Part shown: one piece after another, positions 1-64,000 of the stretch
Layout of the letters: the number at the start of each line of letters is the position of its first letter
How positions within the stretch are numbered: the first letter of the stretch is position 1
Notes under the pieces: generated by a model
Databases searched by the model: none
Told to the model about the DNA's origin: nothing
Seen by the model: only the letters and a program-made list of their open reading frames with translations
Assembly (NCBI GenBank): GCA_023133515.1
Contig: JAGLWI010000003.1
Span: 12,265 to 76,264 of the forward strand
Reading direction: 5' to 3'
Length of the DNA: 64,000 nt
Source: Candidatus Babeliales bacterium
GTDB lineage: Bacteria > Babelota > Babeliae > Babelales > UASB340
Translations under genes and position numbers: made by a program

Positions 1-867
1 GCAGGAATTTTTTTGGGAATAGCTTCTTTAATAAGACCAGTTGGCCATTTTATTATTGTTATCTCAGTAATTATTTTTCTTTTTTCTAATCTGGATTTTT
101 TAAAAAAGTTAATTGGAAGTTCGTTTTTAATATTTGGCTGGTCGTTAATTATATTTTGGTGGATTTTGAGAAACTTTTTGTTTACTGGTGAAATTTTTTT
201 TCATTCAATGAGTGGGGATCATTTTTTAAATTTTTTATCTGTTGATGTTGTTTGTCAACAAACACTTATACCTTTTAATAAGACTAGAAATAAATTATTA
301 GGTGAATCTAGAGAATTAATTTTAAATGAAGAAAAAAAAATAGGAAAAAAATTAAATAAAATTCAAAGATGTAAAATTTCGGAAAAGATAGCTTTTAAAT
401 ATTTAAAAAAATTTCCTTTTGGTACTATTAAAAGATGTTTAATTAATATTTTAAAAACTCTTTTTTGTTTTTATTCTAGGCCATTATTGTATAAACGATT
501 ACCTCATTTAGTTACTTATAATTATTTTAATTCATTTTCTTCTAGTTGGTATAAAGTTAAAAGTTTTTTAGTTTCTATTTTTTCTGACAAATTTATGGTG
601 TTTTTAGTTTATTATGAGTTGTTGTGGATGATGATTATATTTTTAGGTTTTTTTGGGGGAATTATTCTTTCTTTTTTGAAAATATATTTGTTATGTGAAT
701 TATTAAAAATTTTACCATTTATTTTTTTACTTTTGTTTTTAACCATAGGTGTTGGATTTGCAAGATTACGTTTTCCAATAGAACCTTTTTTAATAATTTT
801 TTCTTCTTATTTTTGGATTTATATATTTAAAAAAAGAGTTAGTAACTTTATATGTTCTATAAAATAA
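1..867 (+). CDS. GT-C-fold (ArnT/PMT_2-like) integral membrane glycosyltransferase paralog, 5'-truncated by window edge
   Basis: Frame 1 is open from base 1 ([16 protein letters not shown]...). It aligns with the C-terminal half of the downstream paralogs, including [20 protein letters not shown] and GFARLRFPIEPF. Confidence 0.8.
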   Translation, partial: AGIFLGIASLIRPVGHFIIVISVIIFLFSNLDFLKKLIGSSFLIFGWSLIIFWWILRNFLFTGEIFFHSMSGDHFLNFLSVDVVCQQTLIPFNKTRNKLLGESRELILNEEKKIGKKLNKIQRCKISEKIAFKYLKKFPFGTIKRCLINILKTLFCFYSRPLLYKRLPHLVTYNYFNSFSSSWYKVKSFLVSIFSDKFMVFLVYYELLWMMIIFLGFFGGIILSFLKIYLLCELLKILPFIFLLLFLTIGVGFARLRFPIEPFLIIFSSYFWIYIFKKRVSNFICSIK

Positions 868-2270
868 AGAATAATATTTATTTTTGTATTTTTTTATTTT
901 TGATTTCTATGTTAATTAGAGGATTATTTTTTTTAGAATTTTTAGTTAAAGACGAAAATTTTTTTGTTTGTACTGATTCAGCAGAATATCAAGGAATAGC
1001 CTTAAATATTTTTCATGGAAATGGGATTAAAAATCATAATGATGTTTTAAATTTTCGTCGACTTCCTGGATATCCTATTTTTTTATCGTTGTGTTATAAG
1101 ATTTTTGATATAAAAATTAAAAAAGCATTATGGTTACAGATAATTTTATCTTTGTTTATTCCTATTTTAGTTTTTTGTCTTTCTTTAACATTTTTTCCGT
1201 TAAATATTTTTTTAGCAAAAATAGTATCTGTTTGGGCTACATTTCATATAGGTTTTTTATTACATTCTGGAATGATTCAATCAGATTCTATCTTCGTTAT
1301 ATTTTTTTTATTATTTTTAATTTTATTTTTTTCAAGTTTTAATTTATTTTTTTGTAAAGAAGGATTTTTATTTTTATCTAAAAGAAGAATTTTTTGTGCT
1401 GGAATTTTTCTTGGGATATCATCTTTGATACGTCCTGTTGGACATTATTGCATGATAATATCTTTATTGTTATTTCTCTTTTCTAATTTTGACTTTTTTC
1501 AAAAATTAAAAGGTACAATTATATTGTTTTCAGGTTGGTTTGTAATTGTATTTTGGTGGATTTTGAGAAATTTTTTATTGACTGGATTTTTATTTTTTCA
1601 CACTCTACCAGGAATTCATTTTTTGATTTATTCTGCGGCATATATTGATATGGAGGTTAATAAATGCAGTTATAGTGATTCAAAAAGAAAATTAATAAAA
1701 AAATGGAATTGTGAAATTTTAAAAAAACAAGATAAGTATGGAAGGAAATTAACAGATATTGAAAGTTGTTATTTGGCTGAAAATATTTCTTTTGATTATA
1801 TAAAAAAAAACATATCAATTTTTTTGAAACATAGTTTTTTGCATATGTTTAAAACTTGTGTTTGGCCATATTCTTTAACATTGCTTTTTTGGGATTCTGG
1901 AAGGGATTCTAGTTATTATAAAATAATGTCTTTTTTTGATAGAGTTAAAAGATTTTTATTTCCTACCACTTCTAGTTGGAAAGTATTATTTATTATTTAT
2001 TTTGAACTTTTGTTTTTATTACTTTTAAATTTTGGGTTTATAGGTTTTGTTATTGTTTCTTTTTTTAATAAAGAATTTTTTTGTGTTTTATCAAAAGTTT
2101 TTCCATTTATGTTTTTATTTATTTTTGTTACTTTGGCATATGGAATTGCTAGATTAAGGCTTTCGATAGAGCCATTCCAGGCAATTTTAGCTTTTAAATT
2201 TTGGGTTTTAATATTAAAAAGATTTTTTAAAAGTGAGATTAGTAATGAAAAATACATCAAACTTAAATAA
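852..2270 (+). CDS. GT-C-fold (ArnT/PMT_2-like, GT39/GT83-type) membrane glycosyltransferase, array paralog 1
   Basis: 472 aa and multi-TM. The first loop has D-S-x-x-Y ([11 protein letters not shown]), followed by [40 protein letters not shown] and [11 protein letters not shown]. It overlaps the upstream paralog by 16 nt. Confidence 0.75.
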
Positions 2271-3849
2271 AAAAATTGCAATTATAATTGGTGCTGGTCC
2301 TGCAGGTTTAACTGCGGCATATGAACTTTTAGAGAAAACTGATATTAAACCAATTATTTATGAGCAAGATAGTCAAGTTGGTGGTTTAAGTAGAACCGTT
2401 AATTATAAAGGGAATAGAATAGATATTGGAGGACATAGATTTTTTTCAAAATCAGATAAGATAATTTCTTGGTGGAAAAAAATTTTACCTTTACAAACAG
2501 CCCAATCAAAAGATGATATTATTTTGTCACGAAATATTAAATATGATGGAAAATATCAAAATATAAGTGATCCTGAAAAAGTTGATAATGTAATGCTTAT
2601 AAGAAATAGATTGTCGCGTATATTCTTTTTAAGAAATTTTTTTGATTATCCAATTTCTTTAAGCTTTAACACTTTAAAAAAATTAGGATTTATAAGAATT
2701 CTAAAAATAGGTTTTAGTTATTTTAAAATTATATTTTTCCCTTTTAAAAATGAAAAATCTTTAGAAGATTTTTTTATAAATAGATTTGGAAAAGAACTTT
2801 ATAATACTTTTTTTAAAGATTATACAAAAAAAGTTTGGGGTGTTGAGTGTAGTAAGATTGATGCTTCTTGGGGAGCTCAAAGAATCAAAGGTTTATCTAT
2901 AAGTAAAGCAATTTGTCATTTTTTAAAATCTATTTTTAGTAAAAATAAATCCATTTCTCAAAAAAATATAGAGACAACTCTTATTGGACGTTTTATGTAC
3001 CCTAAATTTGGTCCAGGGCATATGTGGGAACAGGTTGCAAAGTTGATTGAACAAAGAGGAGGAAAAGTTTATTTGGATCACAAAATTGTGGGATTAAAAA
3101 CTGATAAAGATCAAATAACAAATATTTTTGTGGAAAACAAAATTTCTAAAAAGATTTTTAATCGAAATGCAGATTTTTTTTTCTCATCAATGCCTGTAAA
3201 AGATTTAATTGAAGGATGGCAATCTGGTGTTGATAAAGATGTAATGCAGGTTGCACAAGGTCTTGTATACAGGGATTTTATTACTGTAGGGTTACTTTTA
3301 AAAGATCTCCTGGTAAAAAATCAGACAAAAACTAAGACGGTTAATAATATTATTCCAGACAATTGGATTTATATTCAGGAGAGAGATGTTAAAATTGGAA
3401 GATTACAAATATTTAATAATTGGAGCCCTTACATGGTCAAAAACCTAAATAATATTTGGATAGGGCTTGAATATTTTTGTACTCAAGGTGATGAACTTTG
3501 GGAAAAATCAGATAAAGAATTTAAAAGTTTTGCTATAGATGAACTTTGCAAAATAAATTTTATAAAAAAAGAAGATGTACTTGATAGTGTCATTATTCGT
3601 ATGCCTAAAACTTATCCAGCATATTTTGGGACTTATGATAGATTTAATGTTATTAAAAATTTTCTTTTTAAATATGAAAATTTATTCTTGATTGGTAGAA
3701 ACGGAATGCATAGATATAACAATATGGATCATTCAATGCTAACAGCAATGGAGGCTGTAGAAAATATTGTAAATAATATTAAAACAAAAAATAACATTTG
3801 GTCTATTAATGCTCAAGAAGAATATCATGAGGAAAAGGCGAGAAGATAA
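2245..3849 (+). CDS. FAD-dependent oxidoreductase (Rossmann GxGxxG; amine-oxidase/UDP-galactopyranose-mutase-like fold)
   Basis: N-terminus is [21 protein letters not shown]...VGGLSRT. The C-terminus is [25 protein letters not shown]. It is a paralog of 10827..12293. The ATG at 2245 is preferred over the GTG at 2233. Confidence 0.75.
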
Positions 3850-3851
3850 AA

Positions 3852-5258
3852 ATGCATGATATTTTTTTAGTTGTAAGGAAAGAAAAGAGATTTTTATTAT
3901 TTCTTTTAATTGTATCATTTTTAATAAGAGCAATATTTTTTGGATTATTTTTAAGTCACGATAAAAATTACTTTACCCTTGACTCAAATACTTATCATAG
4001 GGTTGCCATTAAAATATTTGAAGGAAAAGGGATAATTGATGTGGATGATAAACCACATTTTTATAGAGTTCCAGGGTATTCTATTTTTTTTGCTACAATA
4101 TATAAATTATTTGAAATAAATGAAGTATTAGCTTTATGGATACAGATTTTTTTTACTTCTTTTCTTCCTTTTTTAATATTTTTTTTATCTATTATTTTAT
4201 TTTCTACTAAAATATTGGTTGCAAAGGCTTCATCTATATTTAGCTCTTTTCATATTGGATATGTATTGTTTTCTGGATTGATGATGACAGAAGGTTTTTT
4301 TTCTTTGTTTTTTATTATTTTTCTTATATTTTTTTTATATGATTTTAATTTTTTCTTTTCAAAAAGTATTCAATCAAAGAGTATTTCTTATAAAAATATG
4401 TTTTTAGGAGGTTTGTTTTTAGGTATTGCTTCTATGTTTAGGCCAGTTGGTCATTGTCTTATTATTTTATCTATAATCTTGTTATTATTTGAAAAAAAAC
4501 ATTTTATGGTGAAAATAAAAAAATCATTTGTTTTATTTGTTTCATGGAGTTTAATTGTTTTTTGGTGGATTTTAAGAAATTATTTTTTAACTGGTTATAT
4601 TTTTTTTCATACCTTGCCAGGAATTCATTTTTTAAAACATATTTCTATTCCAATTGATATGCAGATTAACAAACATAATTTTCATGAGAGCCATGCTAAA
4701 ATTTGGAATGAATGGAATGATTTAATTAAAAAAAAAGAAAAAATAGAAAAACGTAATTTAATTGATATTGAAAAATGTATTATTGGTGAAAGATTGGCTT
4801 TTAGTTATATGTTAAAATATCCTATTTTAACCATTAAAAGAGCTTTTTGTAATTTTTTTAAAACTAATTTTTTTATTTATTCTTATAAGATTTTAGAGAT
4901 TAATGGCTATAAAAAACATTGGGAGATAGATGATAAGAAATCATTTTTTAATAATATCCTAGATAGATATCTTAATATACCTATTAAAAATAATTTATTA
5001 AGAATAATTATTTGGTTAGAAATATTTTTCATTAATTTTATTTTTATTGGTTTTATCTTTTTTATTATAAAGTCTTTTTTTGATATTAATTTATTATATG
5101 TGACTTTAAAAATTTTACCGTTTATAGGATTTATGATATTTATTACTTTTGCTTGTGGTTTTGCAAGATTAAGATTACCAATAGAGCCTTTTTTATTTAT
5201 ATCGTCATTTTATTTTTGGATTAATTTATTTAAAAGATCTAAAAAAGTTGAGCAATGA
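3852..5258 (+). CDS. GT-C-fold membrane glycosyltransferase, array paralog 2
   Basis: 468 aa. Motifs are [60 protein letters not shown] and FARLRLPIEPF. Confidence 0.75.
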   Translation: MHDIFLVVRKEKRFLLFLLIVSFLIRAIFFGLFLSHDKNYFTLDSNTYHRVAIKIFEGKGIIDVDDKPHFYRVPGYSIFFATIYKLFEINEVLALWIQIFFTSFLPFLIFFLSIILFSTKILVAKASSIFSSFHIGYVLFSGLMMTEGFFSLFFIIFLIFFLYDFNFFFSKSIQSKSISYKNMFLGGLFLGIASMFRPVGHCLIILSIILLLFEKKHFMVKIKKSFVLFVSWSLIVFWWILRNYFLTGYIFFHTLPGIHFLKHISIPIDMQINKHNFHESHAKIWNEWNDLIKKKEKIEKRNLIDIEKCIIGERLAFSYMLKYPILTIKRAFCNFFKTNFFIYSYKILEINGYKKHWEIDDKKSFFNNILDRYLNIPIKNNLLRIIIWLEIFFINFIFIGFIFFIIKSFFDINLLYVTLKILPFIGFMIFITFACGFARLRLPIEPFLFISSFYFWINLFKRSKKVEQ

Positions 5259-6655
5259 CTAATAATAAAACTCTTTTATTGTTTATAAAGAAAGATAAGA
5301 AATTTTTATTGTTTCTTTTTATCGTATCATTTTTAGTAAGAGTGATATTTTTTGGATTATTTTTAAGCCACGATAAAAATTATTTTAGATCTGATTCTTT
5401 AAGATATAGTGAAACTGCAAATCAGATATTTAATGGAAATGGTATAAAACGTGTTGATGGATCTTATAATTTTTGGCGTGTTCCTGGATATTCTATTTTT
5501 TTAGCTTTTTGTTATAAGTTATTTGACGGTGACCATATAAAATCTCTTTTGGTGCAAATTTTTTTATCTTCATTTATTCCATTACTTATATTTTTATTGT
5601 CACTTGTATTATTTAAGTTTGATATTCTTCTTGCAAAAATCTCGTCAATTTTCAGCGCTTTTTTATTAGGGTATATTTTATATTCTGGATTGATGATGAC
5701 GGAAAGCTTGTTTTGTATATTTTTTTACATTTTCATCATATTATTTTTACTAAATTTTAATTTTTTCTTTTGTAAAACTTCATTTACTAGAAATTCTTTT
5801 ATTAATATTTTTTTGGCGGGAATATTTTTAGGAATATCTTCTTTATTGCGACCAATGGGGCATTATTTTATGCCTTTGTTTATATTAATGTTGCTTTTAA
5901 ACAAAAATTATTTCATTCAAAATTTGAAAAGATCGGGTTTATTCTTTTTTGGATGGTTAATAATAGTTTTTTGGTGGCTTTTAAGAAATTATCTTTTGAC
6001 TGGATTTATTTTTTTTCACACTTTGCCAGGACATCATCTTTTGTATTATGCAGCAGTTCCTATTGATGTGGCCATCAAAAAAATTTCTCCAATACAAAGT
6101 TCTGATAGAATACTAATAAATGAAAGGAAAGAACTTTATAGGTGTAAAGAAGAAAAAATAGGACGCAAATTAATTGATATAGAAAAATGTTGTATTGATG
6201 AAAAATTAGCTTTTAATTATATAAAACGGGGCCCTTTTTTATTTTTTAAAAATAGTATTTATAATATGATTAAAACATGTTTATCACTTCATTCATCTAC
6301 GATTTTGGCAATATTGGGGCATTCTCCGCCCTCTTACTATAAAATTGGAAGAACATTTTGGGATTTGATTAAAAGATTTTTATTTCCTCCTGTAAAAAAC
6401 ATTTTTATAAGAGGAATAATTTTTTCAGAAATATTTTTATTATTTTTTATTTTATTAGGATTTCTTTTTTGTTTAATTAAATCTTTTTTTGATATAAATC
6501 TTTTTTGTATTATTTTTAAATTTTTACCAGTGATTCTTTTTATGATTATTCTTACTTTTGCCACTGGATTTGCAAGATTAAGATTACCGATAGAGCCTTT
6601 TTTAATAATTCCAGCATTTTATTTTTGGTTAAGTTTTTTTAAAAGGATTTCATGA
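5255..6655 (+). CDS. GT-C-fold membrane glycosyltransferase, array paralog 3
   Basis: 466 aa with an ATGA start/stop overlap with paralog 2. Motifs are RSDSLRYSETA, WRVPGYSIFL, SGLMMTES, SLLRPMGH, FWWLLRNYLLTG and FARLRLPIEPF. Confidence 0.75.
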   Translation: MTNNKTLLLFIKKDKKFLLFLFIVSFLVRVIFFGLFLSHDKNYFRSDSLRYSETANQIFNGNGIKRVDGSYNFWRVPGYSIFLAFCYKLFDGDHIKSLLVQIFLSSFIPLLIFLLSLVLFKFDILLAKISSIFSAFLLGYILYSGLMMTESLFCIFFYIFIILFLLNFNFFFCKTSFTRNSFINIFLAGIFLGISSLLRPMGHYFMPLFILMLLLNKNYFIQNLKRSGLFFFGWLIIVFWWLLRNYLLTGFIFFHTLPGHHLLYYAAVPIDVAIKKISPIQSSDRILINERKELYRCKEEKIGRKLIDIEKCCIDEKLAFNYIKRGPFLFFKNSIYNMIKTCLSLHSSTILAILGHSPPSYYKIGRTFWDLIKRFLFPPVKNIFIRGIIFSEIFLLFFILLGFLFCLIKSFFDINLFCIIFKFLPVILFMIILTFATGFARLRLPIEPFLIIPAFYFWLSFFKRIS

Positions 6656-8079
6656 ATATAAATCTTATTGCAATTTTGAAAAAAGAAAAAAGATTTTTAT
6701 TATTTTTATTTTTGTTTTCTTTTTTCATAAGGGCAATTATTTTTGGATTTATCTTAAGTAAGGATAGAAAATATTTTACATTTGACTCGTCATTTCATAA
6801 TGAAGTTGGAATGGAATTTTCTAAAGGACGTGGTTTGGTTCGTGTGGATGGTGCTTATGCTTTTTGGAAAGTTCCAGGTTATGCAATTTTTTTAGGATTG
6901 GTTTATAGTTTATTTGGTCAAGATGAATTAAAGGCAATTTTTTTTCAAATTTTTTTATCATCTTTTTTACCTATTTTAATATTTTTTTTGTCTTTAGTTT
7001 TGTTTTCTAATGCTATTATTCTTGCAAAAATTACATCGATTTATGGGGTTTTTCATTTAGGTTATGTTTTATTTTCTGGATTGATGATGACAGAAAGTAT
7101 TTTTTGTTTGTTTTTTTTATTATTTTTAATATTTTTTTTGTCACAGTTTAATTTTTTCTTTTGTAAAGAAGCAATAAAAGATTTTTCTTTAAGAAAAAGT
7201 TTTTGTGGAGGTGTTTTTTTAGGTGCTGCATCTTTGATTCGTCCTGTTGGTCATTATTTAATTCTGTTATTAATATTGATGATGTTTTTTGACAATGTTC
7301 CTTTTATTATAAAATTAAAAAAATTGGGATTGTTGGTTTTTGGGTGGGGATTAATAATTTTTTGGTTACTTTTAAGAAACTATTTTTTAACTGGTTATAT
7401 TTTTTTTAATACAATGCCAGGAAATCATTTTTTATATTATGTTGCAGTTCCTATAGATATGTATATGAATAATAATTCAGCTAAAGAAAGTTCTGAAAAA
7501 TTACTTGAAAAAGAATTGAAAGAATTGATTAAAAAAGAAAAAAAAGATAAGTGTAGAAAATTACAAGAAATAGAAGAATCTATTATTGCTCAAAAACTTG
7601 CATATAATTATATTTTAAAAAAGCCTTTTTTATTTGTTAAGAATGCCATTTATAATATGATTAAGACTTGTATATCTTTTCATTCTTCCCATATTCTTGC
7701 TATTTGTGGACATTATCCTGAATGGTGCTATGAAAAAGGTGTAACATTTAACAAGAGGATTAAAAAATATTTGTTTCCACCTATAAAAAATAATTTTTTA
7801 AAATTTATTATTTTCCTAGAAATTATTTTTTCCTTTTTTATTTTAGTAGGATTTGCTGGTGGGATAATTAAGTCATTTTTTAAGTTTGAATTTTTATGTT
7901 CAGTTTTAAAATTTTTGCCTATTATGTGTTTCATGATATTTCTTACATTTGCTAGTGGTATTTCAAGATTAAGATTGCCAATAGAACCTTTTTTTATAAT
8001 AATTGCATTTAATTTTTGGTTGAATATTTTAAAAAGGAGAAAAGGATTATTTAGTGTGGACAAATGCAATGCAAAATAA
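6652..8079 (+). CDS. GT-C-fold membrane glycosyltransferase, array paralog 4
   Basis: 475 aa with an ATGA overlap. Motifs are [46 protein letters not shown] and ISRLRLPIEPF. Confidence 0.75.
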   Translation: MNINLIAILKKEKRFLLFLFLFSFFIRAIIFGFILSKDRKYFTFDSSFHNEVGMEFSKGRGLVRVDGAYAFWKVPGYAIFLGLVYSLFGQDELKAIFFQIFLSSFLPILIFFLSLVLFSNAIILAKITSIYGVFHLGYVLFSGLMMTESIFCLFFLLFLIFFLSQFNFFFCKEAIKDFSLRKSFCGGVFLGAASLIRPVGHYLILLLILMMFFDNVPFIIKLKKLGLLVFGWGLIIFWLLLRNYFLTGYIFFNTMPGNHFLYYVAVPIDMYMNNNSAKESSEKLLEKELKELIKKEKKDKCRKLQEIEESIIAQKLAYNYILKKPFLFVKNAIYNMIKTCISFHSSHILAICGHYPEWCYEKGVTFNKRIKKYLFPPIKNNFLKFIIFLEIIFSFFILVGFAGGIIKSFFKFEFLCSVLKFLPIMCFMIFLTFASGISRLRLPIEPFFIIIAFNFWLNILKRRKGLFSVDKCNAK

Positions 8080-9442
8080 AAAATTTCTTATTTTTTTATT
8101 TTCATTTTCATTATGTATACATTTTTTATTTGTTTATTTTTTTTTTAAAAAAGAATCTGATCATTTTGTTCCACGTGATTCTGCTCAATATCATGATGTT
8201 GCATTTCAGATAGCAAATGGAATGGGAATATCAAATATGGATGGAAGTCCAAGTTTTTATCGTGTACCAGGTTATTCTTTATTTTTAGCGTTTTGTTATA
8301 AAATTTTTGATTTTGATTTAAAAAAGACTATTTGGCTTCAAGTTTTTTTATCGTCTTTAATTCCGATTTTTGTCTTTCTTTTGTCATTAGCTTTTTTTCC
8401 AAATCAGTTACTTTTGGCAAAAATAGCTTCTATTTTTATGGTTTTTAATTTAGGTATGTTGGTACATTGTGCACTTTTAATGTCTGAAGTTTTTTTTATG
8501 ATTTTTTCAATAATTTTTTCAATTTTATTTTTTTCAAGTTTCAATTTATTTATTTGTAAATCTAAAGATTATTTTTTTTCTTATAAAAAGATTTTTTTTT
8601 CAGGAATTTTTTTAGGAGTGTCTTCTTTAATAAGGCCTGTAGGACATTTTATTTTGATAATTACAATTTTTCTTTTAATTTTTTCAGATTTTATATTTTT
8701 GAAAAAATTAAAAAGTTTAGGAGTACTTTTTTTGGGTTGGGTTTTGATTGTATTTTGGTGGTTATTTAGAAATTATTTACTTACTGGAATGATATTTTTT
8801 CATGGTATGACCGGTTATCATTTTTTAAATTATTTTGCATCAGAGATTGATTGTATGGCTAAAAAAACTATTTATTCAAAATCAAAAGATAAATTACTGG
8901 AAGAATGGCAAAATTTAATTTTGGAAAAAGAAAAAGAAAAAGGAAATAAAATTGGACAAATTGAACGATGTTCATTGGCTGGAGATCTTGCATTAAAAAT
9001 AATAAAAGAGAATATTTTTTTGAGCATAAAGCATTCTGGCCTTAATATTTTTAAGACTATTTTTGGATTACATTCTGTTTTCTTTATATCAAGATTTTCT
9101 TTATCTTTTCCAAATTATACGAGTAAGACAACAATGTTTGATAAAATCAAAAATTTTATTTTCCCAAAAATTTCAAACAAATTTATAATATTTTTAATAT
9201 ATTTGGAGATTATATTATTAGTATTTATTTTATTAGGATTTTTTTGTTATGGGATTGTTTCTATTTTTTGTTTTGAAAAATTATGTTCTTTTTTAAAGGT
9301 TTTGCCTTTAATTACATTATTATTATTTTTGACTTTTGGTTCAGGAATCGCAAGATTAAGGATTCCGGTTGAACCATTTTTGATAATTTTTTCATTTAAT
9401 TTTTGGATTAATTTTTTTTCAAAATATAAAAAAATTTTATAA
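8069..9442 (+). CDS. GT-C-fold membrane glycosyltransferase, array paralog 5
   Basis: Motifs are [41 protein letters not shown] and IARLRIPVEPF. The ATG at 8069 (MQNKKFLIFLF) matches the other paralog N-termini better than the GTG at 8054. Confidence 0.72.
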   Translation: MQNKKFLIFLFSFSLCIHFLFVYFFFKKESDHFVPRDSAQYHDVAFQIANGMGISNMDGSPSFYRVPGYSLFLAFCYKIFDFDLKKTIWLQVFLSSLIPIFVFLLSLAFFPNQLLLAKIASIFMVFNLGMLVHCALLMSEVFFMIFSIIFSILFFSSFNLFICKSKDYFFSYKKIFFSGIFLGVSSLIRPVGHFILIITIFLLIFSDFIFLKKLKSLGVLFLGWVLIVFWWLFRNYLLTGMIFFHGMTGYHFLNYFASEIDCMAKKTIYSKSKDKLLEEWQNLILEKEKEKGNKIGQIERCSLAGDLALKIIKENIFLSIKHSGLNIFKTIFGLHSVFFISRFSLSFPNYTSKTTMFDKIKNFIFPKISNKFIIFLIYLEIILLVFILLGFFCYGIVSIFCFEKLCSFLKVLPLITLLLFLTFGSGIARLRIPVEPFLIIFSFNFWINFFSKYKKIL

Positions 9443-10842
9443 TGACACTTTCTTTGAACAATAAGAAAAAATTTTTAATTTTTTTATTTTGTTTGTCTTT
9501 TTTGATAAGAGCAATAATTTTTGGTTTCTTTTTAAGTAAAAATAAAAATTATTGGAATCGTGATTCAAAAGCTTATAATAATGTTGCTATTCAAATATCT
9601 AAAGGAAAAGGAATTGTTAATTTGGATAGTTCTTATCATTTTCATAGAGTTCCTGCGTATTCTATGTTTTTAGCTTTATGTTACAAATGTTTTGGATATG
9701 ATATAAAAAAAGCATTATGGATTCAGATTTTTTTTGCTTCTTTTATTCCGATATTAATTTTTTATTTGTCTCTTTTTTTATTTAATAACAATATATTTTT
9801 AGCAAAGATTTGTTCGATTTTTACATCATTTCACATAGGATATGTTTTATTCTCTGGCCTTGTAATGACTGAGGTTTTTTTTATTTTGTTTTTTTCTATT
9901 TTTTTAATTTTGTTCTTGAGAAATTTTAATTTTTTTTTCTGTCAAAAGAAATATATTAAAAATTCTTATAAATTTTTTTTAATAAGCGGAATCTTTTTAG
10001 GGCTAGCTTCGCTTATGCGTCCTGTGGGACATTATATTGTTTTTATATCATTAGGTTTTTTACTTTTATCAGATTTTAATTTTATAAAAAAAATAAAAAG
10101 CATCATTTTGCTTTTTATTGGATGGTTAATGATAGTTTTTTGGTGGCTTTTAAGAAATTATCTTTTAACTGGTTTTATTTTTTTTCATACGTTATCTGGA
10201 ATTCATTTTTTAAAGCATTCCGCAGGAAGATTAGTAATGAAATCTCATGATTGTTCTTATATGCAGGCTTTAGATCGGTTAAATAATGAAATAAATATAT
10301 TCCAAGGAAAAAAAGAAAAAGATATTGGAAGAAAATTGAATGAGATAGAATATTGTCAATTAGCAGAAAAAGTTTCTTTTAAATATTTAAAAAAAGATTA
10401 TGTTTTAACAACAAAACATTTTTTGACCAATATTTTTAAAACATGTTTTTCTTTGTATTCTGCAATGCTTTTACATATAAACTCTGGAGGTAAATTACCT
10501 GATTATAATAAAAACAGAGGCTGGAAAAAAGTTTTAAAACGTTTTTTGTTTCCAGATACTTTGAGCCGTTGGTTAAAATTTGTAATATATCTCGAGATAT
10601 TTTTTCATTTATTTATTTGGATTGGTTTTTTAGGTTTTTCAACGTATTCTTTTTTTTGTAAAGATTATTTATGTGTGTTTTTAAAAACATTTCCATTTAT
10701 TTTTTTATTTATTTTTATTTCTTTAGCATGTGGTTTTGCAAGATTAAGGTTGCCTATTGAGTGCTTTTTGATAATCTTATCATTTAAGTTTTGGTTGGAT
10801 TTATTTTGGAGAAGAAAGAGTGGTTTATGGATAAAAGTTTAA
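9442..10842 (+). CDS. GT-C-fold membrane glycosyltransferase, array paralog 6
   Basis: 466 aa. Its start overlaps the upstream stop by 1 nt (TAATG). Motifs are NRDSKAYNNVA, HRVPAYSMFL, SGLVMTEV, SLMRPVGH, FWWLLRNYLLTG and FARLRLPIECF. Confidence 0.75.
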   Translation: MTLSLNNKKKFLIFLFCLSFLIRAIIFGFFLSKNKNYWNRDSKAYNNVAIQISKGKGIVNLDSSYHFHRVPAYSMFLALCYKCFGYDIKKALWIQIFFASFIPILIFYLSLFLFNNNIFLAKICSIFTSFHIGYVLFSGLVMTEVFFILFFSIFLILFLRNFNFFFCQKKYIKNSYKFFLISGIFLGLASLMRPVGHYIVFISLGFLLLSDFNFIKKIKSIILLFIGWLMIVFWWLLRNYLLTGFIFFHTLSGIHFLKHSAGRLVMKSHDCSYMQALDRLNNEINIFQGKKEKDIGRKLNEIEYCQLAEKVSFKYLKKDYVLTTKHFLTNIFKTCFSLYSAMLLHINSGGKLPDYNKNRGWKKVLKRFLFPDTLSRWLKFVIYLEIFFHLFIWIGFLGFSTYSFFCKDYLCVFLKTFPFIFLFIFISLACGFARLRLPIECFLIILSFKFWLDLFWRRKSGLWIKV

Positions 10843-12293
10843 AGAAGGAAGCTGTGGTTATAGGAGCTGGACCGGCTGGTCTTACTGCAGCATTAGAACT
10901 TGTAAAATCTGATAAATTTGAAGTTAAAATTTTAGAAAAAGATTTTGTTGTAGGTGGAATTTCTAAAACTACGGAATATAACGGTTGTAAATTTGATATA
11001 GGACCACATCATTTTATAACTGATTCAAAAAAAGTAGAAGATTGGTGGTTTGACTTGATGAAACCTGAGCAGGAAAATGGAAATCTTTTTATAAATTTAT
11101 GTAGATTTACAAGAATTTATTATAAAAAACATTTTTTTAATTATCCTTTACAACCTTTAAACGTTCTTAAAGGTCTTAGTTTTTTTGAATGTCTGTATTG
11201 TGTTTTTAGTTATATAAAAATTTGTTTATTTCCTATTAAAAAGGTAAAAACTTTTCAGGATTGGGTTACTAATAAGTTTGGATACAGGCTTTTTTTTATT
11301 TTTTTTAAAACTTATACAGAAAAAGTTTGGGGAATATCTTGTAATAAGATATCTGCTGATTGGGCTGCTCAAAGAATAAAAGGATTTTCTCTTTCAAAAG
11401 CTATATTTTATGCTTTTTTTGGAAGATTTTTTAAAAAAAATACTCTAAGAACTTTGAGTGATAAATTTTATTATCCATTGTTTGGAGCAGGAACATTGTG
11501 GAACAGGGTGGCTTTTAATATAGAGTCTAGTAAATTAGGAAAAATATTTTTAAATAAAAATGTTGTTGGAATTACACATAATGATTTTAAAATTACATCT
11601 GTTTTTTCTTGTAATGCTAAAGATTCAATAAGTGGTGCTAAAAAATTAATAGAACATAGAGCAGATTATTTTTTTTCTACAATGCCTATTAAAGATTTAA
11701 TTTTGTCAATGGATCCGTTACCTAAAGAAAATATTATTAAAGCAGCAAAAAAATTACGATATAGAGGCTTAATTACTGTTAATTTTATTATAAATAAAAA
11801 AAATATTTGTTTTGATCATTGGCTTTATATTCATGATAAAAGTGTAAAGATGGGACGTATTGGAAACATGAATAATTTTTCTTTAAAAATGGTTGATAAT
11901 CCAAATCATACAGCTCTTAGTTTAGAGTATTTTACTTTTGTTGATTCGTCATTTTGGAAAAAAACAGATGATGCGTTAATAAGATTGGGAAAAAGAGAAA
12001 TTGAAAAAATTGGAATAGTAAAAAAGAAAGATGTTATTAGTGGAATGATTTTAAGGTTGCAAAAAGCATATCCTATTTATGATAAAAATTATAAAAAGGA
12101 TTTGAAAATTATTTTTGATTATTTAAATAAGTTTTCAAATTTACAACTAATGGGACGAAATGGATTGCATAAGTATAACAATATGGATATTGCCATGCTT
12201 TCTGCGTTTAAAGCTGTAGATATTGTTTTGCAATCTGAAAAAGATGAAAAATTAAATAAAGAAACAGAAAAGATTGTGCAGATGAGAGTTTGA
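10827..12293 (+). CDS. FAD-dependent oxidoreductase, paralog of 2245..3849
   Basis: Motifs are [39 protein letters not shown]...SADWAAQRIKG and GRNGLHKYNNMDIAMLSAFKAV. It is colinear with the first copy. The ATG at 10827 is preferred over the TTG at 10791. Confidence 0.75.
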   Translation: MDKSLKKEAVVIGAGPAGLTAALELVKSDKFEVKILEKDFVVGGISKTTEYNGCKFDIGPHHFITDSKKVEDWWFDLMKPEQENGNLFINLCRFTRIYYKKHFFNYPLQPLNVLKGLSFFECLYCVFSYIKICLFPIKKVKTFQDWVTNKFGYRLFFIFFKTYTEKVWGISCNKISADWAAQRIKGFSLSKAIFYAFFGRFFKKNTLRTLSDKFYYPLFGAGTLWNRVAFNIESSKLGKIFLNKNVVGITHNDFKITSVFSCNAKDSISGAKKLIEHRADYFFSTMPIKDLILSMDPLPKENIIKAAKKLRYRGLITVNFIINKKNICFDHWLYIHDKSVKMGRIGNMNNFSLKMVDNPNHTALSLEYFTFVDSSFWKKTDDALIRLGKREIEKIGIVKKKDVISGMILRLQKAYPIYDKNYKKDLKIIFDYLNKFSNLQLMGRNGLHKYNNMDIAMLSAFKAVDIVLQSEKDEKLNKETEKIVQMRV

Positions 12294-12300
12294 TATTGAT

Positions 12301-13725
12301 ATGAAAGATAATTTTATTTTATTGGTTTTTTCACTACTTTTTATATTTTTTTCTTTTGTTTTATATTTTAGTATTTCATCTATTCCTCCTTATCAAGATA
12401 TAGATTCTAAGGCATATATTTATAATGCAAAAAGAATTTATGATAACAATCTTTTTTCATCAGTAGCTAGCAAAAAAGATGATCCTTATTATGCTTTAGG
12501 ATATGCATTTTTTATTGGCTTGATATACAAATTATTTGGAATAAATAATAATTTTGTTGTTTTTATACAAATTTTATTAGCTTTATTAACAGGTTTTTTA
12601 GTTTTTAGGGCAACCAAATTTTTATTTAATAAAACAATTGCATTAATATCGTTTATATTTTTTTCTTTTAATATTGGTTTTTTGGTTTTTTCTCAATTTA
12701 TTTTGACAGAAATATTATTGACTTTTTTATTAGCATTGTTTTTTGAGCGATTTGCGTATTTTTTAAAAAAAGATAGTATTTCAAGTTTGATTCAATCTGG
12801 GTTGATATTGGGGATTTCTGTAGCAGTAAAACCTGCTGCAATATATTTTATTTTTCCTTTGTTTTTTTTGATTTTATTTATGAACCGAAGCTTTTCGGGC
12901 TTTGTAAACAAAGCCATTTTGTTGAAGTCGGAGGAGAAGTTGTCTAGCGAAGATTTATTTTTAATAAAAAATAAATTGTTTTATAAAATTAAATTAATTT
13001 TTTTTCTTTCTGTTTCTTTTTATCTTCCTATTATTGGTTATATGTTTTTTAATAAAATTAACTTTGATAATTTTAGTGTTGCTCCTTTGGCAAATGAGAA
13101 TCTTTATCTTTATCTTTTCCCAAAAGTTATTGCTTATAAAAATAATACAGATTGGATTATAGAGAAAAGAAAAATTGGTTCACTTTTAACCGGTAGTAAG
13201 TTGAATGAAAAAAGTTGGTCAAAAATAAAAGAAAAATTTTATGAATATTTTAAAAAAGACCCAATTATTTTTTTACAGATTTGGTTAAAGAATGTTTTTA
13301 AGACGTGTGTTGGTCTTTTTACAACAAATCTTAAAGTTTTGATAGAAAGAGATGTAAAAGGTGGAGATATTTCTTTTTTCAAAATGGAAGGAAATTTTTT
13401 TAAAAGAATTTTTGATTATATTACATGTGGTACAAAAAATCCTCTAATAAAAATAGTAGGTGTTTTTGAGGCTATCTGGTCAGTATTACGTTATATTTTA
13501 TGTTTGATTGCTTTATTTTTTTTAGTTTTTAAGAAAAAGTGGTTAACTTTTTTCTTTTTCTTTTTTTATTTATTTTATTTTTCAATGATTACAGGTCACG
13601 ATGGTTGTGCAAGATTTAGAATGATGTTTGAGCCTGTGTTGCTAGTTTTGGCATCATTTGGTTTGTGGGTTATAGTAAGAGCTTATATGAAAACTCAGAT
13701 AATTTTACAACGGCGTTCATCCTGA
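12301..13725 (+). CDS. Divergent GT-C-fold (PMT_2-like) membrane glycosyltransferase
   Basis: 474 aa and multi-TM. It has DIDSKAYIYNAKRI in the first loop and a C-terminal CARFRMMFEPV that echoes ARLRLPIEPF. The last codons and the TGA stop lie inside palindromic repeat copy 1. Confidence 0.65.
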   Translation: MKDNFILLVFSLLFIFFSFVLYFSISSIPPYQDIDSKAYIYNAKRIYDNNLFSSVASKKDDPYYALGYAFFIGLIYKLFGINNNFVVFIQILLALLTGFLVFRATKFLFNKTIALISFIFFSFNIGFLVFSQFILTEILLTFLLALFFERFAYFLKKDSISSLIQSGLILGISVAVKPAAIYFIFPLFFLILFMNRSFSGFVNKAILLKSEEKLSSEDLFLIKNKLFYKIKLIFFLSVSFYLPIIGYMFFNKINFDNFSVAPLANENLYLYLFPKVIAYKNNTDWIIEKRKIGSLLTGSKLNEKSWSKIKEKFYEYFKKDPIIFLQIWLKNVFKTCVGLFTTNLKVLIERDVKGGDISFFKMEGNFFKRIFDYITCGTKNPLIKIVGVFEAIWSVLRYILCLIALFFLVFKKKWLTFFFFFFYLFYFSMITGHDGCARFRMMFEPVLLVLASFGLWVIVRAYMKTQIILQRRSS

Positions 13726-13780
13726 GCTTGTCGAAAGATGAACGTGCGCATGCATCTTTCGACAAGCTCAGGATGAGCGC
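13713..13780. repeat. GC-rich palindromic intergenic element, copy 1 (REP/MITE-like)
   Basis: The arms gcgttcatcctgagcttgtcgaaagatg (13713-13740) and catctttcgacaagctcaggatgagcgc (13753-13780) are reverse complements with 1 mismatch. The spacer is 12 nt (aacgtgcgcatg). Confidence 0.9.
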
Positions 13781-13860
13781 GCAATTATATATTTTTCAAA
13801 GTTAAGTTTAAGGACACAATTTGAGTTAAATAAAAGGTTATATAAAAAAGACGGTAAAAG

Positions 13861-14928
13861 ATGTTGGATAGATATTTTATGATTCTTTGTGGTGGTGGGG
13901 GTGAAAGACTTTGGCCACTGAGTCGGAAAAAAAAACCAAAACAGTTTATTAATTTTTTAAATAATTCTTCTCTTTTAGAACAAACTATAAATCGAATAAA
14001 GCCACTTATTCAGTATAAAAAAAATTTAGGAATTATTATTAATAATAATCAATCTGATTTGATTTTAGAATCGGTATTAGAAAAAATAGGTTTTGTATTA
14101 AAAGAACCAGCTTTAAGAAATACTGCGCCAGCGGTTTTATATAGTTGTTTCCATTTAAAAAGTTTGAGTAAAGATGCAGTTGTTGTTTTCCTTCCAGCAG
14201 ATTCTTTTGTAACTGAAAATGAAAAATATTGTCATTATTTGGAAAAAGCAATTAAATATGCTTCTGAAAATGAGAAAATTGTAACTTTGGGTGTTATGCC
14301 AACTTATCCTGCAACTGGATATGGATATATTCAAGCCGGTTTAAAGGATGGAGAAAAAATAATTTGTGGGAATGTTTATGATACTTTTAAATTTCATGAA
14401 AAACCAGATTTGAAACTTGCTGAAGATTATATTCAAAAAGAAGATATGTTTTGGAATATTGCAGTTTTTATATCAAAGGTTTCTGTTTTTTTAAATGAAT
14501 TTGAAAAAAATGCTCCTTTTCTTTTTAATTCAATGAAAAATTTTTTAAATAACGATATTAAATATGAAGATATTAAAAATATTTCAATAGATTATGCAGT
14601 TATGGAAAAGAGTAAAAATGTTGCTGTTTTGCCATGTGATTTTGAATGGAGTGATGTAGGAAATTTGGAAGTTTTTTTGCGATTACAATCTAGATTATCA
14701 GAAAATAAAAATGGAATAAAAATTATAAATGTTGACTCTGAAAATAATTTAGTACATATCACAAAAAAAGAATTAAAAAAAGATAAGGCTGTTATATTTT
14801 TGGGAGTTGAGGATATTTGTTTAGTAGAAGATGATAACGTGATTTTGGTGGCAAAGAGAGGAGATGTAGAAAAAGTTAAAAAAGTTTTAAAAAAATTACG
14901 TGAAGAATCTTTAGATCAATTTCTTTAA
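13861..14928 (+). CDS. manC: Mannose-1-phosphate guanylyltransferase (NTP-transferase domain only)
   Basis: The N-terminal ILCGGGGERLWPLSRKKKPKQF matches the ManC/CpsB signature. It is 355 aa and lies immediately upstream of gmd. Confidence 0.7.
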   Translation: MLDRYFMILCGGGGERLWPLSRKKKPKQFINFLNNSSLLEQTINRIKPLIQYKKNLGIIINNNQSDLILESVLEKIGFVLKEPALRNTAPAVLYSCFHLKSLSKDAVVVFLPADSFVTENEKYCHYLEKAIKYASENEKIVTLGVMPTYPATGYGYIQAGLKDGEKIICGNVYDTFKFHEKPDLKLAEDYIQKEDMFWNIAVFISKVSVFLNEFEKNAPFLFNSMKNFLNNDIKYEDIKNISIDYAVMEKSKNVAVLPCDFEWSDVGNLEVFLRLQSRLSENKNGIKIINVDSENNLVHITKKELKKDKAVIFLGVEDICLVEDDNVILVAKRGDVEKVKKVLKKLREESLDQFL

Positions 14929-14956
14929 AGTTTAAAAAATTGATTTTAGGAATTTT

Positions 14957-16048
14957 ATGAAAAAAGCTTTGATTACGGGAATAACTGGTCAGGATGGGTC
15001 CTATTTGGCAGAGTTTTTATTAAAAAAAGGATATCAAGTTCATGGTATAAAACGTCGTTCTTCTAGTTTTAATACTTCTCGAATTGATCATATTTATCAG
15101 GATCGATATAGAATAAATAATAGAAACTTTGTTTTACATTATGGTGATTTAACTGATGCTACAAATTTAATAAGAATTATTCAGGATACTCAGCCAGATG
15201 AAATTTATAATTTAGCTGCGCAAAGTCATGTTCATGTTTCTTTTGAAACTCCAGAATACACAGCAAATTCAGATGCACTTGGAACATTAAGATTGCTTGA
15301 GGCTATCAGGATTTTAAAGCTAACCAAAAAAACCAAATTTTATCAGGCATCAACGAGTGAACTTTATGGAAAAGTTCAGCAGATTCCTCAAAATGAAAGT
15401 ACTCAATTTTATCCACGTTCACCTTATGCGGCAGCAAAACTTTATGCTTATTGGATAACCATTAATTATCGTGAGGCATATAATATTTTTGCTTGTAACG
15501 GTATTTTATTTAATCATGAGTCTGAAAGGCGTGGAGAGACTTTTGTGACAAGAAAAATTACAATAGCAGTTTCGAAAATAAAATATGGATTACAAGAAAA
15601 ACTTTTTTTAGGAAATTTGGATTCAAAAAGAGATTGGGGTTATGCAAAAGAATATGTTGAAGCAATGTGGCTTATGTTGCAACATGAAAAACCTCAGGAT
15701 TATGTTATTGCAACTGGTCAAACTCATACTGTAAGAGAGTTTGTTGAATTGGCATTTAGATTTGTTGGAAAAGAAATAATTTGGCACGGTACAGGTGTTA
15801 ATGAAAAAGGAATTGATAAAAAAACTGAAAAAGTTTTAGTTGAGATTGATCCAATTTATTTTAGACCAACAGAAGTTAATTTGTTGATTGGTGACGCAAG
15901 AAAAGTTAAAAATGATCTTGGTTGGGCTGCAAAAACATCATTTAATGATCTAGTAAAATTGATGGTTGATTATGATTTGAAACAGATTGAAAAAGATTTG
16001 AATTTAAAAATTGTAAAAAAGGTGAAGGGTGAATTTTACAGGATTTAA
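14957..16048 (+). CDS. gmd: GDP-mannose 4,6-dehydratase
   Basis: Motifs are [56 protein letters not shown] and [17 protein letters not shown]. Confidence 0.92.
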
Positions 16049-17993
16049 AATTTTTAAAAATAAATTTTTTTTAAGTTTAATTTTGTTTCTATCCATTTTT
16101 TTAATTTTTGCTTTTAGTATAAAACAATTATGGTTTAAATTAGATGATATTGGCACAATAGTTGATGGACTTATTAAAAATTGGAATGATTTTTTAAAAG
16201 TTTTTTCTACTCAATCACGTGATTTTACAGCTCCTATTAATTATAAATTTTCAAAACCAAATTTTATTTCTGCTATTTATAGGCCCTTAATAAATATTCC
16301 ATATACAATAATTTATTATTTTTTTGGTCTTGATGCATATATTTTTTATTTGTTAAATGTATTTTTTCATGCAATTAATTCCGTTTTGTTATTTTATATT
16401 TTTTCATTTTTTATGCCTGTGGGATTATCTTTTTTAGGTGGATTTCTGTTTGCATTCTATAGGGAAATGTCTTGGCTTACTTGGATTGCTATTTTAAATA
16501 ATGTACTTTCTACATTTTTTTTATTTATAACTACAATACTTTTTTTAACTTTTTTTTTAAGATCTAAAAAAGAAACTTTATGGTGTTATGATTGGAGGTA
16601 TTATCTTTCAGGGTTTACGTTATTGCTATCTTTTTTATCAAGAGAAACTCCTGTGTTTTTTTCTTTTTTTGTATTTTGTTCAATATTTTTTTTATGTAGC
16701 TATAAATATGAAAATTTTTATGAAAAAATAAAATATTCTTTTTCAAAATCATGGATTTTTTTTCTTTCAAATTTTGTTTATGTTTTAATTAGAATTTGGG
16801 CTTTTGGTTTTGAAACTTTGGATCGGACTTTTAATAATTTTTTTATTAGGTTTCCTTTTTTAAAAAATATTTTCTTAGAAAAAGCAAATGTAAAATTAGT
16901 TAATGAATTGTCTAATAATATTGTAAGTAATACTGTTGAAAATGTAAGTAAAGTGTTAAGTAGTGCAAATACAGTTAATTTAAAAAAAACTTTTTTCACA
17001 GATTTTTTTTCAGAAAAGATTATAAAGATAGAAAATTCTTTTTTTGCATGGATTAGAAGTTTGTTTTATGTAGATATTCAATCTTTTCAGGATAAAGTTT
17101 TATATTTTTTGATATTTTTATTTTTGTTGTTTTTTTTAATTTTTGCCTATAGAAAACATGGAAAAGTTTTATTAGTTTTGTTTTTAGGTTTTATATTTTT
17201 TGCTTGGCCAGGATTTTTAGCTTATCCAAATACTCGGTATATATCGTCTGTTTATCCTATTTTAATATTTACTGTTTTGTTTGGGCTTTATTTATTTTGT
17301 AGGAATTTATCAATAAAACTGATTTTTAGAAAATCTATTTCTTTTTTAATTGTTTTGTTTTTATTTGTAGTTCTTTTTGCGGGTATTAAAAAAAATCACA
17401 AGGGTTTAAATATTACTGCGGTTTCTTCCATTAAACGAAAAGAAAAATATGAAAAGTTTTTTAGAGAAAATTCATTTGATAATGGTAAGAATTTTATAGT
17501 TATAAGTTCTCCTTTTACTTCTGATATTCATAGTGTTTTTCAGTATTTTTTAAATAACTATAGTATTAAATTATCGTATGTTCTTTTTTCTACATTGGCA
17601 AATAAAGGAAGCATGGGTTGTAGGGGTGATTATAAAGTTAAAGGAGTTGAGAGTAAAATAGTTTCAGTTAAAATGGATGGTAAAAAAGGAATTAGATTAA
17701 TTTCATTGAATAAGCAACATTGTGCTTGGTGGATGAATTTCTCTGATCATCCAATCAAATGGTCAAAAAAAGAAAAAGCATATATTTGGACAGATAAAAA
17801 ATATATGGTTGATAGATGGTATGATTTTTCTATGGGAAAATTTATTATAAATGAGATGATTGGCGATAAATATGTTACTGATATAATTTTTATTTTTGAT
17901 AACATTTGGGTAGATGAAAATACGGTGTTTGTATTTTGGGATACAATGGAAGGTAAATATAAAGTTTTAAATATTGATAAGGAGATTGAATGA
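16029..17993 (+). CDS. Large polytopic membrane protein, possible GT-C-fold glycosyltransferase with a C-terminal soluble domain
   Basis: 654 aa with about 12 hydrophobic segments. An acidic [10 protein letters not shown] follows TM1. The last ~200 aa are hydrophilic. The GTG start overlaps gmd by 20 nt. Confidence 0.5.
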
Positions 17994-18199
17994 AGATTAC
18001 AAAAAGAGTGTTTTTTTTAACAATGATATCATTTTTTGTATCTACAAATTTTGTTTATTCTTATATAGATCCAGGTATGGGTAGTATGTTAATTCAACTA
18101 CTTATTGCTAGTTTTGTTGGAGCTTTATATTGTGTAAAAGTTTTTTGGAAACAGATAAAAATATTTACGGTTTCTGTTTTTAGAAAAAAAGGTAGTTAA
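17990..18199 (+). CDS. Small membrane protein (69 aa) with YIDPGMGS motif
   Basis: ATGA overlap with the upstream gene and TAATG overlap with the downstream gene suggest translational coupling. It has two hydrophobic segments. Confidence 0.5.
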   Translation: MKITKRVFFLTMISFFVSTNFVYSYIDPGMGSMLIQLLIASFVGALYCVKVFWKQIKIFTVSVFRKKGS

Positions 18200-19587
18200 T
18201 GAATTTTGAAAAGGAGAATAGTTCTTTTCGTGATCCGAGTGGTTTTTTGTTTTGGAGAGAAAATATTCTTTATAGAATGATAAGCCATTCTTATTCAAAG
18301 CATTATGATTTTTTTATAAACTCAGGTTTATATAATCAGTTGGTAAAAAAACAATTTATAATTTCACATGATGAAGTTGATAATTTTGGATTTGAAAAAT
18401 GTTTTAAAGTTATTAAACCTCAAAAAATTCCTTTTATTTCTTATCCTTATGAATGGGCTTTTAGTCAGTTTAAAGATGCAGCATTATTGACATTGCAAAT
18501 ACAAAAAATTGCTTTAGAGTATGGTATGACATTAAAAGATTGTAGTGCTTATAATGTACAATTTTTTAATGGTAAACCTATATTTATAGATACGCTTTCT
18601 TTTGAAATTTATAATCAAGGTGAGCTGTGGATTGGTTATAAACAATTCTGCCAACATTTTTTGGCTCCTCTGGCTTTAATGAGCTATTCTGATGTAAGAT
18701 TGAATCAATTATTAAGGGTTTACATTGACGGAATTCCATTGGATATGGCTTCTAGACTTCTTCCACGAAAAACATATTTTAAATTATCTTTGTTTTTACA
18801 TTTACATATGCATTCAAAAAGTCAAAAACATTTTGAAAATAAAGGTGAAATTAAACAAATAAAAAACAAAAAAATCAGCTTGACAAGTTTTAAGGGCTTA
18901 ATTGACAATTTAGAGGTAGGTGTAAAAAAGCTTAGATGGAAATCTGGCGGAACTGAGTGGGCTAATTATTATAATGATGATAGTTATTCAAAATTGGCTT
19001 TTGAAGATAAAAAAAATTTAGTTTCTTCTTTTTTATGTATTTGTAAACCAAAAGTTGTTTGGGATCTTGGTTCTAATGATGGTTATTTTAGTCGTGTGGC
19101 AAAAAAACAATCAGAGTTTGTTTTATCGTTTGATGTAGATCATAGTTGTGTAGAAAATAATTATCTTAAAATTAAAGACAAAAAAGAGATTAATATTTTA
19201 CCTTTATTTTTAGATTTAACCAATCCAAGTTCTGGAATTGGATGGGCTCACAATGAAAGAATGTCTTTAATTAAAAGGGGGCCTGCAGATGTTATTTTGG
19301 CTTTAGCCTTGATTCACCATCTTTCTATTTCCAACAATGTTCCTTTTTTTATGATAGCAGAATTTTTTAGTAATCTTTGTTCTAATTTAATAATTGAGTT
19401 TGTTTTTAAAAGTGATAAAAAGGTTCAAAAATTGCTTTCTTCAAGAAATGATATTTTTGTTGATTATACAGAAGAAAAATTTGAAAAAGAATTTGGTAAG
19501 TTATTTATCATAGATATAAAAGAGAAAATTAAAGATTCAAAAAGAAGTTTATATTTGATGAGAAAAAAGGAGATTTTTAATGGTTAA
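18199..19587 (+). CDS. Class I SAM-dependent methyltransferase with an N-terminal accessory domain
   Basis: The C-terminal half carries motif I, VVWDLGSNDGYFSRVA, and ILALALIHHL. The N-terminus is FRDPSGFLFWRENILYR. Confidence 0.65.
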   Translation: MNFEKENSSFRDPSGFLFWRENILYRMISHSYSKHYDFFINSGLYNQLVKKQFIISHDEVDNFGFEKCFKVIKPQKIPFISYPYEWAFSQFKDAALLTLQIQKIALEYGMTLKDCSAYNVQFFNGKPIFIDTLSFEIYNQGELWIGYKQFCQHFLAPLALMSYSDVRLNQLLRVYIDGIPLDMASRLLPRKTYFKLSLFLHLHMHSKSQKHFENKGEIKQIKNKKISLTSFKGLIDNLEVGVKKLRWKSGGTEWANYYNDDSYSKLAFEDKKNLVSSFLCICKPKVVWDLGSNDGYFSRVAKKQSEFVLSFDVDHSCVENNYLKIKDKKEINILPLFLDLTNPSSGIGWAHNERMSLIKRGPADVILALALIHHLSISNNVPFFMIAEFFSNLCSNLIIEFVFKSDKKVQKLLSSRNDIFVDYTEEKFEKEFGKLFIIDIKEKIKDSKRSLYLMRKKEIFNG

Positions 19588-21160
19588 TTCTTTAAGTTTT
19601 AAGTCATTTTTAATATCTATGATTCAACCATTTTTAATTTTTTTTTATTTTCTTATCAATTTATTTACTTGTAATAATTTTCATGAAACATCTTTTATAG
19701 AAGTTATTAGCATAATTTTTTTTGGAATATTAATTATTTCGTTTTTGATTTTTGTTTTTGGATTCATTTTTTATAAAAGTTATTTTAAAGGATCGTTTTT
19801 TTTATCTTTTTGTTTACTATTATTTTTTTATTTTATTCCTATTACTTCTTATTTATACTCGATAGGTTTTATTCGAAATTTATTACATATTGGGTATAAT
19901 CGTTTTTGTGTTATTTTTATGTTGTTATGTTTTCTTTTTTTTATTTTTCTTTTTTTGAAATTATTTAAGTTAAAAAAAGAAAATATTTTTTTATCTAAAA
20001 TCTTAATTTTTCCATTTTTAATTTTAATCTTATTTTCTGTTGCAAAAATTGTATCATTTAATCTTAATGTTCAAAAACTTATTAATTCATATAAAATTTA
20101 TGAAAAACAATTTTTTGAAAAGCATGAAAAATATTTTACAACTAAAAATTTGTTAAACAAAAGAGATATTTATTATATCATTTTGGATGATTATGCTTCA
20201 CAAAGGAATTTGAAAAATTTTTATGGATATGACAACAGTTCTTTTTTGGATAGCTTAAAGGAAAAAGGTTTTTATGTAGCTGAAAATAGCTATAGTAATT
20301 ATAATTGTACGCAGTTTTCTATTCCTAGCTTTTTGAATATGAATTATTATCCTGATTTTGTTAAAAATGATTATACCAAACAGGAAAAACTTGCCCTTTC
20401 AGACTACATGATTAAAAATAATTTAGCGGTTTCTTTTTTGAAGTTACTTGATTATAAATTGGTTTTTATACCTTCTCATTGGGGACCAACAAGTTTTAAT
20501 GTTAGATCAGATTTTACCTATTCATATTTTGTTTATTCAGATTTTTTAAATATTTTTTTGAATAATACTCTTTTGCGCCCAGTTGAGAGATTAATTGGAA
20601 ATTATTTCTATAGAAAATTAGTTTATAATCAGTTAGATAGCTTAAAAGATTCTGTTAGCATAAAAGGTCCTAAGTTTGTTTTTGCTCACATAGATGTTCC
20701 ACATGCTCCTTACATTTTTGATTCTAACGGAAATAATACTTCAGAATATACTGTTTTTGGAGATAACGGTGATGTTAAAAGATTTGAAAAAATGTATATT
20801 GACCAATTGATTTTTATTAGTAAGAAGATTAATAAAGTTATAGAGTACATTTTAAATAAATCAGAGTCTGATCCAATTATATTTTTGCATTCTGATCATG
20901 GACATATCGATCTTCGTTTCCATGATTATTATAAAAAAATTGTAAAAAATGATTTGTTTGAAAAATTAAAAATACGTCATGGAATTTTAAATGTATATTA
21001 TTTTCCTAATAGTGGTGAAAAATTATTATATGATTCAATATCTCCAGTAAATAATTTTAGGGTATTTTTTAAATATTATTTTGGAATAGATTTTGATTTA
21101 TTAGATGATATTTCTTTTGGTGTTCCAGGGAATAAAGGAATTAATTTAAGTTTAAATTAG
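19580..21160 (+). CDS. Membrane-anchored sulfatase-like / alkaline-phosphatase-superfamily hydrolase or phosphotransferase
   Basis: The N-terminal region has about 5 TM segments. The soluble domain has YYIILDDYAS, HIDVPHAPYIF and IIFLHSDHGH, which resemble LtaS/EptA/sulfatase metal-site motifs. Confidence 0.55.
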   Translation: MVNSLSFKSFLISMIQPFLIFFYFLINLFTCNNFHETSFIEVISIIFFGILIISFLIFVFGFIFYKSYFKGSFFLSFCLLLFFYFIPITSYLYSIGFIRNLLHIGYNRFCVIFMLLCFLFFIFLFLKLFKLKKENIFLSKILIFPFLILILFSVAKIVSFNLNVQKLINSYKIYEKQFFEKHEKYFTTKNLLNKRDIYYIILDDYASQRNLKNFYGYDNSSFLDSLKEKGFYVAENSYSNYNCTQFSIPSFLNMNYYPDFVKNDYTKQEKLALSDYMIKNNLAVSFLKLLDYKLVFIPSHWGPTSFNVRSDFTYSYFVYSDFLNIFLNNTLLRPVERLIGNYFYRKLVYNQLDSLKDSVSIKGPKFVFAHIDVPHAPYIFDSNGNNTSEYTVFGDNGDVKRFEKMYIDQLIFISKKINKVIEYILNKSESDPIIFLHSDHGHIDLRFHDYYKKIVKNDLFEKLKIRHGILNVYYFPNSGEKLLYDSISPVNNFRVFFKYYFGIDFDLLDDISFGVPGNKGINLSLN

Positions 21161-21194
21161 TAAAATATTATTGGTTGTTTAAATTTGGTGTTTT

Positions 21195-22043
21195 ATGAAA
21201 AAAAATAATTTACCAGTAATGATTTTGGCTGGAGGGTTTGGTACTAGATTAAGAGAAGAGACTGAATTTATGCCAAAACCGATGGTTCCAATTGGAAACA
21301 AACCTATTTTATGGCATATTATGAAACTTTATTCTCATTATGGATTTTATCGTTTTATCATTTGTCTTGGTTACAAAGGGCATATGATAAAAGATTATTT
21401 TTTAAATTATAGATTACAGGGAATAGATTTTACTGTTAAAACTAAATTTGGAAAAATAATTGAACATCAAACAAATTGTGAAGAATGGGAAGTTACTCTT
21501 GTAGATACAGGTTTTGATTGTTATACAGGTGGTAGAATTGCTCGTGCATCAAAATATATAGATACTAAAAGTTTTTTACTTACATATGGGGATGGTGTTT
21601 CAAATGTGGATATTTTAAAACTTCTTGAATTTCACAAATCTCATGGCAAATTGGCAACATTGACAGGAGTTAATATGCCTCCACGTTTTGGTAATTTGGA
21701 AGTAAAAGATAATTCGGTTGTATCTTTTATGGAAAAAAGAAAAATTACAGAAGAATGGATAAATGGAGGTTTTTTTGTTTTAGAAAAAGATTTTTTAAAT
21801 TATCTTTCTATTGATTCTTCTTGTGTTTTAGAAAAGGATCCTTTATTTAATGCATCAAAAGATGGACAATTAATGATATATAAACATCATGGTTTTTGGC
21901 AGTGTATGGATACATTAAGAGAACGTAACATGTTAGAAGAAATGTGGAAAAGTTCTCCTCCTTGGAAAGTATGGGAAGATGAAAAAGCTGAGTATAGAAA
22001 TATTAAAAAAGTTTTTTCTCCTGATAAGCAAGCAGTTATTTAA
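21195..22043 (+). CDS. rfbF: Glucose-1-phosphate cytidylyltransferase
   Basis: Motifs are VMILAGGFGTRLREETEFMPKPMVPIGNKPILWHIMKLYSHYGF, LGYKGHMIKDYFLNY and GFWQCMDTLRE. Confidence 0.88.
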   Translation: MKKNNLPVMILAGGFGTRLREETEFMPKPMVPIGNKPILWHIMKLYSHYGFYRFIICLGYKGHMIKDYFLNYRLQGIDFTVKTKFGKIIEHQTNCEEWEVTLVDTGFDCYTGGRIARASKYIDTKSFLLTYGDGVSNVDILKLLEFHKSHGKLATLTGVNMPPRFGNLEVKDNSVVSFMEKRKITEEWINGGFFVLEKDFLNYLSIDSSCVLEKDPLFNASKDGQLMIYKHHGFWQCMDTLRERNMLEEMWKSSPPWKVWEDEKAEYRNIKKVFSPDKQAVI

Positions 22044-22088
22044 ATTCGAGTTGTTACTTTGAAATAAGTAAGTTTTAAGATAAAGTTG

Positions 22089-22157
22089 TGCGCTCATCCT
22101 GAGCTTATCGAAGGATAAAAGCGCGCTGCATTCTTCGACAAGCTCAGGATGAGCGCA
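22089..22157. repeat. GC-rich palindromic intergenic element, copy 2; plausible terminator
   Basis: The sequence is tgcgctcatcctgagcttatcgaagga ... tcttcgacaagctcaggatgagcgca. It is followed by a T-run (ttttttgtttttt). Confidence 0.9.
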
Positions 22158-22227
22158 TTTTTTGTTTTTTAAACTAGATTCTAGGTAGCAAGTTGAGTTA
22201 CATAACTAACATAGAAGTGAGGTAGTA

Positions 22228-23289
22228 ATGAAAAACTATTTTTGGAATAATAAAAATGTTTTTATTACAGGTGCTACAGGTCTTTTAGGGCCGTGGTTAA
22301 TAAAAGATTTATTAGAAAAACAAGCTAATGTTTTTGTTTTAGTACGTGATATTATTCCTTCGTCTTTATTTTTTATAGATGGGCTTGATAAAAAAACAAA
22401 TGTAATTTTTGGGGATCTTTTAGATTTTCAACTTTTACAAAGAGTTTTGAATGAGTTTGATATTGATACGGTTTTTCATTTGGGTGCACAGGCAATTGTG
22501 GGGATTGCAAATAGGTCTCCTTTATCTACTTTTAAATCAAACATAGAAGGAACTTGGAATTTACTTGAGGCTTGTAGACTTTCTCCATGGATTAAAAAAG
22601 TTATTATAGCATCAAGTGATAAAGCATATGGTGAACATGAAAAATTACCTTATAAAGAAAATATTTCACTTCAAGGTAGATTTCCCTATGATGTTTCTAA
22701 AAGTTGTGTTGATTTGATTTCTCAATCTTATTTTCATACTTATAAATTACCAGTATGTGTTACTCGTTGCGGAAATTTTTTTGGTGGAGGAGATTTACAT
22801 TTAAATAGAATTGTACCTGGAACAATAAAAAGTATTTTGTATGGAAAGAATCCTATTATTCGTACAAATGGCCTTTTCGTTCGTGATTATGTTTACGTCA
22901 AAGATGTATCTGATGCTTATATAACTCTTGCTCAAAAAATGGAAAATGACTTCGTTATAGGACAATGTTTTAATTTTAGTACGGATCAACCTTTTAATGT
23001 GATAGAAATTGTTGATTTGATTTTAGATATTATGAAGTGTAATCATTTAAAACCAATTATTCAAAATCAATCTTGTAACGAGATTCCTGAGCAGAATCTT
23101 TGTTCTCAGAAAGCAAAAAATATTTTGGGGTGGGAAGCCAAATTTGGAGTTAAAGTTGGATTACAAGAAACGGTTAAGTGGTATAAAAACTTTTTTGATG
23201 AACAAAAAAATAAAATTTATATTAGTGGTAAAAGCCCTAGATGTGATTTTGGGTATACTTTAGGAAAAGAAAAATTGCGCTCATCCTGA
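22228..23289 (+). CDS. Extended-SDR NAD-dependent sugar 4,6-dehydratase/epimerase (CDP-glucose 4,6-dehydratase by position)
   Basis: Motifs are FWNNKNVFITGATGLLGPWL, SSDKAYG and YDVSKS. It follows rfbF but lacks the classical RPWQHVLEP motif. The terminal RSS-stop comes from repeat copy 3. Confidence 0.5.
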   Translation: MKNYFWNNKNVFITGATGLLGPWLIKDLLEKQANVFVLVRDIIPSSLFFIDGLDKKTNVIFGDLLDFQLLQRVLNEFDIDTVFHLGAQAIVGIANRSPLSTFKSNIEGTWNLLEACRLSPWIKKVIIASSDKAYGEHEKLPYKENISLQGRFPYDVSKSCVDLISQSYFHTYKLPVCVTRCGNFFGGGDLHLNRIVPGTIKSILYGKNPIIRTNGLFVRDYVYVKDVSDAYITLAQKMENDFVIGQCFNFSTDQPFNVIEIVDLILDIMKCNHLKPIIQNQSCNEIPEQNLCSQKAKNILGWEAKFGVKVGLQETVKWYKNFFDEQKNKIYISGKSPRCDFGYTLGKEKLRSS

Positions 23290-23343
23290 GCTTGTCGAAG
23301 GATGAAGCGCACATGCATTCTTCGATAAGCTCAGGATGAGCGC
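23277..23343. repeat. GC-rich palindromic intergenic element, copy 3
   Basis: The sequence is gcgctcatcctgagcttgtcgaaggatg - aagcgcacatg - cattcttcgataagctcaggatgagcgc. It overlaps the last 13 nt of the upstream CDS. Confidence 0.9.
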
Positions 23344-23401
23344 GTAATTAAGATAGTACAACTTAGGTTGATAAAAATAAATGCGAAATCAAAATGTTAA
23401 G

Positions 23402-24406
23402 ATGAAAAAAATTTCAATTATTGTTGCTTGTTATAATGAAGAAGGCAATATTCAGGAGCTTTATAATCGAGTAATAAAAGTTTTTAAAAATCTTGATTAT
23501 GATTTTGAAATTATTTTTGTAGATAATGCAAGTACAGATTGTTCACAAAATATTTATAAAAAAATTATTGAATTAGATGAAAGAATAAAAGCAGTTATTA
23601 TGTCTCGTAATTTTGGGACATCACAATCTAGTTTTTTTGCAGGTATAAAAAAGGCGAGTGGAGAATCAATTGTTATGATTGAAGGTGATTTGCAAGATCC
23701 CCCAGAATTAATTTCAAAGTTTATTGAGAAATGGGAAGAAGGTTATGATGTTATTTATGGTGTTAGAAAAAAGAGAAAAGGAAGTATTTTACGGCGTATA
23801 GCTTATAAATGTTTTTATAGAATTTTTAGAATGTTATCTTATTTGGATATTCCTTTAGATTCTGGTGATTTTTGTTTGATTGATAGAAAAGTTATAAATG
23901 TAATAAAAAATCTTAATGAAAAAGATTTATATTTGCGGGGATTAAGAAGTTGGGCGGGATTTAAACAGGTGGGAGTTGAATATATTAGGGATGAAAGATT
24001 TTCAGGGAATAGTAGCATTAGTTTTTTTCAAAATTTTTCTTGGGCAAAAAAAGCTGTAGTAAATTTTTCTTATAAACCATTAGAGCTTATATCAAGATTA
24101 ACGTTTATGGCTTTTTTGGTTACAATTTTGGTCGCTTTTTTTTATTTATCCATTTATTTTAAAACAAATGCTCCAAGAGGTTTTTACACAATTCTTATGG
24201 TTATATTTGTTTTTGGAACTATTCAGCTTTTAGCTTTAAGTATAATCGCGGAATATTTAATTAGAATTTTTCAGGAGGTTAAAAGTAGACCACCATATAT
24301 TATTGATAGAATTTTAAAGAATAAACCTTCGCTAGCCGATTCCGCTAAATTGGCTATGATGGACAATAAGCTACGGTCCATAAATAAAAAGGATAAGGAT
24401 AGTTGA
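23402..24406 (+). CDS. GT2 polyprenyl-phosphate glycosyltransferase (ArnC/GtrB/DPM1-like)
   Basis: Motifs are KKISIIVACYNEEGNI, IIFVDNASTDCS and IEGDLQDPPE, with two C-terminal TM helices. An alternative ATG lies at 23381. Confidence 0.8.
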   Translation: MKKISIIVACYNEEGNIQELYNRVIKVFKNLDYDFEIIFVDNASTDCSQNIYKKIIELDERIKAVIMSRNFGTSQSSFFAGIKKASGESIVMIEGDLQDPPELISKFIEKWEEGYDVIYGVRKKRKGSILRRIAYKCFYRIFRMLSYLDIPLDSGDFCLIDRKVINVIKNLNEKDLYLRGLRSWAGFKQVGVEYIRDERFSGNSSISFFQNFSWAKKAVVNFSYKPLELISRLTFMAFLVTILVAFFYLSIYFKTNAPRGFYTILMVIFVFGTIQLLALSIIAEYLIRIFQEVKSRPPYIIDRILKNKPSLADSAKLAMMDNKLRSINKKDKDS

Positions 24407-25389
24407 TGAGAAAATATTTAGTAACAGGTGGAACTGGATTTATAGGATCTAATTTGGTTAGGAGATTAGTTTTTCAAGGAAAAAAAGTTTTTTTAATAGT
24501 GGAAAAAAATTCTGATTTTTGGAGATTGCAAGATATTATTTCTAAAATAAAGATTTTAGAAGTTGATTTAAGGGAATTTGATAAGGTTAAAAGTTGGGTT
24601 AAAAATATAAAACCAGATATAATTTTTCATTTAGCTGCATATGGTGTTTTTACTAGTCAAAGAGACCAAAAATATATGTTTGATACAAATTTTTATGGAA
24701 CTGTAAATCTATTTAATGCTTGTAAAGGAATAGGATTTGATTGTTTTATTAATACAGGAAGTTCTTCTGAATATGGGTTGAAAAATTCTATTATGAATGA
24801 GAACGATTTCTTAGAACCTGTAAATGATTATGGAGTAAGCAAGGTTGCTGGAACAATGTTTTGTTTAAAAGAGGCTTTATTTGATAAATTACCTGTTTAT
24901 ACAATAAGACCGTTTACTACTTATGGTAATTTTGAAGCTTTTGGAAGATTAATTCCGTCAATTTTTATTAATTTTTTGCAAAACAAGCAAATAAATTTAT
25001 CCTTACCTCATTTTGTAAGAGATTTTATTTATGTTGAAGATATTGTTGATTTTTATTTAATGCTTTGCGAAAAAAGGCCACGGACTAATTTTATTTTTAA
25101 TGCTGGAACTGGTGTTCAATCAACGATAAAAGATGTTATAGAAAAGGTTCAATCTTTTTTAGATAAAAAAATGATTGTTTGTTGGAATAAATTAATGCCT
25201 AGACCATGTGAGCCAGAAGTATGGCAAGCTTGTATTAATAGGGCTAAAACTGTTGTTGGTTGGGAACCAAAATATTCTTTAGAACAAGGGCTTAAAGAAT
25301 CTTTTAAATGGTTTAAAAAGAATTTACATTTATATGTTAGAATGGAAAAAAAATTTTCAAGAAAAAATAAAATACGAATAACCCAATAA
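24403..25389 (+). CDS. NAD-dependent nucleotide-sugar epimerase/dehydratase (extended SDR)
   Basis: Motifs are YLVTGGTGFIGSNLVRRL, GSSSEYG and YGVSKVAG. It has an ATGA overlap with the GT2 gene. Confidence 0.75.
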   Translation: MMRKYLVTGGTGFIGSNLVRRLVFQGKKVFLIVEKNSDFWRLQDIISKIKILEVDLREFDKVKSWVKNIKPDIIFHLAAYGVFTSQRDQKYMFDTNFYGTVNLFNACKGIGFDCFINTGSSSEYGLKNSIMNENDFLEPVNDYGVSKVAGTMFCLKEALFDKLPVYTIRPFTTYGNFEAFGRLIPSIFINFLQNKQINLSLPHFVRDFIYVEDIVDFYLMLCEKRPRTNFIFNAGTGVQSTIKDVIEKVQSFLDKKMIVCWNKLMPRPCEPEVWQACINRAKTVVGWEPKYSLEQGLKESFKWFKKNLHLYVRMEKKFSRKNKIRITQ

Positions 25390-25471
25390 AATAATTATTT
25401 ATTTTTAATGTATTTTTTGTGATCTAATATTATATAGGTGGTAAGTTTTTAATAAAAATATAAAGAGAAAA

Positions 25472-26476
25472 ATGGTAAATGTTAAAAATATTTTAGTAAC
25501 GGGTGGTGCGGGTTTTTTAGGTAGCCATTTGTGTAAAGTTCTTCTTGAAAAGAATTATAAAGTTTTAGCTTTGGATAATTTATATACTGGACGTTTTGTA
25601 AACATAGAACCACTTATAAAGAATGAAAATTTTCATTTTATTAAACACGATATTATAAAACCAATTAATTTAGATGTTGATTGGATTTTTAATTTAGCAT
25701 GTCCTGCTTCACCACCGCATTATCAAAAGGATCCTATTTATACGACTAAAACGAGTATCATTGGTTCTATGAATCTTTTGGAACTTGCAAAAAAAAATAA
25801 ATCAAGAATTTTGCATGCCTCAACTAGCGAAGTTTATGGTGATCCATTACAGCATCCACAAAAAGAGAATTATAGAGGAAATGTAAATTCTATTGGAATT
25901 CGTTCATGTTATGATGAGGGAAAGAGATGTGCGGAGTCTTTATTTTTTGATTATAATCGTATGTATGATATTGATATTAGAGTTGTAAGAATTTTTAATA
26001 CTTATGGACCAAACATGGATCCACAAGATGGTCGTGTTGTTAGTAATTTTATTATTCAGGCTTTAAGGAATGAACCGTTAACAGTTTATGGTGATGGAAG
26101 TCAGACAAGATCTTTTTGTTATGTAAGTGATTTGATAGATGGAATTGTGAAAATGATGGAGTTGGAAGATAAATTTTGCGGGCCTGTGAATTTGGGAAAT
26201 CCTCAAGAATATACAATTTTAGATTTAGCTAATTTTATTTTAAAATCTACATCTAGTAATTCAAATATTATTTTTGAAAAATTACCTGCTGATGATCCTA
26301 CAAAAAGATGTCCTGATATTAGTCTTGCAAAGGAGAAATTAGGTTGGGAACCAAAGATTGGTTTAAAAAAAGGTTTAAAAGACACAATAAGTTATTTTAA
26401 GAGATTGTTAAATAATGAAAATTGTTGTTGCAGCAGGGGGCAGATTCCACGCTCTTCATTTGGCCCATCAACTTGA
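25472..26476 (+). CDS. UDP-glucuronate decarboxylase (UDP-xylose synthase)
   Basis: Motifs are [62 protein letters not shown] and DGRVVSNFI. The C-terminal 62 nt overlap the next gene. Confidence 0.88.
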
Positions 26477-27593
26477 AAAGAAAAATGTTTTAAAAAAATT
26501 GTTTACAACTTGTTATTCAAAGCAAGATAAGGAATATGTTAGCAATTCTTTGGTTTGTAATAATAATTTTTTAAAAAATATAAATTTACTTTTTCATAAA
26601 CTTAAATTTTCTAAATTTATAAACAAATCAGATTTTTATGTTTTTAAGGATAATATTTTTGATTTTTGGTTAAACAAAAAATTGGATAAAATTGGTCATA
26701 TCGATATTTTTGTGGGATGGGCTCATTTTTTTTTAAAAAGTTTGTCGAAAATTAAAAAAAGTGGAGCAAAAGTTATTGTAGAATGTGGATCTTGTCATAT
26801 ACTTGAACAACAAAATATTTTAAAAGATGAATATGAGAGATTTGGAATAAAACTTTCTCCCATCAATGAAAAAAATATTTCAAAAATTCTTAGTGAATAC
26901 GAGCTTTCTGATTATATAATGACTTGTTCAGACTTTACATATAATTCTTTTATAAAACATGGTATAAATTTTAAGAAAATATTAAAAGTACCTTATGGCG
27001 TAAATCTGGACTTATTTTTTAATGAAAAAGAAAAAAATAAAAATTTAAATAATAAAAAATTTAGAGTTATTTGTGTTGGAATGATGTGTTTGAGAAAGGG
27101 AATTCCGTATCTTTTAAAAGCTTGGGAAAATCTTAAAATTCCAAAAAATGAAATAGAACTTTTATTAGTAGGGAATATTCAAAATGATTTAAAACAAGTT
27201 TTAAAAAATTTAATTTTACCATCAAATATTATATTTTATGGTGCTGTTGATAGAAAAACAATTGTGAATCTTTATAAATCATCTTCTCTTTTTGTTTTGC
27301 CTTCTATAGAAGAGGGGCTTTCAATGACAATTGCTGAAGCAATGGCTTGTGAATTACCTGTAATTTGCACAACAAATACAGGAGGACAAGAATTAATAGA
27401 TAATGGAGTTGAAGGTTTTATTATTCCAATTAGAGATTCTAAAATTTTATCTGAAAAAATAACATGGTGTTATGAAAATAGAGAAGAAGCTGAGAATATG
27501 GGGATACTAGGTAAGAAAAAAGTAAGAAATTTTAGTTGGGATGTATATGGTCAAAGAGTTGTAGATATTTATAAAAAGATTTTGCAAGAATGA
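26415..27593 (+). CDS. GT4-family (GT-B) glycosyltransferase
   Basis: It has the EX7E-type motif [39 protein letters not shown]. Confidence 0.8.
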
Positions 27594-28600
27594 AAAAAAT
27601 AAAAAAGATCTTAGTTGTTGGATATTTTGGAAATGATTCTAATATTTATACTTATGCCAAATCTTTTTACAATAATTTTAAGATTTTAAGTTATAAAGTA
27701 TCAAAATTTGATTATAGAAAGAGTTATTTCTGTAATATATCTTTAATATTGAAAATTTTTTTTACAAAGCCTGATTTGATTTTTTTTATAAAAGCAGAAA
27801 AAATAAGTCATAGAACAATAAATATAATAAAAAATAAATTTCAAAGTTTTCTTGTTAATTTTTATCCAGATAATCCTTTTTCTTTTTGGAATGGAAATTC
27901 TAATTCTTATGTTTTAAATTCTTTTCCTTTTTATGATTATTTTTTAATTTGGTCTAGAATTCTTATTCCAGCGATTAAATCAGCAGGATGTAAAAAAGTT
28001 TATTATTTTCCATTTGCTTACGATCAAGAAATATTTCCTGAAAATATATCTATAAATGATGATGAAAAAGAATATTATGATTCTGATGTATGTTTTATAG
28101 GAACTTGGGAGCCTTTAAGAGAAAAATGGTTAACAAATCTGTGCAAAAGTTTACCAGATTTAAAACTTTTAATTTGGGGAAATTTGTGGGATAAAAAAAT
28201 ATCTAAGAATTCAATTTTAAAAAGTAGATTAAAAGACGATGCTATTTATGGAATTAAGATGATAAAAGCTTTTAGATGTTCTAAAATTGTTCTTAATTTT
28301 ATAAGAGAGCAAAATATAGAATCTCATAATATGAGAACATTTGAAGTTCTTGCGAGTAAATCTTTTTTATTAACACAGCGTACATATGAACAGAAAAAGT
28401 TACTTTTTAAAGAAGGTGAAAGTCTTGAATGTTTTTCTGATGTTGATGAATTAATAATTAAAATTAAATTTTATTTAATAGAAAAGAAAGCTTGTAATAA
28501 AATAATTAATAATGGATATGAAGAAGTAAAAAAATATAAACTACTTACAGTTTTAAAAAAGTATATAAATTTTTTGGAGCAAGGAGAGAGTAGTGAATAA
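27590..28600 (+). CDS. CgeB-like / DUF3880-type glycosyltransferase
   Basis: The C-terminal HNMRTFEVLASKSFLLTQRT...LFKEGESLECFSDVDEL is typical of the CgeB-family glycosyltransferase domain. Confidence 0.55.
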   Translation: MKKIKKILVVGYFGNDSNIYTYAKSFYNNFKILSYKVSKFDYRKSYFCNISLILKIFFTKPDLIFFIKAEKISHRTINIIKNKFQSFLVNFYPDNPFSFWNGNSNSYVLNSFPFYDYFLIWSRILIPAIKSAGCKKVYYFPFAYDQEIFPENISINDDEKEYYDSDVCFIGTWEPLREKWLTNLCKSLPDLKLLIWGNLWDKKISKNSILKSRLKDDAIYGIKMIKAFRCSKIVLNFIREQNIESHNMRTFEVLASKSFLLTQRTYEQKKLLFKEGESLECFSDVDELIIKIKFYLIEKKACNKIINNGYEEVKKYKLLTVLKKYINFLEQGESSE

Positions 28601-29870
28601 ATCAAAACCTAAAATTGCAATTTTAACTATAAAAAATTCTTATGAATATGGAGGTGTTTTAAGTTGTGTAAAAGTATTTTATAAGTTTTGTGAAAAGTAT
28701 TTTGATCCAACAATTTTTGTTTTAAGTTTTGATAAAGAATGTTCTACTAGTTTGCGATCTTTTAAGTTTTCTTCTTCTGTTAAACAAGATACTTATTGTG
28801 GTATGAAATGTGTGGAAATAGGCTCTAGGTGGGCATTTTGGGAGCCTGGGCATTATGTTTATACTATTTCTCATTGGCAAAAGGCTTTAAAAGATTTTAA
28901 ATATTTTTTTGTTGTAGGTGGATCTTGTATATCTGCATATCCTTTGGTTCAATTGAATAAGGATTTTGTTCTTTGGTTTGCGGCATCTTATCAAGATGAT
29001 AGAAGCCAAAGAGTAAAAAAATTATCTTGGTTTCGATATTTTATAGATAAATTTTCATCGAATAAAATTAAAAAAATTGAAAAAGAAATATTAAAGAAAG
29101 TTAATTGTGTTTTACCATTGAGTAAAGATACAAAATTAAGAATGGAGGAAATTTTAAAGGAAAAAAGAAATAATGTAATGATTTGTAATTTTCCAATAAA
29201 ACATAAAAAATTTTCTATTGATTTAAAAACAAAAAAAGAGAAAAATATTATTGCAGTTGGTAGATTTAGTGATCCTCGTAAAAATATTAAAATGTTATTT
29301 CGTGTTTTTGATAAATTGTATTCAAAAATTCCAGAATTAAAATTATTTATAATTGGGAAAAAGCCTAGTGATAAAATTTTAAAAGAATTTTCTTTATCTT
29401 TATCATTTAAAAATATTGTTTTTACAGGAGAGATAAATGGAAATGAAATAGACAAATTTTATAAATGTTCCTGTTTAATGTTTATAACTTCTTATCAAGA
29501 AGGATTAGGTATTGTTGGTCTTGAAGCTTTTTCGCATGGTATTCCGGTAGTCGCAACAGATTGTGGTGGAACGAGAGAATATGTCATTAATGATTACAAT
29601 GGATATTTAGTAAAAGTTAATGATGATATTGATATGATCGAAAAATCATTAAAAATTTTGTCTTCTAATGAGTTGAATTCTAAAATGGGAAAAAATGCAA
29701 TTAAATTTGTAGAGCAAAATTTTTCTAAAAATAAAATACATTCAATTTTTAAAGCTGGCTTATGTTCTGTTTATCCTGATCTTAAAAAATGGTTTGAACA
29801 ATGTGATTTGATTCAAGATTCAAAAATTATTAAAAGAACAAATAAACTTTATGAAGATTTTAGTAATTAG
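28593..29870 (+). CDS. GT4-family glycosyltransferase
   Basis: The motif is SYQEGLGIVGLEAFSHGIPVVATDCGGTREYVINDYNGYLV. The GTG start overlaps the upstream stop. Confidence 0.8.
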   Translation: MNKSKPKIAILTIKNSYEYGGVLSCVKVFYKFCEKYFDPTIFVLSFDKECSTSLRSFKFSSSVKQDTYCGMKCVEIGSRWAFWEPGHYVYTISHWQKALKDFKYFFVVGGSCISAYPLVQLNKDFVLWFAASYQDDRSQRVKKLSWFRYFIDKFSSNKIKKIEKEILKKVNCVLPLSKDTKLRMEEILKEKRNNVMICNFPIKHKKFSIDLKTKKEKNIIAVGRFSDPRKNIKMLFRVFDKLYSKIPELKLFIIGKKPSDKILKEFSLSLSFKNIVFTGEINGNEIDKFYKCSCLMFITSYQEGLGIVGLEAFSHGIPVVATDCGGTREYVINDYNGYLVKVNDDIDMIEKSLKILSSNELNSKMGKNAIKFVEQNFSKNKIHSIFKAGLCSVYPDLKKWFEQCDLIQDSKIIKRTNKLYEDFSN

Positions 29871-30993
29871 TCATACATACATTGCTCCAATCAATAGAGA
29901 AAAATGGAAGGTTTTTGCAAAACTTTATTCTGATTTTCAAATAAAAGTTTTAATTCCTAAAATTTGGCCAGCAAATTTATTCACAATACATTCAGGTGAT
30001 TTGTCATCTGATAATGATCAAAATTGTGAATTTGTGGCTTTGAATACTTTTAAAAATGGTAATGAAGTTTTATATGGATATAAATTTTTTGAATTAATAA
30101 AACTTTTAAAAGAATTTAAGCCGGATTTGATTCATGTAGAACAAGGAGATAGTGCATTTTCTTATTTTCAGTCAATTTTTCTTTCAAAAATATTTTGTCC
30201 AAAAGCTAAATTTACTTTTTTTACTTGGGTTAATTGGGAAGAAAAACGTTCATGGAAATATAAATTTTTTTGGAAATTTATAGAAAGATTTAATCTTTTT
30301 TTTACCAATGGTGCTTTTGTTGGAAATCAAGATGCAAAAAAAATATTACAAGATAAGAATTTTAAAAAGCCAATTGAAGTTTTACATCAACTTGGTGTAA
30401 ATAAAAAATTTTTTTATCCAGCAAAGCATGAAAATAAAAGTAAAAAAAAATATATAGGTTATATAGGTAGGCTTATAAAAGAAAAGGGAATTTTTACTTT
30501 AATTGATGCATTTGTGTTAATTAAAAAGAAATTTTGTAATTGGAATTTATTGATTGTTGGAGATGGAAAAGATAAAAAAGATTTTGTTAATTATGTTTGT
30601 AAAAAAAAATTGATGGATCGTATTGAGTTTAGACCACCTGTTTGTCATGAAGAAGTTGTGTCAATTTTTCATCAGATTGAAATTTTTGTTTTACCTTCTT
30701 ACGATATAGAAAAATGGCGAGAGCAATTTGGTCATGTTTTAATTGAAGCTATGTCTTGCAAAGTTCCTGTTATAGGAAGCACTGGAGGTTATATTCCAAA
30801 TGTTATTGGAGATGCAGGATTAATTTTTGAACAAAAAAACGAAAAAAAATTAGCCAAATGTTTAAATATTTTTATGAGGGATGAGAAAATAAGAAAAACA
30901 TTTGGTCAAAAAGGATATTCAAGGTTTGAGTTAAATTTTTCTTACAATATAATTGCAAAAAAGACTTTTTCTTTTTGGAATAAATTATGTTAG
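29851..30993 (+). CDS. GT4-family glycosyltransferase
   Basis: The motif is EQFGHVLIEAMSCKVPVIGSTGGYIPNVIGDAGLIF. Confidence 0.75.
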   Translation: MKILVISHTYIAPINREKWKVFAKLYSDFQIKVLIPKIWPANLFTIHSGDLSSDNDQNCEFVALNTFKNGNEVLYGYKFFELIKLLKEFKPDLIHVEQGDSAFSYFQSIFLSKIFCPKAKFTFFTWVNWEEKRSWKYKFFWKFIERFNLFFTNGAFVGNQDAKKILQDKNFKKPIEVLHQLGVNKKFFYPAKHENKSKKKYIGYIGRLIKEKGIFTLIDAFVLIKKKFCNWNLLIVGDGKDKKDFVNYVCKKKLMDRIEFRPPVCHEEVVSIFHQIEIFVLPSYDIEKWREQFGHVLIEAMSCKVPVIGSTGGYIPNVIGDAGLIFEQKNEKKLAKCLNIFMRDEKIRKTFGQKGYSRFELNFSYNIIAKKTFSFWNKLC

Positions 30994-32237
30994 TCGTCGT
31001 AAATTGTTTCAGTCATAAATTTTCTTGTTTTTGTTTGATCAGGATCTAAATCAATTTTCCATTTTGTTACAATTACATTATTTCCTAAGAAATTGATTAC
31101 TGTTAAATGATTTGAGATATTTATATTCCAAAATAATGATCTTATGTTATTTGAAGGACTTTTTAAGATTTTTAAAATTTCTTTAGATTCAACATTCCAA
31201 ATTTTTATTACATCAGAATCATATGATGAAGATGCCAAAATATTTTTATATGCATTGTTCCATGATAAATTTTTAATAACATTAGAATTGAATGTATTTA
31301 ATGTTATTAGATGTTGATATTTTTGCATTATTTTTATATTTCCTTTGTTATTACTTATTGCAAAAATATTTGCATTTAAAGGATTTAATTCAAATAAATC
31401 ATTTTCTTGTTTTTTTATAATTATGTTTCTTAAATCATTGATTTCTAAATCTTCTTCAACATACCATCCTTGTTCTTCATAATAATTTGAATTTTTATTA
31501 AGTTTTGGATCTATTATTTCTATGAATTTATCATGTATTATTATGATTTCATTTCCTTTTTTACCCCACATTAGTTTATTTGAACTTAATGTTGTTTTGA
31601 ATTTTAAAGTTATTGCTTTTTTTATTGAGTTGAAATCAAAAATTTTTATTTTTCCTTTTTCAAAAACTGCTGCAATTAAATCTCTTTTAGTTGGATGCCA
31701 TGATAAATCAATTATCGATTTTGAAGATTGTATTTTTTTTATGAAAGTTATTTTATTTCTTAATTGGCAGATAAAAATGGTGTTTTCTTTTGTTGATATT
31801 GCGAATAAATCTGAAAATTGTGGATGATAAGATATACAAGAAATTTGTTGATCGTTTAAAATTTGTTTTTTTGATCTAGTATCCCAGATAGCAAGATTTT
31901 CTTTGTCATGATATTTTGCTGCTAAGATATGACTGTTTTTTTCATTTAAAAATATTTTTGTTACTAATGAATTATTATTTTTTTTGTCGGATAGAACAAT
32001 TAGAGGTTCTTTTTTATCAACATTCCAAATAACAATTTTTTCTCCATTGTGCCAACAATTATTGGTAGTATCATATGCTACAGCGATAAAATTTGGATTT
32101 TTTTTATTTATTGTGACACATATTGGTTTTAGATTTCTAAAATTTAAATTTTTTTTAATTGATTTAGAATATATTGAATTATTATGAGAAAACACATATG
32201 TAAAAAATACTAAACATGTAATTATTTTTTTTATCAT
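30990..32237 (-). CDS. Secreted WD40/beta-propeller repeat protein (eukaryote-like)
   Basis: The N-terminus is a signal-like MIKKIITCLVFFTYVFSHNNSIYS. Repeated blocks end in IWNV, IWDT, IKIFD and IKIWNV, e.g. LSWNNAYKNILASSSYDSDVIKIWNV. Confidence 0.65.
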   Translation of the reverse strand: MIKKIITCLVFFTYVFSHNNSIYSKSIKKNLNFRNLKPICVTINKKNPNFIAVAYDTTNNCWHNGEKIVIWNVDKKEPLIVLSDKKNNNSLVTKIFLNEKNSHILAAKYHDKENLAIWDTRSKKQILNDQQISCISYHPQFSDLFAISTKENTIFICQLRNKITFIKKIQSSKSIIDLSWHPTKRDLIAAVFEKGKIKIFDFNSIKKAITLKFKTTLSSNKLMWGKKGNEIIIIHDKFIEIIDPKLNKNSNYYEEQGWYVEEDLEINDLRNIIIKKQENDLFELNPLNANIFAISNNKGNIKIMQKYQHLITLNTFNSNVIKNLSWNNAYKNILASSSYDSDVIKIWNVESKEILKILKSPSNNIRSLFWNINISNHLTVINFLGNNVIVTKWKIDLDPDQTKTRKFMTETIYDD

Positions 32238-32417
32238 GAGCTGTCTCCTTTTTTAAAAAAAGTTGTTTATAAAGTTCTCAAAAAATTATAACGAATAAAT
32301 GTTTTTTTTCACAAGAAAAAATAAATAGAATAAATTTTTTGTTTGTTGTACACAAAAACTTTTTATCATGTAATACTTGTTTTAGATTGTATTTTTTAAT
32401 CTTAAAAGGAGAACTTT

Positions 32418-33815
32418 GTGAGAAAGATTGTAGTGATAGGAGCAGGATATGTTGGTCTTGTAACTGGCGCTTGTTTTGCTCAAAAAGGAAATTTTGTAAT
32501 TATTGTGGAGAAAGATGAGAATAAAGTTAAATCCTTACTAAATGGAATTGTTCCTTTTTATGAACCTGGTCTTAATCAGTTAGTTACAAAATCTATAAGA
32601 GAAAATAATATTATTTTTGTAAACAATATTTTTCAAGCTATAAAACAAAATCCTCAAGTTATTTTTTCGTGTGTTGGAACCCCATCTCTTCCAGATGGCA
32701 GTGCTGATTTAAGTGCTGTATGGACAGTTTCTCGAGAAGTTGGAAAATTAATAGATGATTATATTCTTTTTATAAATAAATCTACTGTTCCTGTTGGTAC
32801 TGCAAAAAAAGTAAAAAAAATTATAAAAGAAGAACTTGATTTACGGGGTTTAAGTTTTGATTTCGATGTTGCATCTAATCCAGAATTTTTAAAAGAAGGT
32901 GATGCTTTAAATGATTTTTTAATGCCAGATCGTGTAGTGATTGGAGTTGAATCTAAAAAAGCAGAACAAATTTTGAGCGATTTGTACAAGCCATTTTTAA
33001 AAAATCAAGATCAATTATTATTTATGAATTCAGAATCGGCAGAACTTACAAAATATGCTTCTAATTCTATGCTTGCGACAAGAATTAGTTTTATGAATCA
33101 GCTTGCGCTATTTGCAGATAAAGTTGGTGCTGATATTGAACAAGTAAAATTAGGGATGGCAAAAGATAAGCGGATCGGAGTTTCTTTTTTGAATGCAGGA
33201 ATAGGTTATGGTGGAAGTTGTTTTCCTAAAGATGTAAAAGCACTTATTCATATGGGTAAAGAGCACAATCACAATATGAGTTTAATTAAATCTGTTGATG
33301 TTGTTAATGATAATCAGAGAGATTGGTTTGTTAATCAAATTTTTAATTATTATAAAGATGAAATTTCAAAAAAAACCATTGGAATTTGGGGGCTTGCTTT
33401 TAAGCCTGAGACTGATGATATTAGATGTGCACCTTCGATTGATGTGATTGAAAACCTTTTATGTGAGGATGCAAAGGTTGTGGTTTATGATCCTGTTGCC
33501 TCTGAAAATATAAAAAAAATATTTAAAGATACAGTTGTTTTTGTAAATAGAGCATTAGATGTTTTAAGGGAATCTGATTGTTTGGTTATTCTTACCGAAT
33601 GGAAGGAATTTTTAAAACATAAACCTAATGATTTTAAAATTCTAAAGGATAAAGTTGTTTTTGATGGACGTAACTGTTTTAAGCCAATTGATATGAAAAA
33701 CAATGGGATAAAATATTTTACGGTTGGGCGAAATAGTGTTTGTGAATTTTCAAATGATTTTTGCATAGGATTTAAATCTGGTTTTGATAATAAAAAGTTA
33801 AAAAAAATTAATTAA
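32418..33815 (+). CDS. ugd: UDP-glucose 6-dehydrogenase
   Basis: Motifs are KIVVIGAGYVGLVTGACFA, NPEFLKEG and GYGGSCFPKDVKAL. The GTG start is preceded by AAGGAG at 32406-32411. Confidence 0.9.
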   Translation: MRKIVVIGAGYVGLVTGACFAQKGNFVIIVEKDENKVKSLLNGIVPFYEPGLNQLVTKSIRENNIIFVNNIFQAIKQNPQVIFSCVGTPSLPDGSADLSAVWTVSREVGKLIDDYILFINKSTVPVGTAKKVKKIIKEELDLRGLSFDFDVASNPEFLKEGDALNDFLMPDRVVIGVESKKAEQILSDLYKPFLKNQDQLLFMNSESAELTKYASNSMLATRISFMNQLALFADKVGADIEQVKLGMAKDKRIGVSFLNAGIGYGGSCFPKDVKALIHMGKEHNHNMSLIKSVDVVNDNQRDWFVNQIFNYYKDEISKKTIGIWGLAFKPETDDIRCAPSIDVIENLLCEDAKVVVYDPVASENIKKIFKDTVVFVNRALDVLRESDCLVILTEWKEFLKHKPNDFKILKDKVVFDGRNCFKPIDMKNNGIKYFTVGRNSVCEFSNDFCIGFKSGFDNKKLKKIN

Positions 33816-33835
33816 ATTCGTTTTTGAAGAGTAAC

Positions 33836-33879
33836 GATTTTTACTTTTTGAATAAATGATTTTTACTTTTTGAATAATA
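33836..33879. repeat. 22-bp tandem direct duplication (x2)
   Basis: gatttttactttttgaataaat (33836-33857) is followed by gatttttactttttgaataata (33858-33879). The pair lies 15 nt upstream of repeat copy 4. Confidence 0.85.
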
Positions 33880-33894
33880 GGATAATTAATTACT

Positions 33895-33926
33895 CGCTCA
33901 TCCTGAGCTTGTCGAAGGATGAGCGC
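33895..33926. repeat. Collapsed copy (copy 4) of the palindromic element
   Basis: In cgctcatcctgagcttgtcgaaggatgagcgc the left arm runs directly into the right-arm terminus. This forms a 9-bp stem (cgctcatcc/ggatgagcg) with a 13-nt loop. Confidence 0.8.
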
Positions 33927-33945
33927 TATTTTCTGTAGTTTTAAT

Positions 33946-35157
33946 ATGAAAAGTAATAAAAAAAAAATTCTTTATATTCATCATGGAAAAGGGTTAGGAG
34001 GAGCTCCTCTTAGTCTTTTATATCTAATTGAAGGACTTAATAAAAATATATATGATCCTGTTGTTTTATTTTTACATAATTCTGAGGCAATGGATCTTTA
34101 TAAATCTAGAGGGATTAATGTTGAAGGTCCTGTAGATATTTTGGATTTTCCTCATTCTAAAATTAGATGGTATAGATTATATCATCCACATCTTTTTTTT
34201 AAGTCAATTTTTGGGTCGTTAAAAATTTTACATAATGTTGCTGATTTTTGGTATAAAAAAATTAAACCTGATTTGGTTCATCTTAATACAAGCTCATTGA
34301 GTGCTTGGGCTTCGGTTGCTTACAAAAAAAATATTCCTGTTGTGTGGCACATTCGAGAACCATTATCAGATGGATATTTTGGAATTCGCAAAAAACTTAT
34401 AACAAATTTTGTAAAAAAATATTCAACAGTTATTATGCCAATTTGTAAAAATGATTCAAAACCATGGAAGAATAACAAAAAGGTTTGTGTTGTTTATAAT
34501 TCTGTTGATGAAAAAATTTTTGATAAAAATATATTAGTGAAAGATTTTTTGATTGAAAAAAAATTATCAAAATTTGTTCCAAAAATTTTATTTTTAGGGG
34601 GATTATCTAAAGAAAAAGGAACATTGGTTATTTTTGAAATATTTAGAAGATTATTGAATGTTTTACCTCAAGCAAAATTATTGATAGCAGGTTATTTTGA
34701 TTTATCATTAAAAAATGTTTTTAATTTAAAACGTTATTTTCCATCACAACGTTACAAGATTAAAGTTAAAAAAATATTAGGACAGGTAGAAAAATCAGTT
34801 TTATTTTTAGGTTCTGTAAAAAATGTTTCTCAAGTTATTGCTGCAAGTGATGTTATAATCGTTCCTTCGACTGTTGGGCATTTTGCAAGACCAGTTATTG
34901 AAGCCGGTTTTATGTCCAAACCTGTAGTTGTAACTAATCTTTTACCATTAGATGAGCTTGTTATAAATGGTAAAACAGGATTTTTAATTAATAAAAATGA
35001 TTATAAAGTTTGGATTGAAAAATTACATACTTTATTAATCAATAAAAAATTTAATGAAAAAATGGGAGAAAAGGCTTTTGAGTATTGTGTTAACAAATTT
35101 AATGTAGAAGATCAGGTTAAAAAAGTTGAGGATATTTATAAAAATATATTGCTTTAA
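33946..35157 (+). CDS. GT4-family glycosyltransferase
   Basis: The protein starts MKSNKKKILYIHHGKGLGGAP and contains GHFARPVIEAGFMSKPVVVTNLLPLDELVINGKTGF. The in-frame ATG at 33919 lies inside the repeat and is judged spurious. Confidence 0.75.
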   Translation: MKSNKKKILYIHHGKGLGGAPLSLLYLIEGLNKNIYDPVVLFLHNSEAMDLYKSRGINVEGPVDILDFPHSKIRWYRLYHPHLFFKSIFGSLKILHNVADFWYKKIKPDLVHLNTSSLSAWASVAYKKNIPVVWHIREPLSDGYFGIRKKLITNFVKKYSTVIMPICKNDSKPWKNNKKVCVVYNSVDEKIFDKNILVKDFLIEKKLSKFVPKILFLGGLSKEKGTLVIFEIFRRLLNVLPQAKLLIAGYFDLSLKNVFNLKRYFPSQRYKIKVKKILGQVEKSVLFLGSVKNVSQVIAASDVIIVPSTVGHFARPVIEAGFMSKPVVVTNLLPLDELVINGKTGFLINKNDYKVWIEKLHTLLINKKFNEKMGEKAFEYCVNKFNVEDQVKKVEDIYKNILL

Positions 35158-35172
35158 ATTTAATTATTAAAT

Positions 35173-36927
35173 ATGAATTTTATTAAAAAATTAAGTCGAT
35201 TATTATCAAGAAGAGAAAAAAAGATAATAATTTTTTTATTTTTTGTTTCTATTTTTGTTTCTTTAATGGAGACGTTTAGCCTTTCTTTAATTATGTTATT
35301 TGCAACTGTTGCTACTAATTTTAGTAATATTAATAGTAATAAGTATTATCAATATTTTTACTCATTTTTTAGATGTAATCACCATTATCAATTTGTAATG
35401 ATAATGGGGTCTTTTTTAATAGTCTTTTATTTTTTTAGGGGTGGAGTTATAACTTTTTTTTCATATCTTCAAAGTAGATTTTCTCAAAATAGATTTAAGA
35501 GTTTTGCGTTTAGATTTTTTCAAAATTATTTGAATTTTGAATATAAAGATTTTACTTCCAGTCACCCTGCAAAAATAAGTAGAGTTATAACTGGAGATGC
35601 AGCTCAGGTTACTTCTATTATTTCTGCAATGATGATGATTTGTTCAGAATCTTTAACTGTGATTTTTATATATTTTAGCTTATTGTATGTTAATTGGAAA
35701 ATGACTTTTGTTTTAACAGTTCTTTTAAGTGTAAAAGTTTTTTTTATAGTAAAAACATTTTCTAAAAGATTAGAAAACTTAGGAAAAGAGAGCCGTAAAT
35801 TAAGTATAAAGTTAGGCAAAGTTTTTGGAGAATCCTTTAGAAATTTTAAATTGATAAAACTTCTTTCTAATGAAAAACCGATATTAAAAAGTTTTGAGAT
35901 GGCTAGTTGGGGACTTGTAAAAGCAAACATATTAAATGCTGTTTTGCAAAATTTACCAAGAATTATTTTAGAGACTTTGGGTTTTTCTATTTTGATATCA
36001 TTAATAATGTATGTTGTTTACACATATAATGATGCTACTCGAGTTATTCCTATAATTACGATGTATGCATTTGCTTTTTATAGATTTTTGCCATCAATAA
36101 ATAAGATGCTTACTTCTTATAATCAAATAAGGTTTAATAAATCAGCAATTGATGGAATTCAGGAGTTTTTAGTTTATGATTTGGAAGATTTAGGAAATGA
36201 TAATGTTAATTTTACTAAAAATATAGAATTAAAAAACATTTCTTTTAGTTATGATGAAAATAATAAAATATTAAATAAAGTAAATCTTAAAATAACAAAG
36301 GGTCAAAGAACTGCTTTTATTGGTGAAAGTGGGGCAGGAAAAAGTACTATTGCTGATATTATTATGGGACTTTATAGGCCAGAAGAAGGATCAATTTTTA
36401 TTGATGGTAAAAAATTAGATAGAAAAAATTTAAAGGAATGGCGTAAAAAAATAGGATATATTCCTCAACAGATTTATCTTTTTGATGGTACTGTAGCTGA
36501 AAATATTGTTTTTGGTCGTGAGTATAATGAAAATAAAGTTATAGAGGTTTTGAAGAAAGCTAATATTTATGATTTTTTGTTAACTCAAGGTGGAATTTAT
36601 TCAAAAACTGGTGAAAGTGGAATTAAATTGAGTGGTGGTCAGGTACAAAGAATAGCTATAGCGAGAGCTTTATATTCTAATCCACAGGTGTTGGTTTTGG
36701 ATGAGGCTACTTCGGCTCTTGATAATGAAACTGAAACAAAAATTATGAATGAAATTTATAACTTGGAAAGAGATAAAACTTTAATTATTATTGCTCACAG
36801 ATTAAGTACAGTTGAAAGATGTGAAACGATTTATAAAATTGATAGTAAAAAAATTACTTTGGTTGAAGATTTGTATGAATTATATAATAAAAAAAGTGAT
36901 AAAAATATAAAACAAGTACAAGCATGA
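35173..36927 (+). CDS. ABC exporter, fused permease/ATPase (MsbA/PglK-like)
   Basis: It has 6 N-terminal TM segments, Walker A GESGAGKST, signature LSGGQVQRIAIARAL and Walker B LVLDEATSALD. Confidence 0.88.
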   Translation: MNFIKKLSRLLSRREKKIIIFLFFVSIFVSLMETFSLSLIMLFATVATNFSNINSNKYYQYFYSFFRCNHHYQFVMIMGSFLIVFYFFRGGVITFFSYLQSRFSQNRFKSFAFRFFQNYLNFEYKDFTSSHPAKISRVITGDAAQVTSIISAMMMICSESLTVIFIYFSLLYVNWKMTFVLTVLLSVKVFFIVKTFSKRLENLGKESRKLSIKLGKVFGESFRNFKLIKLLSNEKPILKSFEMASWGLVKANILNAVLQNLPRIILETLGFSILISLIMYVVYTYNDATRVIPIITMYAFAFYRFLPSINKMLTSYNQIRFNKSAIDGIQEFLVYDLEDLGNDNVNFTKNIELKNISFSYDENNKILNKVNLKITKGQRTAFIGESGAGKSTIADIIMGLYRPEEGSIFIDGKKLDRKNLKEWRKKIGYIPQQIYLFDGTVAENIVFGREYNENKVIEVLKKANIYDFLLTQGGIYSKTGESGIKLSGGQVQRIAIARALYSNPQVLVLDEATSALDNETETKIMNEIYNLERDKTLIIIAHRLSTVERCETIYKIDSKKITLVEDLYELYNKKSDKNIKQVQA

Positions 36928-36950
36928 TTTTTATTTAGATAGTTTTAAAT

Positions 36951-38132
36951 ATGAATAAATATTCGAAAATTTATGTAGCTGGACATCAAGGTCTTGTAGG
37001 TTCATCAATTTTAAGAGTGTTAGAAAAAAATGGTTTTAAAAATATAATTACAAAATCATTTAATGAACTTGATCTAAGAAATCAAGAATTTACTAATAAA
37101 TTTTTCAAAAAAGAAAAACCAGAATATGTTTTTTTGGCTGCAGCTAAAGTTGGTGGAATACTTGCTAATAATACTTATAAGGCTGAATTTATTTATGATA
37201 ATTTAATGATTTCGGCAAATGTAATTAATTCTGCTTATAAATTTGGTGTAAAAAAACTTATAAATTTAGGTTCCTCTTGTATTTATCCAAAACTTGCACC
37301 TCAACCTTTAAAAGAAGAGTATATTCTTTCTGATTATTTAGAACCAACCAATGAATCTTACGCAATTGCAAAAATATCTGCTATAAAGTTGTGCAGATAT
37401 TATAATGAGCAATATGGTACAAATTTTATATCTGTTATGCCAACAAATCTTTATGGACCTTACGATAATTTTAATTTAGAAACGGCGCATGTTCTTCCTG
37501 CTTTTATAAGAAAGTTTCATTTAGCAAAAATTTTAAGAAATAATGATTTGGAATTATTAAAAAAAGATTTGATAACTTATTCATTTGGTTATGGATTTGA
37601 TGAAATAAACCTTCGCCACGCTCATCCTGCCGTGCACACCGTAGCGTTTTGCGAAGGTTGTGAGTGCCGCACTTTGTGCGGTGTATTGAGTGATGATTCT
37701 GTAATAAAAAAATTACAAAAAATAGGGATTACCGCAGATTATGTAAAATTATGGGGAACAGGTTCTGCTTTTCGTGAATTTTTGTATGTAGATGAGATTG
37801 CTGATGTTCTTTTATTTTTAATGCAAAATTATGATTATAAAGATATAGGAGAGATTATAAATGTTGGTACCGGTCAAGATATACGAATAAAAGATTTAGC
37901 TAAATTGATAAAAAATATAGTTGGTTTTGAAGGTAAAATTGAATTTGATGTTACTAGTCCAGATGGTACTCCTAAAAAATTATTAGATGTATCAAAAATA
38001 AATAAATTAGGTTGGAAACATAAAATTAATTTAGAAGATGGATTGAAAAAAGTTTATTCATGGTATTTGAATAATTTGAATAAAGAAGATGATAAAGATA
38101 AGACAAGGGGTGTTTTTACAATAAGAACTTAA
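36951..38132 (+). CDS. fcl: GDP-L-fucose synthase (GDP-4-keto-6-deoxymannose 3,5-epimerase/4-reductase) with an internal insert
   Basis: Motifs are IYVAGHQGLVGSSI, LAAAKVGGI, LGSSCIYPK, YAIAKI, MPTNLYGP and LWGTGSAFREFLYVDE. At 393 aa it is longer than the ~320-aa classical enzyme. Confidence 0.85.
   Translation: MNKYSKIYVAGHQGLVGSSILRVLEKNGFKNIITKSFNELDLRNQEFTNKFFKKEKPEYVFLAAAKVGGILANNTYKAEFIYDNLMISANVINSAYKFGVKKLINLGSSCIYPKLAPQPLKEEYILSDYLEPTNESYAIAKISAIKLCRYYNEQYGTNFISVMPTNLYGPYDNFNLETAHVLPAFIRKFHLAKILRNNDLELLKKDLITYSFGYGFDEINLRHAHPAVHTVAFCEGCECRTLCGVLSDDSVIKKLQKIGITADYVKLWGTGSAFREFLYVDEIADVLLFLMQNYDYKDIGEIINVGTGQDIRIKDLAKLIKNIVGFEGKIEFDVTSPDGTPKKLLDVSKINKLGWKHKINLEDGLKKVYSWYLNNLNKEDDKDKTRGVFTIRT
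37609..37682. repeat. GC-rich in-frame insert within fcl, related to the palindromic element
   Basis: It shares cgctcatcctg (37618-37628) and ttgcgaagg (37648-37656) with the element arm. It contains the hairpin ccgcac-ttt-gtgcgg (37666-37680) and encodes RHAHPAVHTVAFCEGCECRTLCGV. Confidence 0.6.
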
Positions 38133-38171
38133 AGTAGAAAATTGAAATGCGGTGTTTGTTATGAGTTCTTT

Positions 38172-38215
38172 ATAAAATTTTATATATCTCCGCATAAAAT
38201 TTTATATATCTCCGC
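38172..38215. repeat. 22-bp tandem direct duplication (x2) abutting repeat copy 6
   Basis: ataaaattttatatatctccgc occurs twice (38172-38193 and 38194-38215). The second unit's ccgc forms the first bases of the palindromic element. Confidence 0.85.
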
Positions 38216-38275
38216 TCATCCTGAGCTTGTCGAAGGATGTAGTGTTGTATCCTTCGACAAGCTCAGGATGAGCGC
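38212..38275. repeat. GC-rich palindromic intergenic element, copy 6
   Basis: Arms are cgctcatcctgagcttgtcgaaggat (38213-38238) and atccttcgacaagctcaggatgagcg (38249-38274). They are perfect complements with a 10-nt loop. Confidence 0.9.
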
Positions 38276-38323
38276 ATGGTAATATTTATCTGTAAAAATT
38301 AGTGATTTAGAGGATATGAGAGA

Positions 38324-39313
38324 ATGTTTAACTGTAAATCAGTTCTTGTTACTGGGGGTACAGGTTCATTTGGTAAAAAATTTATAAAAATAATTCTTAA
38401 TCGTTATCCAAAAATAGAACGTGTTATTGTTTTTTCAAGAGATGAATTTAAGCAATTTGAAATGTCAAATATGCCAGAATTTGTTGGTAATAGTAAACTA
38501 CGGTTTTTTGTAGGTGATGTAAGAGATAAAGAAAGATTAAATAGAGCTTTTGATGGAGTTGATTTTGTTGTTCATGCTGCGGCATTAAAGCAAGTTCCAT
38601 CTTGTGAATATAATCCTTTTGAAGCTGTAAAAACAAATATTTTAGGAGCTCAAAATGTAATAAATGCTGCAATAGATAAAAATGTAAAAAAAGTTATAGC
38701 TTTAAGTACAGATAAAGCATGTGCGCCTGTAAATCTTTATGGTGCAACAAAGCTTTGTTCAGATAAATTATTTATTGCTGGAAATGTTTATTCTGGATCT
38801 CATGGTACAAAATTTTCTGTTGTAAGATATGGAAATGTTGCAGGAAGCCGTGGTTCTGTTATTCCATATTTTAAATTTTTAATAAAATCTGGTGCAAAAG
38901 AATTACCTATTACTGATGAAAGAATGTCAAGATTTTGGTTAAGATTAGAAGACGCTGTAGAAATAGTTTTAATGGCTTTTGAAATTATGCATGGAGGAGA
39001 GCTTTTTGTAAAAAAAATTCCTTCCATGAAGGTTATTGATTTGGCTATGGCTGTGGCACCAAATTTATCTTTAAAATATGTAGGAATTCGTCCTGGAGAA
39101 AAAATTCATGAGGTTATGATTACAAAAGAGGATGCAAGAAATACATTAGAATATGATAATTATTATGTTGTAAAACCTTCTTTTGGAATAAAAATTTTAG
39201 ATGAGAATTATAAGAATGGAAAATTAGTTAGAGATGGATTTGAATATCATAGTGGAAATAATCATGATTGGTTAACTGTTGATAAAATGAAAGTTATGAT
39301 AAATGAACTTTAA
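38324..39313 (+). CDS. pseB: UDP-N-acetylglucosamine 4,6-dehydratase (inverting), PseB/FlaA1
   Basis: Motifs are KSVLVTGGTGSFGKKFIK, VFSRDEFKQ, FFVGDVRDKERL, LSTDKACAPVNLYGATK and RYGNVAGSRGSVIP. Confidence 0.9.
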   Translation: MFNCKSVLVTGGTGSFGKKFIKIILNRYPKIERVIVFSRDEFKQFEMSNMPEFVGNSKLRFFVGDVRDKERLNRAFDGVDFVVHAAALKQVPSCEYNPFEAVKTNILGAQNVINAAIDKNVKKVIALSTDKACAPVNLYGATKLCSDKLFIAGNVYSGSHGTKFSVVRYGNVAGSRGSVIPYFKFLIKSGAKELPITDERMSRFWLRLEDAVEIVLMAFEIMHGGELFVKKIPSMKVIDLAMAVAPNLSLKYVGIRPGEKIHEVMITKEDARNTLEYDNYYVVKPSFGIKILDENYKNGKLVRDGFEYHSGNNHDWLTVDKMKVMINEL

Positions 39314-40457
39314 AAAAAGTTATTCATACGGTAAACAGTCAATAAGTTTTAAAGATATTTGGGAAGTAGTAAAAACTTTAAGATCAAATTGGTTAACGCA
39401 AGGGCCAAAAGTAAAAGAATTTGAACAGGCTTTATGTGATTATACAGGTGCAAAATATTGTGTTGTTGTATCAAATGGTACAGCAGCATTGCATCTTGCT
39501 GTTTTAAGTTTAGGAATTTCTAAAGGTGATGAAGTTATAACTTCACCAATTACTTTTTTGGCATCTTCTAATGCGATTTTATATTCAGGTGGAATTGTAA
39601 AGTTTGCAGATATAGATGAAAAAACTGCATGTATTGATCCAATTCAAATTGAAAAACAGATAATAGATAAAACAAAAGCAATTATGCCGATTCATTTTGC
39701 AGGACAATCTTGTGACATGGAAAAGATTTTTAATATTGCTAAAAATCATAATTTATTTGTTATAGAAGATGCAGCTCATGGTTTGGGATCAGAATATAAA
39801 GGATGTAAAGTTGGTTCTTGTAAATATTCTGATATTACAACTTTTTCTTTTCATCCTGTAAAAAATATAACAACTGGTGAAGGTGGAGCCATTACAACTA
39901 ACAATAAAGATATTTATGAAAAATTATTGATGCTTAGAGCTCATGGAATTACAAAAAACAAAAATCTGTTAACTAAGAATGATGGGCCTTGGTATTATGA
40001 ACAACATTATTTGGGATTTAACTATAGAATTACAGATATTCAATGTGCTCTTGGAATTTCTCAGTTAAAACGTCTTGATAAATTTATAAAACGAAGAAGA
40101 GATATTGTTGAAGTGTATAAAACAGAATTTGAAAATGATGATCGATTTTCATTGTTAGAGGAAAAAGAATATTCTAAAGCGGCTTTTCATATTTTTCCTG
40201 TTTTAATAAATTTTGAGAAAGTTAAAATTGGTAAAAAAGAATTGTTTGAAAATCTAAAAAAAGAAGGCTTGTTTTTGCAGGTACATTATATTCCAGTTTA
40301 CTTGCAACCATATTATAAAATGTTTGGTTTCAAAAATGGTGATTTTCCAAATTCAGAAGAGCATTATAAAAGAACTATTTCTTTACCTTTGTACATAGAA
40401 TTAAGAAAAAATGATCTAAAAAATATTGTTAAAATTATCAAAAAGATTGTAGTTTAA
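39303..40457 (+). CDS. pseC: UDP-4-amino-4,6-dideoxy-N-acetyl-beta-L-altrosamine transaminase (DegT family), PseC
   Basis: Motifs are YSYGKQSISFKDIWEVVKTLRSNWLTQGPKVKEFE and FSFHPVKNITTGEGG. It lies directly downstream of pseB. Confidence 0.85.
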   Translation: MNFKKSYSYGKQSISFKDIWEVVKTLRSNWLTQGPKVKEFEQALCDYTGAKYCVVVSNGTAALHLAVLSLGISKGDEVITSPITFLASSNAILYSGGIVKFADIDEKTACIDPIQIEKQIIDKTKAIMPIHFAGQSCDMEKIFNIAKNHNLFVIEDAAHGLGSEYKGCKVGSCKYSDITTFSFHPVKNITTGEGGAITTNNKDIYEKLLMLRAHGITKNKNLLTKNDGPWYYEQHYLGFNYRITDIQCALGISQLKRLDKFIKRRRDIVEVYKTEFENDDRFSLLEEKEYSKAAFHIFPVLINFEKVKIGKKELFENLKKEGLFLQVHYIPVYLQPYYKMFGFKNGDFPNSEEHYKRTISLPLYIELRKNDLKNIVKIIKKIVV

Positions 40458-41164
40458 TTATTTTTTATTGAAAACCAAGCTTTTGCCATTTCTAAATCTT
40501 CATAATTGTCTATATCTATAGCTGATTTCCAATCAATAGGAAAGAAGTTAGTTTGATTTGTATAAAAAGATTCTGATTTTTTGAGACTAGATACATTTGC
40601 AATCCAAATAGCCCCTGTTGGGTAATAAAGAGCTTCCAAATCTTGAGATCTTTTTTTTAAAGCTTCTGGAAAAATGTACTCTGCTTTAAAAGACTTGTTT
40701 ATTTTAAAAGACCACCATGGATTTATCCAACCAGTTTTAAAACAGCTTATTTGAAATTTAGCGTTAGCTTTTACAAAATTATTATATGAATTTATTATAT
40801 CTTCTTTATTCCTAAGTGGACAGTTGGGCATTAATTGAACCACGGTGGTATATTTTTTGTTTAGTAAGATTTCTATTTGTTCAATTGTATATAAAGTTGC
40901 TTGGCTAATTGATGAATGATCATCACAATACTTATCCCTTAAAAATGGAACATAGGCTCCAAAATTTTTAGCGATCTTTGCAATTTCATTATCGTCTGTG
41001 CTGACTAAAACATTATCAAAAATATTTGTTTTTATTGCAGCTTCAATGGTCCATGCAATCATTGGTTTTTCGTAGAAAACAATAATATTTTTTTTGGGAA
41101 TTCTTTTTGATCCACCTCTTGCTGGAATGATTGCTATGTTTTCTTTTTTTACCATACGGTCCAT
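40454..41164 (-). CDS. pseF: CMP-nonulosonic acid synthetase (pseudaminic acid cytidylyltransferase-like)
   Basis: IAIIPARGGSKRIPKKNI is the acylneuraminate cytidylyltransferase motif. It is 236 aa and sits in the pse neighbourhood. Confidence 0.7.
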   Translation of the reverse strand: MDRMVKKENIAIIPARGGSKRIPKKNIIVFYEKPMIAWTIEAAIKTNIFDNVLVSTDDNEIAKIAKNFGAYVPFLRDKYCDDHSSISQATLYTIEQIEILLNKKYTTVVQLMPNCPLRNKEDIINSYNNFVKANAKFQISCFKTGWINPWWSFKINKSFKAEYIFPEALKKRSQDLEALYYPTGAIWIANVSSLKKSESFYTNQTNFFPIDWKSAIDIDNYEDLEMAKAWFSIKNN

Positions 41165-41943
41165 CCTCCATCTACAACTAGATTATGTCCTGTAATATTT
41201 GATGAATTTGTTGATACCAAAAAATCTATTGATCCTATTACTTCATCTTGCTCTAACATTCTTTTTAAAGGACATAATTTTGAGTATTTTTTTATGAAAT
41301 TTTTGTTTGCTCTACCTTTTATTCCACCAAAAGATATTGAATTTACTTGTATGTTTTTATTAGAAAGACGTATTGCTAATTCTTTTGTAAGATGAATTTG
41401 TGCTGCTTTTGATACCCCATATTGAATTGGAGATTCGATTTTAGGATTTTTGTATATGCTAGGGTTTGGAGGAACTATTCCATAAATTGAACTTATGTTT
41501 ATTATGGATTTTAATTTTGAGTTTTTTTGATCTGTGAGTTTTATTGATAGTTCGTATGGAACTATTACATCTAATGTGAATTCTCCTAACCATTCTGGTC
41601 TTCTTGTAAATCCATCAATGTTAACTTTTAGATAGCTTAAACTTCTTGCACAGTTTATTAAATAATTAGGATATAGATTGTTTTTTTCTATGAATTTTAA
41701 AATTATTTCATAAGATTTATTTTTGGTTAGATCAATTGATATTCCTAAAATTTTATTATTTGTAAGCCGAAGCTTTGGCGAAGGCTTATTATAATTTTTG
41801 ATATTAATTTTTTTGATTAATTTTGTTATTTCATCATCGTTTTTTGTTGTAAAAATGACATTGTATTTTTTATAAAAAAAGTGTTCGACAAGCTTGCTTC
41901 CTACTGTTCCTGTTCCACCAGTTATGAGTATTGTTTTATTCAT
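41149..41943 (-). CDS. Short-chain dehydrogenase/reductase (SDR)
   Basis: Motifs are ILITGGTGTVGSKLV, YGVSKAAQIHLTKELA and a C-terminal ITGHNLVVDGGW. Confidence 0.8.
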   Translation of the reverse strand: MNKTILITGGTGTVGSKLVEHFFYKKYNVIFTTKNDDEITKLIKKINIKNYNKPSPKLRLTNNKILGISIDLTKNKSYEIILKFIEKNNLYPNYLINCARSLSYLKVNIDGFTRRPEWLGEFTLDVIVPYELSIKLTDQKNSKLKSIINISSIYGIVPPNPSIYKNPKIESPIQYGVSKAAQIHLTKELAIRLSNKNIQVNSISFGGIKGRANKNFIKKYSKLCPLKRMLEQDEVIGSIDFLVSTNSSNITGHNLVVDGGWTVW

Positions 41944-42853
41944 ATTTATTACCTAATTCTATCATTTTTATTGTTTTTAATACGAATTTTTTATTAATAG
42001 ATTTTTCTTTTTTTAATATTATGTTTATAAATTTTTGTAATGAATTTTTAAATGCATCAAAAGTATTTTTGAAAATTAATTCTTTATATCCATTTGTTCC
42101 AAAAAGTCTTATTATTATTGGAGTCTTAATTTTTCCTAGTGTAGAAAATGTAGTAATTAATCCACTTTTCCATAAAAAAGATACAGTTTTTTGATTTTTA
42201 TTTAGTATAATTTTTGTTGTTTTAATGGTATCTGTTTTTTGGATAATATTATAGGTTTCTATTATTTTTAAAACTGGCTCTATTATATGGATACTATATT
42301 TTTTCCAATCTTTCATTACGCAAGCATCTATATATTTTATTTTTCCTAATTTTTTTATTTCTTCCAGTGTTGGATTTAATTCTTTAGCAAAACTTAATGC
42401 TGAGCATGTAAATATTTGATTTTTAAATTTTTTTAAGGAAAATATTTTTTTTGCGATTATAACTTTTGTTGAAATTGGTTTATCTATATATATTGGTAAT
42501 TTTGCATTTATAAGTGGTTTGCTTATTTTATAATGATTTTCTGAATCATCTCTTGCAAGAAGAATAGCATCAACTTTACCAATTAGATCCTCATAGTGTG
42601 TGACTATATTTTCTATATTGCTTGCTTTAGCTATTTGTTCTGACAATGATTTTTTTTGAGTCCATATATGTGTAACCTTAGCATTTTGGATAGCGTCCTT
42701 TGGAAAATTTTGATTTGAAAGATATTTAGGAATACTCGGAAATGGACATTTTTCCATAAATTTGGCGTTGTAACCATTAAAAATAGCAGACCAAGAATAT
42801 GGATGGCCATTTCCTTCACTAAGTCCGATAATTCCTAACTTCAAAGTTTTCAT
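41936..42853 (-). CDS. Gfo/Idh/MocA-like oxidoreductase
   Basis: The N-terminal LKLGIIGLSEGNGHPYSWSAIFNGY and YIDKPIS are typical of this family. Confidence 0.6.
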   Translation of the reverse strand: MKTLKLGIIGLSEGNGHPYSWSAIFNGYNAKFMEKCPFPSIPKYLSNQNFPKDAIQNAKVTHIWTQKKSLSEQIAKASNIENIVTHYEDLIGKVDAILLARDDSENHYKISKPLINAKLPIYIDKPISTKVIIAKKIFSLKKFKNQIFTCSALSFAKELNPTLEEIKKLGKIKYIDACVMKDWKKYSIHIIEPVLKIIETYNIIQKTDTIKTTKIILNKNQKTVSFLWKSGLITTFSTLGKIKTPIIIRLFGTNGYKELIFKNTFDAFKNSLQKFINIILKKEKSINKKFVLKTIKMIELGNKYE

Positions 42854-43732
42854 TTAAAGTTTCCAGTTTGTTGGGTTTATTATTTGTTCATTAAAGCAAG
42901 CAAATTTTTTAAAATCAATTTTTTTTATTTTTTCTTTATAAGCATTGATGTTTTCAGTTAATTGTTGTTTGTTATTTATTCCAATTATAATGTAATCTAT
43001 TTCTTTTATTTTTTTTATAAAGCCTATTGCTGCTTGTAATGGAGTAATGTTATTGTATCTGATTTTGTTATGATATTCTTTTAATTTATTATAAATGGGT
43101 TTAAAAAAAGAAGGTATTTCATTGAGTGGCATTAAAAGCAAGCCCTGCAAAAAAATAGATCTAGCATGTATTTCAATTTTTGATTTTTTTAATTTTTTCA
43201 AATGCCCATCTATTAGTAACCGTTGATCTAATATGTTAATTGGAATCTGAATAATATCAAATTCAAATGAATCTAAAAGGCTGTCTATTTGGTGTGGAGA
43301 ATAAATTGAGAAGCCTATTTTTTTAACAAGAGACTCATTTTTTAGTTTTTTTAATTCTTTTAATAATAGTTCACCGTTTTTTAAAAAAAGATTATCTGTA
43401 TTGTGTATTAATATTCCATAAATAGATTTTTGGTTTAATTTTTTTAAAGATGTAGTTACAGTAGTCCTTAGTTGAATAATATCTTGAGAGGTAATTTCAG
43501 GGCCATTAAAATATGGAGTTTTAGTTATTATTTTAAATGAATTATCTTTGTTTAAACATTTTCCAAGAATTTCTTCGCTTTGGCCATATAAAGATGCTGT
43601 ATCTATTAGATTAATATTGTATTTTTTTGTTGTTTTTAAAATTTCTTTAATTTCTTTTAGAGATGTTTGTCCATGTTTGTTAGATATTCCATATGATAAA
43701 CCGAATTGTGCTGTTCCAATAGCTAATTTCAT
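42854..43732 (-). CDS. Aldo/keto reductase
   Basis: Motifs are MKLAIGTAQFGLSYGISNKHG, IDTASLYGQSEEILG and QIPINILDQR. Confidence 0.75.
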   Translation of the reverse strand: MKLAIGTAQFGLSYGISNKHGQTSLKEIKEILKTTKKYNINLIDTASLYGQSEEILGKCLNKDNSFKIITKTPYFNGPEITSQDIIQLRTTVTTSLKKLNQKSIYGILIHNTDNLFLKNGELLLKELKKLKNESLVKKIGFSIYSPHQIDSLLDSFEFDIIQIPINILDQRLLIDGHLKKLKKSKIEIHARSIFLQGLLLMPLNEIPSFFKPIYNKLKEYHNKIRYNNITPLQAAIGFIKKIKEIDYIIIGINNKQQLTENINAYKEKIKKIDFKKFACFNEQIINPTNWKL

Positions 43733-43818
43733 AATACTTTTATGTTAAAAGTTTTAATATTTATTTGTTTACTAATTTTATATTATGGACCAACCTAAAT
43801 ATAGGTCAATATAAGTTA

Positions 43819-44598
43819 ATGAAAGTAGTTATGTTTAAATACGGATTAAAACTTTGGTCAACAAATAAGAATTATATTAAAGATGCAATTAGCCTTTATG
43901 AAAATAATTTTTATGATTATATAGAACTTTTTTCTGTTCCAGATTCATTTAAGAATAATATTTCTTTGTGGAAAAATTTAAAAATTCCTTATGTAATTCA
44001 TGCCCCACATTCAGCAGTTGGTTTAAATTTTGCAAAGAAAGAATCTTTTAAAAAAAATTTAAAATTGGCATATGAGGCGAAGAGATTTGCTGATGAATTG
44101 AATTCAGATATAATAATTTTTCATCCAGGAATTGATGGTGATATAAATCAAACAGTTTTTCAGCTAAATAAAATTTTTGATGAGAGAATTGTGGTTGAAA
44201 ATAAACCATACTTTGGGTTAGTTGATGATCTTGTTTGTGTTGGAAATTCTCCAGAGCAAATAAATTTTATTATGGAAAAAACTGGTGTTGGGTTTTGTTT
44301 AGATATTGGGCATGCTATTTATTCTGCAAATGCTCAAAAAGTTGAGCCTTTTTCATATTTAAAAGAATTTGTTAAATTATCACCAAAGATTTTTCATTTA
44401 TGTGATGGAGATTTTAATGGAATTTATGATCAGCATAAGCATTTTGGAAAAGGTAATTTTAATTTTGAGAAGATTTTTAAAATTTTGCCAGAAAATGCTT
44501 ATATTTCTGTTGAGACAGAAAAAAGCTTTAAAGATAGTTTGAATGATTTTGAAGAAGATATAATTTATTTAATAAAATTTTATAAAGATGGTGTATGA
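43819..44598 (+). CDS. Xylose-isomerase-like TIM-barrel protein (sugar-phosphate isomerase/epimerase family)
   Basis: Motifs are YIELFS, IIFHPG, VENKPY, CLDIGHA and HLCDGD. The ATG at 43819 is preferred over the TTG at 43765. Confidence 0.6.
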   Translation: MKVVMFKYGLKLWSTNKNYIKDAISLYENNFYDYIELFSVPDSFKNNISLWKNLKIPYVIHAPHSAVGLNFAKKESFKKNLKLAYEAKRFADELNSDIIIFHPGIDGDINQTVFQLNKIFDERIVVENKPYFGLVDDLVCVGNSPEQINFIMEKTGVGFCLDIGHAIYSANAQKVEPFSYLKEFVKLSPKIFHLCDGDFNGIYDQHKHFGKGNFNFEKIFKILPENAYISVETEKSFKDSLNDFEEDIIYLIKFYKDGV

Positions 44599-45592
44599 AA
44601 TGGAAGTGAATGATATACGTCCTGATAATCTTATGAAGGAATCTAAAAGACTTCGCTTGAAGGATTTAGAAGATTTATTAAAAAATGAGAGTAGATTTAT
44701 AAAAGTGCCATGTCCAGCTTGTCAACTTAACGATTATTCTTTTTTATTTAGAAAGGAAGGATTTAATTTTGTTGGGTGTAATAAATGTGAAACAATTTTT
44801 ATTAATCCTAGGCCTACCTTTGATATGTTTATAAATTTTTATGAAACAGGAGAATATCTTAAATATTGGAATGAATTTATTTTTCCGGTTTCGGAAGAGT
44901 TTAGAAGAAGAAGTATTTTTATTCCAAGAGCTAAAAAAGTTTTTGAATTAGTTGTTAAGCATAAATGTAAAAATAGAATTATGTTAGATGTAGGAGCAGG
45001 GTTTGGAACTTTTTGTGAAGAGATAGAAAAGTTAAATTTATTTGATAAGGTTATAGCAGTTGAACCTTCTGCTGATCTTGCTAAAACGTGTGTATTAAAG
45101 GATTTAAATGTTATTCAAAAGCCAGTAGAAAAAGTTGAGATGGATGATGAAGTTGATGTTATTACAAATTTTGAGTTAATAGAACATCTTTTTTCTCCAA
45201 AAGATTTTTTATTTTCATGCAATAAAATTCTTAAAAAAGATGGATTATTAATATTAACTACTCCTAATATTAAAGGATTTGATATGTTAGTTTTAGGAGA
45301 AAAATCTGATGGGATTGTTGCTCCTGTTCATATTAATTATTTTAATATTGATTCATTAAGTTTATTATTAAAAAGCTGTGGGTTTAAAGTGCTAGAGGTT
45401 TTAACTCCTGGAAAACTAGATGCTAAAATAGTTAGAGATAAGATTATTAATAAAGAATTAGATGTTGATAAAAATCCTTTTTTTATGTATTTGTTTTTAG
45501 AAAAATGGGATGATTTGGGAAATTCTTTTCAGAAATTTTTATCGGATAATCTTCTGTCTTCTCATTTATGGATAGTAGCAAAAAAAGATTAG
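44588..45592 (+). CDS. Class I SAM-dependent methyltransferase with an N-terminal Cys4 zinc ribbon
   Basis: Cys motifs are CPACQ...CNKCE. Motif I is IMLDVGAGFGTFCEEI, followed by ITNFELIEHL. Confidence 0.75.
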   Translation: MVYEMEVNDIRPDNLMKESKRLRLKDLEDLLKNESRFIKVPCPACQLNDYSFLFRKEGFNFVGCNKCETIFINPRPTFDMFINFYETGEYLKYWNEFIFPVSEEFRRRSIFIPRAKKVFELVVKHKCKNRIMLDVGAGFGTFCEEIEKLNLFDKVIAVEPSADLAKTCVLKDLNVIQKPVEKVEMDDEVDVITNFELIEHLFSPKDFLFSCNKILKKDGLLILTTPNIKGFDMLVLGEKSDGIVAPVHINYFNIDSLSLLLKSCGFKVLEVLTPGKLDAKIVRDKIINKELDVDKNPFFMYLFLEKWDDLGNSFQKFLSDNLLSSHLWIVAKKD

Positions 45593-45593
45593 T

Positions 45594-46304
45594 ATGAATT
45601 TTAAAAGAAAAATTGTAATTGCTACAATAAGACCTTGGAATATTTCTAATGCTATTAAATTTAAAAAGAATTACAACAGTGAAAATAATATTTTTCTAAT
45701 TACTAAAAAAGAAAATTTATCTTTTGAAAAACTTAGAGAGATTAATCCTCGTTATATTTTTTTTCCTCATTGGTCTTGGATAATTCCTAGAGATATTCAT
45801 GAAAATTTTGAATGTATAGTTTTTCATATGACAGATTTGCCTTATGGAAGGGGGGGGAGTCCACTTCAAAATTTAATTTTGAATAAGATTTATGATACAA
45901 AAATTTCTGCTATCAAGGTTGTAGAAGAATTAGATGCTGGTAATATGTATTTAAAAGAAAATTTTTGTATAAAAAAGGGTAGTGCTCAAGAAATTTTTAC
46001 AAAACTTTCTGATATTATTTTTTTTAAAATGATTCCATATATTTTAAAGACAGATTTGGTTCCATCAAAACAAGAAGGAGAAGGCTCAATTTTTAGAAGA
46101 AGAAAACCAGCGGAAAGTAACATTGAAAGAGCAAATATTTTAAATTTAGATGATTTTTATGATTTTATTAGAATGTTAGATGCAGATGGTTATCCTAATG
46201 CTTTTTTAAAAATTAATAATTTTAAAGTAATATTTAATAATGTATCTAAAAAAAATGGTAAATTGGAAGGTCTTTTTCAAATAGAAAAGGTAAAAAATGA
46301 ATAA
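45594..46304 (+). CDS. Formyltransferase-family protein (Fmt/ArnA N-domain-like), putative sugar N-formyltransferase
   Basis: The motifs are FFPHWSWIIP and VFHMTDLPYGRGGSPLQNLI (Formyl_trans_N SLLP-x-x-RG-type motif). Confidence 0.65.
   Translation: MNFKRKIVIATIRPWNISNAIKFKKNYNSENNIFLITKKENLSFEKLREINPRYIFFPHWSWIIPRDIHENFECIVFHMTDLPYGRGGSPLQNLILNKIYDTKISAIKVVEELDAGNMYLKENFCIKKGSAQEIFTKLSDIIFFKMIPYILKTDLVPSKQEGEGSIFRRRKPAESNIERANILNLDDFYDFIRMLDADGYPNAFLKINNFKVIFNNVSKKNGKLEGLFQIEKVKNE
45850..45857 (+). repeat. G8 homopolymeric tract inside the formyltransferase CDS
   Basis: The sequence is gga agg ggg ggg agt (G-R-G-G-S). It is the longest G/C homopolymer I found in this very AT-rich window. 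Confidence 0.9.
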
Positions 46305-46983
46305 TAAATTAAAAAAAATATTTATATTTATTGTTTTGGGTACTGTTTCTTTTATTAAAATTAGTGGAATTTTAGGATCGACAAAGTTTTTCTTTTCTGG
46401 AGTTAACTTTTTTATTCCATTATTGGGAGCTTTTTTTGGAGGATTTGCTTCTTCTTTATTTATTATTAATTTTTTTGTTTATAAATTTATTTTTGGTAAA
46501 TCGATGTTTACTTTTGGAATTCCAACTTTATTTGCATCATTAGTTTGGGCTTTTTCGTTAAAAAATAAAAAAGAAAATTTAACAAGAATTTTAAATTTTT
46601 TGTTAAGTGTATTTTTACCTTTATTGTGTATGTTTTTATTTATTTTGCACCCAGTTGGAAAGTTGGCATTTGTTTATTCTTTTTATTGGTTTATTCCTGT
46701 TATTTTGTATTTTATTCAAAAATATAGAAAAACAGATTCTATTTTTATCATATCACTAACAAGTTCTTTTGTTGCTCATGCTATTGGTAGTGTTATTTGG
46801 CTTTATATTTTACCAACGACTCAGTATTATTGGATTTTGCTTATTCCGTGTGTTGCAGTTGAAAGATTAGTTTTTTCTTGTGGTATGGCTTTTTCTTATT
46901 TATTTATTAAAAAGTTTATTAATTATAAATATCCAGATAAGAATTTTATTTATGAGCCGAAGCCTACCAACTCTGCCATATAA
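46297..46983 (+). CDS. Polytopic membrane protein (6-7 TM), function unknown; possibly an ECF-type S component
   Basis: It overlaps the formyltransferase by 8 nt. It is hydrophobic throughout and has a conserved-looking AVERLVFSCG in the last helix. Confidence 0.55.
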   Translation: MNNKLKKIFIFIVLGTVSFIKISGILGSTKFFFSGVNFFIPLLGAFFGGFASSLFIINFFVYKFIFGKSMFTFGIPTLFASLVWAFSLKNKKENLTRILNFLLSVFLPLLCMFLFILHPVGKLAFVYSFYWFIPVILYFIQKYRKTDSIFIISLTSSFVAHAIGSVIWLYILPTTQYYWILLIPCVAVERLVFSCGMAFSYLFIKKFINYKYPDKNFIYEPKPTNSAI

Positions 46984-47016
46984 TAAACTAGCTTGTAATT
47001 GTTTTATTTTAGAAAA

Positions 47017-48438
47017 TTAATTTTTTTGTATTTTGTATGCTTTAATAATATTATTCATTAAACTTGCAATAGTCATAGGACCTACGCCTCCAGGAACAGG
47101 AGTTATTTTTGAAGCTTTTTGTTTAACTTCGTCAAACTTTACATCTCCAACTATTTTGTTTTTTAACCTTGATGTTCCAGCGTCAATAATTATTGCTCCT
47201 TTTTTGACGAAATCTTTTTTAATAAGATGAGCACATCCTGTAGCACTAATCAAAATGTCTGCTTTTTTTGTTTCTTTTTTTAGATCTTTAGTTTTTTTAT
47301 CACATACTTTAAATTTTAAATTTCTGTTTTTTAACATTATTGAAAGCGGTTTTCCTACTAATTGTCCATTTCCCACTAGGACAATATTTTTGTTTTTAAG
47401 AGAGATTTTATTTTTATCTAATAGAGTTAAAATTCCTTTTGGAGTACAACATTCAAATCCTGTTTTTTGTTTATAGATATTTTCTAAATTGACTTTAGTA
47501 AGACCATCTACATCTTTTTCTGGAGAAACTGTATTTAGAATTTTTGTTGTACTTAGATTTTTTGGTAATGGGAGTTGTATAAGAATTCCTGTGGTTTTAA
47601 TGTCTTTATTTAATAATTTTATTTTTTCTATAATTTTTTTTTCTATTGTATTTTTTTTAAATTTTATTAGTTCAAAGTTAATTTTTAATTTTATACATTC
47701 CGTTTTTTTTTTAGTTACATAAAGTAGAGATGCCGGATTGTTTCCAACTAGTATCACTGATAATTTTGCTTTTATATTTTCTTTTTTTATTTTTTCTTTT
47801 AATGTAAATAATATATTTTTTGCAAGTTTTGTTCCGTTTATTAAAATGGAGTCTTGTGTTTTAATTATCCTTTTTTCAGATATTATTATATCTATTTTAT
47901 GATCATGTTTTTCTGATTTTATCTTGTTTAGTATTTGAAAATCGTAGGCTAAACATATTGTTTTTATATTTGGATTTTTGTTTAAAAAACGATCATAATA
48001 TCCGCATCCTCTTCCTATTCTATTACCATGTTTATCTATTGCTATACATGGGAGTATCAAAATATCTAAATTTTTTTCATTTATTATAGAACATTTTTTT
48101 TTCGGTTCTTTAATTTTATACATTCCGATTTCTAAATCTTTTAAATTATTTATTTTTCTGAATTCAAGAGTAATATTTTTTATTTTTGGGAGGAAGACTT
48201 TTTTATTTGTTTTTAAAAGTTTGATTATTATATTTTTTGTATCAACCTCATTATCTTTAGAAAAATATATTCCTATATTTTTACTATTTTGAAAAATTTT
48301 AATGTTAAATAACTTTGTGTTTATTTTGTTGGATGTTTTTTTGAAATGTTCATTATTTAGCTTTTTTAATTTTATTAGGAAGTTCTTTCTTAATCTTTTT
48401 TTCAAAAAAATACTCTCAGTTTCAGAAATTTTATTCAC
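47017..48438 (-). CDS. folD: Fusion protein: 5-formyltetrahydrofolate cyclo-ligase (N-terminal) :: methylene-THF dehydrogenase/methenyl-THF cyclohydrolase FolD (C-terminal)
   Basis: The N-terminal half has EVDT and LILPCIAIDKHGNRIGRGCGYYDRFL. The C-terminal half has LSVILVGNNPASLLYV, ILIQLPLPKNL, PEKDVDGL, CCTPKG and PVPGGVGPMTIA. Confidence 0.85.
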   Translation of the reverse strand: MNKISETESIFLKKRLRKNFLIKLKKLNNEHFKKTSNKINTKLFNIKIFQNSKNIGIYFSKDNEVDTKNIIIKLLKTNKKVFLPKIKNITLEFRKINNLKDLEIGMYKIKEPKKKCSIINEKNLDILILPCIAIDKHGNRIGRGCGYYDRFLNKNPNIKTICLAYDFQILNKIKSEKHDHKIDIIISEKRIIKTQDSILINGTKLAKNILFTLKEKIKKENIKAKLSVILVGNNPASLLYVTKKKTECIKLKINFELIKFKKNTIEKKIIEKIKLLNKDIKTTGILIQLPLPKNLSTTKILNTVSPEKDVDGLTKVNLENIYKQKTGFECCTPKGILTLLDKNKISLKNKNIVLVGNGQLVGKPLSIMLKNRNLKFKVCDKKTKDLKKETKKADILISATGCAHLIKKDFVKKGAIIIDAGTSRLKNKIVGDVKFDEVKQKASKITPVPGGVGPMTIASLMNNIIKAYKIQKN

Positions 48439-48512
48439 TATTGATTACATAAAGATTATAATTGGTTTTGTTAAAAATAAAAGTTAGGGTACGATACAAA
48501 AAATTATATTTT

Positions 48513-48992
48513 ATGAATAAACAATTCAAAATCAGATTGGCAAAAAAGGGTGATATGATGGATATTTTTAATTTATCAAATGACCTTATTGTAAGAAAAA
48601 ATTCTTTTAATCAAGAAAATATTGAGTTACAAGATCATATTCGATGGTTTACTAATAAAATTAATAGTGATGATTGTATTTTTTATGTAGCAAAAAGTAA
48701 AAAAAATGATTTTATTGGATATGTGAGATTTGATAAAGAAAACGAAAAGGAATATGTTATTACAATTCACTTATCGAAAGAATTTAGAGGACGTGGTTTA
48801 GGATATAAAATAATAAAGGATACATCGAATCTTTTTTTTGAGGATTGTGTTGCAGATATTATACATGCATATATTAAAAAAGATAATCATGCTTCTTTGA
48901 AAAGTTTTTTGAAATGTAGATATGAAATTATTGGTGAAAAAATAATAAATAATCAAATCTGTTTAAGGTTAAAATGTTGTAAATTTTTGTAA
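48513..48992 (+). CDS. pseH: GNAT-family N-acetyltransferase, PseH-like
   Basis: Motifs are IRLAKKGDMMDIFNLSNDLIVRKNS, FIGYVRFD and FRGRGLGYKII. It sits in the pse neighbourhood. The ATG at 48513 is preferred over the start at 48462. Confidence 0.55.
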   Translation: MNKQFKIRLAKKGDMMDIFNLSNDLIVRKNSFNQENIELQDHIRWFTNKINSDDCIFYVAKSKKNDFIGYVRFDKENEKEYVITIHLSKEFRGRGLGYKIIKDTSNLFFEDCVADIIHAYIKKDNHASLKSFLKCRYEIIGEKIINNQICLRLKCCKFL

Positions 48993-49013
48993 TAAATTTA
49001 TATCGATTTATAA

Positions 49014-49709
49014 ATGGTAAAAAATGTGAATAATGAAAAAGTTTTAGTTATAGCTGCTCATCCGGATGACGAAATTTTAGGTTGTGGAGGGACTGTTGCA
49101 AAGCATGCAAAAAATGGTGATATTGTAAATGTTGTTATTATTGCAGAAGGTGTAACCAGTCGTTATGAAAAAATAAATATTAAAAAAAGAGAGAAAGAAC
49201 TTTCTGAATTATCCAAATCTTCTCATAAAGCTAATGAAATATTGGGAGTTTCTTCTTTAAAGTTATTTGATTTTCCTGATAATAAAATGGATTCTATTAT
49301 TAGATTGGATTTGATAAAAAAAATAGAAGGGTGTATTGATAAATTTGAACCATCGATAGTTTATACTCATCACTTTGGAGATTTAAATGTGGACCATCGT
49401 AGAGTTCATGAGGCAGTTGTAACTTCTTGTAGGCCTATTCCTGGACATTCAGTAAAAAGAATTTTATTTTTTGAAGTTGCATCTAGTACCGAATGGAATC
49501 CGTCTACTTTGTTTTCTCCTAATTGGTTTGTTGATATTTCTGGTACTTTGGATTGTAAATTAAAAGCGTTAGAGGCTTATAAAACAGAAATTAGGGACTT
49601 TCCTCATAGTAGATCTTTTAAAGCATTAAAATCTTTAGCTGAATGGAGAGGTGCAAGTGTTGGTTTATTTGCAGCGGAAGCATTTATTTTGGGAAGAAAT
49701 TTGGAATAA
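49014..49709 (+). CDS. PIG-L/LmbE-family N-acetylglucosaminyl deacetylase
   Basis: Motifs are VLVIAAHPDDEILGCGGTVAKH and HHFGDLNVDHRRVHEA. Confidence 0.85.
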   Translation: MVKNVNNEKVLVIAAHPDDEILGCGGTVAKHAKNGDIVNVVIIAEGVTSRYEKINIKKREKELSELSKSSHKANEILGVSSLKLFDFPDNKMDSIIRLDLIKKIEGCIDKFEPSIVYTHHFGDLNVDHRRVHEAVVTSCRPIPGHSVKRILFFEVASSTEWNPSTLFSPNWFVDISGTLDCKLKALEAYKTEIRDFPHSRSFKALKSLAEWRGASVGLFAAEAFILGRNLE

Positions 49710-49722
49710 TTAAAGAGGTTTT

Positions 49723-50772
49723 ATGAAGGAGATTGTTATAGAAGAGAGATTGATCGGAAAAAAACATCCACCATTTATTGTTGCGGAAATGTCTGGAAAT
49801 CATAATCAATCACTTCAACGGGCATTACAAATTGTAGAAATTGCTTCAAAATCAGGGGCTCATGCTTTAAAATTACAAACTTATACTGCAGATACAATGA
49901 CTCTTGATATCAATGAAGGTGATTTTTATATAAATGACTTGGATAGTTTATGGAAAGGAGAATCTTTACATAAATTGTATCAAAAAGCATATACTCCATG
50001 GGAATGGCATAAAGATATTTTTGATAGATGTAGAAAATTAGGAATAATTTGTTTTAGTACACCATTCGATGAAAGTGCCGTTGATTTTTTAGAATCTTTA
50101 AATGTTCCTTGTTATAAAATTGCTTCTTTTGAAAATAATCATTTACCTCTTATAAAAAAAATTGCAGAGACAGGAAAACCAATAATTATGTCTACTGGAA
50201 TGGCTTCTGTTGTAGAAATCGATGAGGCTGTAAAAATGATTAGAAATTGTGGGAATAATAATATAATTTTGCTTAAGTGTACAAGTTCGTATCCTGCATC
50301 TCCTGAAGACTCAAATCTTTTGACAATTCCTCATATGAAAGATCTTTTTGGTTGTCAAATTGGTTTGTCGGATCATACTTTAGGCATTGGGGTTGCTATT
50401 GCAAGTGTGTCTTTGGGTTCAACTGTTATAGAAAAACATTTTACTTTGAATAGAGATGATGGTGGTGTTGATTCTTCTTTTTCATTAGAGCCGGAAGAAA
50501 TGAAAAATTTAGTTATTGAGACTAAAAGGGCATGGGAAGCTTTAGGAAAAATTAATTATTCTCCAACTAAAAAAGAATTAAAGTCTATGAAATTTCGTAG
50601 ATCAATTTATGTATCAGGAAACATAAAAAAAGGAGATATCTTTACAAAAAATAATATAAAAATAATAAGACCAGGATTTGGACTGCATCCAAGATATTTT
50701 GATAAAATTTTGGGTAAAAAAGCTAGTTGTGATTTAAAAATAGGAGATCCTTTTAAGTGGGATTTTATTTAA
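49723..50772 (+). CDS. pseI: Pseudaminic acid synthase (NeuB family with C-terminal SAF domain)
   Basis: Motifs are PPFIVAEMSGNHNQSL, ALKLQTYTADTMT, YKIASFE, GLSDHTLG, IEKHFTL and a SAF-like tail. Confidence 0.85.
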   Translation: MKEIVIEERLIGKKHPPFIVAEMSGNHNQSLQRALQIVEIASKSGAHALKLQTYTADTMTLDINEGDFYINDLDSLWKGESLHKLYQKAYTPWEWHKDIFDRCRKLGIICFSTPFDESAVDFLESLNVPCYKIASFENNHLPLIKKIAETGKPIIMSTGMASVVEIDEAVKMIRNCGNNNIILLKCTSSYPASPEDSNLLTIPHMKDLFGCQIGLSDHTLGIGVAIASVSLGSTVIEKHFTLNRDDGGVDSSFSLEPEEMKNLVIETKRAWEALGKINYSPTKKELKSMKFRRSIYVSGNIKKGDIFTKNNIKIIRPGFGLHPRYFDKILGKKASCDLKIGDPFKWDFI

Positions 50773-51698
50773 TTTTTCTAATTAAAAGAATAATTAAAAA
50801 GACAATATTTTTTTTAAAAAAACAAAATAATATATTTAAAAAAAAAGTATATTATTTTTTAAGATTGTTAAAATATTTTTTTAAAGATTTGAAAAATGAA
50901 TATAAATTTACGATATCAGATCGTTATTTAGGAGCAAAGCTTTGTGTTGGAGGTTATAATCAGCAAATAAAAGAAAATTATTACGATTTTAATGAGATAT
51001 TAAATAAAGTTGTTGTAAATGATTTAAATATTTATGTTCCCAAAAATTCGTTTAAAAAAGGAGAACTTTCGTATCTTTATAAAGAAGTTTTTTTACCAAT
51101 TAAAAAAAATCCACATGCATATGAAATGAGTTTTGTGAGAATTAATCCAGGAGATGTTGTGATTGATGCAGGATCATGTGAAGGTTTTTTTACTTTTTAT
51201 GCTTTAAATAAATATGCAAAAAAGATTTATGCTTTTGAGCCTCTTGGTTTATTTGAGGAATCTTTAAAAAAGACTTTTTTTGTTCAAATAAAAAATGGAA
51301 AAGTAAGTATTATTAAAAAAGGCTTATCTGATAAAACTGGAACAGAAAAATTTTATAGTGATGGAGAATACATATGTACTGCTAAATTTGATAAAGATGG
51401 AAAGAAATTAGTAGAAACTATTACTATAGATAATTTTGTTATTCATAATAATTGTTCAAAAATTGATTTTATAAAAATGGATATTGAGAATGCTGAAGTA
51501 AAAGCAATAAAAGGGGCAAAAGATACAATCAAAAAATTTCTTCCACGTATGTCGATAGCTGTATATCATGATCATAAAAATGCAAAAGAAATAAAAAGAA
51601 TTTTATTAGAATATGTGCCAGAATATAAAGTGATATTTGGAGGATGTTACATGTATGAATTACCTTATAGACCATACATGATTTATGCCTATGTTTAA
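50757..51698 (+). CDS. FkbM-family methyltransferase
   Basis: Motifs are VVIDAGSCEGFFTFYAL, YAFEP and IDFIKMDIENAEVKAIKGA. The start is GTG. Confidence 0.7.
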   Translation: MGFYLIFLIKRIIKKTIFFLKKQNNIFKKKVYYFLRLLKYFFKDLKNEYKFTISDRYLGAKLCVGGYNQQIKENYYDFNEILNKVVVNDLNIYVPKNSFKKGELSYLYKEVFLPIKKNPHAYEMSFVRINPGDVVIDAGSCEGFFTFYALNKYAKKIYAFEPLGLFEESLKKTFFVQIKNGKVSIIKKGLSDKTGTEKFYSDGEYICTAKFDKDGKKLVETITIDNFVIHNNCSKIDFIKMDIENAEVKAIKGAKDTIKKFLPRMSIAVYHDHKNAKEIKRILLEYVPEYKVIFGGCYMYELPYRPYMIYAYV

Positions 51699-51723
51699 TA
51701 TTAAATTCTAAAGGGAGTTTGGA

Positions 51724-53463
51724 TTGTATATTTCTTATTTTAATGACAAATTACATAAGCTTAAACATAAAATAAATTTTATTTTAAAAAAAAGAAAAAT
51801 AAATGATATTGAATCAATATTAATAAAGATAAGAAAAGACGTTAGTAAGATTGTAAAAAAAAAGAAGATTAAAAATAAAAAGAGAATTTTATTTGGATTA
51901 AGTTTTAGTGCTTTTGAGCCAAATAAAGTTCACGATTTTTTATTATCACAATCTTTAATTTTGAGGGGTGCTGAAATTATTCCTGTTATTTGTGGTGCTG
52001 TTCAGGAAGGTCAGTGTAGTGTTTATGGCGGTGTTTGGGGAAGTTATACTGGTATTAAAGAAAAAGATATTTTAATTAGTAAAAAGAATTGTGATAAATG
52101 CATTAAGTCTGATCTTAAATTATGGAAAGTTTGGGCTGGAATAGATCCTGTTTTTTTAAAAAATTATTTGAAAGACATAGATAGAGAAAAAATAAGAAAA
52201 ATAGTTGAATCGTGTGATGTCTATAATTATAAAGATTTAACTTATGATGGTATTTTAGTTGGTAAATTTGCATTAAATTCTTTAAGAAATAATGAGTTAG
52301 TAATTGATGTATCTCTGATAAAAAATAATCAAAAATTGTTTAAAGCTTATCTATTTAATGTAATTATTATGGTAGATGCTTTAAAAAATCTTTTGGATGA
52401 TATAAAGCCAGACGTCATTATAACAAACGATACTTTTTATTACCCATGGTCGATATTAGAAAAATTGGCATTAAGAAAAGGTATTATTTTTCATTGTAAT
52501 AGTCCAGGTGGGCGGAAAAATAGTTGGAGTTATTCTACAAATAAACAAACTTATCCAACTACATTTAATTTGAAAGTGATTTGGAAAAGTTGGGAACAAA
52601 GAAACTTATCTGTTTTAGAAGAAGAATTGGTAGAAGATCATTTAGATAATTTAATTTCTGGTAATCATATGCCTATAAATACAGCAATTCCTTTATCTTC
52701 AAAAAAAAATAATTTTAAAATAAATTTTAATAAACCTACGGTTTTATTAGTTTCAAATATTTGTTGGGATTTGTCTGTTCTAGATTCTGATTTATTTTTT
52801 AATAGTATGTTTGACTGGATTTTAAAAACAGTTAAATTTTTTATAGATCATAAAGAATTTCAGTTGATAATTAAGCCTCATCCTGCAGAAGAAATTGACC
52901 GTTTACCTACATCTAAACAAAAAGTTTCTGATGAGATTAAAAAACATTTTAAACATTTACCTGAAAATATTATTCTTTTAAATCCTAAAACACAGTTTAG
53001 TGTTTATGATTTGTTTCCACATGTAAGTTTGGGATTAGTTTATACTTCTACTGTCGGTATGGAAATGGCTATAAAAGGTATCTCTGTTGTAACTTGTGCG
53101 AATGCTCCTTATAGAGGTAAAGGATTTACTTATGATCCTAAAACAGAAAAAGAATATTTTTTTTTAATAAAAGATTTATTAAAAAAGAAAGAAGATTTAG
53201 AAGAGCAAAAAGTGAAGATTAAATTGGCTAAGAAATTTTTATATCTGAATCATTTTGTTGTCTATTCTAATTTTGGTTTTTTTGATTGGAATTATACAAG
53301 CCCCTTATCTTTAAAAATTTCCTGTGCAAAAGATTTGATGCCAGGAAAAAATGTTGTATTAGATTATATATGTGATTCTATAATGAATGATTTACTAATA
53401 ATTGATAAAAATAGATTTCCACCTGTTGTGAGAAATGGAGAAATAGTTACTAAATGTTGTTGA
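51724..53463 (+). CDS. Capsule_synth (KpsC/KpsS)-like protein, putative ulosonic/nonulosonic-acid glycosyltransferase
   Basis: 579 aa. FQLIIKPHPAEE resembles the conserved HP motif of KpsC/KpsS-type enzymes. The start is TTG. The assignment is weak. Confidence 0.35.
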   Translation: MYISYFNDKLHKLKHKINFILKKRKINDIESILIKIRKDVSKIVKKKKIKNKKRILFGLSFSAFEPNKVHDFLLSQSLILRGAEIIPVICGAVQEGQCSVYGGVWGSYTGIKEKDILISKKNCDKCIKSDLKLWKVWAGIDPVFLKNYLKDIDREKIRKIVESCDVYNYKDLTYDGILVGKFALNSLRNNELVIDVSLIKNNQKLFKAYLFNVIIMVDALKNLLDDIKPDVIITNDTFYYPWSILEKLALRKGIIFHCNSPGGRKNSWSYSTNKQTYPTTFNLKVIWKSWEQRNLSVLEEELVEDHLDNLISGNHMPINTAIPLSSKKNNFKINFNKPTVLLVSNICWDLSVLDSDLFFNSMFDWILKTVKFFIDHKEFQLIIKPHPAEEIDRLPTSKQKVSDEIKKHFKHLPENIILLNPKTQFSVYDLFPHVSLGLVYTSTVGMEMAIKGISVVTCANAPYRGKGFTYDPKTEKEYFFLIKDLLKKKEDLEEQKVKIKLAKKFLYLNHFVVYSNFGFFDWNYTSPLSLKISCAKDLMPGKNVVLDYICDSIMNDLLIIDKNRFPPVVRNGEIVTKCC

Positions 53464-53478
53464 TGGATGTAGTGTGAA

Positions 53479-53690
53479 TTAAAAAAAATTATTTTTACAA
53501 CTCCCATGCTTGAGCATCCTCCAGCAGGAGTACATATTTAAGAATTGAAAATTCAATTAAAGCTTTTAATAAAATTAGTGAGTTGCATGATATTTCTCGG
53601 ATATCCAAAAAAGGTATTGGTGAGGATCTAAGTTTTTTTAAAACTTTTCAAAATATTTTTCAGAAATATATAATTTTGATTTTGTTATAA
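53479..53690 (+). pseudogene. Remnant of a glycosyltransferase gene (N-terminal fragment, frameshifted)
   Basis: LKKIIFTTPMLEHPPAGVHI ends at a stop at 53539-53541. It continues in the -1 frame as LRIENSIKAFNKISELHDISR... to 53690. No gene body follows. Confidence 0.5.
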
Positions 53691-53812
53691 AAATAGGGTT
53701 GAATTATTTTAAAACATGTGAAATATTAAAACGTATTCAAAAAAACGCAAACTTATTATTTTAAAAAAATAAATTTTGTGAAAATTCACATATTAAAATG
53801 CCAGGAGGATAT

Positions 53813-54943
53813 ATGAAGATTGAAACATCGAACACTAAATCCAATGTTATAGATGATATTAAGCTTAATCGTAAGATGCTCATACAACTTTCTCTTATTA
53901 TACCAACACATAATCGAGCGCCATCGCTTAAGCGTGTACTGGATAATATTTTTGATCTTACTTCTCAAGATTATTTTAAAATAAATTTTGAAATAATTGT
54001 AGTTGATAATAACTCAAAAGATGCTACCAAAGATATTGTATTATCATACGGCGACAAAGTAAAATATGTATTCGAAGAAAATACATCTTTTACTAAAGCA
54101 CGGCATACCGGTGCTCATAATGCACAGGGGGAAATTCTAGTATATCTTGATGACGATATATGTATAAAATCGGGCACATTTGAAGAAATAGTACGTATAT
54201 TTTCACAGAATTCAGATTGTGGTGTTGCGGGGGGCAAAATCCTTGCGCACTTTGAACAAACGCCACCTGATTGGGTGACAAAATTGCAAGCGAGTTTTAA
54301 TGGGCTTTCATTATTTAATTTGGGGGATACGGAAAAAAAAGTTCATGCTGTACCGGCTCCTTTAATGGCTATCAGAAAGATTGCTTTTGATGCTGTTGGG
54401 GGTTTTCCGCCTGATACCGTTGGGGTAGAAACAAATAAAGTGCATAAGACTTTTAAAAAATTATATATAGGGCCAGGAGATTACGCTTTTTGTTTACTGT
54501 GCAGAAATGTTGGATATTCTATTATTTATTCTCCTAAAATTGTTATTGAACACATCATTTCTCCTTTTAGACTTACCAAAGAATTTTGGCTTTCTCGCAT
54601 GATTGGTGAAGGACACTGTATAGCTGTTACACAAGCAAATATGAAAGAACTCAAAATTGAAGGAGCTCGGGCTAAAAAAATAAAACGCTTTAATCGTTGG
54701 AAAGAAATCAAACACTTTTTCACAGCAAAATTACAACGCATCAAAGGAATAAGGGATCCTTTGCTTGTTGATGAAATGTGGTTTGAATATTATCGCTCCA
54801 GACGAAGCATGGAATATATTTTAAGCAAGAATCCACATCTTGCTTCTTATCTTTGGCAAATTGGACTGGAAGGAATTCCCGATAAAGATTTTGAAACGGT
54901 CTTGAAAAAATTACCAAAGGCTTACCAAGACCTTGCATTATGA
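53813..54943 (+). CDS. GT2-family glycosyltransferase (GC-elevated)
   Basis: Motifs are LSLIIPTHNRAPSLKRVLDNI, IIVVDNNSKDAT and VYLDDD. AGGAGGA lies upstream of the ATG at 53813. Confidence 0.8.
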   Translation: MKIETSNTKSNVIDDIKLNRKMLIQLSLIIPTHNRAPSLKRVLDNIFDLTSQDYFKINFEIIVVDNNSKDATKDIVLSYGDKVKYVFEENTSFTKARHTGAHNAQGEILVYLDDDICIKSGTFEEIVRIFSQNSDCGVAGGKILAHFEQTPPDWVTKLQASFNGLSLFNLGDTEKKVHAVPAPLMAIRKIAFDAVGGFPPDTVGVETNKVHKTFKKLYIGPGDYAFCLLCRNVGYSIIYSPKIVIEHIISPFRLTKEFWLSRMIGEGHCIAVTQANMKELKIEGARAKKIKRFNRWKEIKHFFTAKLQRIKGIRDPLLVDEMWFEYYRSRRSMEYILSKNPHLASYLWQIGLEGIPDKDFETVLKKLPKAYQDLAL

Positions 54944-54966
54944 CAGTATTATAGATAATGAACGAG

Positions 54967-54987
54967 ATCCTGAAATAAGTTCAGGAT
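54967..54987. terminator. Short hairpin (8-bp stem), possibly a decayed element copy or a terminator
   Basis: The sequence is atcctgaa-ataag-ttcaggat. Its flanks (ttcaggatgac) echo the element terminus ctcaggatgagc. Confidence 0.4.
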
Positions 54988-55023
54988 GACAATTAGAATA
55001 AATAATAAAAAAAGAGAAACAGT

Positions 55024-56112
55024 ATGGACATATTAATTACAGGAGGTGCCGGATTTATTGGCTGTAATGCCGTTCAATATTTTGCATTACAAAAACATAA
55101 AGTTTTTGTAATTGATAATTTGTCTCGCCCAACAGCTCGTATAAATTTGCAATATATGTTTGATAATAATGTTAGTTTTAATTTCACACACATCGATATT
55201 ACTAACAGATCCCTCCTTGAAGATTTTTTTAAAAGACATGCTTTTGATGCAATTATTCACTTAGCAGGACAAGTCGCAGTAACCAGTTCTGTGCAAAATC
55301 CACGTCATGATTTTGATATAAACGCTCACGGTACTTTTAATCTTCTTGAGTGTATACGTTTATATAACCCAAACGCAATTTTTATTAATGCTTCAACCAA
55401 TAAAGTATATGGTAAGCTGACAGATCATGATGTTATTGAAGAAAAAACATGTTATCGCTATCGTGATTATGAGTATAGTGGTGTTACTGAGCAGCAGCCA
55501 CTCGATTTTTACTCACCTTATGGGTGTTCCAAAGGTATTGCTGATCAATATACACTTGATTATGCACGCATATATAATTTAAAAACAGTATCGGTACGGC
55601 AATCATGTATTTATGGCCCACACCAGTTTGGCGTTGAAGATCAAGGCTGGGTAGCCTGGTTTATTATCGCATTTTTGACAAATAAGCCTATAACTATTTA
55701 TGGGAATGGCAAGCAGGTACGAGATGTTTTGTTTGTATCTGATTTAATAAAATTTTACGAGCTTGCGATCAATAATATTAATAAAATAAGTGGCCAGGCT
55801 TTTAATATTGGTGGAGGCAAAACAAACTCACTATCTCTTTTAGAGTTTTTTAATGTGCTTGAAACTATTACAGGCAAAAAGGTTATTTATTCTTTTGATA
55901 CATGGCGACCGGGAGATCAGTTTGTTTTTGTTTCAGATACTTTAAAAGCTGAAAAAATTGTTGAATTTAGGCCACGGATCTCATACAAAGAAGGTATACA
56001 AAAAACGTATAATTGGTTACTCAAAAATTCGGGGCATGTGGTTACATCAAAAATAAAAAATAATAAAAATGATATAAATATGTATCTACATGAGAGTAGA
56101 AAAATCTGTTAG
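55024..56112 (+). CDS. CDP-paratose/CDP-tyvelose 2-epimerase-like extended SDR (GC-elevated)
   Basis: Motifs are MDILITGGAGFIGCNAV, IDNLSRPTARINLQYM, STNKVYG, DFYSPYGCSKGIADQYTLDYARIY, DQGWVAWF, GNGKQVRDVL and NIGGGKTNSLSLLEF. Confidence 0.7.
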   Translation: MDILITGGAGFIGCNAVQYFALQKHKVFVIDNLSRPTARINLQYMFDNNVSFNFTHIDITNRSLLEDFFKRHAFDAIIHLAGQVAVTSSVQNPRHDFDINAHGTFNLLECIRLYNPNAIFINASTNKVYGKLTDHDVIEEKTCYRYRDYEYSGVTEQQPLDFYSPYGCSKGIADQYTLDYARIYNLKTVSVRQSCIYGPHQFGVEDQGWVAWFIIAFLTNKPITIYGNGKQVRDVLFVSDLIKFYELAINNINKISGQAFNIGGGKTNSLSLLEFFNVLETITGKKVIYSFDTWRPGDQFVFVSDTLKAEKIVEFRPRISYKEGIQKTYNWLLKNSGHVVTSKIKNNKNDINMYLHESRKIC

Positions 56113-56123
56113 TGTATGTTTTT

Positions 56124-56552
56124 ATGATAGAAGAAATAAAAGATAAAGGAAGTATTATCGCAATTATAGTTAGATCTAATTATAAAAAAGATGGTATTTC
56201 TTTTTTTACTCCAAACAGTTTTTCTCAACAGTTAGCATTTATGGCACATCCTGCTGAAAATACAATTTCTCCTCATGTTCATAATCCTGTATCACGAGAA
56301 GTTTGTTTGACACAGGAAGTACTCTTTATAAAAAAGGGAAAGTTGCGAGTTGATTTTTATGACAATGAAAAAATTTATCTGGAAAGTAGAATTTTAAGTG
56401 AAGGAGATGTGATTTTATTAGCTGCAGGTGGACATGGTTTTGAAGTTTTAGAAGATGTAGAGATGTTTGAAGTTAAACAAGGTCCTTATACTGGAGATAA
56501 AGATAAAACGCGTTTTAAGAAAGTTAAATCTTCCAATCTTATTATAAGATAA
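56124..56552 (+). CDS. Cupin-fold protein (WbuC-like?)
   Basis: It has the His-rich ISPHVHNPVSRE and a beta-rich pattern typical of cupins. An alternative GTG lies at 56112. Confidence 0.45.
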   Translation: MIEEIKDKGSIIAIIVRSNYKKDGISFFTPNSFSQQLAFMAHPAENTISPHVHNPVSREVCLTQEVLFIKKGKLRVDFYDNEKIYLESRILSEGDVILLAAGGHGFEVLEDVEMFEVKQGPYTGDKDKTRFKKVKSSNLIIR

Positions 56553-56573
56553 TTGCTAAAAAATAAATTTATT

Positions 56574-57713
56574 ATGCAATTAATTAGAAAAAATAAAAGT
56601 AAAAAATTTGTTATTCCTGTAAATGAACCTCTTTTAAATGGTAATGAAAAAAAATATTTAAATGAGTGTGTTGAGACTGGCTGGATATCTTCTGAAGGTC
56701 CTTTTGTAAAAGAATTTGAAAAAAAGTTTTCATCCAAAGTTAATCGTAAATATGGTGTTGCAGTTTGTAATGGTTCTGCGGCACTTGAAATAGCAGTATT
56801 GGCACTTGATTTACCAAAGGGCTCAGAAGTTATTTTACCTACATTTACAATTATTTCTTGTGCTATAGCAATTGTAAGAGCCGGCTTAATTCCTGTTTTT
56901 GTTGATAGCGATTCTTTTACTTGGAATATGAATGTTAATCAAATTGAAAAAAAGATTTCTAACAAAACAAAGGCCATAATGGTTGTTCATATTTATGGGC
57001 TACCTGTTGATATGGATCCTATTCTAAATTTAGCTAAAAAATATAATTTAAAAATTATTGAAGATGCTGCAGAAGTAATAGGACAAAAATATAAGAATAA
57101 ATCATGTGGTAGTTTTGGAGATGTAAGTATTTTTAGTTTTTATCCTAATAAACACGTTACTACAGGTGAAGGTGGGATGGTTGTAACAGATAATGAATAT
57201 ATTACTGAAAGATGTAGATCATTAAGAAATCTTTGTTTTAATTCTAAAAAAAGATTTGTTCACTATGAGCTAGGATTTAATTTTAGAATGACAAATATTC
57301 AAGCTGCAATAGGATTAGCACAATTGGAAAGATTGGATGAGTTTATTATTAAAAAACGTTTTATAGGTGAATTTTATACAGAGGCATTAAAAGAAATAAA
57401 TTCTATACAATTGCCTTTAGGTAAGACTGATTATGCCCAAAATATTTATTGGGTTTACGGATTAGTTTTAAAAGATAATTTTGATTTATGTGAGATTATC
57501 AAAAAATTGTCGGAAGAAAAAATAGGAACAAGGCCATTTTTTTGGTGTATGCATGAACAGCCTATTTTTATAAAAAAAGGTTTTTTTAAGGGTGAAAAGT
57601 ATCCTGTTGCTCAGAAATTAGCAAGAAAAGGTTTTTATATTCCAAGTGGTTTGTCTTTAAATTTATGTCAGATGGAACGGGTAGTAGAAGTTTTAAGAAA
57701 GATTTTGAAATGA
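56574..57713 (+). CDS. DegT/DnrJ/EryC1-family aminotransferase, GDP-perosamine-synthase-like
   Basis: Motifs are IPVNEPLLNGNEKKYLNECVETGWISSEGPFVKEFEKKF, FSFYPNKHVTTGEGGMVVT and FNFRMTNIQAAIGLAQLE. Confidence 0.65.
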   Translation: MQLIRKNKSKKFVIPVNEPLLNGNEKKYLNECVETGWISSEGPFVKEFEKKFSSKVNRKYGVAVCNGSAALEIAVLALDLPKGSEVILPTFTIISCAIAIVRAGLIPVFVDSDSFTWNMNVNQIEKKISNKTKAIMVVHIYGLPVDMDPILNLAKKYNLKIIEDAAEVIGQKYKNKSCGSFGDVSIFSFYPNKHVTTGEGGMVVTDNEYITERCRSLRNLCFNSKKRFVHYELGFNFRMTNIQAAIGLAQLERLDEFIIKKRFIGEFYTEALKEINSIQLPLGKTDYAQNIYWVYGLVLKDNFDLCEIIKKLSEEKIGTRPFFWCMHEQPIFIKKGFFKGEKYPVAQKLARKGFYIPSGLSLNLCQMERVVEVLRKILK

Positions 57714-58477
57714 ATGTTTTTGAAAATTATGCGGCTTATTATGATTTATTGTATCAAGATAAGAATTATGAATCAGAAGCAAATTATATTGATAAGCTTA
57801 TTCAGAAATATTTTTTGAATGCAAAATCTATTTTTGAGCTTGGGTGTGGAACGGGAAAACATGCAATGTTTTTGGCAAAAAAAGGATATTTTGTTCATGG
57901 AGTTGATTTTAGTAATAAGATGATTTCTTTTGCAAAAAATATAGTTGAAGAACATAAAGATTTAGTTGGAAAATTAAATTTTTCGTATGGAGATATTAGA
58001 TCTGTTTGCTTAAATAAAAAATTTGACATTGTTATTTCACTTTTTCATGTTGTTAGTTATCAGTTAACCAATGATGATTTAAAAAAAACTTTTTTAAGTG
58101 CAGCTAAGCATCTTAATAAAGAAGGAATTTTTATTTTTGATTGTTGGTATGGGCCAGCTGTTTTAAATAATAAGCCTTTAGTTCGTGTAAAACGTTTTGA
58201 AAATTCTAAACTTTTTATAACTCGTGTTGCAGAACCAAAAACGTATCCAAATGAAAATAGGGTTGATGTAAATTATCAAGTTTATGTTAACGATAAAAAA
58301 ACTAAAAATACTAATGAGTTTAAAGAAATTCATAAAATGCGTTATTTGTTTAAGCCTGAAGTTGAATTTATATTAGAAGAATGTGGTTTTAAATTGTTAA
58401 ATTTTGAAGAATGGGGCACAGGAAAAGAGCCTGGAATTGATAGTTGGGGTGTTTGTTTCATTTGTAAAAAAGAATAG
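57710..58477 (+). CDS. Class I SAM-dependent methyltransferase
   Basis: The protein starts MNVFENYAAYYDLLY and has motif I IFELGCGTGKHAMFLAKKGYFVHGVDFS. The start overlaps the upstream stop (ATGA). Confidence 0.8.
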   Translation: MNVFENYAAYYDLLYQDKNYESEANYIDKLIQKYFLNAKSIFELGCGTGKHAMFLAKKGYFVHGVDFSNKMISFAKNIVEEHKDLVGKLNFSYGDIRSVCLNKKFDIVISLFHVVSYQLTNDDLKKTFLSAAKHLNKEGIFIFDCWYGPAVLNNKPLVRVKRFENSKLFITRVAEPKTYPNENRVDVNYQVYVNDKKTKNTNEFKEIHKMRYLFKPEVEFILEECGFKLLNFEEWGTGKEPGIDSWGVCFICKKE

Positions 58478-58480
58478 AAA

Positions 58481-59701
58481 ATGAGAATTGGTATTTATTT
58501 TGATGATCTTTGTTTTTCAGATTCTAGAACTGGTGGAAGTTTTACGTTTCAACAATGTATTTTTAATGCTTTAAAAAATCTTAAAGATAATAAACATGAG
58601 TTTTATATTTTTTCTACAGATAAAATCGATTTCCCCAAAAATTCTTTTCTGAAATTTATTTATTTAAAAAAAATTGATTATCCAATAAAGGATAGTTTTT
58701 TTAAAAAAGTTAAGAGAAAGTTTTTTAAAAAGAAAGAAAATATTTTTAATAACAAAGAAGATTTAAACAATGCTGCATTTGAAAATAATATTGAATTAAT
58801 GTGGTTTCCAACAAATTCTTATAAATTTGTTGAGATTCCATTTTTTTATACTGTTTGGGATTTGCAGCATAGGTTACAAAGTTATTTCCCAGAGGTAAGT
58901 GTTTCTGGTTGTAAGTTTGAAGACAGAGAAAAAAAATATTCTTATATTATTCCTAGGGCGTCGTATATTTTTATTGGAAATCAAGCTGGCAAGCAAGAAG
59001 TTGTTAAATTTTATAATTTTCCAAAAGAGAGAGTAAAAATATTACCTTTGCCTACTCCTGATTTTTTATTTAATTATTTTGAAACAAAAAATGATTTTAT
59101 AAATAAGCTTGGAATAAAAAGAAACTATTTATTTTATCCAGCGCAATTTTGGCCACACAAAAATCATATATTGATTTTACTTGCAATAAAAATTTTAAAA
59201 GAAAAATATGGAATAGATTTTGATGTAGTTTTTACTGGCTCAGACAAGGGAAATTTAAACTATATAAAAGAAAAAGTTGAAGAATTAGGGCTAAAAGAAA
59301 AAGTATATTTTTTAGGTTTTGTTTCTATTGAAAATTTAATTGAACTTTATAGAAATGCTTTTGCATTAGTTTTTCCATCCTTTTTTGGACCAGATAATAT
59401 TCCTCCACTAGAGGCTTTTGCATTAAAATGTCCTGTAATTGCTGCAAAAGTTAGTGGAGCTGAATATCAACTAGGAGATGCTGCAATTTTATTTGATCCA
59501 AAAAGTGAAAATGAATTAGTGAGCGCTATAAAAAAATTACAAGATGATGTTATTTTAAGGTCGATTATTATTGAAAAAGGCTTTAATAAATCTAAAAGTT
59601 GGAAAGCTGAGGATTATGTTTGTGAGGTATTAAGACTTGTAGACGAGTTTTCTGAGATTCGTAGGTGTTGGAGTAATAAACAAAAATATATTCATTTATA
59701 A
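58481..59701 (+). CDS. GT4-family glycosyltransferase
   Basis: The motif is PSFFGPDNIPPLEAFALKCPVIAAKVSGAEYQLGDAAILFDP. Confidence 0.75.
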   Translation: MRIGIYFDDLCFSDSRTGGSFTFQQCIFNALKNLKDNKHEFYIFSTDKIDFPKNSFLKFIYLKKIDYPIKDSFFKKVKRKFFKKKENIFNNKEDLNNAAFENNIELMWFPTNSYKFVEIPFFYTVWDLQHRLQSYFPEVSVSGCKFEDREKKYSYIIPRASYIFIGNQAGKQEVVKFYNFPKERVKILPLPTPDFLFNYFETKNDFINKLGIKRNYLFYPAQFWPHKNHILILLAIKILKEKYGIDFDVVFTGSDKGNLNYIKEKVEELGLKEKVYFLGFVSIENLIELYRNAFALVFPSFFGPDNIPPLEAFALKCPVIAAKVSGAEYQLGDAAILFDPKSENELVSAIKKLQDDVILRSIIIEKGFNKSKSWKAEDYVCEVLRLVDEFSEIRRCWSNKQKYIHL

Positions 59702-59738
59702 ATATATTTTAAATAAATTTTAATAAAAAGGGCAAAGC

Positions 59739-60623
59739 ATGAGTAATTTTAAAAATTCAAATCCAAAAATAATTGCTGAGATTGGTTGCAACCATAAAGG
59801 GGATATGGAAATAGCAAAAGAAATGATTGTTACTGCTGCAACATTTTGCAAAGTAGATACTGTTAAATTTCAGAAAAGAACAAATTCTGAGCTTTTAACA
59901 AAAGATCAATATAATGCGCCTCATATAAATTCTTATAATTCATATGGTAAAACATATGGTAAACATAGGGAGTTCTTAGAGTTTACGGTAGATCAACATC
60001 GTCAATTGAAAGAGTATTGTGAAGAATTTGGAGTAACTTATAGTACTTCAGTTTGGGACTTGACCGCAGCAAAAGAAATTACATCTTTGCAGCCTAAAAT
60101 GATTAAAATTCCTTCAGCATCAAATCTTAACTGGAAAATGCTGGATTACTTAATTAATCATTTTGCAGGGGAAATACATGTTTCAACCGGAATGACTAGT
60201 AAAAAAGAAATAGATGAAATTGTATCTTTTTTTGATAAAGCCCATCGTATACAAGATGTAATTATTTACGCTTGTACTTCGGGATATCCTGTTGCCTTTG
60301 AAGATATATGTCTTTATGAAATAACTTATCTAAAAGAAAAATATGATTCAAAGGTAAAAGGAGTTGGTTTTTCTGGGCATCATTTAGGAATTGCAGCTGA
60401 TATTGCGGCAATGACACTTGGAGCCGAATGGGTGGAAAGGCATTTTACTCTTGATAGAACATGGAAGGGAACCGATCATGCTGCGTCATTAGAGCCAGGT
60501 GGTATAAGAAAACTTGCAAGAGATTTAAGAAGTGTGCACAAATCTTTACGATATAAGTCCACAGATTTGCTTGAGGTAGAAATTCCTCAACGTAAAAAAT
60601 TAAAATGGATAGCTCAAGTTTGA
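59739..60623 (+). CDS. NeuB-family (N-acetylneuraminate synthase-like) protein lacking the C-terminal SAF domain
   Basis: Motifs are IIAEIGCNHKGDMEIAKEMI, KIPSASN, GFSGHHLG and VERHFTLDR. It is only 294 aa. Confidence 0.7.
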   Translation: MSNFKNSNPKIIAEIGCNHKGDMEIAKEMIVTAATFCKVDTVKFQKRTNSELLTKDQYNAPHINSYNSYGKTYGKHREFLEFTVDQHRQLKEYCEEFGVTYSTSVWDLTAAKEITSLQPKMIKIPSASNLNWKMLDYLINHFAGEIHVSTGMTSKKEIDEIVSFFDKAHRIQDVIIYACTSGYPVAFEDICLYEITYLKEKYDSKVKGVGFSGHHLGIAADIAAMTLGAEWVERHFTLDRTWKGTDHAASLEPGGIRKLARDLRSVHKSLRYKSTDLLEVEIPQRKKLKWIAQV

Positions 60624-60714
60624 TATAGCAAGATTGCAAGAGAGCTATTGCCTAAATGTTTTTTTGTTCATTTTTGCAAATGCAAAGTATGAGATTAAGT
60701 AGCAAATTTTATAC

Positions 60715-61509
60715 TTAAAGTGAAATATTTTTACATATGAAACTGGGAATGTGTGCTATAGGGTTTTTTTCTATTTTTATATTTTTATTCATAAAAAATT
60801 CATCTATGGCTTTTGTTTCTCCGTGTACAGTTCCATAATCGTCAAATACAATCATTCCCCCCGGAACAAGTTTATCGTAGCATTGTTCTAATATTATTTT
60901 GGTTGGCTCGTAGACATCAACATCTATGTGAAGCAAGGAAATTTTTAGTTCTGGATGTTTTTTCAAATATCTTGGCAAAGTTTCAAGAATATCTCCTTTT
61001 ATTAATTCAAAATTTTTAAATTCCTTGTGAAGCAATACTTTTTTTAGGGTGTCATCTGAGATTCCGTCTCCTCCTGCGGCTTCAAAGTTTTTAACAAAGT
61101 TTCTATCTGTTTCCAGATGCTGCGATTTTGGAAATTGCCCAAAAATATCAAATCCTATTACTTTTCTTGAGTAAGGGCTTTCAAGTATTTCACGAAACGT
61201 CAAAAATCTAATTAATGAGTTTCCTTTATAAACGCCAAATTCAATAACTTGTCCAGGAAGGTGCACAATTTTTTTATATAATTCATAGTGAGCAAGTAAT
61301 TTGCTTATTCTCCTAATGTCAGAGGTTAGGTAAAATCCGTTTTCATAATCCCAACTTTTTGTTGTGTCAAAATTTAAAAATTTCATAAAAACGTCCTTTT
61401 TTTGCTTTGGTTTTTTATTTATTTTCACACGATTTGTATTGGTATTTTTTAAATATGTTTCATATTCTTTGCAAAAGTTATTTACATGGTAAAATATTTT
61501 TGTGAACAT
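60715..61509 (-). CDS. TylF/MycF-like class I SAM-dependent O-methyltransferase
   Basis: Motifs are IEFGVYKGNSLIRF, LHIDVDVYEPT and GGMIVFDDYG. An internal alternative start (MKFLNFD) is possible. Confidence 0.7.
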   Translation of the reverse strand: MFTKIFYHVNNFCKEYETYLKNTNTNRVKINKKPKQKKDVFMKFLNFDTTKSWDYENGFYLTSDIRRISKLLAHYELYKKIVHLPGQVIEFGVYKGNSLIRFLTFREILESPYSRKVIGFDIFGQFPKSQHLETDRNFVKNFEAAGGDGISDDTLKKVLLHKEFKNFELIKGDILETLPRYLKKHPELKISLLHIDVDVYEPTKIILEQCYDKLVPGGMIVFDDYGTVHGETKAIDEFFMNKNIKIEKNPIAHIPSFICKNISL

Positions 61510-61632
61510 GCCGATTTATTTTTTTATTATGTTTTAAATTTTACTAATAAAATTTAAGGCTATTGTTGTTGCCTGTCAATTTTTTGATCAAAAATTAATT
61601 ATTGAATTTGCGGTATATTTGTACAAAAAATT

Positions 61633-62334
61633 ATGAAACAAAAATTTGTAGCTTTTATTCCTGTTCGTGGAGGAAGTAAATCTATTCGTTTTAAAAATAT
61701 AAAACCACTAGCTGGCAAGCCTCTTGTTTTTTGGACTATCGAATCTGCGTTGCAAGCAAGCATTATTCAATCGGTATACGTTGCTACAGATTCAGATATT
61801 ATTTCAAAGTGTGTTAGTGAACATTTTAATTCAAAAAAACTTTTTGTTATTGGAAGAGACCCAAAAACGGCAACAGATTTAGCTTCAAGTGAGAGTGTAT
61901 TATTAGAGTTCTGTAAAAATTATGTTTTTGATTATGTTTTTTTTATCCAAGCAACATCACCACTTCTTTCTTCTGATGATTTAAACAATGCATGGAATTA
62001 TTATAAAGATACAAATTTTGATTCACTTTTATCTGTTGTAAGGCAAAAACGTTTTTTATGGCAGACAAGAAATAATGGTCAAGCTTATCCTCTTAATTAT
62101 GATCCTAGAAAACGTCCACGACGCCAAGAATTCGATGGTTTTTTGATTGAAAACGGGGCTTTTTATTTATCTTCTCGTGATAATATTTTGCTATCGAATT
62201 GTAGAATTTCTGGGAAAATAGGGGTATACGAAATGAATGAAAATTCTTATTATGAAATTGATGAAAAAGAAGATTGGCTTGTAGTAGAACAAATTATTAA
62301 AAATTTTATTGGAGTAAAAAATGAAGTTAAGTAA
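61633..62334 (+). CDS. Acylneuraminate cytidylyltransferase family (CMP-nonulosonic acid synthetase), second copy
   Basis: Motifs are FVAFIPVRGGSKSIRFKNIKPLAGKPL, VATDSD and QATSPL. Confidence 0.8.
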   Translation: MKQKFVAFIPVRGGSKSIRFKNIKPLAGKPLVFWTIESALQASIIQSVYVATDSDIISKCVSEHFNSKKLFVIGRDPKTATDLASSESVLLEFCKNYVFDYVFFIQATSPLLSSDDLNNAWNYYKDTNFDSLLSVVRQKRFLWQTRNNGQAYPLNYDPRKRPRRQEFDGFLIENGAFYLSSRDNILLSNCRISGKIGVYEMNENSYYEIDEKEDWLVVEQIIKNFIGVKNEVK

Positions 62335-63250
62335 GATGATAGCTTCTTTTGTTTTTCCTCAAGGGGTTTTATGGGGACATAGGTATTTAAAAAGAAAATT
62401 TAAAAGATCTTTTTTTTATCAAGCATTTAATCCAACTAAAACTAGCATATTACGTAAAAATGGAATTTTTGAAAATATTCATAATGGAGAACGTTGCTTT
62501 ATTTTAGGAACAGACACATCTATTGAACACACAAATGTAAAATTGTTAACAAAAGAAAAAAAGATTTTTTTAAGTCAGTTTTTTCTACATGAGGATTATA
62601 ATAATCTTAACCCTGAATACCATTTGTTTAATTCTCTTGGAGGTCATCCGTATCTTGATCGTAAAGCGATTTTAGAACATTACAAGCAAATAGATGAAAT
62701 GATTAAACCCAATACAAGTCTTTTTTTTCGGTATGCTCTAGATTATGATTTTATTAAAAAACACAATTTATTCAAAAATAAAAAAGTATATTATATTGAT
62801 TATACAAGCTCAATGCCGTATTTATTAAAAGATGGACTAGATGCGACAAAATATTTTTATCATCCACAAGGATGTCTTTTAGCTGGTTTGCAATTAGCTT
62901 TATTTATGGGATTTAAAGAAATTTATTTAGTAGGATGTGGTTATCCAACTTTGAACCCTATTAAAAAGTATCATTTTTATGATCGTTCAAAAAGTACAAT
63001 AGATCATATTACAGAACAAGTTTACATTAAAATGATGGAAGAAAATAAAAATAAAACTGAAGTTGAAATATTTTTAGATAAAAATAAATTTTCAGAGAGA
63101 TATAAACAAAATAAAATATTTATTTCTGTTTTTGAAAGTTATTGGACGGTAAAGAAATATGCAGAACTAAAAGGGATAAAAATATATAATTCAAATAAAT
63201 ACGGTTTGATTGATATATTTCCTTATAAAGATTTTGAAAGTTTATTTTAA
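62321..63250 (+). CDS. Putative nonulosonic-acid (sialyl)transferase, GT42/Cst-like or DUF115-like
   Basis: CFILGTDTSI corresponds to IIAGNGPSL, and LALFMGFKEIYLVGCGY corresponds to IALGYKEIYLSGIDFY of Campylobacter Cst-II. It overlaps the cytidylyltransferase by 14 nt. Confidence 0.4.
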   Translation: MKLSKMIASFVFPQGVLWGHRYLKRKFKRSFFYQAFNPTKTSILRKNGIFENIHNGERCFILGTDTSIEHTNVKLLTKEKKIFLSQFFLHEDYNNLNPEYHLFNSLGGHPYLDRKAILEHYKQIDEMIKPNTSLFFRYALDYDFIKKHNLFKNKKVYYIDYTSSMPYLLKDGLDATKYFYHPQGCLLAGLQLALFMGFKEIYLVGCGYPTLNPIKKYHFYDRSKSTIDHITEQVYIKMMEENKNKTEVEIFLDKNKFSERYKQNKIFISVFESYWTVKKYAELKGIKIYNSNKYGLIDIFPYKDFESLF

Positions 63251-63292
63251 TAAAAAGAGATAGTTTTTTAGAAGGGTTGGTAGTAAAAAGGT

Positions 63293-64000
63293 ATGTTTAT
63301 AGAAGGGATTCTGTCTATTTTCCAGGTAACATTTTTACCTGGTTTTTTATTATTGAAATTATTTAATCTAAAAAATAATTTTTTAGAAAAGATTATTTTT
63401 TCTTTTGGATTGAGTTTAATTGTAAATTATCTTGGGGTTTTTGCATTAACTTCTTTAGGCATCTATATTCGTTCAGTAATTATCACAATTTTTTTCTTGG
63501 AAATTTTTCTTTTTTTCTATCTTGTTTCTGTTTTTAAATATTTAAATAAATCTCTTTTTTTAGAATTTGAAAATACCATTAAAACATTGAAAAATTCTCT
63601 TAAAAATATTGTACAAACGAATAAGAATAATATTTTTGGAAGATATTTATTTTTTATTAATTGGGTAGCAATTTTTTGTTCTATATTATGCATTGGTTGG
63701 GTTATATTCTTTATTTTTAAAAATATAAGTTCAATTTGTATATTTAGAGGAACAGATGATGTTTTTTCTTGGAATCGTTGGGCGTTAGATTGGTTTTCAA
63801 ACAAGTTACCGCATAATACTTGGCATTATCCACAATTAATTCCTGCAAATTGGTCTATTTCATATTTGTTTATGAATGCACCATTGCAGTATATTCCTAA
63901 AATAATAATGCCTTTGTTTATGTTTTATATGCTTTTATTAATGTTTTATTTGGGTATATACAAAAAATCCATAGGTTATTTTATTGGTGTTGTAGCAACA
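63293..64000 (+). CDS. Polytopic membrane protein, 3'-truncated by window edge; possible GT-C-fold enzyme
   Basis: An ATG at 63293 opens a frame that is uninterrupted for 236 codons to the window end (MFIEGILSIFQVTFLPGF...). It has an acidic loop RGTDDVFSWNRWALDW. It is absent from the ORF track because it has no stop. Confidence 0.6.
   Translation, partial: MFIEGILSIFQVTFLPGFLLLKLFNLKNNFLEKIIFSFGLSLIVNYLGVFALTSLGIYIRSVIITIFFLEIFLFFYLVSVFKYLNKSLFLEFENTIKTLKNSLKNIVQTNKNNIFGRYLFFINWVAIFCSILCIGWVIFFIFKNISSICIFRGTDDVFSWNRWALDWFSNKLPHNTWHYPQLIPANWSISYLFMNAPLQYIPKIIMPLFMFYMLLLMFYLGIYKKSIGYFIGVVAT

Follow-up and report, generated by a model that had tools for sequence, protein, structure and literature searches.

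A GC-rich patch in the middle of an AT-rich fcl-family gene, located in the 64-kb stretch of DNA analysed here (hereafter the window), represents a lineage-specific insertion that keeps the reading frame and falls within a variable surface loop of the encoded enzyme. The patch folds into palindromic structures, resembles a repeat present elsewhere in the window, and probably represents a relic of that repeat, i.e., a decayed and rearranged copy of the genome's GC-rich palindromic element that has survived as a passenger.

The fcl-family gene and its inserted segment

The host gene (positions 36,951-38,132, forward strand) is an open reading frame of 393 amino acids belonging to the long-loop subfamily. 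On the basis of homology, its product is assigned at the family level to the GDP-L-fucose synthases (GDP-4-keto-6-deoxy-sugar epimerase/reductase), with matches to Pfam Epimerase (1.4e-58), PDB 7anh (3.5e-108), and Escherichia coli Fcl (6e-98). Foldseek returned 7anh, 8ewu, and 1gfs as the best matches and placed the GDP-heptose C4 reductases of C. jejuni as the closest solved long-loop relatives, while the best named homologs were encoded by Candidatus Dependentiae MAGs. The protein carries the hallmarks of the extended SDR fold (GxxGxxG and the catalytic Ser, Tyr, and Lys); S108/S109, Y137, K141, and the N-terminal GxxGxxG motif GHQGLVGS are invariant in the ortholog alignment A2. The score against NCBIfam GDPFucSynFcl (NF047922), 438.8 bits, falls below the 500-bit equivalog cutoff; the match is split by the long loop, and the insert pushes the score down. 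The 64-kb window also encodes ManC and Gmd, so the sugar-nucleotide pathway is intact.

An earlier note, made from the sequence alone, had described a GC-rich patch of ~74 nt interrupting the AT-rich gene without breaking its frame, flanked by two conserved blocks, HVLPAFIRKFH and LWGTG. The open reading frame and its translation agree with this description, reading ..DEINL-RHAHPAVHTVAFCEGCECRTLCGVL-SDDSVIKKL.. between the two blocks, and the ortholog alignment refines the minimal inserted segment to 25 codons, RHAHPAVHTVAFCEGCECRTLCGVL, at 37,614-37,688 (forward strand; 75 nt). Its GC content is 0.587, compared with 0.254 in the remainder of the gene; in 60-nt windows GC peaks at 0.58 (37,620-37,679) between flanks of ~0.2-0.3, and with 0.65 in a 40-nt window the patch is the strongest GC island of a window of 25.8% GC. 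The inserted DNA probably begins at 37,608 and thus includes the codons AAC and CTT (37,608-37,688, forward strand; 81 nt, GC 0.568), since these two codons are rare here (joint P = 0.016) and AACCTT pairs with AAGGTT in the larger hairpin described below, accounting for 6 of the 9 bp of one of its stems. The patch is no artefact of assembly: it and the gene are base-identical in four assemblies (NCBI MAG GCA_030631185.1, an ENA assembly, and two Logan runs).

The extra segment is missing from all 25 aligned orthologs, and the syntenic orthologs of loci L128 and L126 have an empty, AT-rich site. From the FH motif to WGxG, the loop of the host protein spans 77 amino acids versus a mode of 54 among orthologs, with 23 net residues added. 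AlphaFold2 assigns pLDDT <50 to residues 222-245, between helices 200-209 and 248-257; the extra residues thus belong to a length-variable surface loop and are predicted to be disordered, in line with the surface position surmised earlier. Several other Fcl orthologs carry extra, partly repeat-like sequence of different composition in the same loop (extra residues there had also been claimed for longer variants of the enzyme): P0116 contains a palindrome with 28-nt arms, P0106 a GC-rich repeat, and P0115 a shorter insert. The 25 inserted residues comprise 3 His and 4 Cys, arranged as His-x-His...Cys-x2-Cys-x-Cys-x3-Cys. The earlier note had proposed that its reading would be refuted by a homologous Cys/His-rich segment in orthologs from genomes devoid of the repeat family; none was found among the aligned orthologs or among 1.84e9 representative proteins searched with a 33-aa segment (phmmer), and the six-frame translation of the patch had no match in 5.8e9 proteins.

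Palindromic repeats of the genome and their likeness to the patch

The repeat has the arm CGCTCATCCTGAGCTTGTCGAAGGAT, and five canonical copies occur within the 64 kb. The copy nearest fcl (38,213-38,274) consists of two perfect 26-nt arms with a fold of -51.9 kcal/mol (z = -10.8), and lies 81 nt 3' of the fcl stop and 525 nt downstream of the patch. Further copies are located at 13,713-13,780, 22,090-22,156, and 23,277-23,343, and a short single-hairpin form, the 31-nt unit CGCTCATCCT-GAGCTTGTCGA-AGGATGAGCG, at 33,895-33,925. All five lie between genes or extend 7-13 nt into the ends of open reading frames, two reading frames of the window entering them and terminating at the repeat's TGA. 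In other genomes the family takes the form of solitary arms, short hairpin units, and scrambled variants, and the 26-mer arm is identical across distant phyla, occurring in Dehalococcoidia, Novosphingobium, and Dependentiae among the matches listed. The family has no entry in Rfam or in the literature searched for the repeat DNA, its peptide translations, and the combination of Dependentiae and palindromic. No candidate peptide of the canonical arm was found inside database proteins, which indicates that the repeat is not a habitual in-frame inserter. In L126, the closest Fcl relative, an arm interrupted by an insertion of 21 nt is fused to the 3' end of fcl; homology of that insertion to the one in the patch was considered and rejected (~6/22 identities by eye), only the architecture being alike.

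Two hairpins can be drawn within the patch. Hairpin 1 (37,608-37,660, forward strand), AACCTTCGC(c)ACGCT ... AGCGT(ttt)GCGAAGGTT, has an RNA fold of -20.6 kcal/mol (z = -4.29) that was reached by 0 of 200 shuffles, and its stem resembles the inner one of the canonical repeat. Hairpin 2 (37,666-37,682, forward strand), GCCGCAC-ttt-GTGCGGT, is the one already recognised in the earlier note; it folds at -10.8 kcal/mol (z = -2.2) and is left unexplained by the canonical arm. Hairpin 1, unmentioned there, is both the larger and the statistically stronger of the two. With stems of 9+5 bp and 7 bp, respectively, both differ from the canonical hairpin of 26-28 bp.

As to the words said to be shared with the repeat, the 11-mer CGCTCATCCTG (37,619-37,629, forward strand) is exact and common to all canonical arms, whereas ttgcgaagg is not, since the arm reads TTGTCGAAGG and CGAAGG alone is exact. 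A longer block (37,619-37,666, forward strand) is collinear with the 31-nt unit and can be written as CGCTCATCCTG[+13]AGC[+3]TTG[-1]CGAAGG(T)[+2]TGAG(T)G, where the 13-nt CCGTGCACACCGT (37,630-37,642, forward strand) is an insertion relative to the arm that is unmatched elsewhere. Identities to the unit amount to 25/31 as scored, with the 2-nt gap unused, and to 28/31 by hand alignment. The gap-tolerant alignment score was reached by 0-3 of 3000 dinucleotide shuffles and by 11 of 6000 real GC-matched windows, corresponding to p ~0.001-0.002 with gap penalties chosen post hoc, after the alignment had been seen. Ungapped local alignment of the patch to the repeat gave p ~0.025 and an nhmmer profile of the arms E = 0.7. 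In a k-mer test, coverage of the patch by the repeat was not above that of shuffles, with p ~0.07-0.4 depending on k. A second 11-mer match to the repeat in the window (41,884-41,894) lies within a native GxxGxxG motif and is therefore attributed to chance. Homology of the patch to the repeat is hence credible only with the gap-tolerant collinear alignment to the 31-nt unit; on this alignment the derivation put forward in the earlier note holds as likely, while the 11-mer that it had invoked is weak when taken alone.

The repeat accounts neither for ~28 nt of the patch (hairpin 2) nor for the internal segment of 13 nt. No second, inverted arm was found in the patch, nor any intermediate form between it and the canonical repeat. 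Copies of the patch were absent from the rest of the window, from 0.9 Mb of fetched loci, in which blastn retrieved nothing beyond 11-13-mers, and from the protein and DNA collections searched, and a metagenome scan for ACGCTCATCCTG-N16-28-TTGCGAAGGT yielded 0 matches. BLAST against plasmids and phages produced only chance-level matches (E of at least 0.2). Rfam run on the patch and ARAGORN run on the window reported nothing on the patch, ruling out an origin from a tRNA, an rRNA, or a known RNA family. No direct repeat indicative of a target-site duplication was seen around 37,608-37,688 by inspection; the TGAGTG repeats at 37,661 and 37,687 were considered as a duplication around hairpin 2 and rejected because the 26 nt that they enclose, not being a multiple of three, would frameshift the gene.

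Origin of the patch

The sequence of events that we propose would have started most likely from a single hairpin unit (arm) of the CGCTCATCCTGAGCTTGTCGAAGGAT family, which may have entered by transposition or been copied from a nearby repeat during repair or template switching. It would have landed in the DNA for a loop of the helical add-on subdomain that is exposed to solvent and variable in length, replacing ~2-4 native codons, and may have survived because its net length, a multiple of three, preserves the frame and because it sits in the only frame of the arm that lacks stops, read as AHP..EG in the patch and as AHPELVEG in the canonical translation. Subsequent decay would include internal insertions (+13, +3, and +2 nt), disappearance of the second arm, and addition of a small hairpin, such internal indels presumably accumulating because there was no pressure to remain a canonical repeat. 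The mRNA carrying the patch would form two stable hairpins, and its translation would yield a disordered loop of 25-27 residues, whose richness in Cys and His may be a side effect of palindromic, GC-rich codons (TGC, CAC, GTGCAC).

An unlikely alternative is that the patch is unrelated GC-rich filler, foreign or from elsewhere in the genome, captured during break repair, its likeness to the repeat being coincidental. The nhmmer and k-mer results and the chance 11-mer elsewhere in the window are compatible with such an origin, as are the uniqueness of the patch and the behaviour of Logan contigs, which continue through the patch yet break at canonical repeats. It would, however, leave to coincidence both the three-block collinear match to the 31-nt unit (p ~0.002 against real GC-matched DNA) and the likeness of the hairpin 1 stem to the canonical inner stem, and no donor was retrieved from the plasmids, phages, Rfam, and protein space searched. 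A variant of this explanation derives hairpin 2 from a piece of a gene for a tyrosine recombinase: its minus strand translates as TPHKVRHS, and the 20-mer GAGTGCCGCACTTTGTGCGG is matched exactly once in the metagenome collection, at the LTPHKVRHSFATH box of such a gene in L127. This candidate was rejected, as a lone 20-mer match was judged to be at chance level for the size of the collection and the similarity ends exactly with the 21-nt match; no recombinase gene is present in the 64-kb window.

The remaining alternatives concern the function or the reality of the patch rather than its source. An adaptive gain, with the Cys/His segment binding metal or acting as a redox or regulatory module kept by selection, would suit the density of 3 His and 4 Cys per 25 residues, the intact reading frame, and the presence of the pathway genes. 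It is nonetheless improbable: the loop is predicted with pLDDT <50, the lack of homologs among 1.84e9 representative proteins leaves conservation beyond demonstration, the residue bias follows directly from GC-rich palindromic DNA, and orthologs bear compositionally different extras at the same site. An artefact in the form of a chimeric assembly or a sequencing error might be entertained, as might a dead gene with a luckily open frame, given that all data are MAG and metagenome assemblies, apparently from one project; the four base-identical assemblies come from different pipelines, every invariant catalytic and cofactor residue is kept, and the insertion is stop-free and exactly divisible by three in length, which makes either very improbable. 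Least credible of all is an intervening sequence removed or bypassed (mini-intron, intein, or translational hop) and absent from the mature protein, for although two stable hairpins within a coding region might hint at it, Rfam returned no intron or ribozyme match, 25 amino acids are far below intein size, and the open frame makes a bypass unnecessary.

Relation to known elements and significance

Read as a decayed repeat, the patch shares with the canonical CGCTCATCCTGAGCTTGTCGAAGGAT copies the 11-mer, GC richness, palindromic character, and the same stop-free frame, and can be aligned collinearly with the 31-nt unit. Canonical copies are multi-copy, possess two near-perfect arms of 26-28 nt, and are intergenic or clip gene ends, whereas the patch is unique, lies mid-gene, and combines one interrupted arm with unrelated hairpin sequence. 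The earlier note drew a parallel with Rickettsia palindromic elements (RPEs), sequences of ~150 bp that fall into ten families, each with a conserved peptide, and are inserted in many genes (PMC10969869). The comparison is apt for behaviour, the patch being palindromic, repeat-like DNA placed in frame in an unrelated metabolic gene at a position compatible with the fold. It does not extend to membership of an RPE family: the patch measures 75-81 nt, is a single degenerate copy whose peptide recurs nowhere, and resides in an uncultured bacterium of 26% GC. REP/BIME sequences and MITEs (ERIC, BOX, and QMITE1) are likewise short, non-autonomous, and structured, being mostly extragenic with occasional in-frame fusions to open reading frames (PMC10969869). 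The patch resembles them as short, structured, repeat-like DNA fused in frame, and differs from MITEs in that its flanks show, by eye, neither terminal inverted repeats nor a target-site duplication. The in-frame insertion of such DNA, probably derived from a repeat, in an enzyme gene is an uncommon event of an already known kind.

The site itself corresponds to the helical add-on region that varies in length between the FH motif and WGxG in the long-loop Fcl/GDP-heptose C4-reductase subfamily (PDB 7anh, 8ewu, 7m13, 7cxt, and 7anc). In that subfamily the region is mostly a conserved module of 54 amino acids, within which the host adds 23 net residues of foreign composition. Taken together with P0116, P0106, and P0115, the patch invites the rather doubtful generalisation that this loop is a recurrent 'safe harbour', colonised independently by unrelated repeat families across bacterial lineages.

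One way for proteins to gain new loops is the persistence, in frame, of selfish or structured repeats inside enzymes, which is documented mainly in Rickettsia; here a different repeat would have led to that outcome in an uncultured bacterium with AT-rich DNA. If the insert is translated and alters the enzyme, metal binding by its Cys and His residues being one example, it would constitute repeat-driven protein innovation outside Rickettsia. The repeat family behind the patch is probably a more interesting object than the patch itself. In practical terms, the Cys/His 'motif' of the insert could be mistaken for a functional site, and the insert lowers the score of the protein below the equivalog cutoff.

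A GC-rich in-frame patch in an fcl-family gene

The 393-aa ORF at 36951..38132 (+) belongs to the GDP-L-fucose synthase family (Pfam Epimerase, 1.4e-58; PDB 7anh, 3.5e-108; E. coli Fcl, about 1e-97), its NCBIfam GDPFucSynFcl score of 438.8 bits lying under the 500-bit cutoff. The best Foldseek matches of the protein were 7anh, 8ewu, 7m13 and 1gfs, and the solved structures nearest to it in the long-loop subfamily are those of Campylobacter jejuni GDP-heptose C4 reductases (7anh DdhaC, 8ewu, 7m13, 7cxt, 7anc) rather than of classical Fcl; the exact substrate is therefore uncertain, and the 'Fcl' label on 36951-38132 is best read, from homology, as a family assignment with the substrate unproven. 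The presence of ManC (13861-14928) and Gmd (14957-16048) in the same window fits with a GDP-fucose pathway.

The GC-rich in-frame patch described in the earlier note was confirmed by composition, by the open reading frame and by ortholog alignment. GC content at about 37600-37690 rises to 0.58 in 60-nt windows and 0.65 in 40-nt windows, the strongest GC island in a window averaging 25.8%, and the patch itself reaches 58.7% as against 25.4% in the remainder of the gene. Compared with 25 aligned orthologs (59-67% BLASTP identity), the protein carries 25 additional residues, RHAHPAVHTVAFCEGCECRTLCGVL, encoded at nt 37614-37688 and placed between ..DEINL and SDDSVIKKL... The stretch from the FH motif to WGxG measures 77 aa, as against 54 aa in 81 of the 109 homologs, among the 120 best, in which both motifs were found. 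In the two closest orthologs, which share the gene neighbourhood (an ABC transporter upstream and a PseB-like gene downstream of fcl), the insertion site is AT-rich DNA, e.g. GAT TCA AAA ATT AAT TTT AAA AAT ATA AAT TCA, and these are empty sites. The inserted DNA probably starts at 37608, amounting to 81 nt and replacing a few native codons, because AAC CTT, the two codons just before the minimal insert, are rare in the genome (joint probability 0.016) and pair with AAGGTT in a hairpin at 37608-37660 (hairpin 1).

The palindromic repeat in the window and in other genomes

Five copies of a GC-rich repeat with the arm CGCTCATCCTGAGCTTGTCGAAGGAT occur in the window, as long palindromes at 13713-13780, 22090-22156, 23277-23343 and 38213-38274 and as a 31-nt single hairpin at 33895-33925; the nearest to the patch lies 525 nt downstream of it. 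Two independent Logan contigs (window 33897-38242 and 36858-38242) end inside canonical copies, at 33897 and 38242, and traverse the fcl patch without a break, as expected if the repeat is multi-copy and the patch single-copy. The ORFs at 12301-13725 and 22228-23289 run into canonical copies and stop at the TGA within CCTGAGC, while the longest ORF of a glycosyltransferase (33919-35157) begins at an ATG within the short-form repeat (AGGATGAGCG), so that the stop or the start codon of a gene comes, in these cases, from a repeat. At 38172-38215, a 22-nt sequence, ATAAAATTTTATATATCTCCGC, is perfectly duplicated in tandem; the second copy reaches over the opening three bases of the canonical repeat that begins at 38213, and the duplication may represent slippage or an insertion footprint. 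Apart from the repeat copies, longer stretches of 55-57% GC (40-nt windows) are found at about 54090-54437, 55264-55670 and 60386-60508.

Beyond the window, the 26-nt arm CGCTCATCCTGAGCTT[G/A]TCGAA[G/A][G/A]AT was exact in more than 119 reference-genome stretches among the matches listed, which span Dehalococcoidia, Acidobacteriota, Novosphingobium and other sphingomonads, Luteimonas, Elusimicrobia, Planctomycetota and Dependentiae and include cultured isolates. It often stands singly, as the 31-nt hairpin unit, or is paired with a diverged arm, CATGGTTCGACAGGCTCACCATGAGCGG, the triplets TCC/GGA and TGG/CCA appearing to co-vary between the two. The repeat has no Rfam family, and a string search of the literature found no paper on it. 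In one of the closest orthologs, also syntenic (L126, 1320-1400), fcl is fused at its 3' end with a variant arm, which lengthens the ORF (..ALRMSGMCDK); this arm, ATCCTTCGA[+21 nt]CTCAGGATGAGCG, with CTGCGCAAAGCACAG inside the additional 21 nt, has the same architecture as the patch, in which an arm is likewise interrupted internally by about 21 nt. The intergenic DNA that follows (L126, 1400-1600) is crowded with other nested GC-rich palindromes.

Similarity of the patch to the repeat

The attribution of the patch to this repeat had relied on two shared words, of which the 11-mer CGCTCATCCTG is indeed exact, at 37619-37629, and the second is inexact, the arm reading TTGTCGAAGG, not TTGCGAAGG. 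By itself, the 11-mer supports a repeat origin weakly: ungapped local alignment of the patch against four repeat copies gave p=0.025, k-mer coverage of the patch by the repeat showed no excess over shuffles, and an nhmmer profile of nine arms returned the patch at E=0.7, beneath another 11-mer match at 41884-41894. The latter, TTCGACAAGCT, is identical to part of the arm but was rejected as a chance match, since a short-chain dehydrogenase gene on the minus strand (41149-41943) encodes its native ITGGTGTVGSKLVEH (GGTGTVGSKLVEH) Rossmann motif there; 11-mer identity to the canonical repeat is therefore not diagnostic.

When gaps are tolerated, the patch is collinear with the entire 31-nt unit, as CGCTCATCCTG[+13 nt]AGC[+3]TTG[-1]CGAAGG(A>T)[+2]TGAG(C>T)G, with 28 of the 31 positions identical by hand alignment and 25 in the scored alignment. 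Of 3000 dinucleotide shuffles, 0-3 attained this score, as did 11 of 6000 windows of real DNA from other genomes matched for GC; the resulting p-values are optimistic because the gap penalties were picked once the alignment had been seen. The stability of hairpin 1 is significant (z=-4.3; 0/200 shuffles), and the stem of this hairpin, AACCTTCGCCA/TGCGAAGGTT, is similar to the canonical inner stem, ATCCTTCGACA/TGTCGAAGGAT, with change on both sides. Read in the stop-free frame of the canonical arm, the arm part of the patch gives AHP..EG vs AHPELVEG, and in other genomes the family includes lone arms, short units and scrambled variants. The stem, the shared frame and the scrambled forms support descent of the patch from the canonical repeat family, which we consider likely; the earlier interpretation is supported in part.

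Alternative explanations, proposed mechanism and the length-variable loop

The fcl gene, patch included, has the same bases throughout in four assemblies (the NCBI MAG GCA_030631185.1, one from ENA and two from Logan runs), and the patch is therefore genuine and no assembly artefact. In the AlphaFold2 model (mean pLDDT 74.6, pTM 0.75), residues 222-245 have pLDDT <50 and lie, as coil, between helix 200-209 and helix 248-257 of an add-on subdomain wholly absent from E. coli Fcl, and the GxxGxxG, S108/S109, Y137 and K141 positions are invariant across the ortholog alignment. A surface-loop insertion in an otherwise intact enzyme, the location that the earlier note had proposed checking, is therefore plausible from the model. 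An artefact or a pseudogene is highly improbable, and an intervening sequence that gets removed is scarcely credible. An adaptive metal-binding loop would also account for a Cys/His-rich segment and is very unlikely. No homologous Cys/His segment was found in the ortholog alignment or protein searches; its presence in orthologs is what the earlier note had named as refuting a repeat insertion.

Unrelated filler DNA is an unlikely explanation too. Counting against descent from the repeat, the patch is without a second arm, no target-site duplication surrounds it, and searches of the patch found no source for its 13-nt internal segment or for the 28-nt tail with hairpin 2 (37666-37682). Its six-frame translations had no match in 5.8e9 proteins, phmmer with a 33-residue segment returned none at E<=0.001 among 1.84e9 representative proteins, Rfam and ARAGORN gave no match on the patch, BLAST against plasmids and phages gave chance-level matches only, and the two-block patch pattern had 0 matches in JGI metagenomes. 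The hairpin-2 20-mer had a single JGI match, an exact one (metagenome contig SDBT01005563.1, 1879-1898), in a tyrosine recombinase gene, at the codons for PHKVRHS within the conserved LTPHKVRHSFATH (LTPHKVRHSFATHLL) box; similarity ends at the 21-nt match, which was judged chance-level.

Under descent from the repeat, one unit would have entered the loop-coding DNA of fcl, by transposition or by repair-associated copying from a nearby copy, and would have decayed thereafter; with the pathway intact, nothing but an insertion that kept the frame, carried no stop and lay in a tolerant loop could have persisted. The patch would be translated as a disordered Cys/His-rich loop, a composition that follows from TGC, CAC, GTG and similar codons of palindromes rich in GC. 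Rickettsia palindromic elements (RPEs) and other MITE or REP-type repeats yield in-frame fusions (PMC10969869, section 4.2). The parallel with Rickettsia elements suggested in the earlier note holds for this fusion behaviour but not for membership of an RPE family, which fails on length and copy number, and an in-frame repeat insertion here would be another instance of a kind of event already known.

Foreign DNA seems to have been tolerated in the Fcl loop more than once, as orthologs in other lineages carry extra sequences there, unrelated to the patch. One homolog (P0116; L124, 682-750) contains a palindrome with 28-nt arms, GTCATTCCCACGCAAGTGGGAATCCAGA / TCTGGATTCCAGTTTTCACGGGAATGAC, translated as VIPTQVGIQ..SSFHGNDG, and another (P0106; L125, about 3645-3720) a GC-rich segment that contains direct repeats (SPSYEGQAGGYEGQ). 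At the protein level, P0115 carries the extra segment LPFKGRDRVGMG and P0104 extra Ser-rich segments in the same loop.
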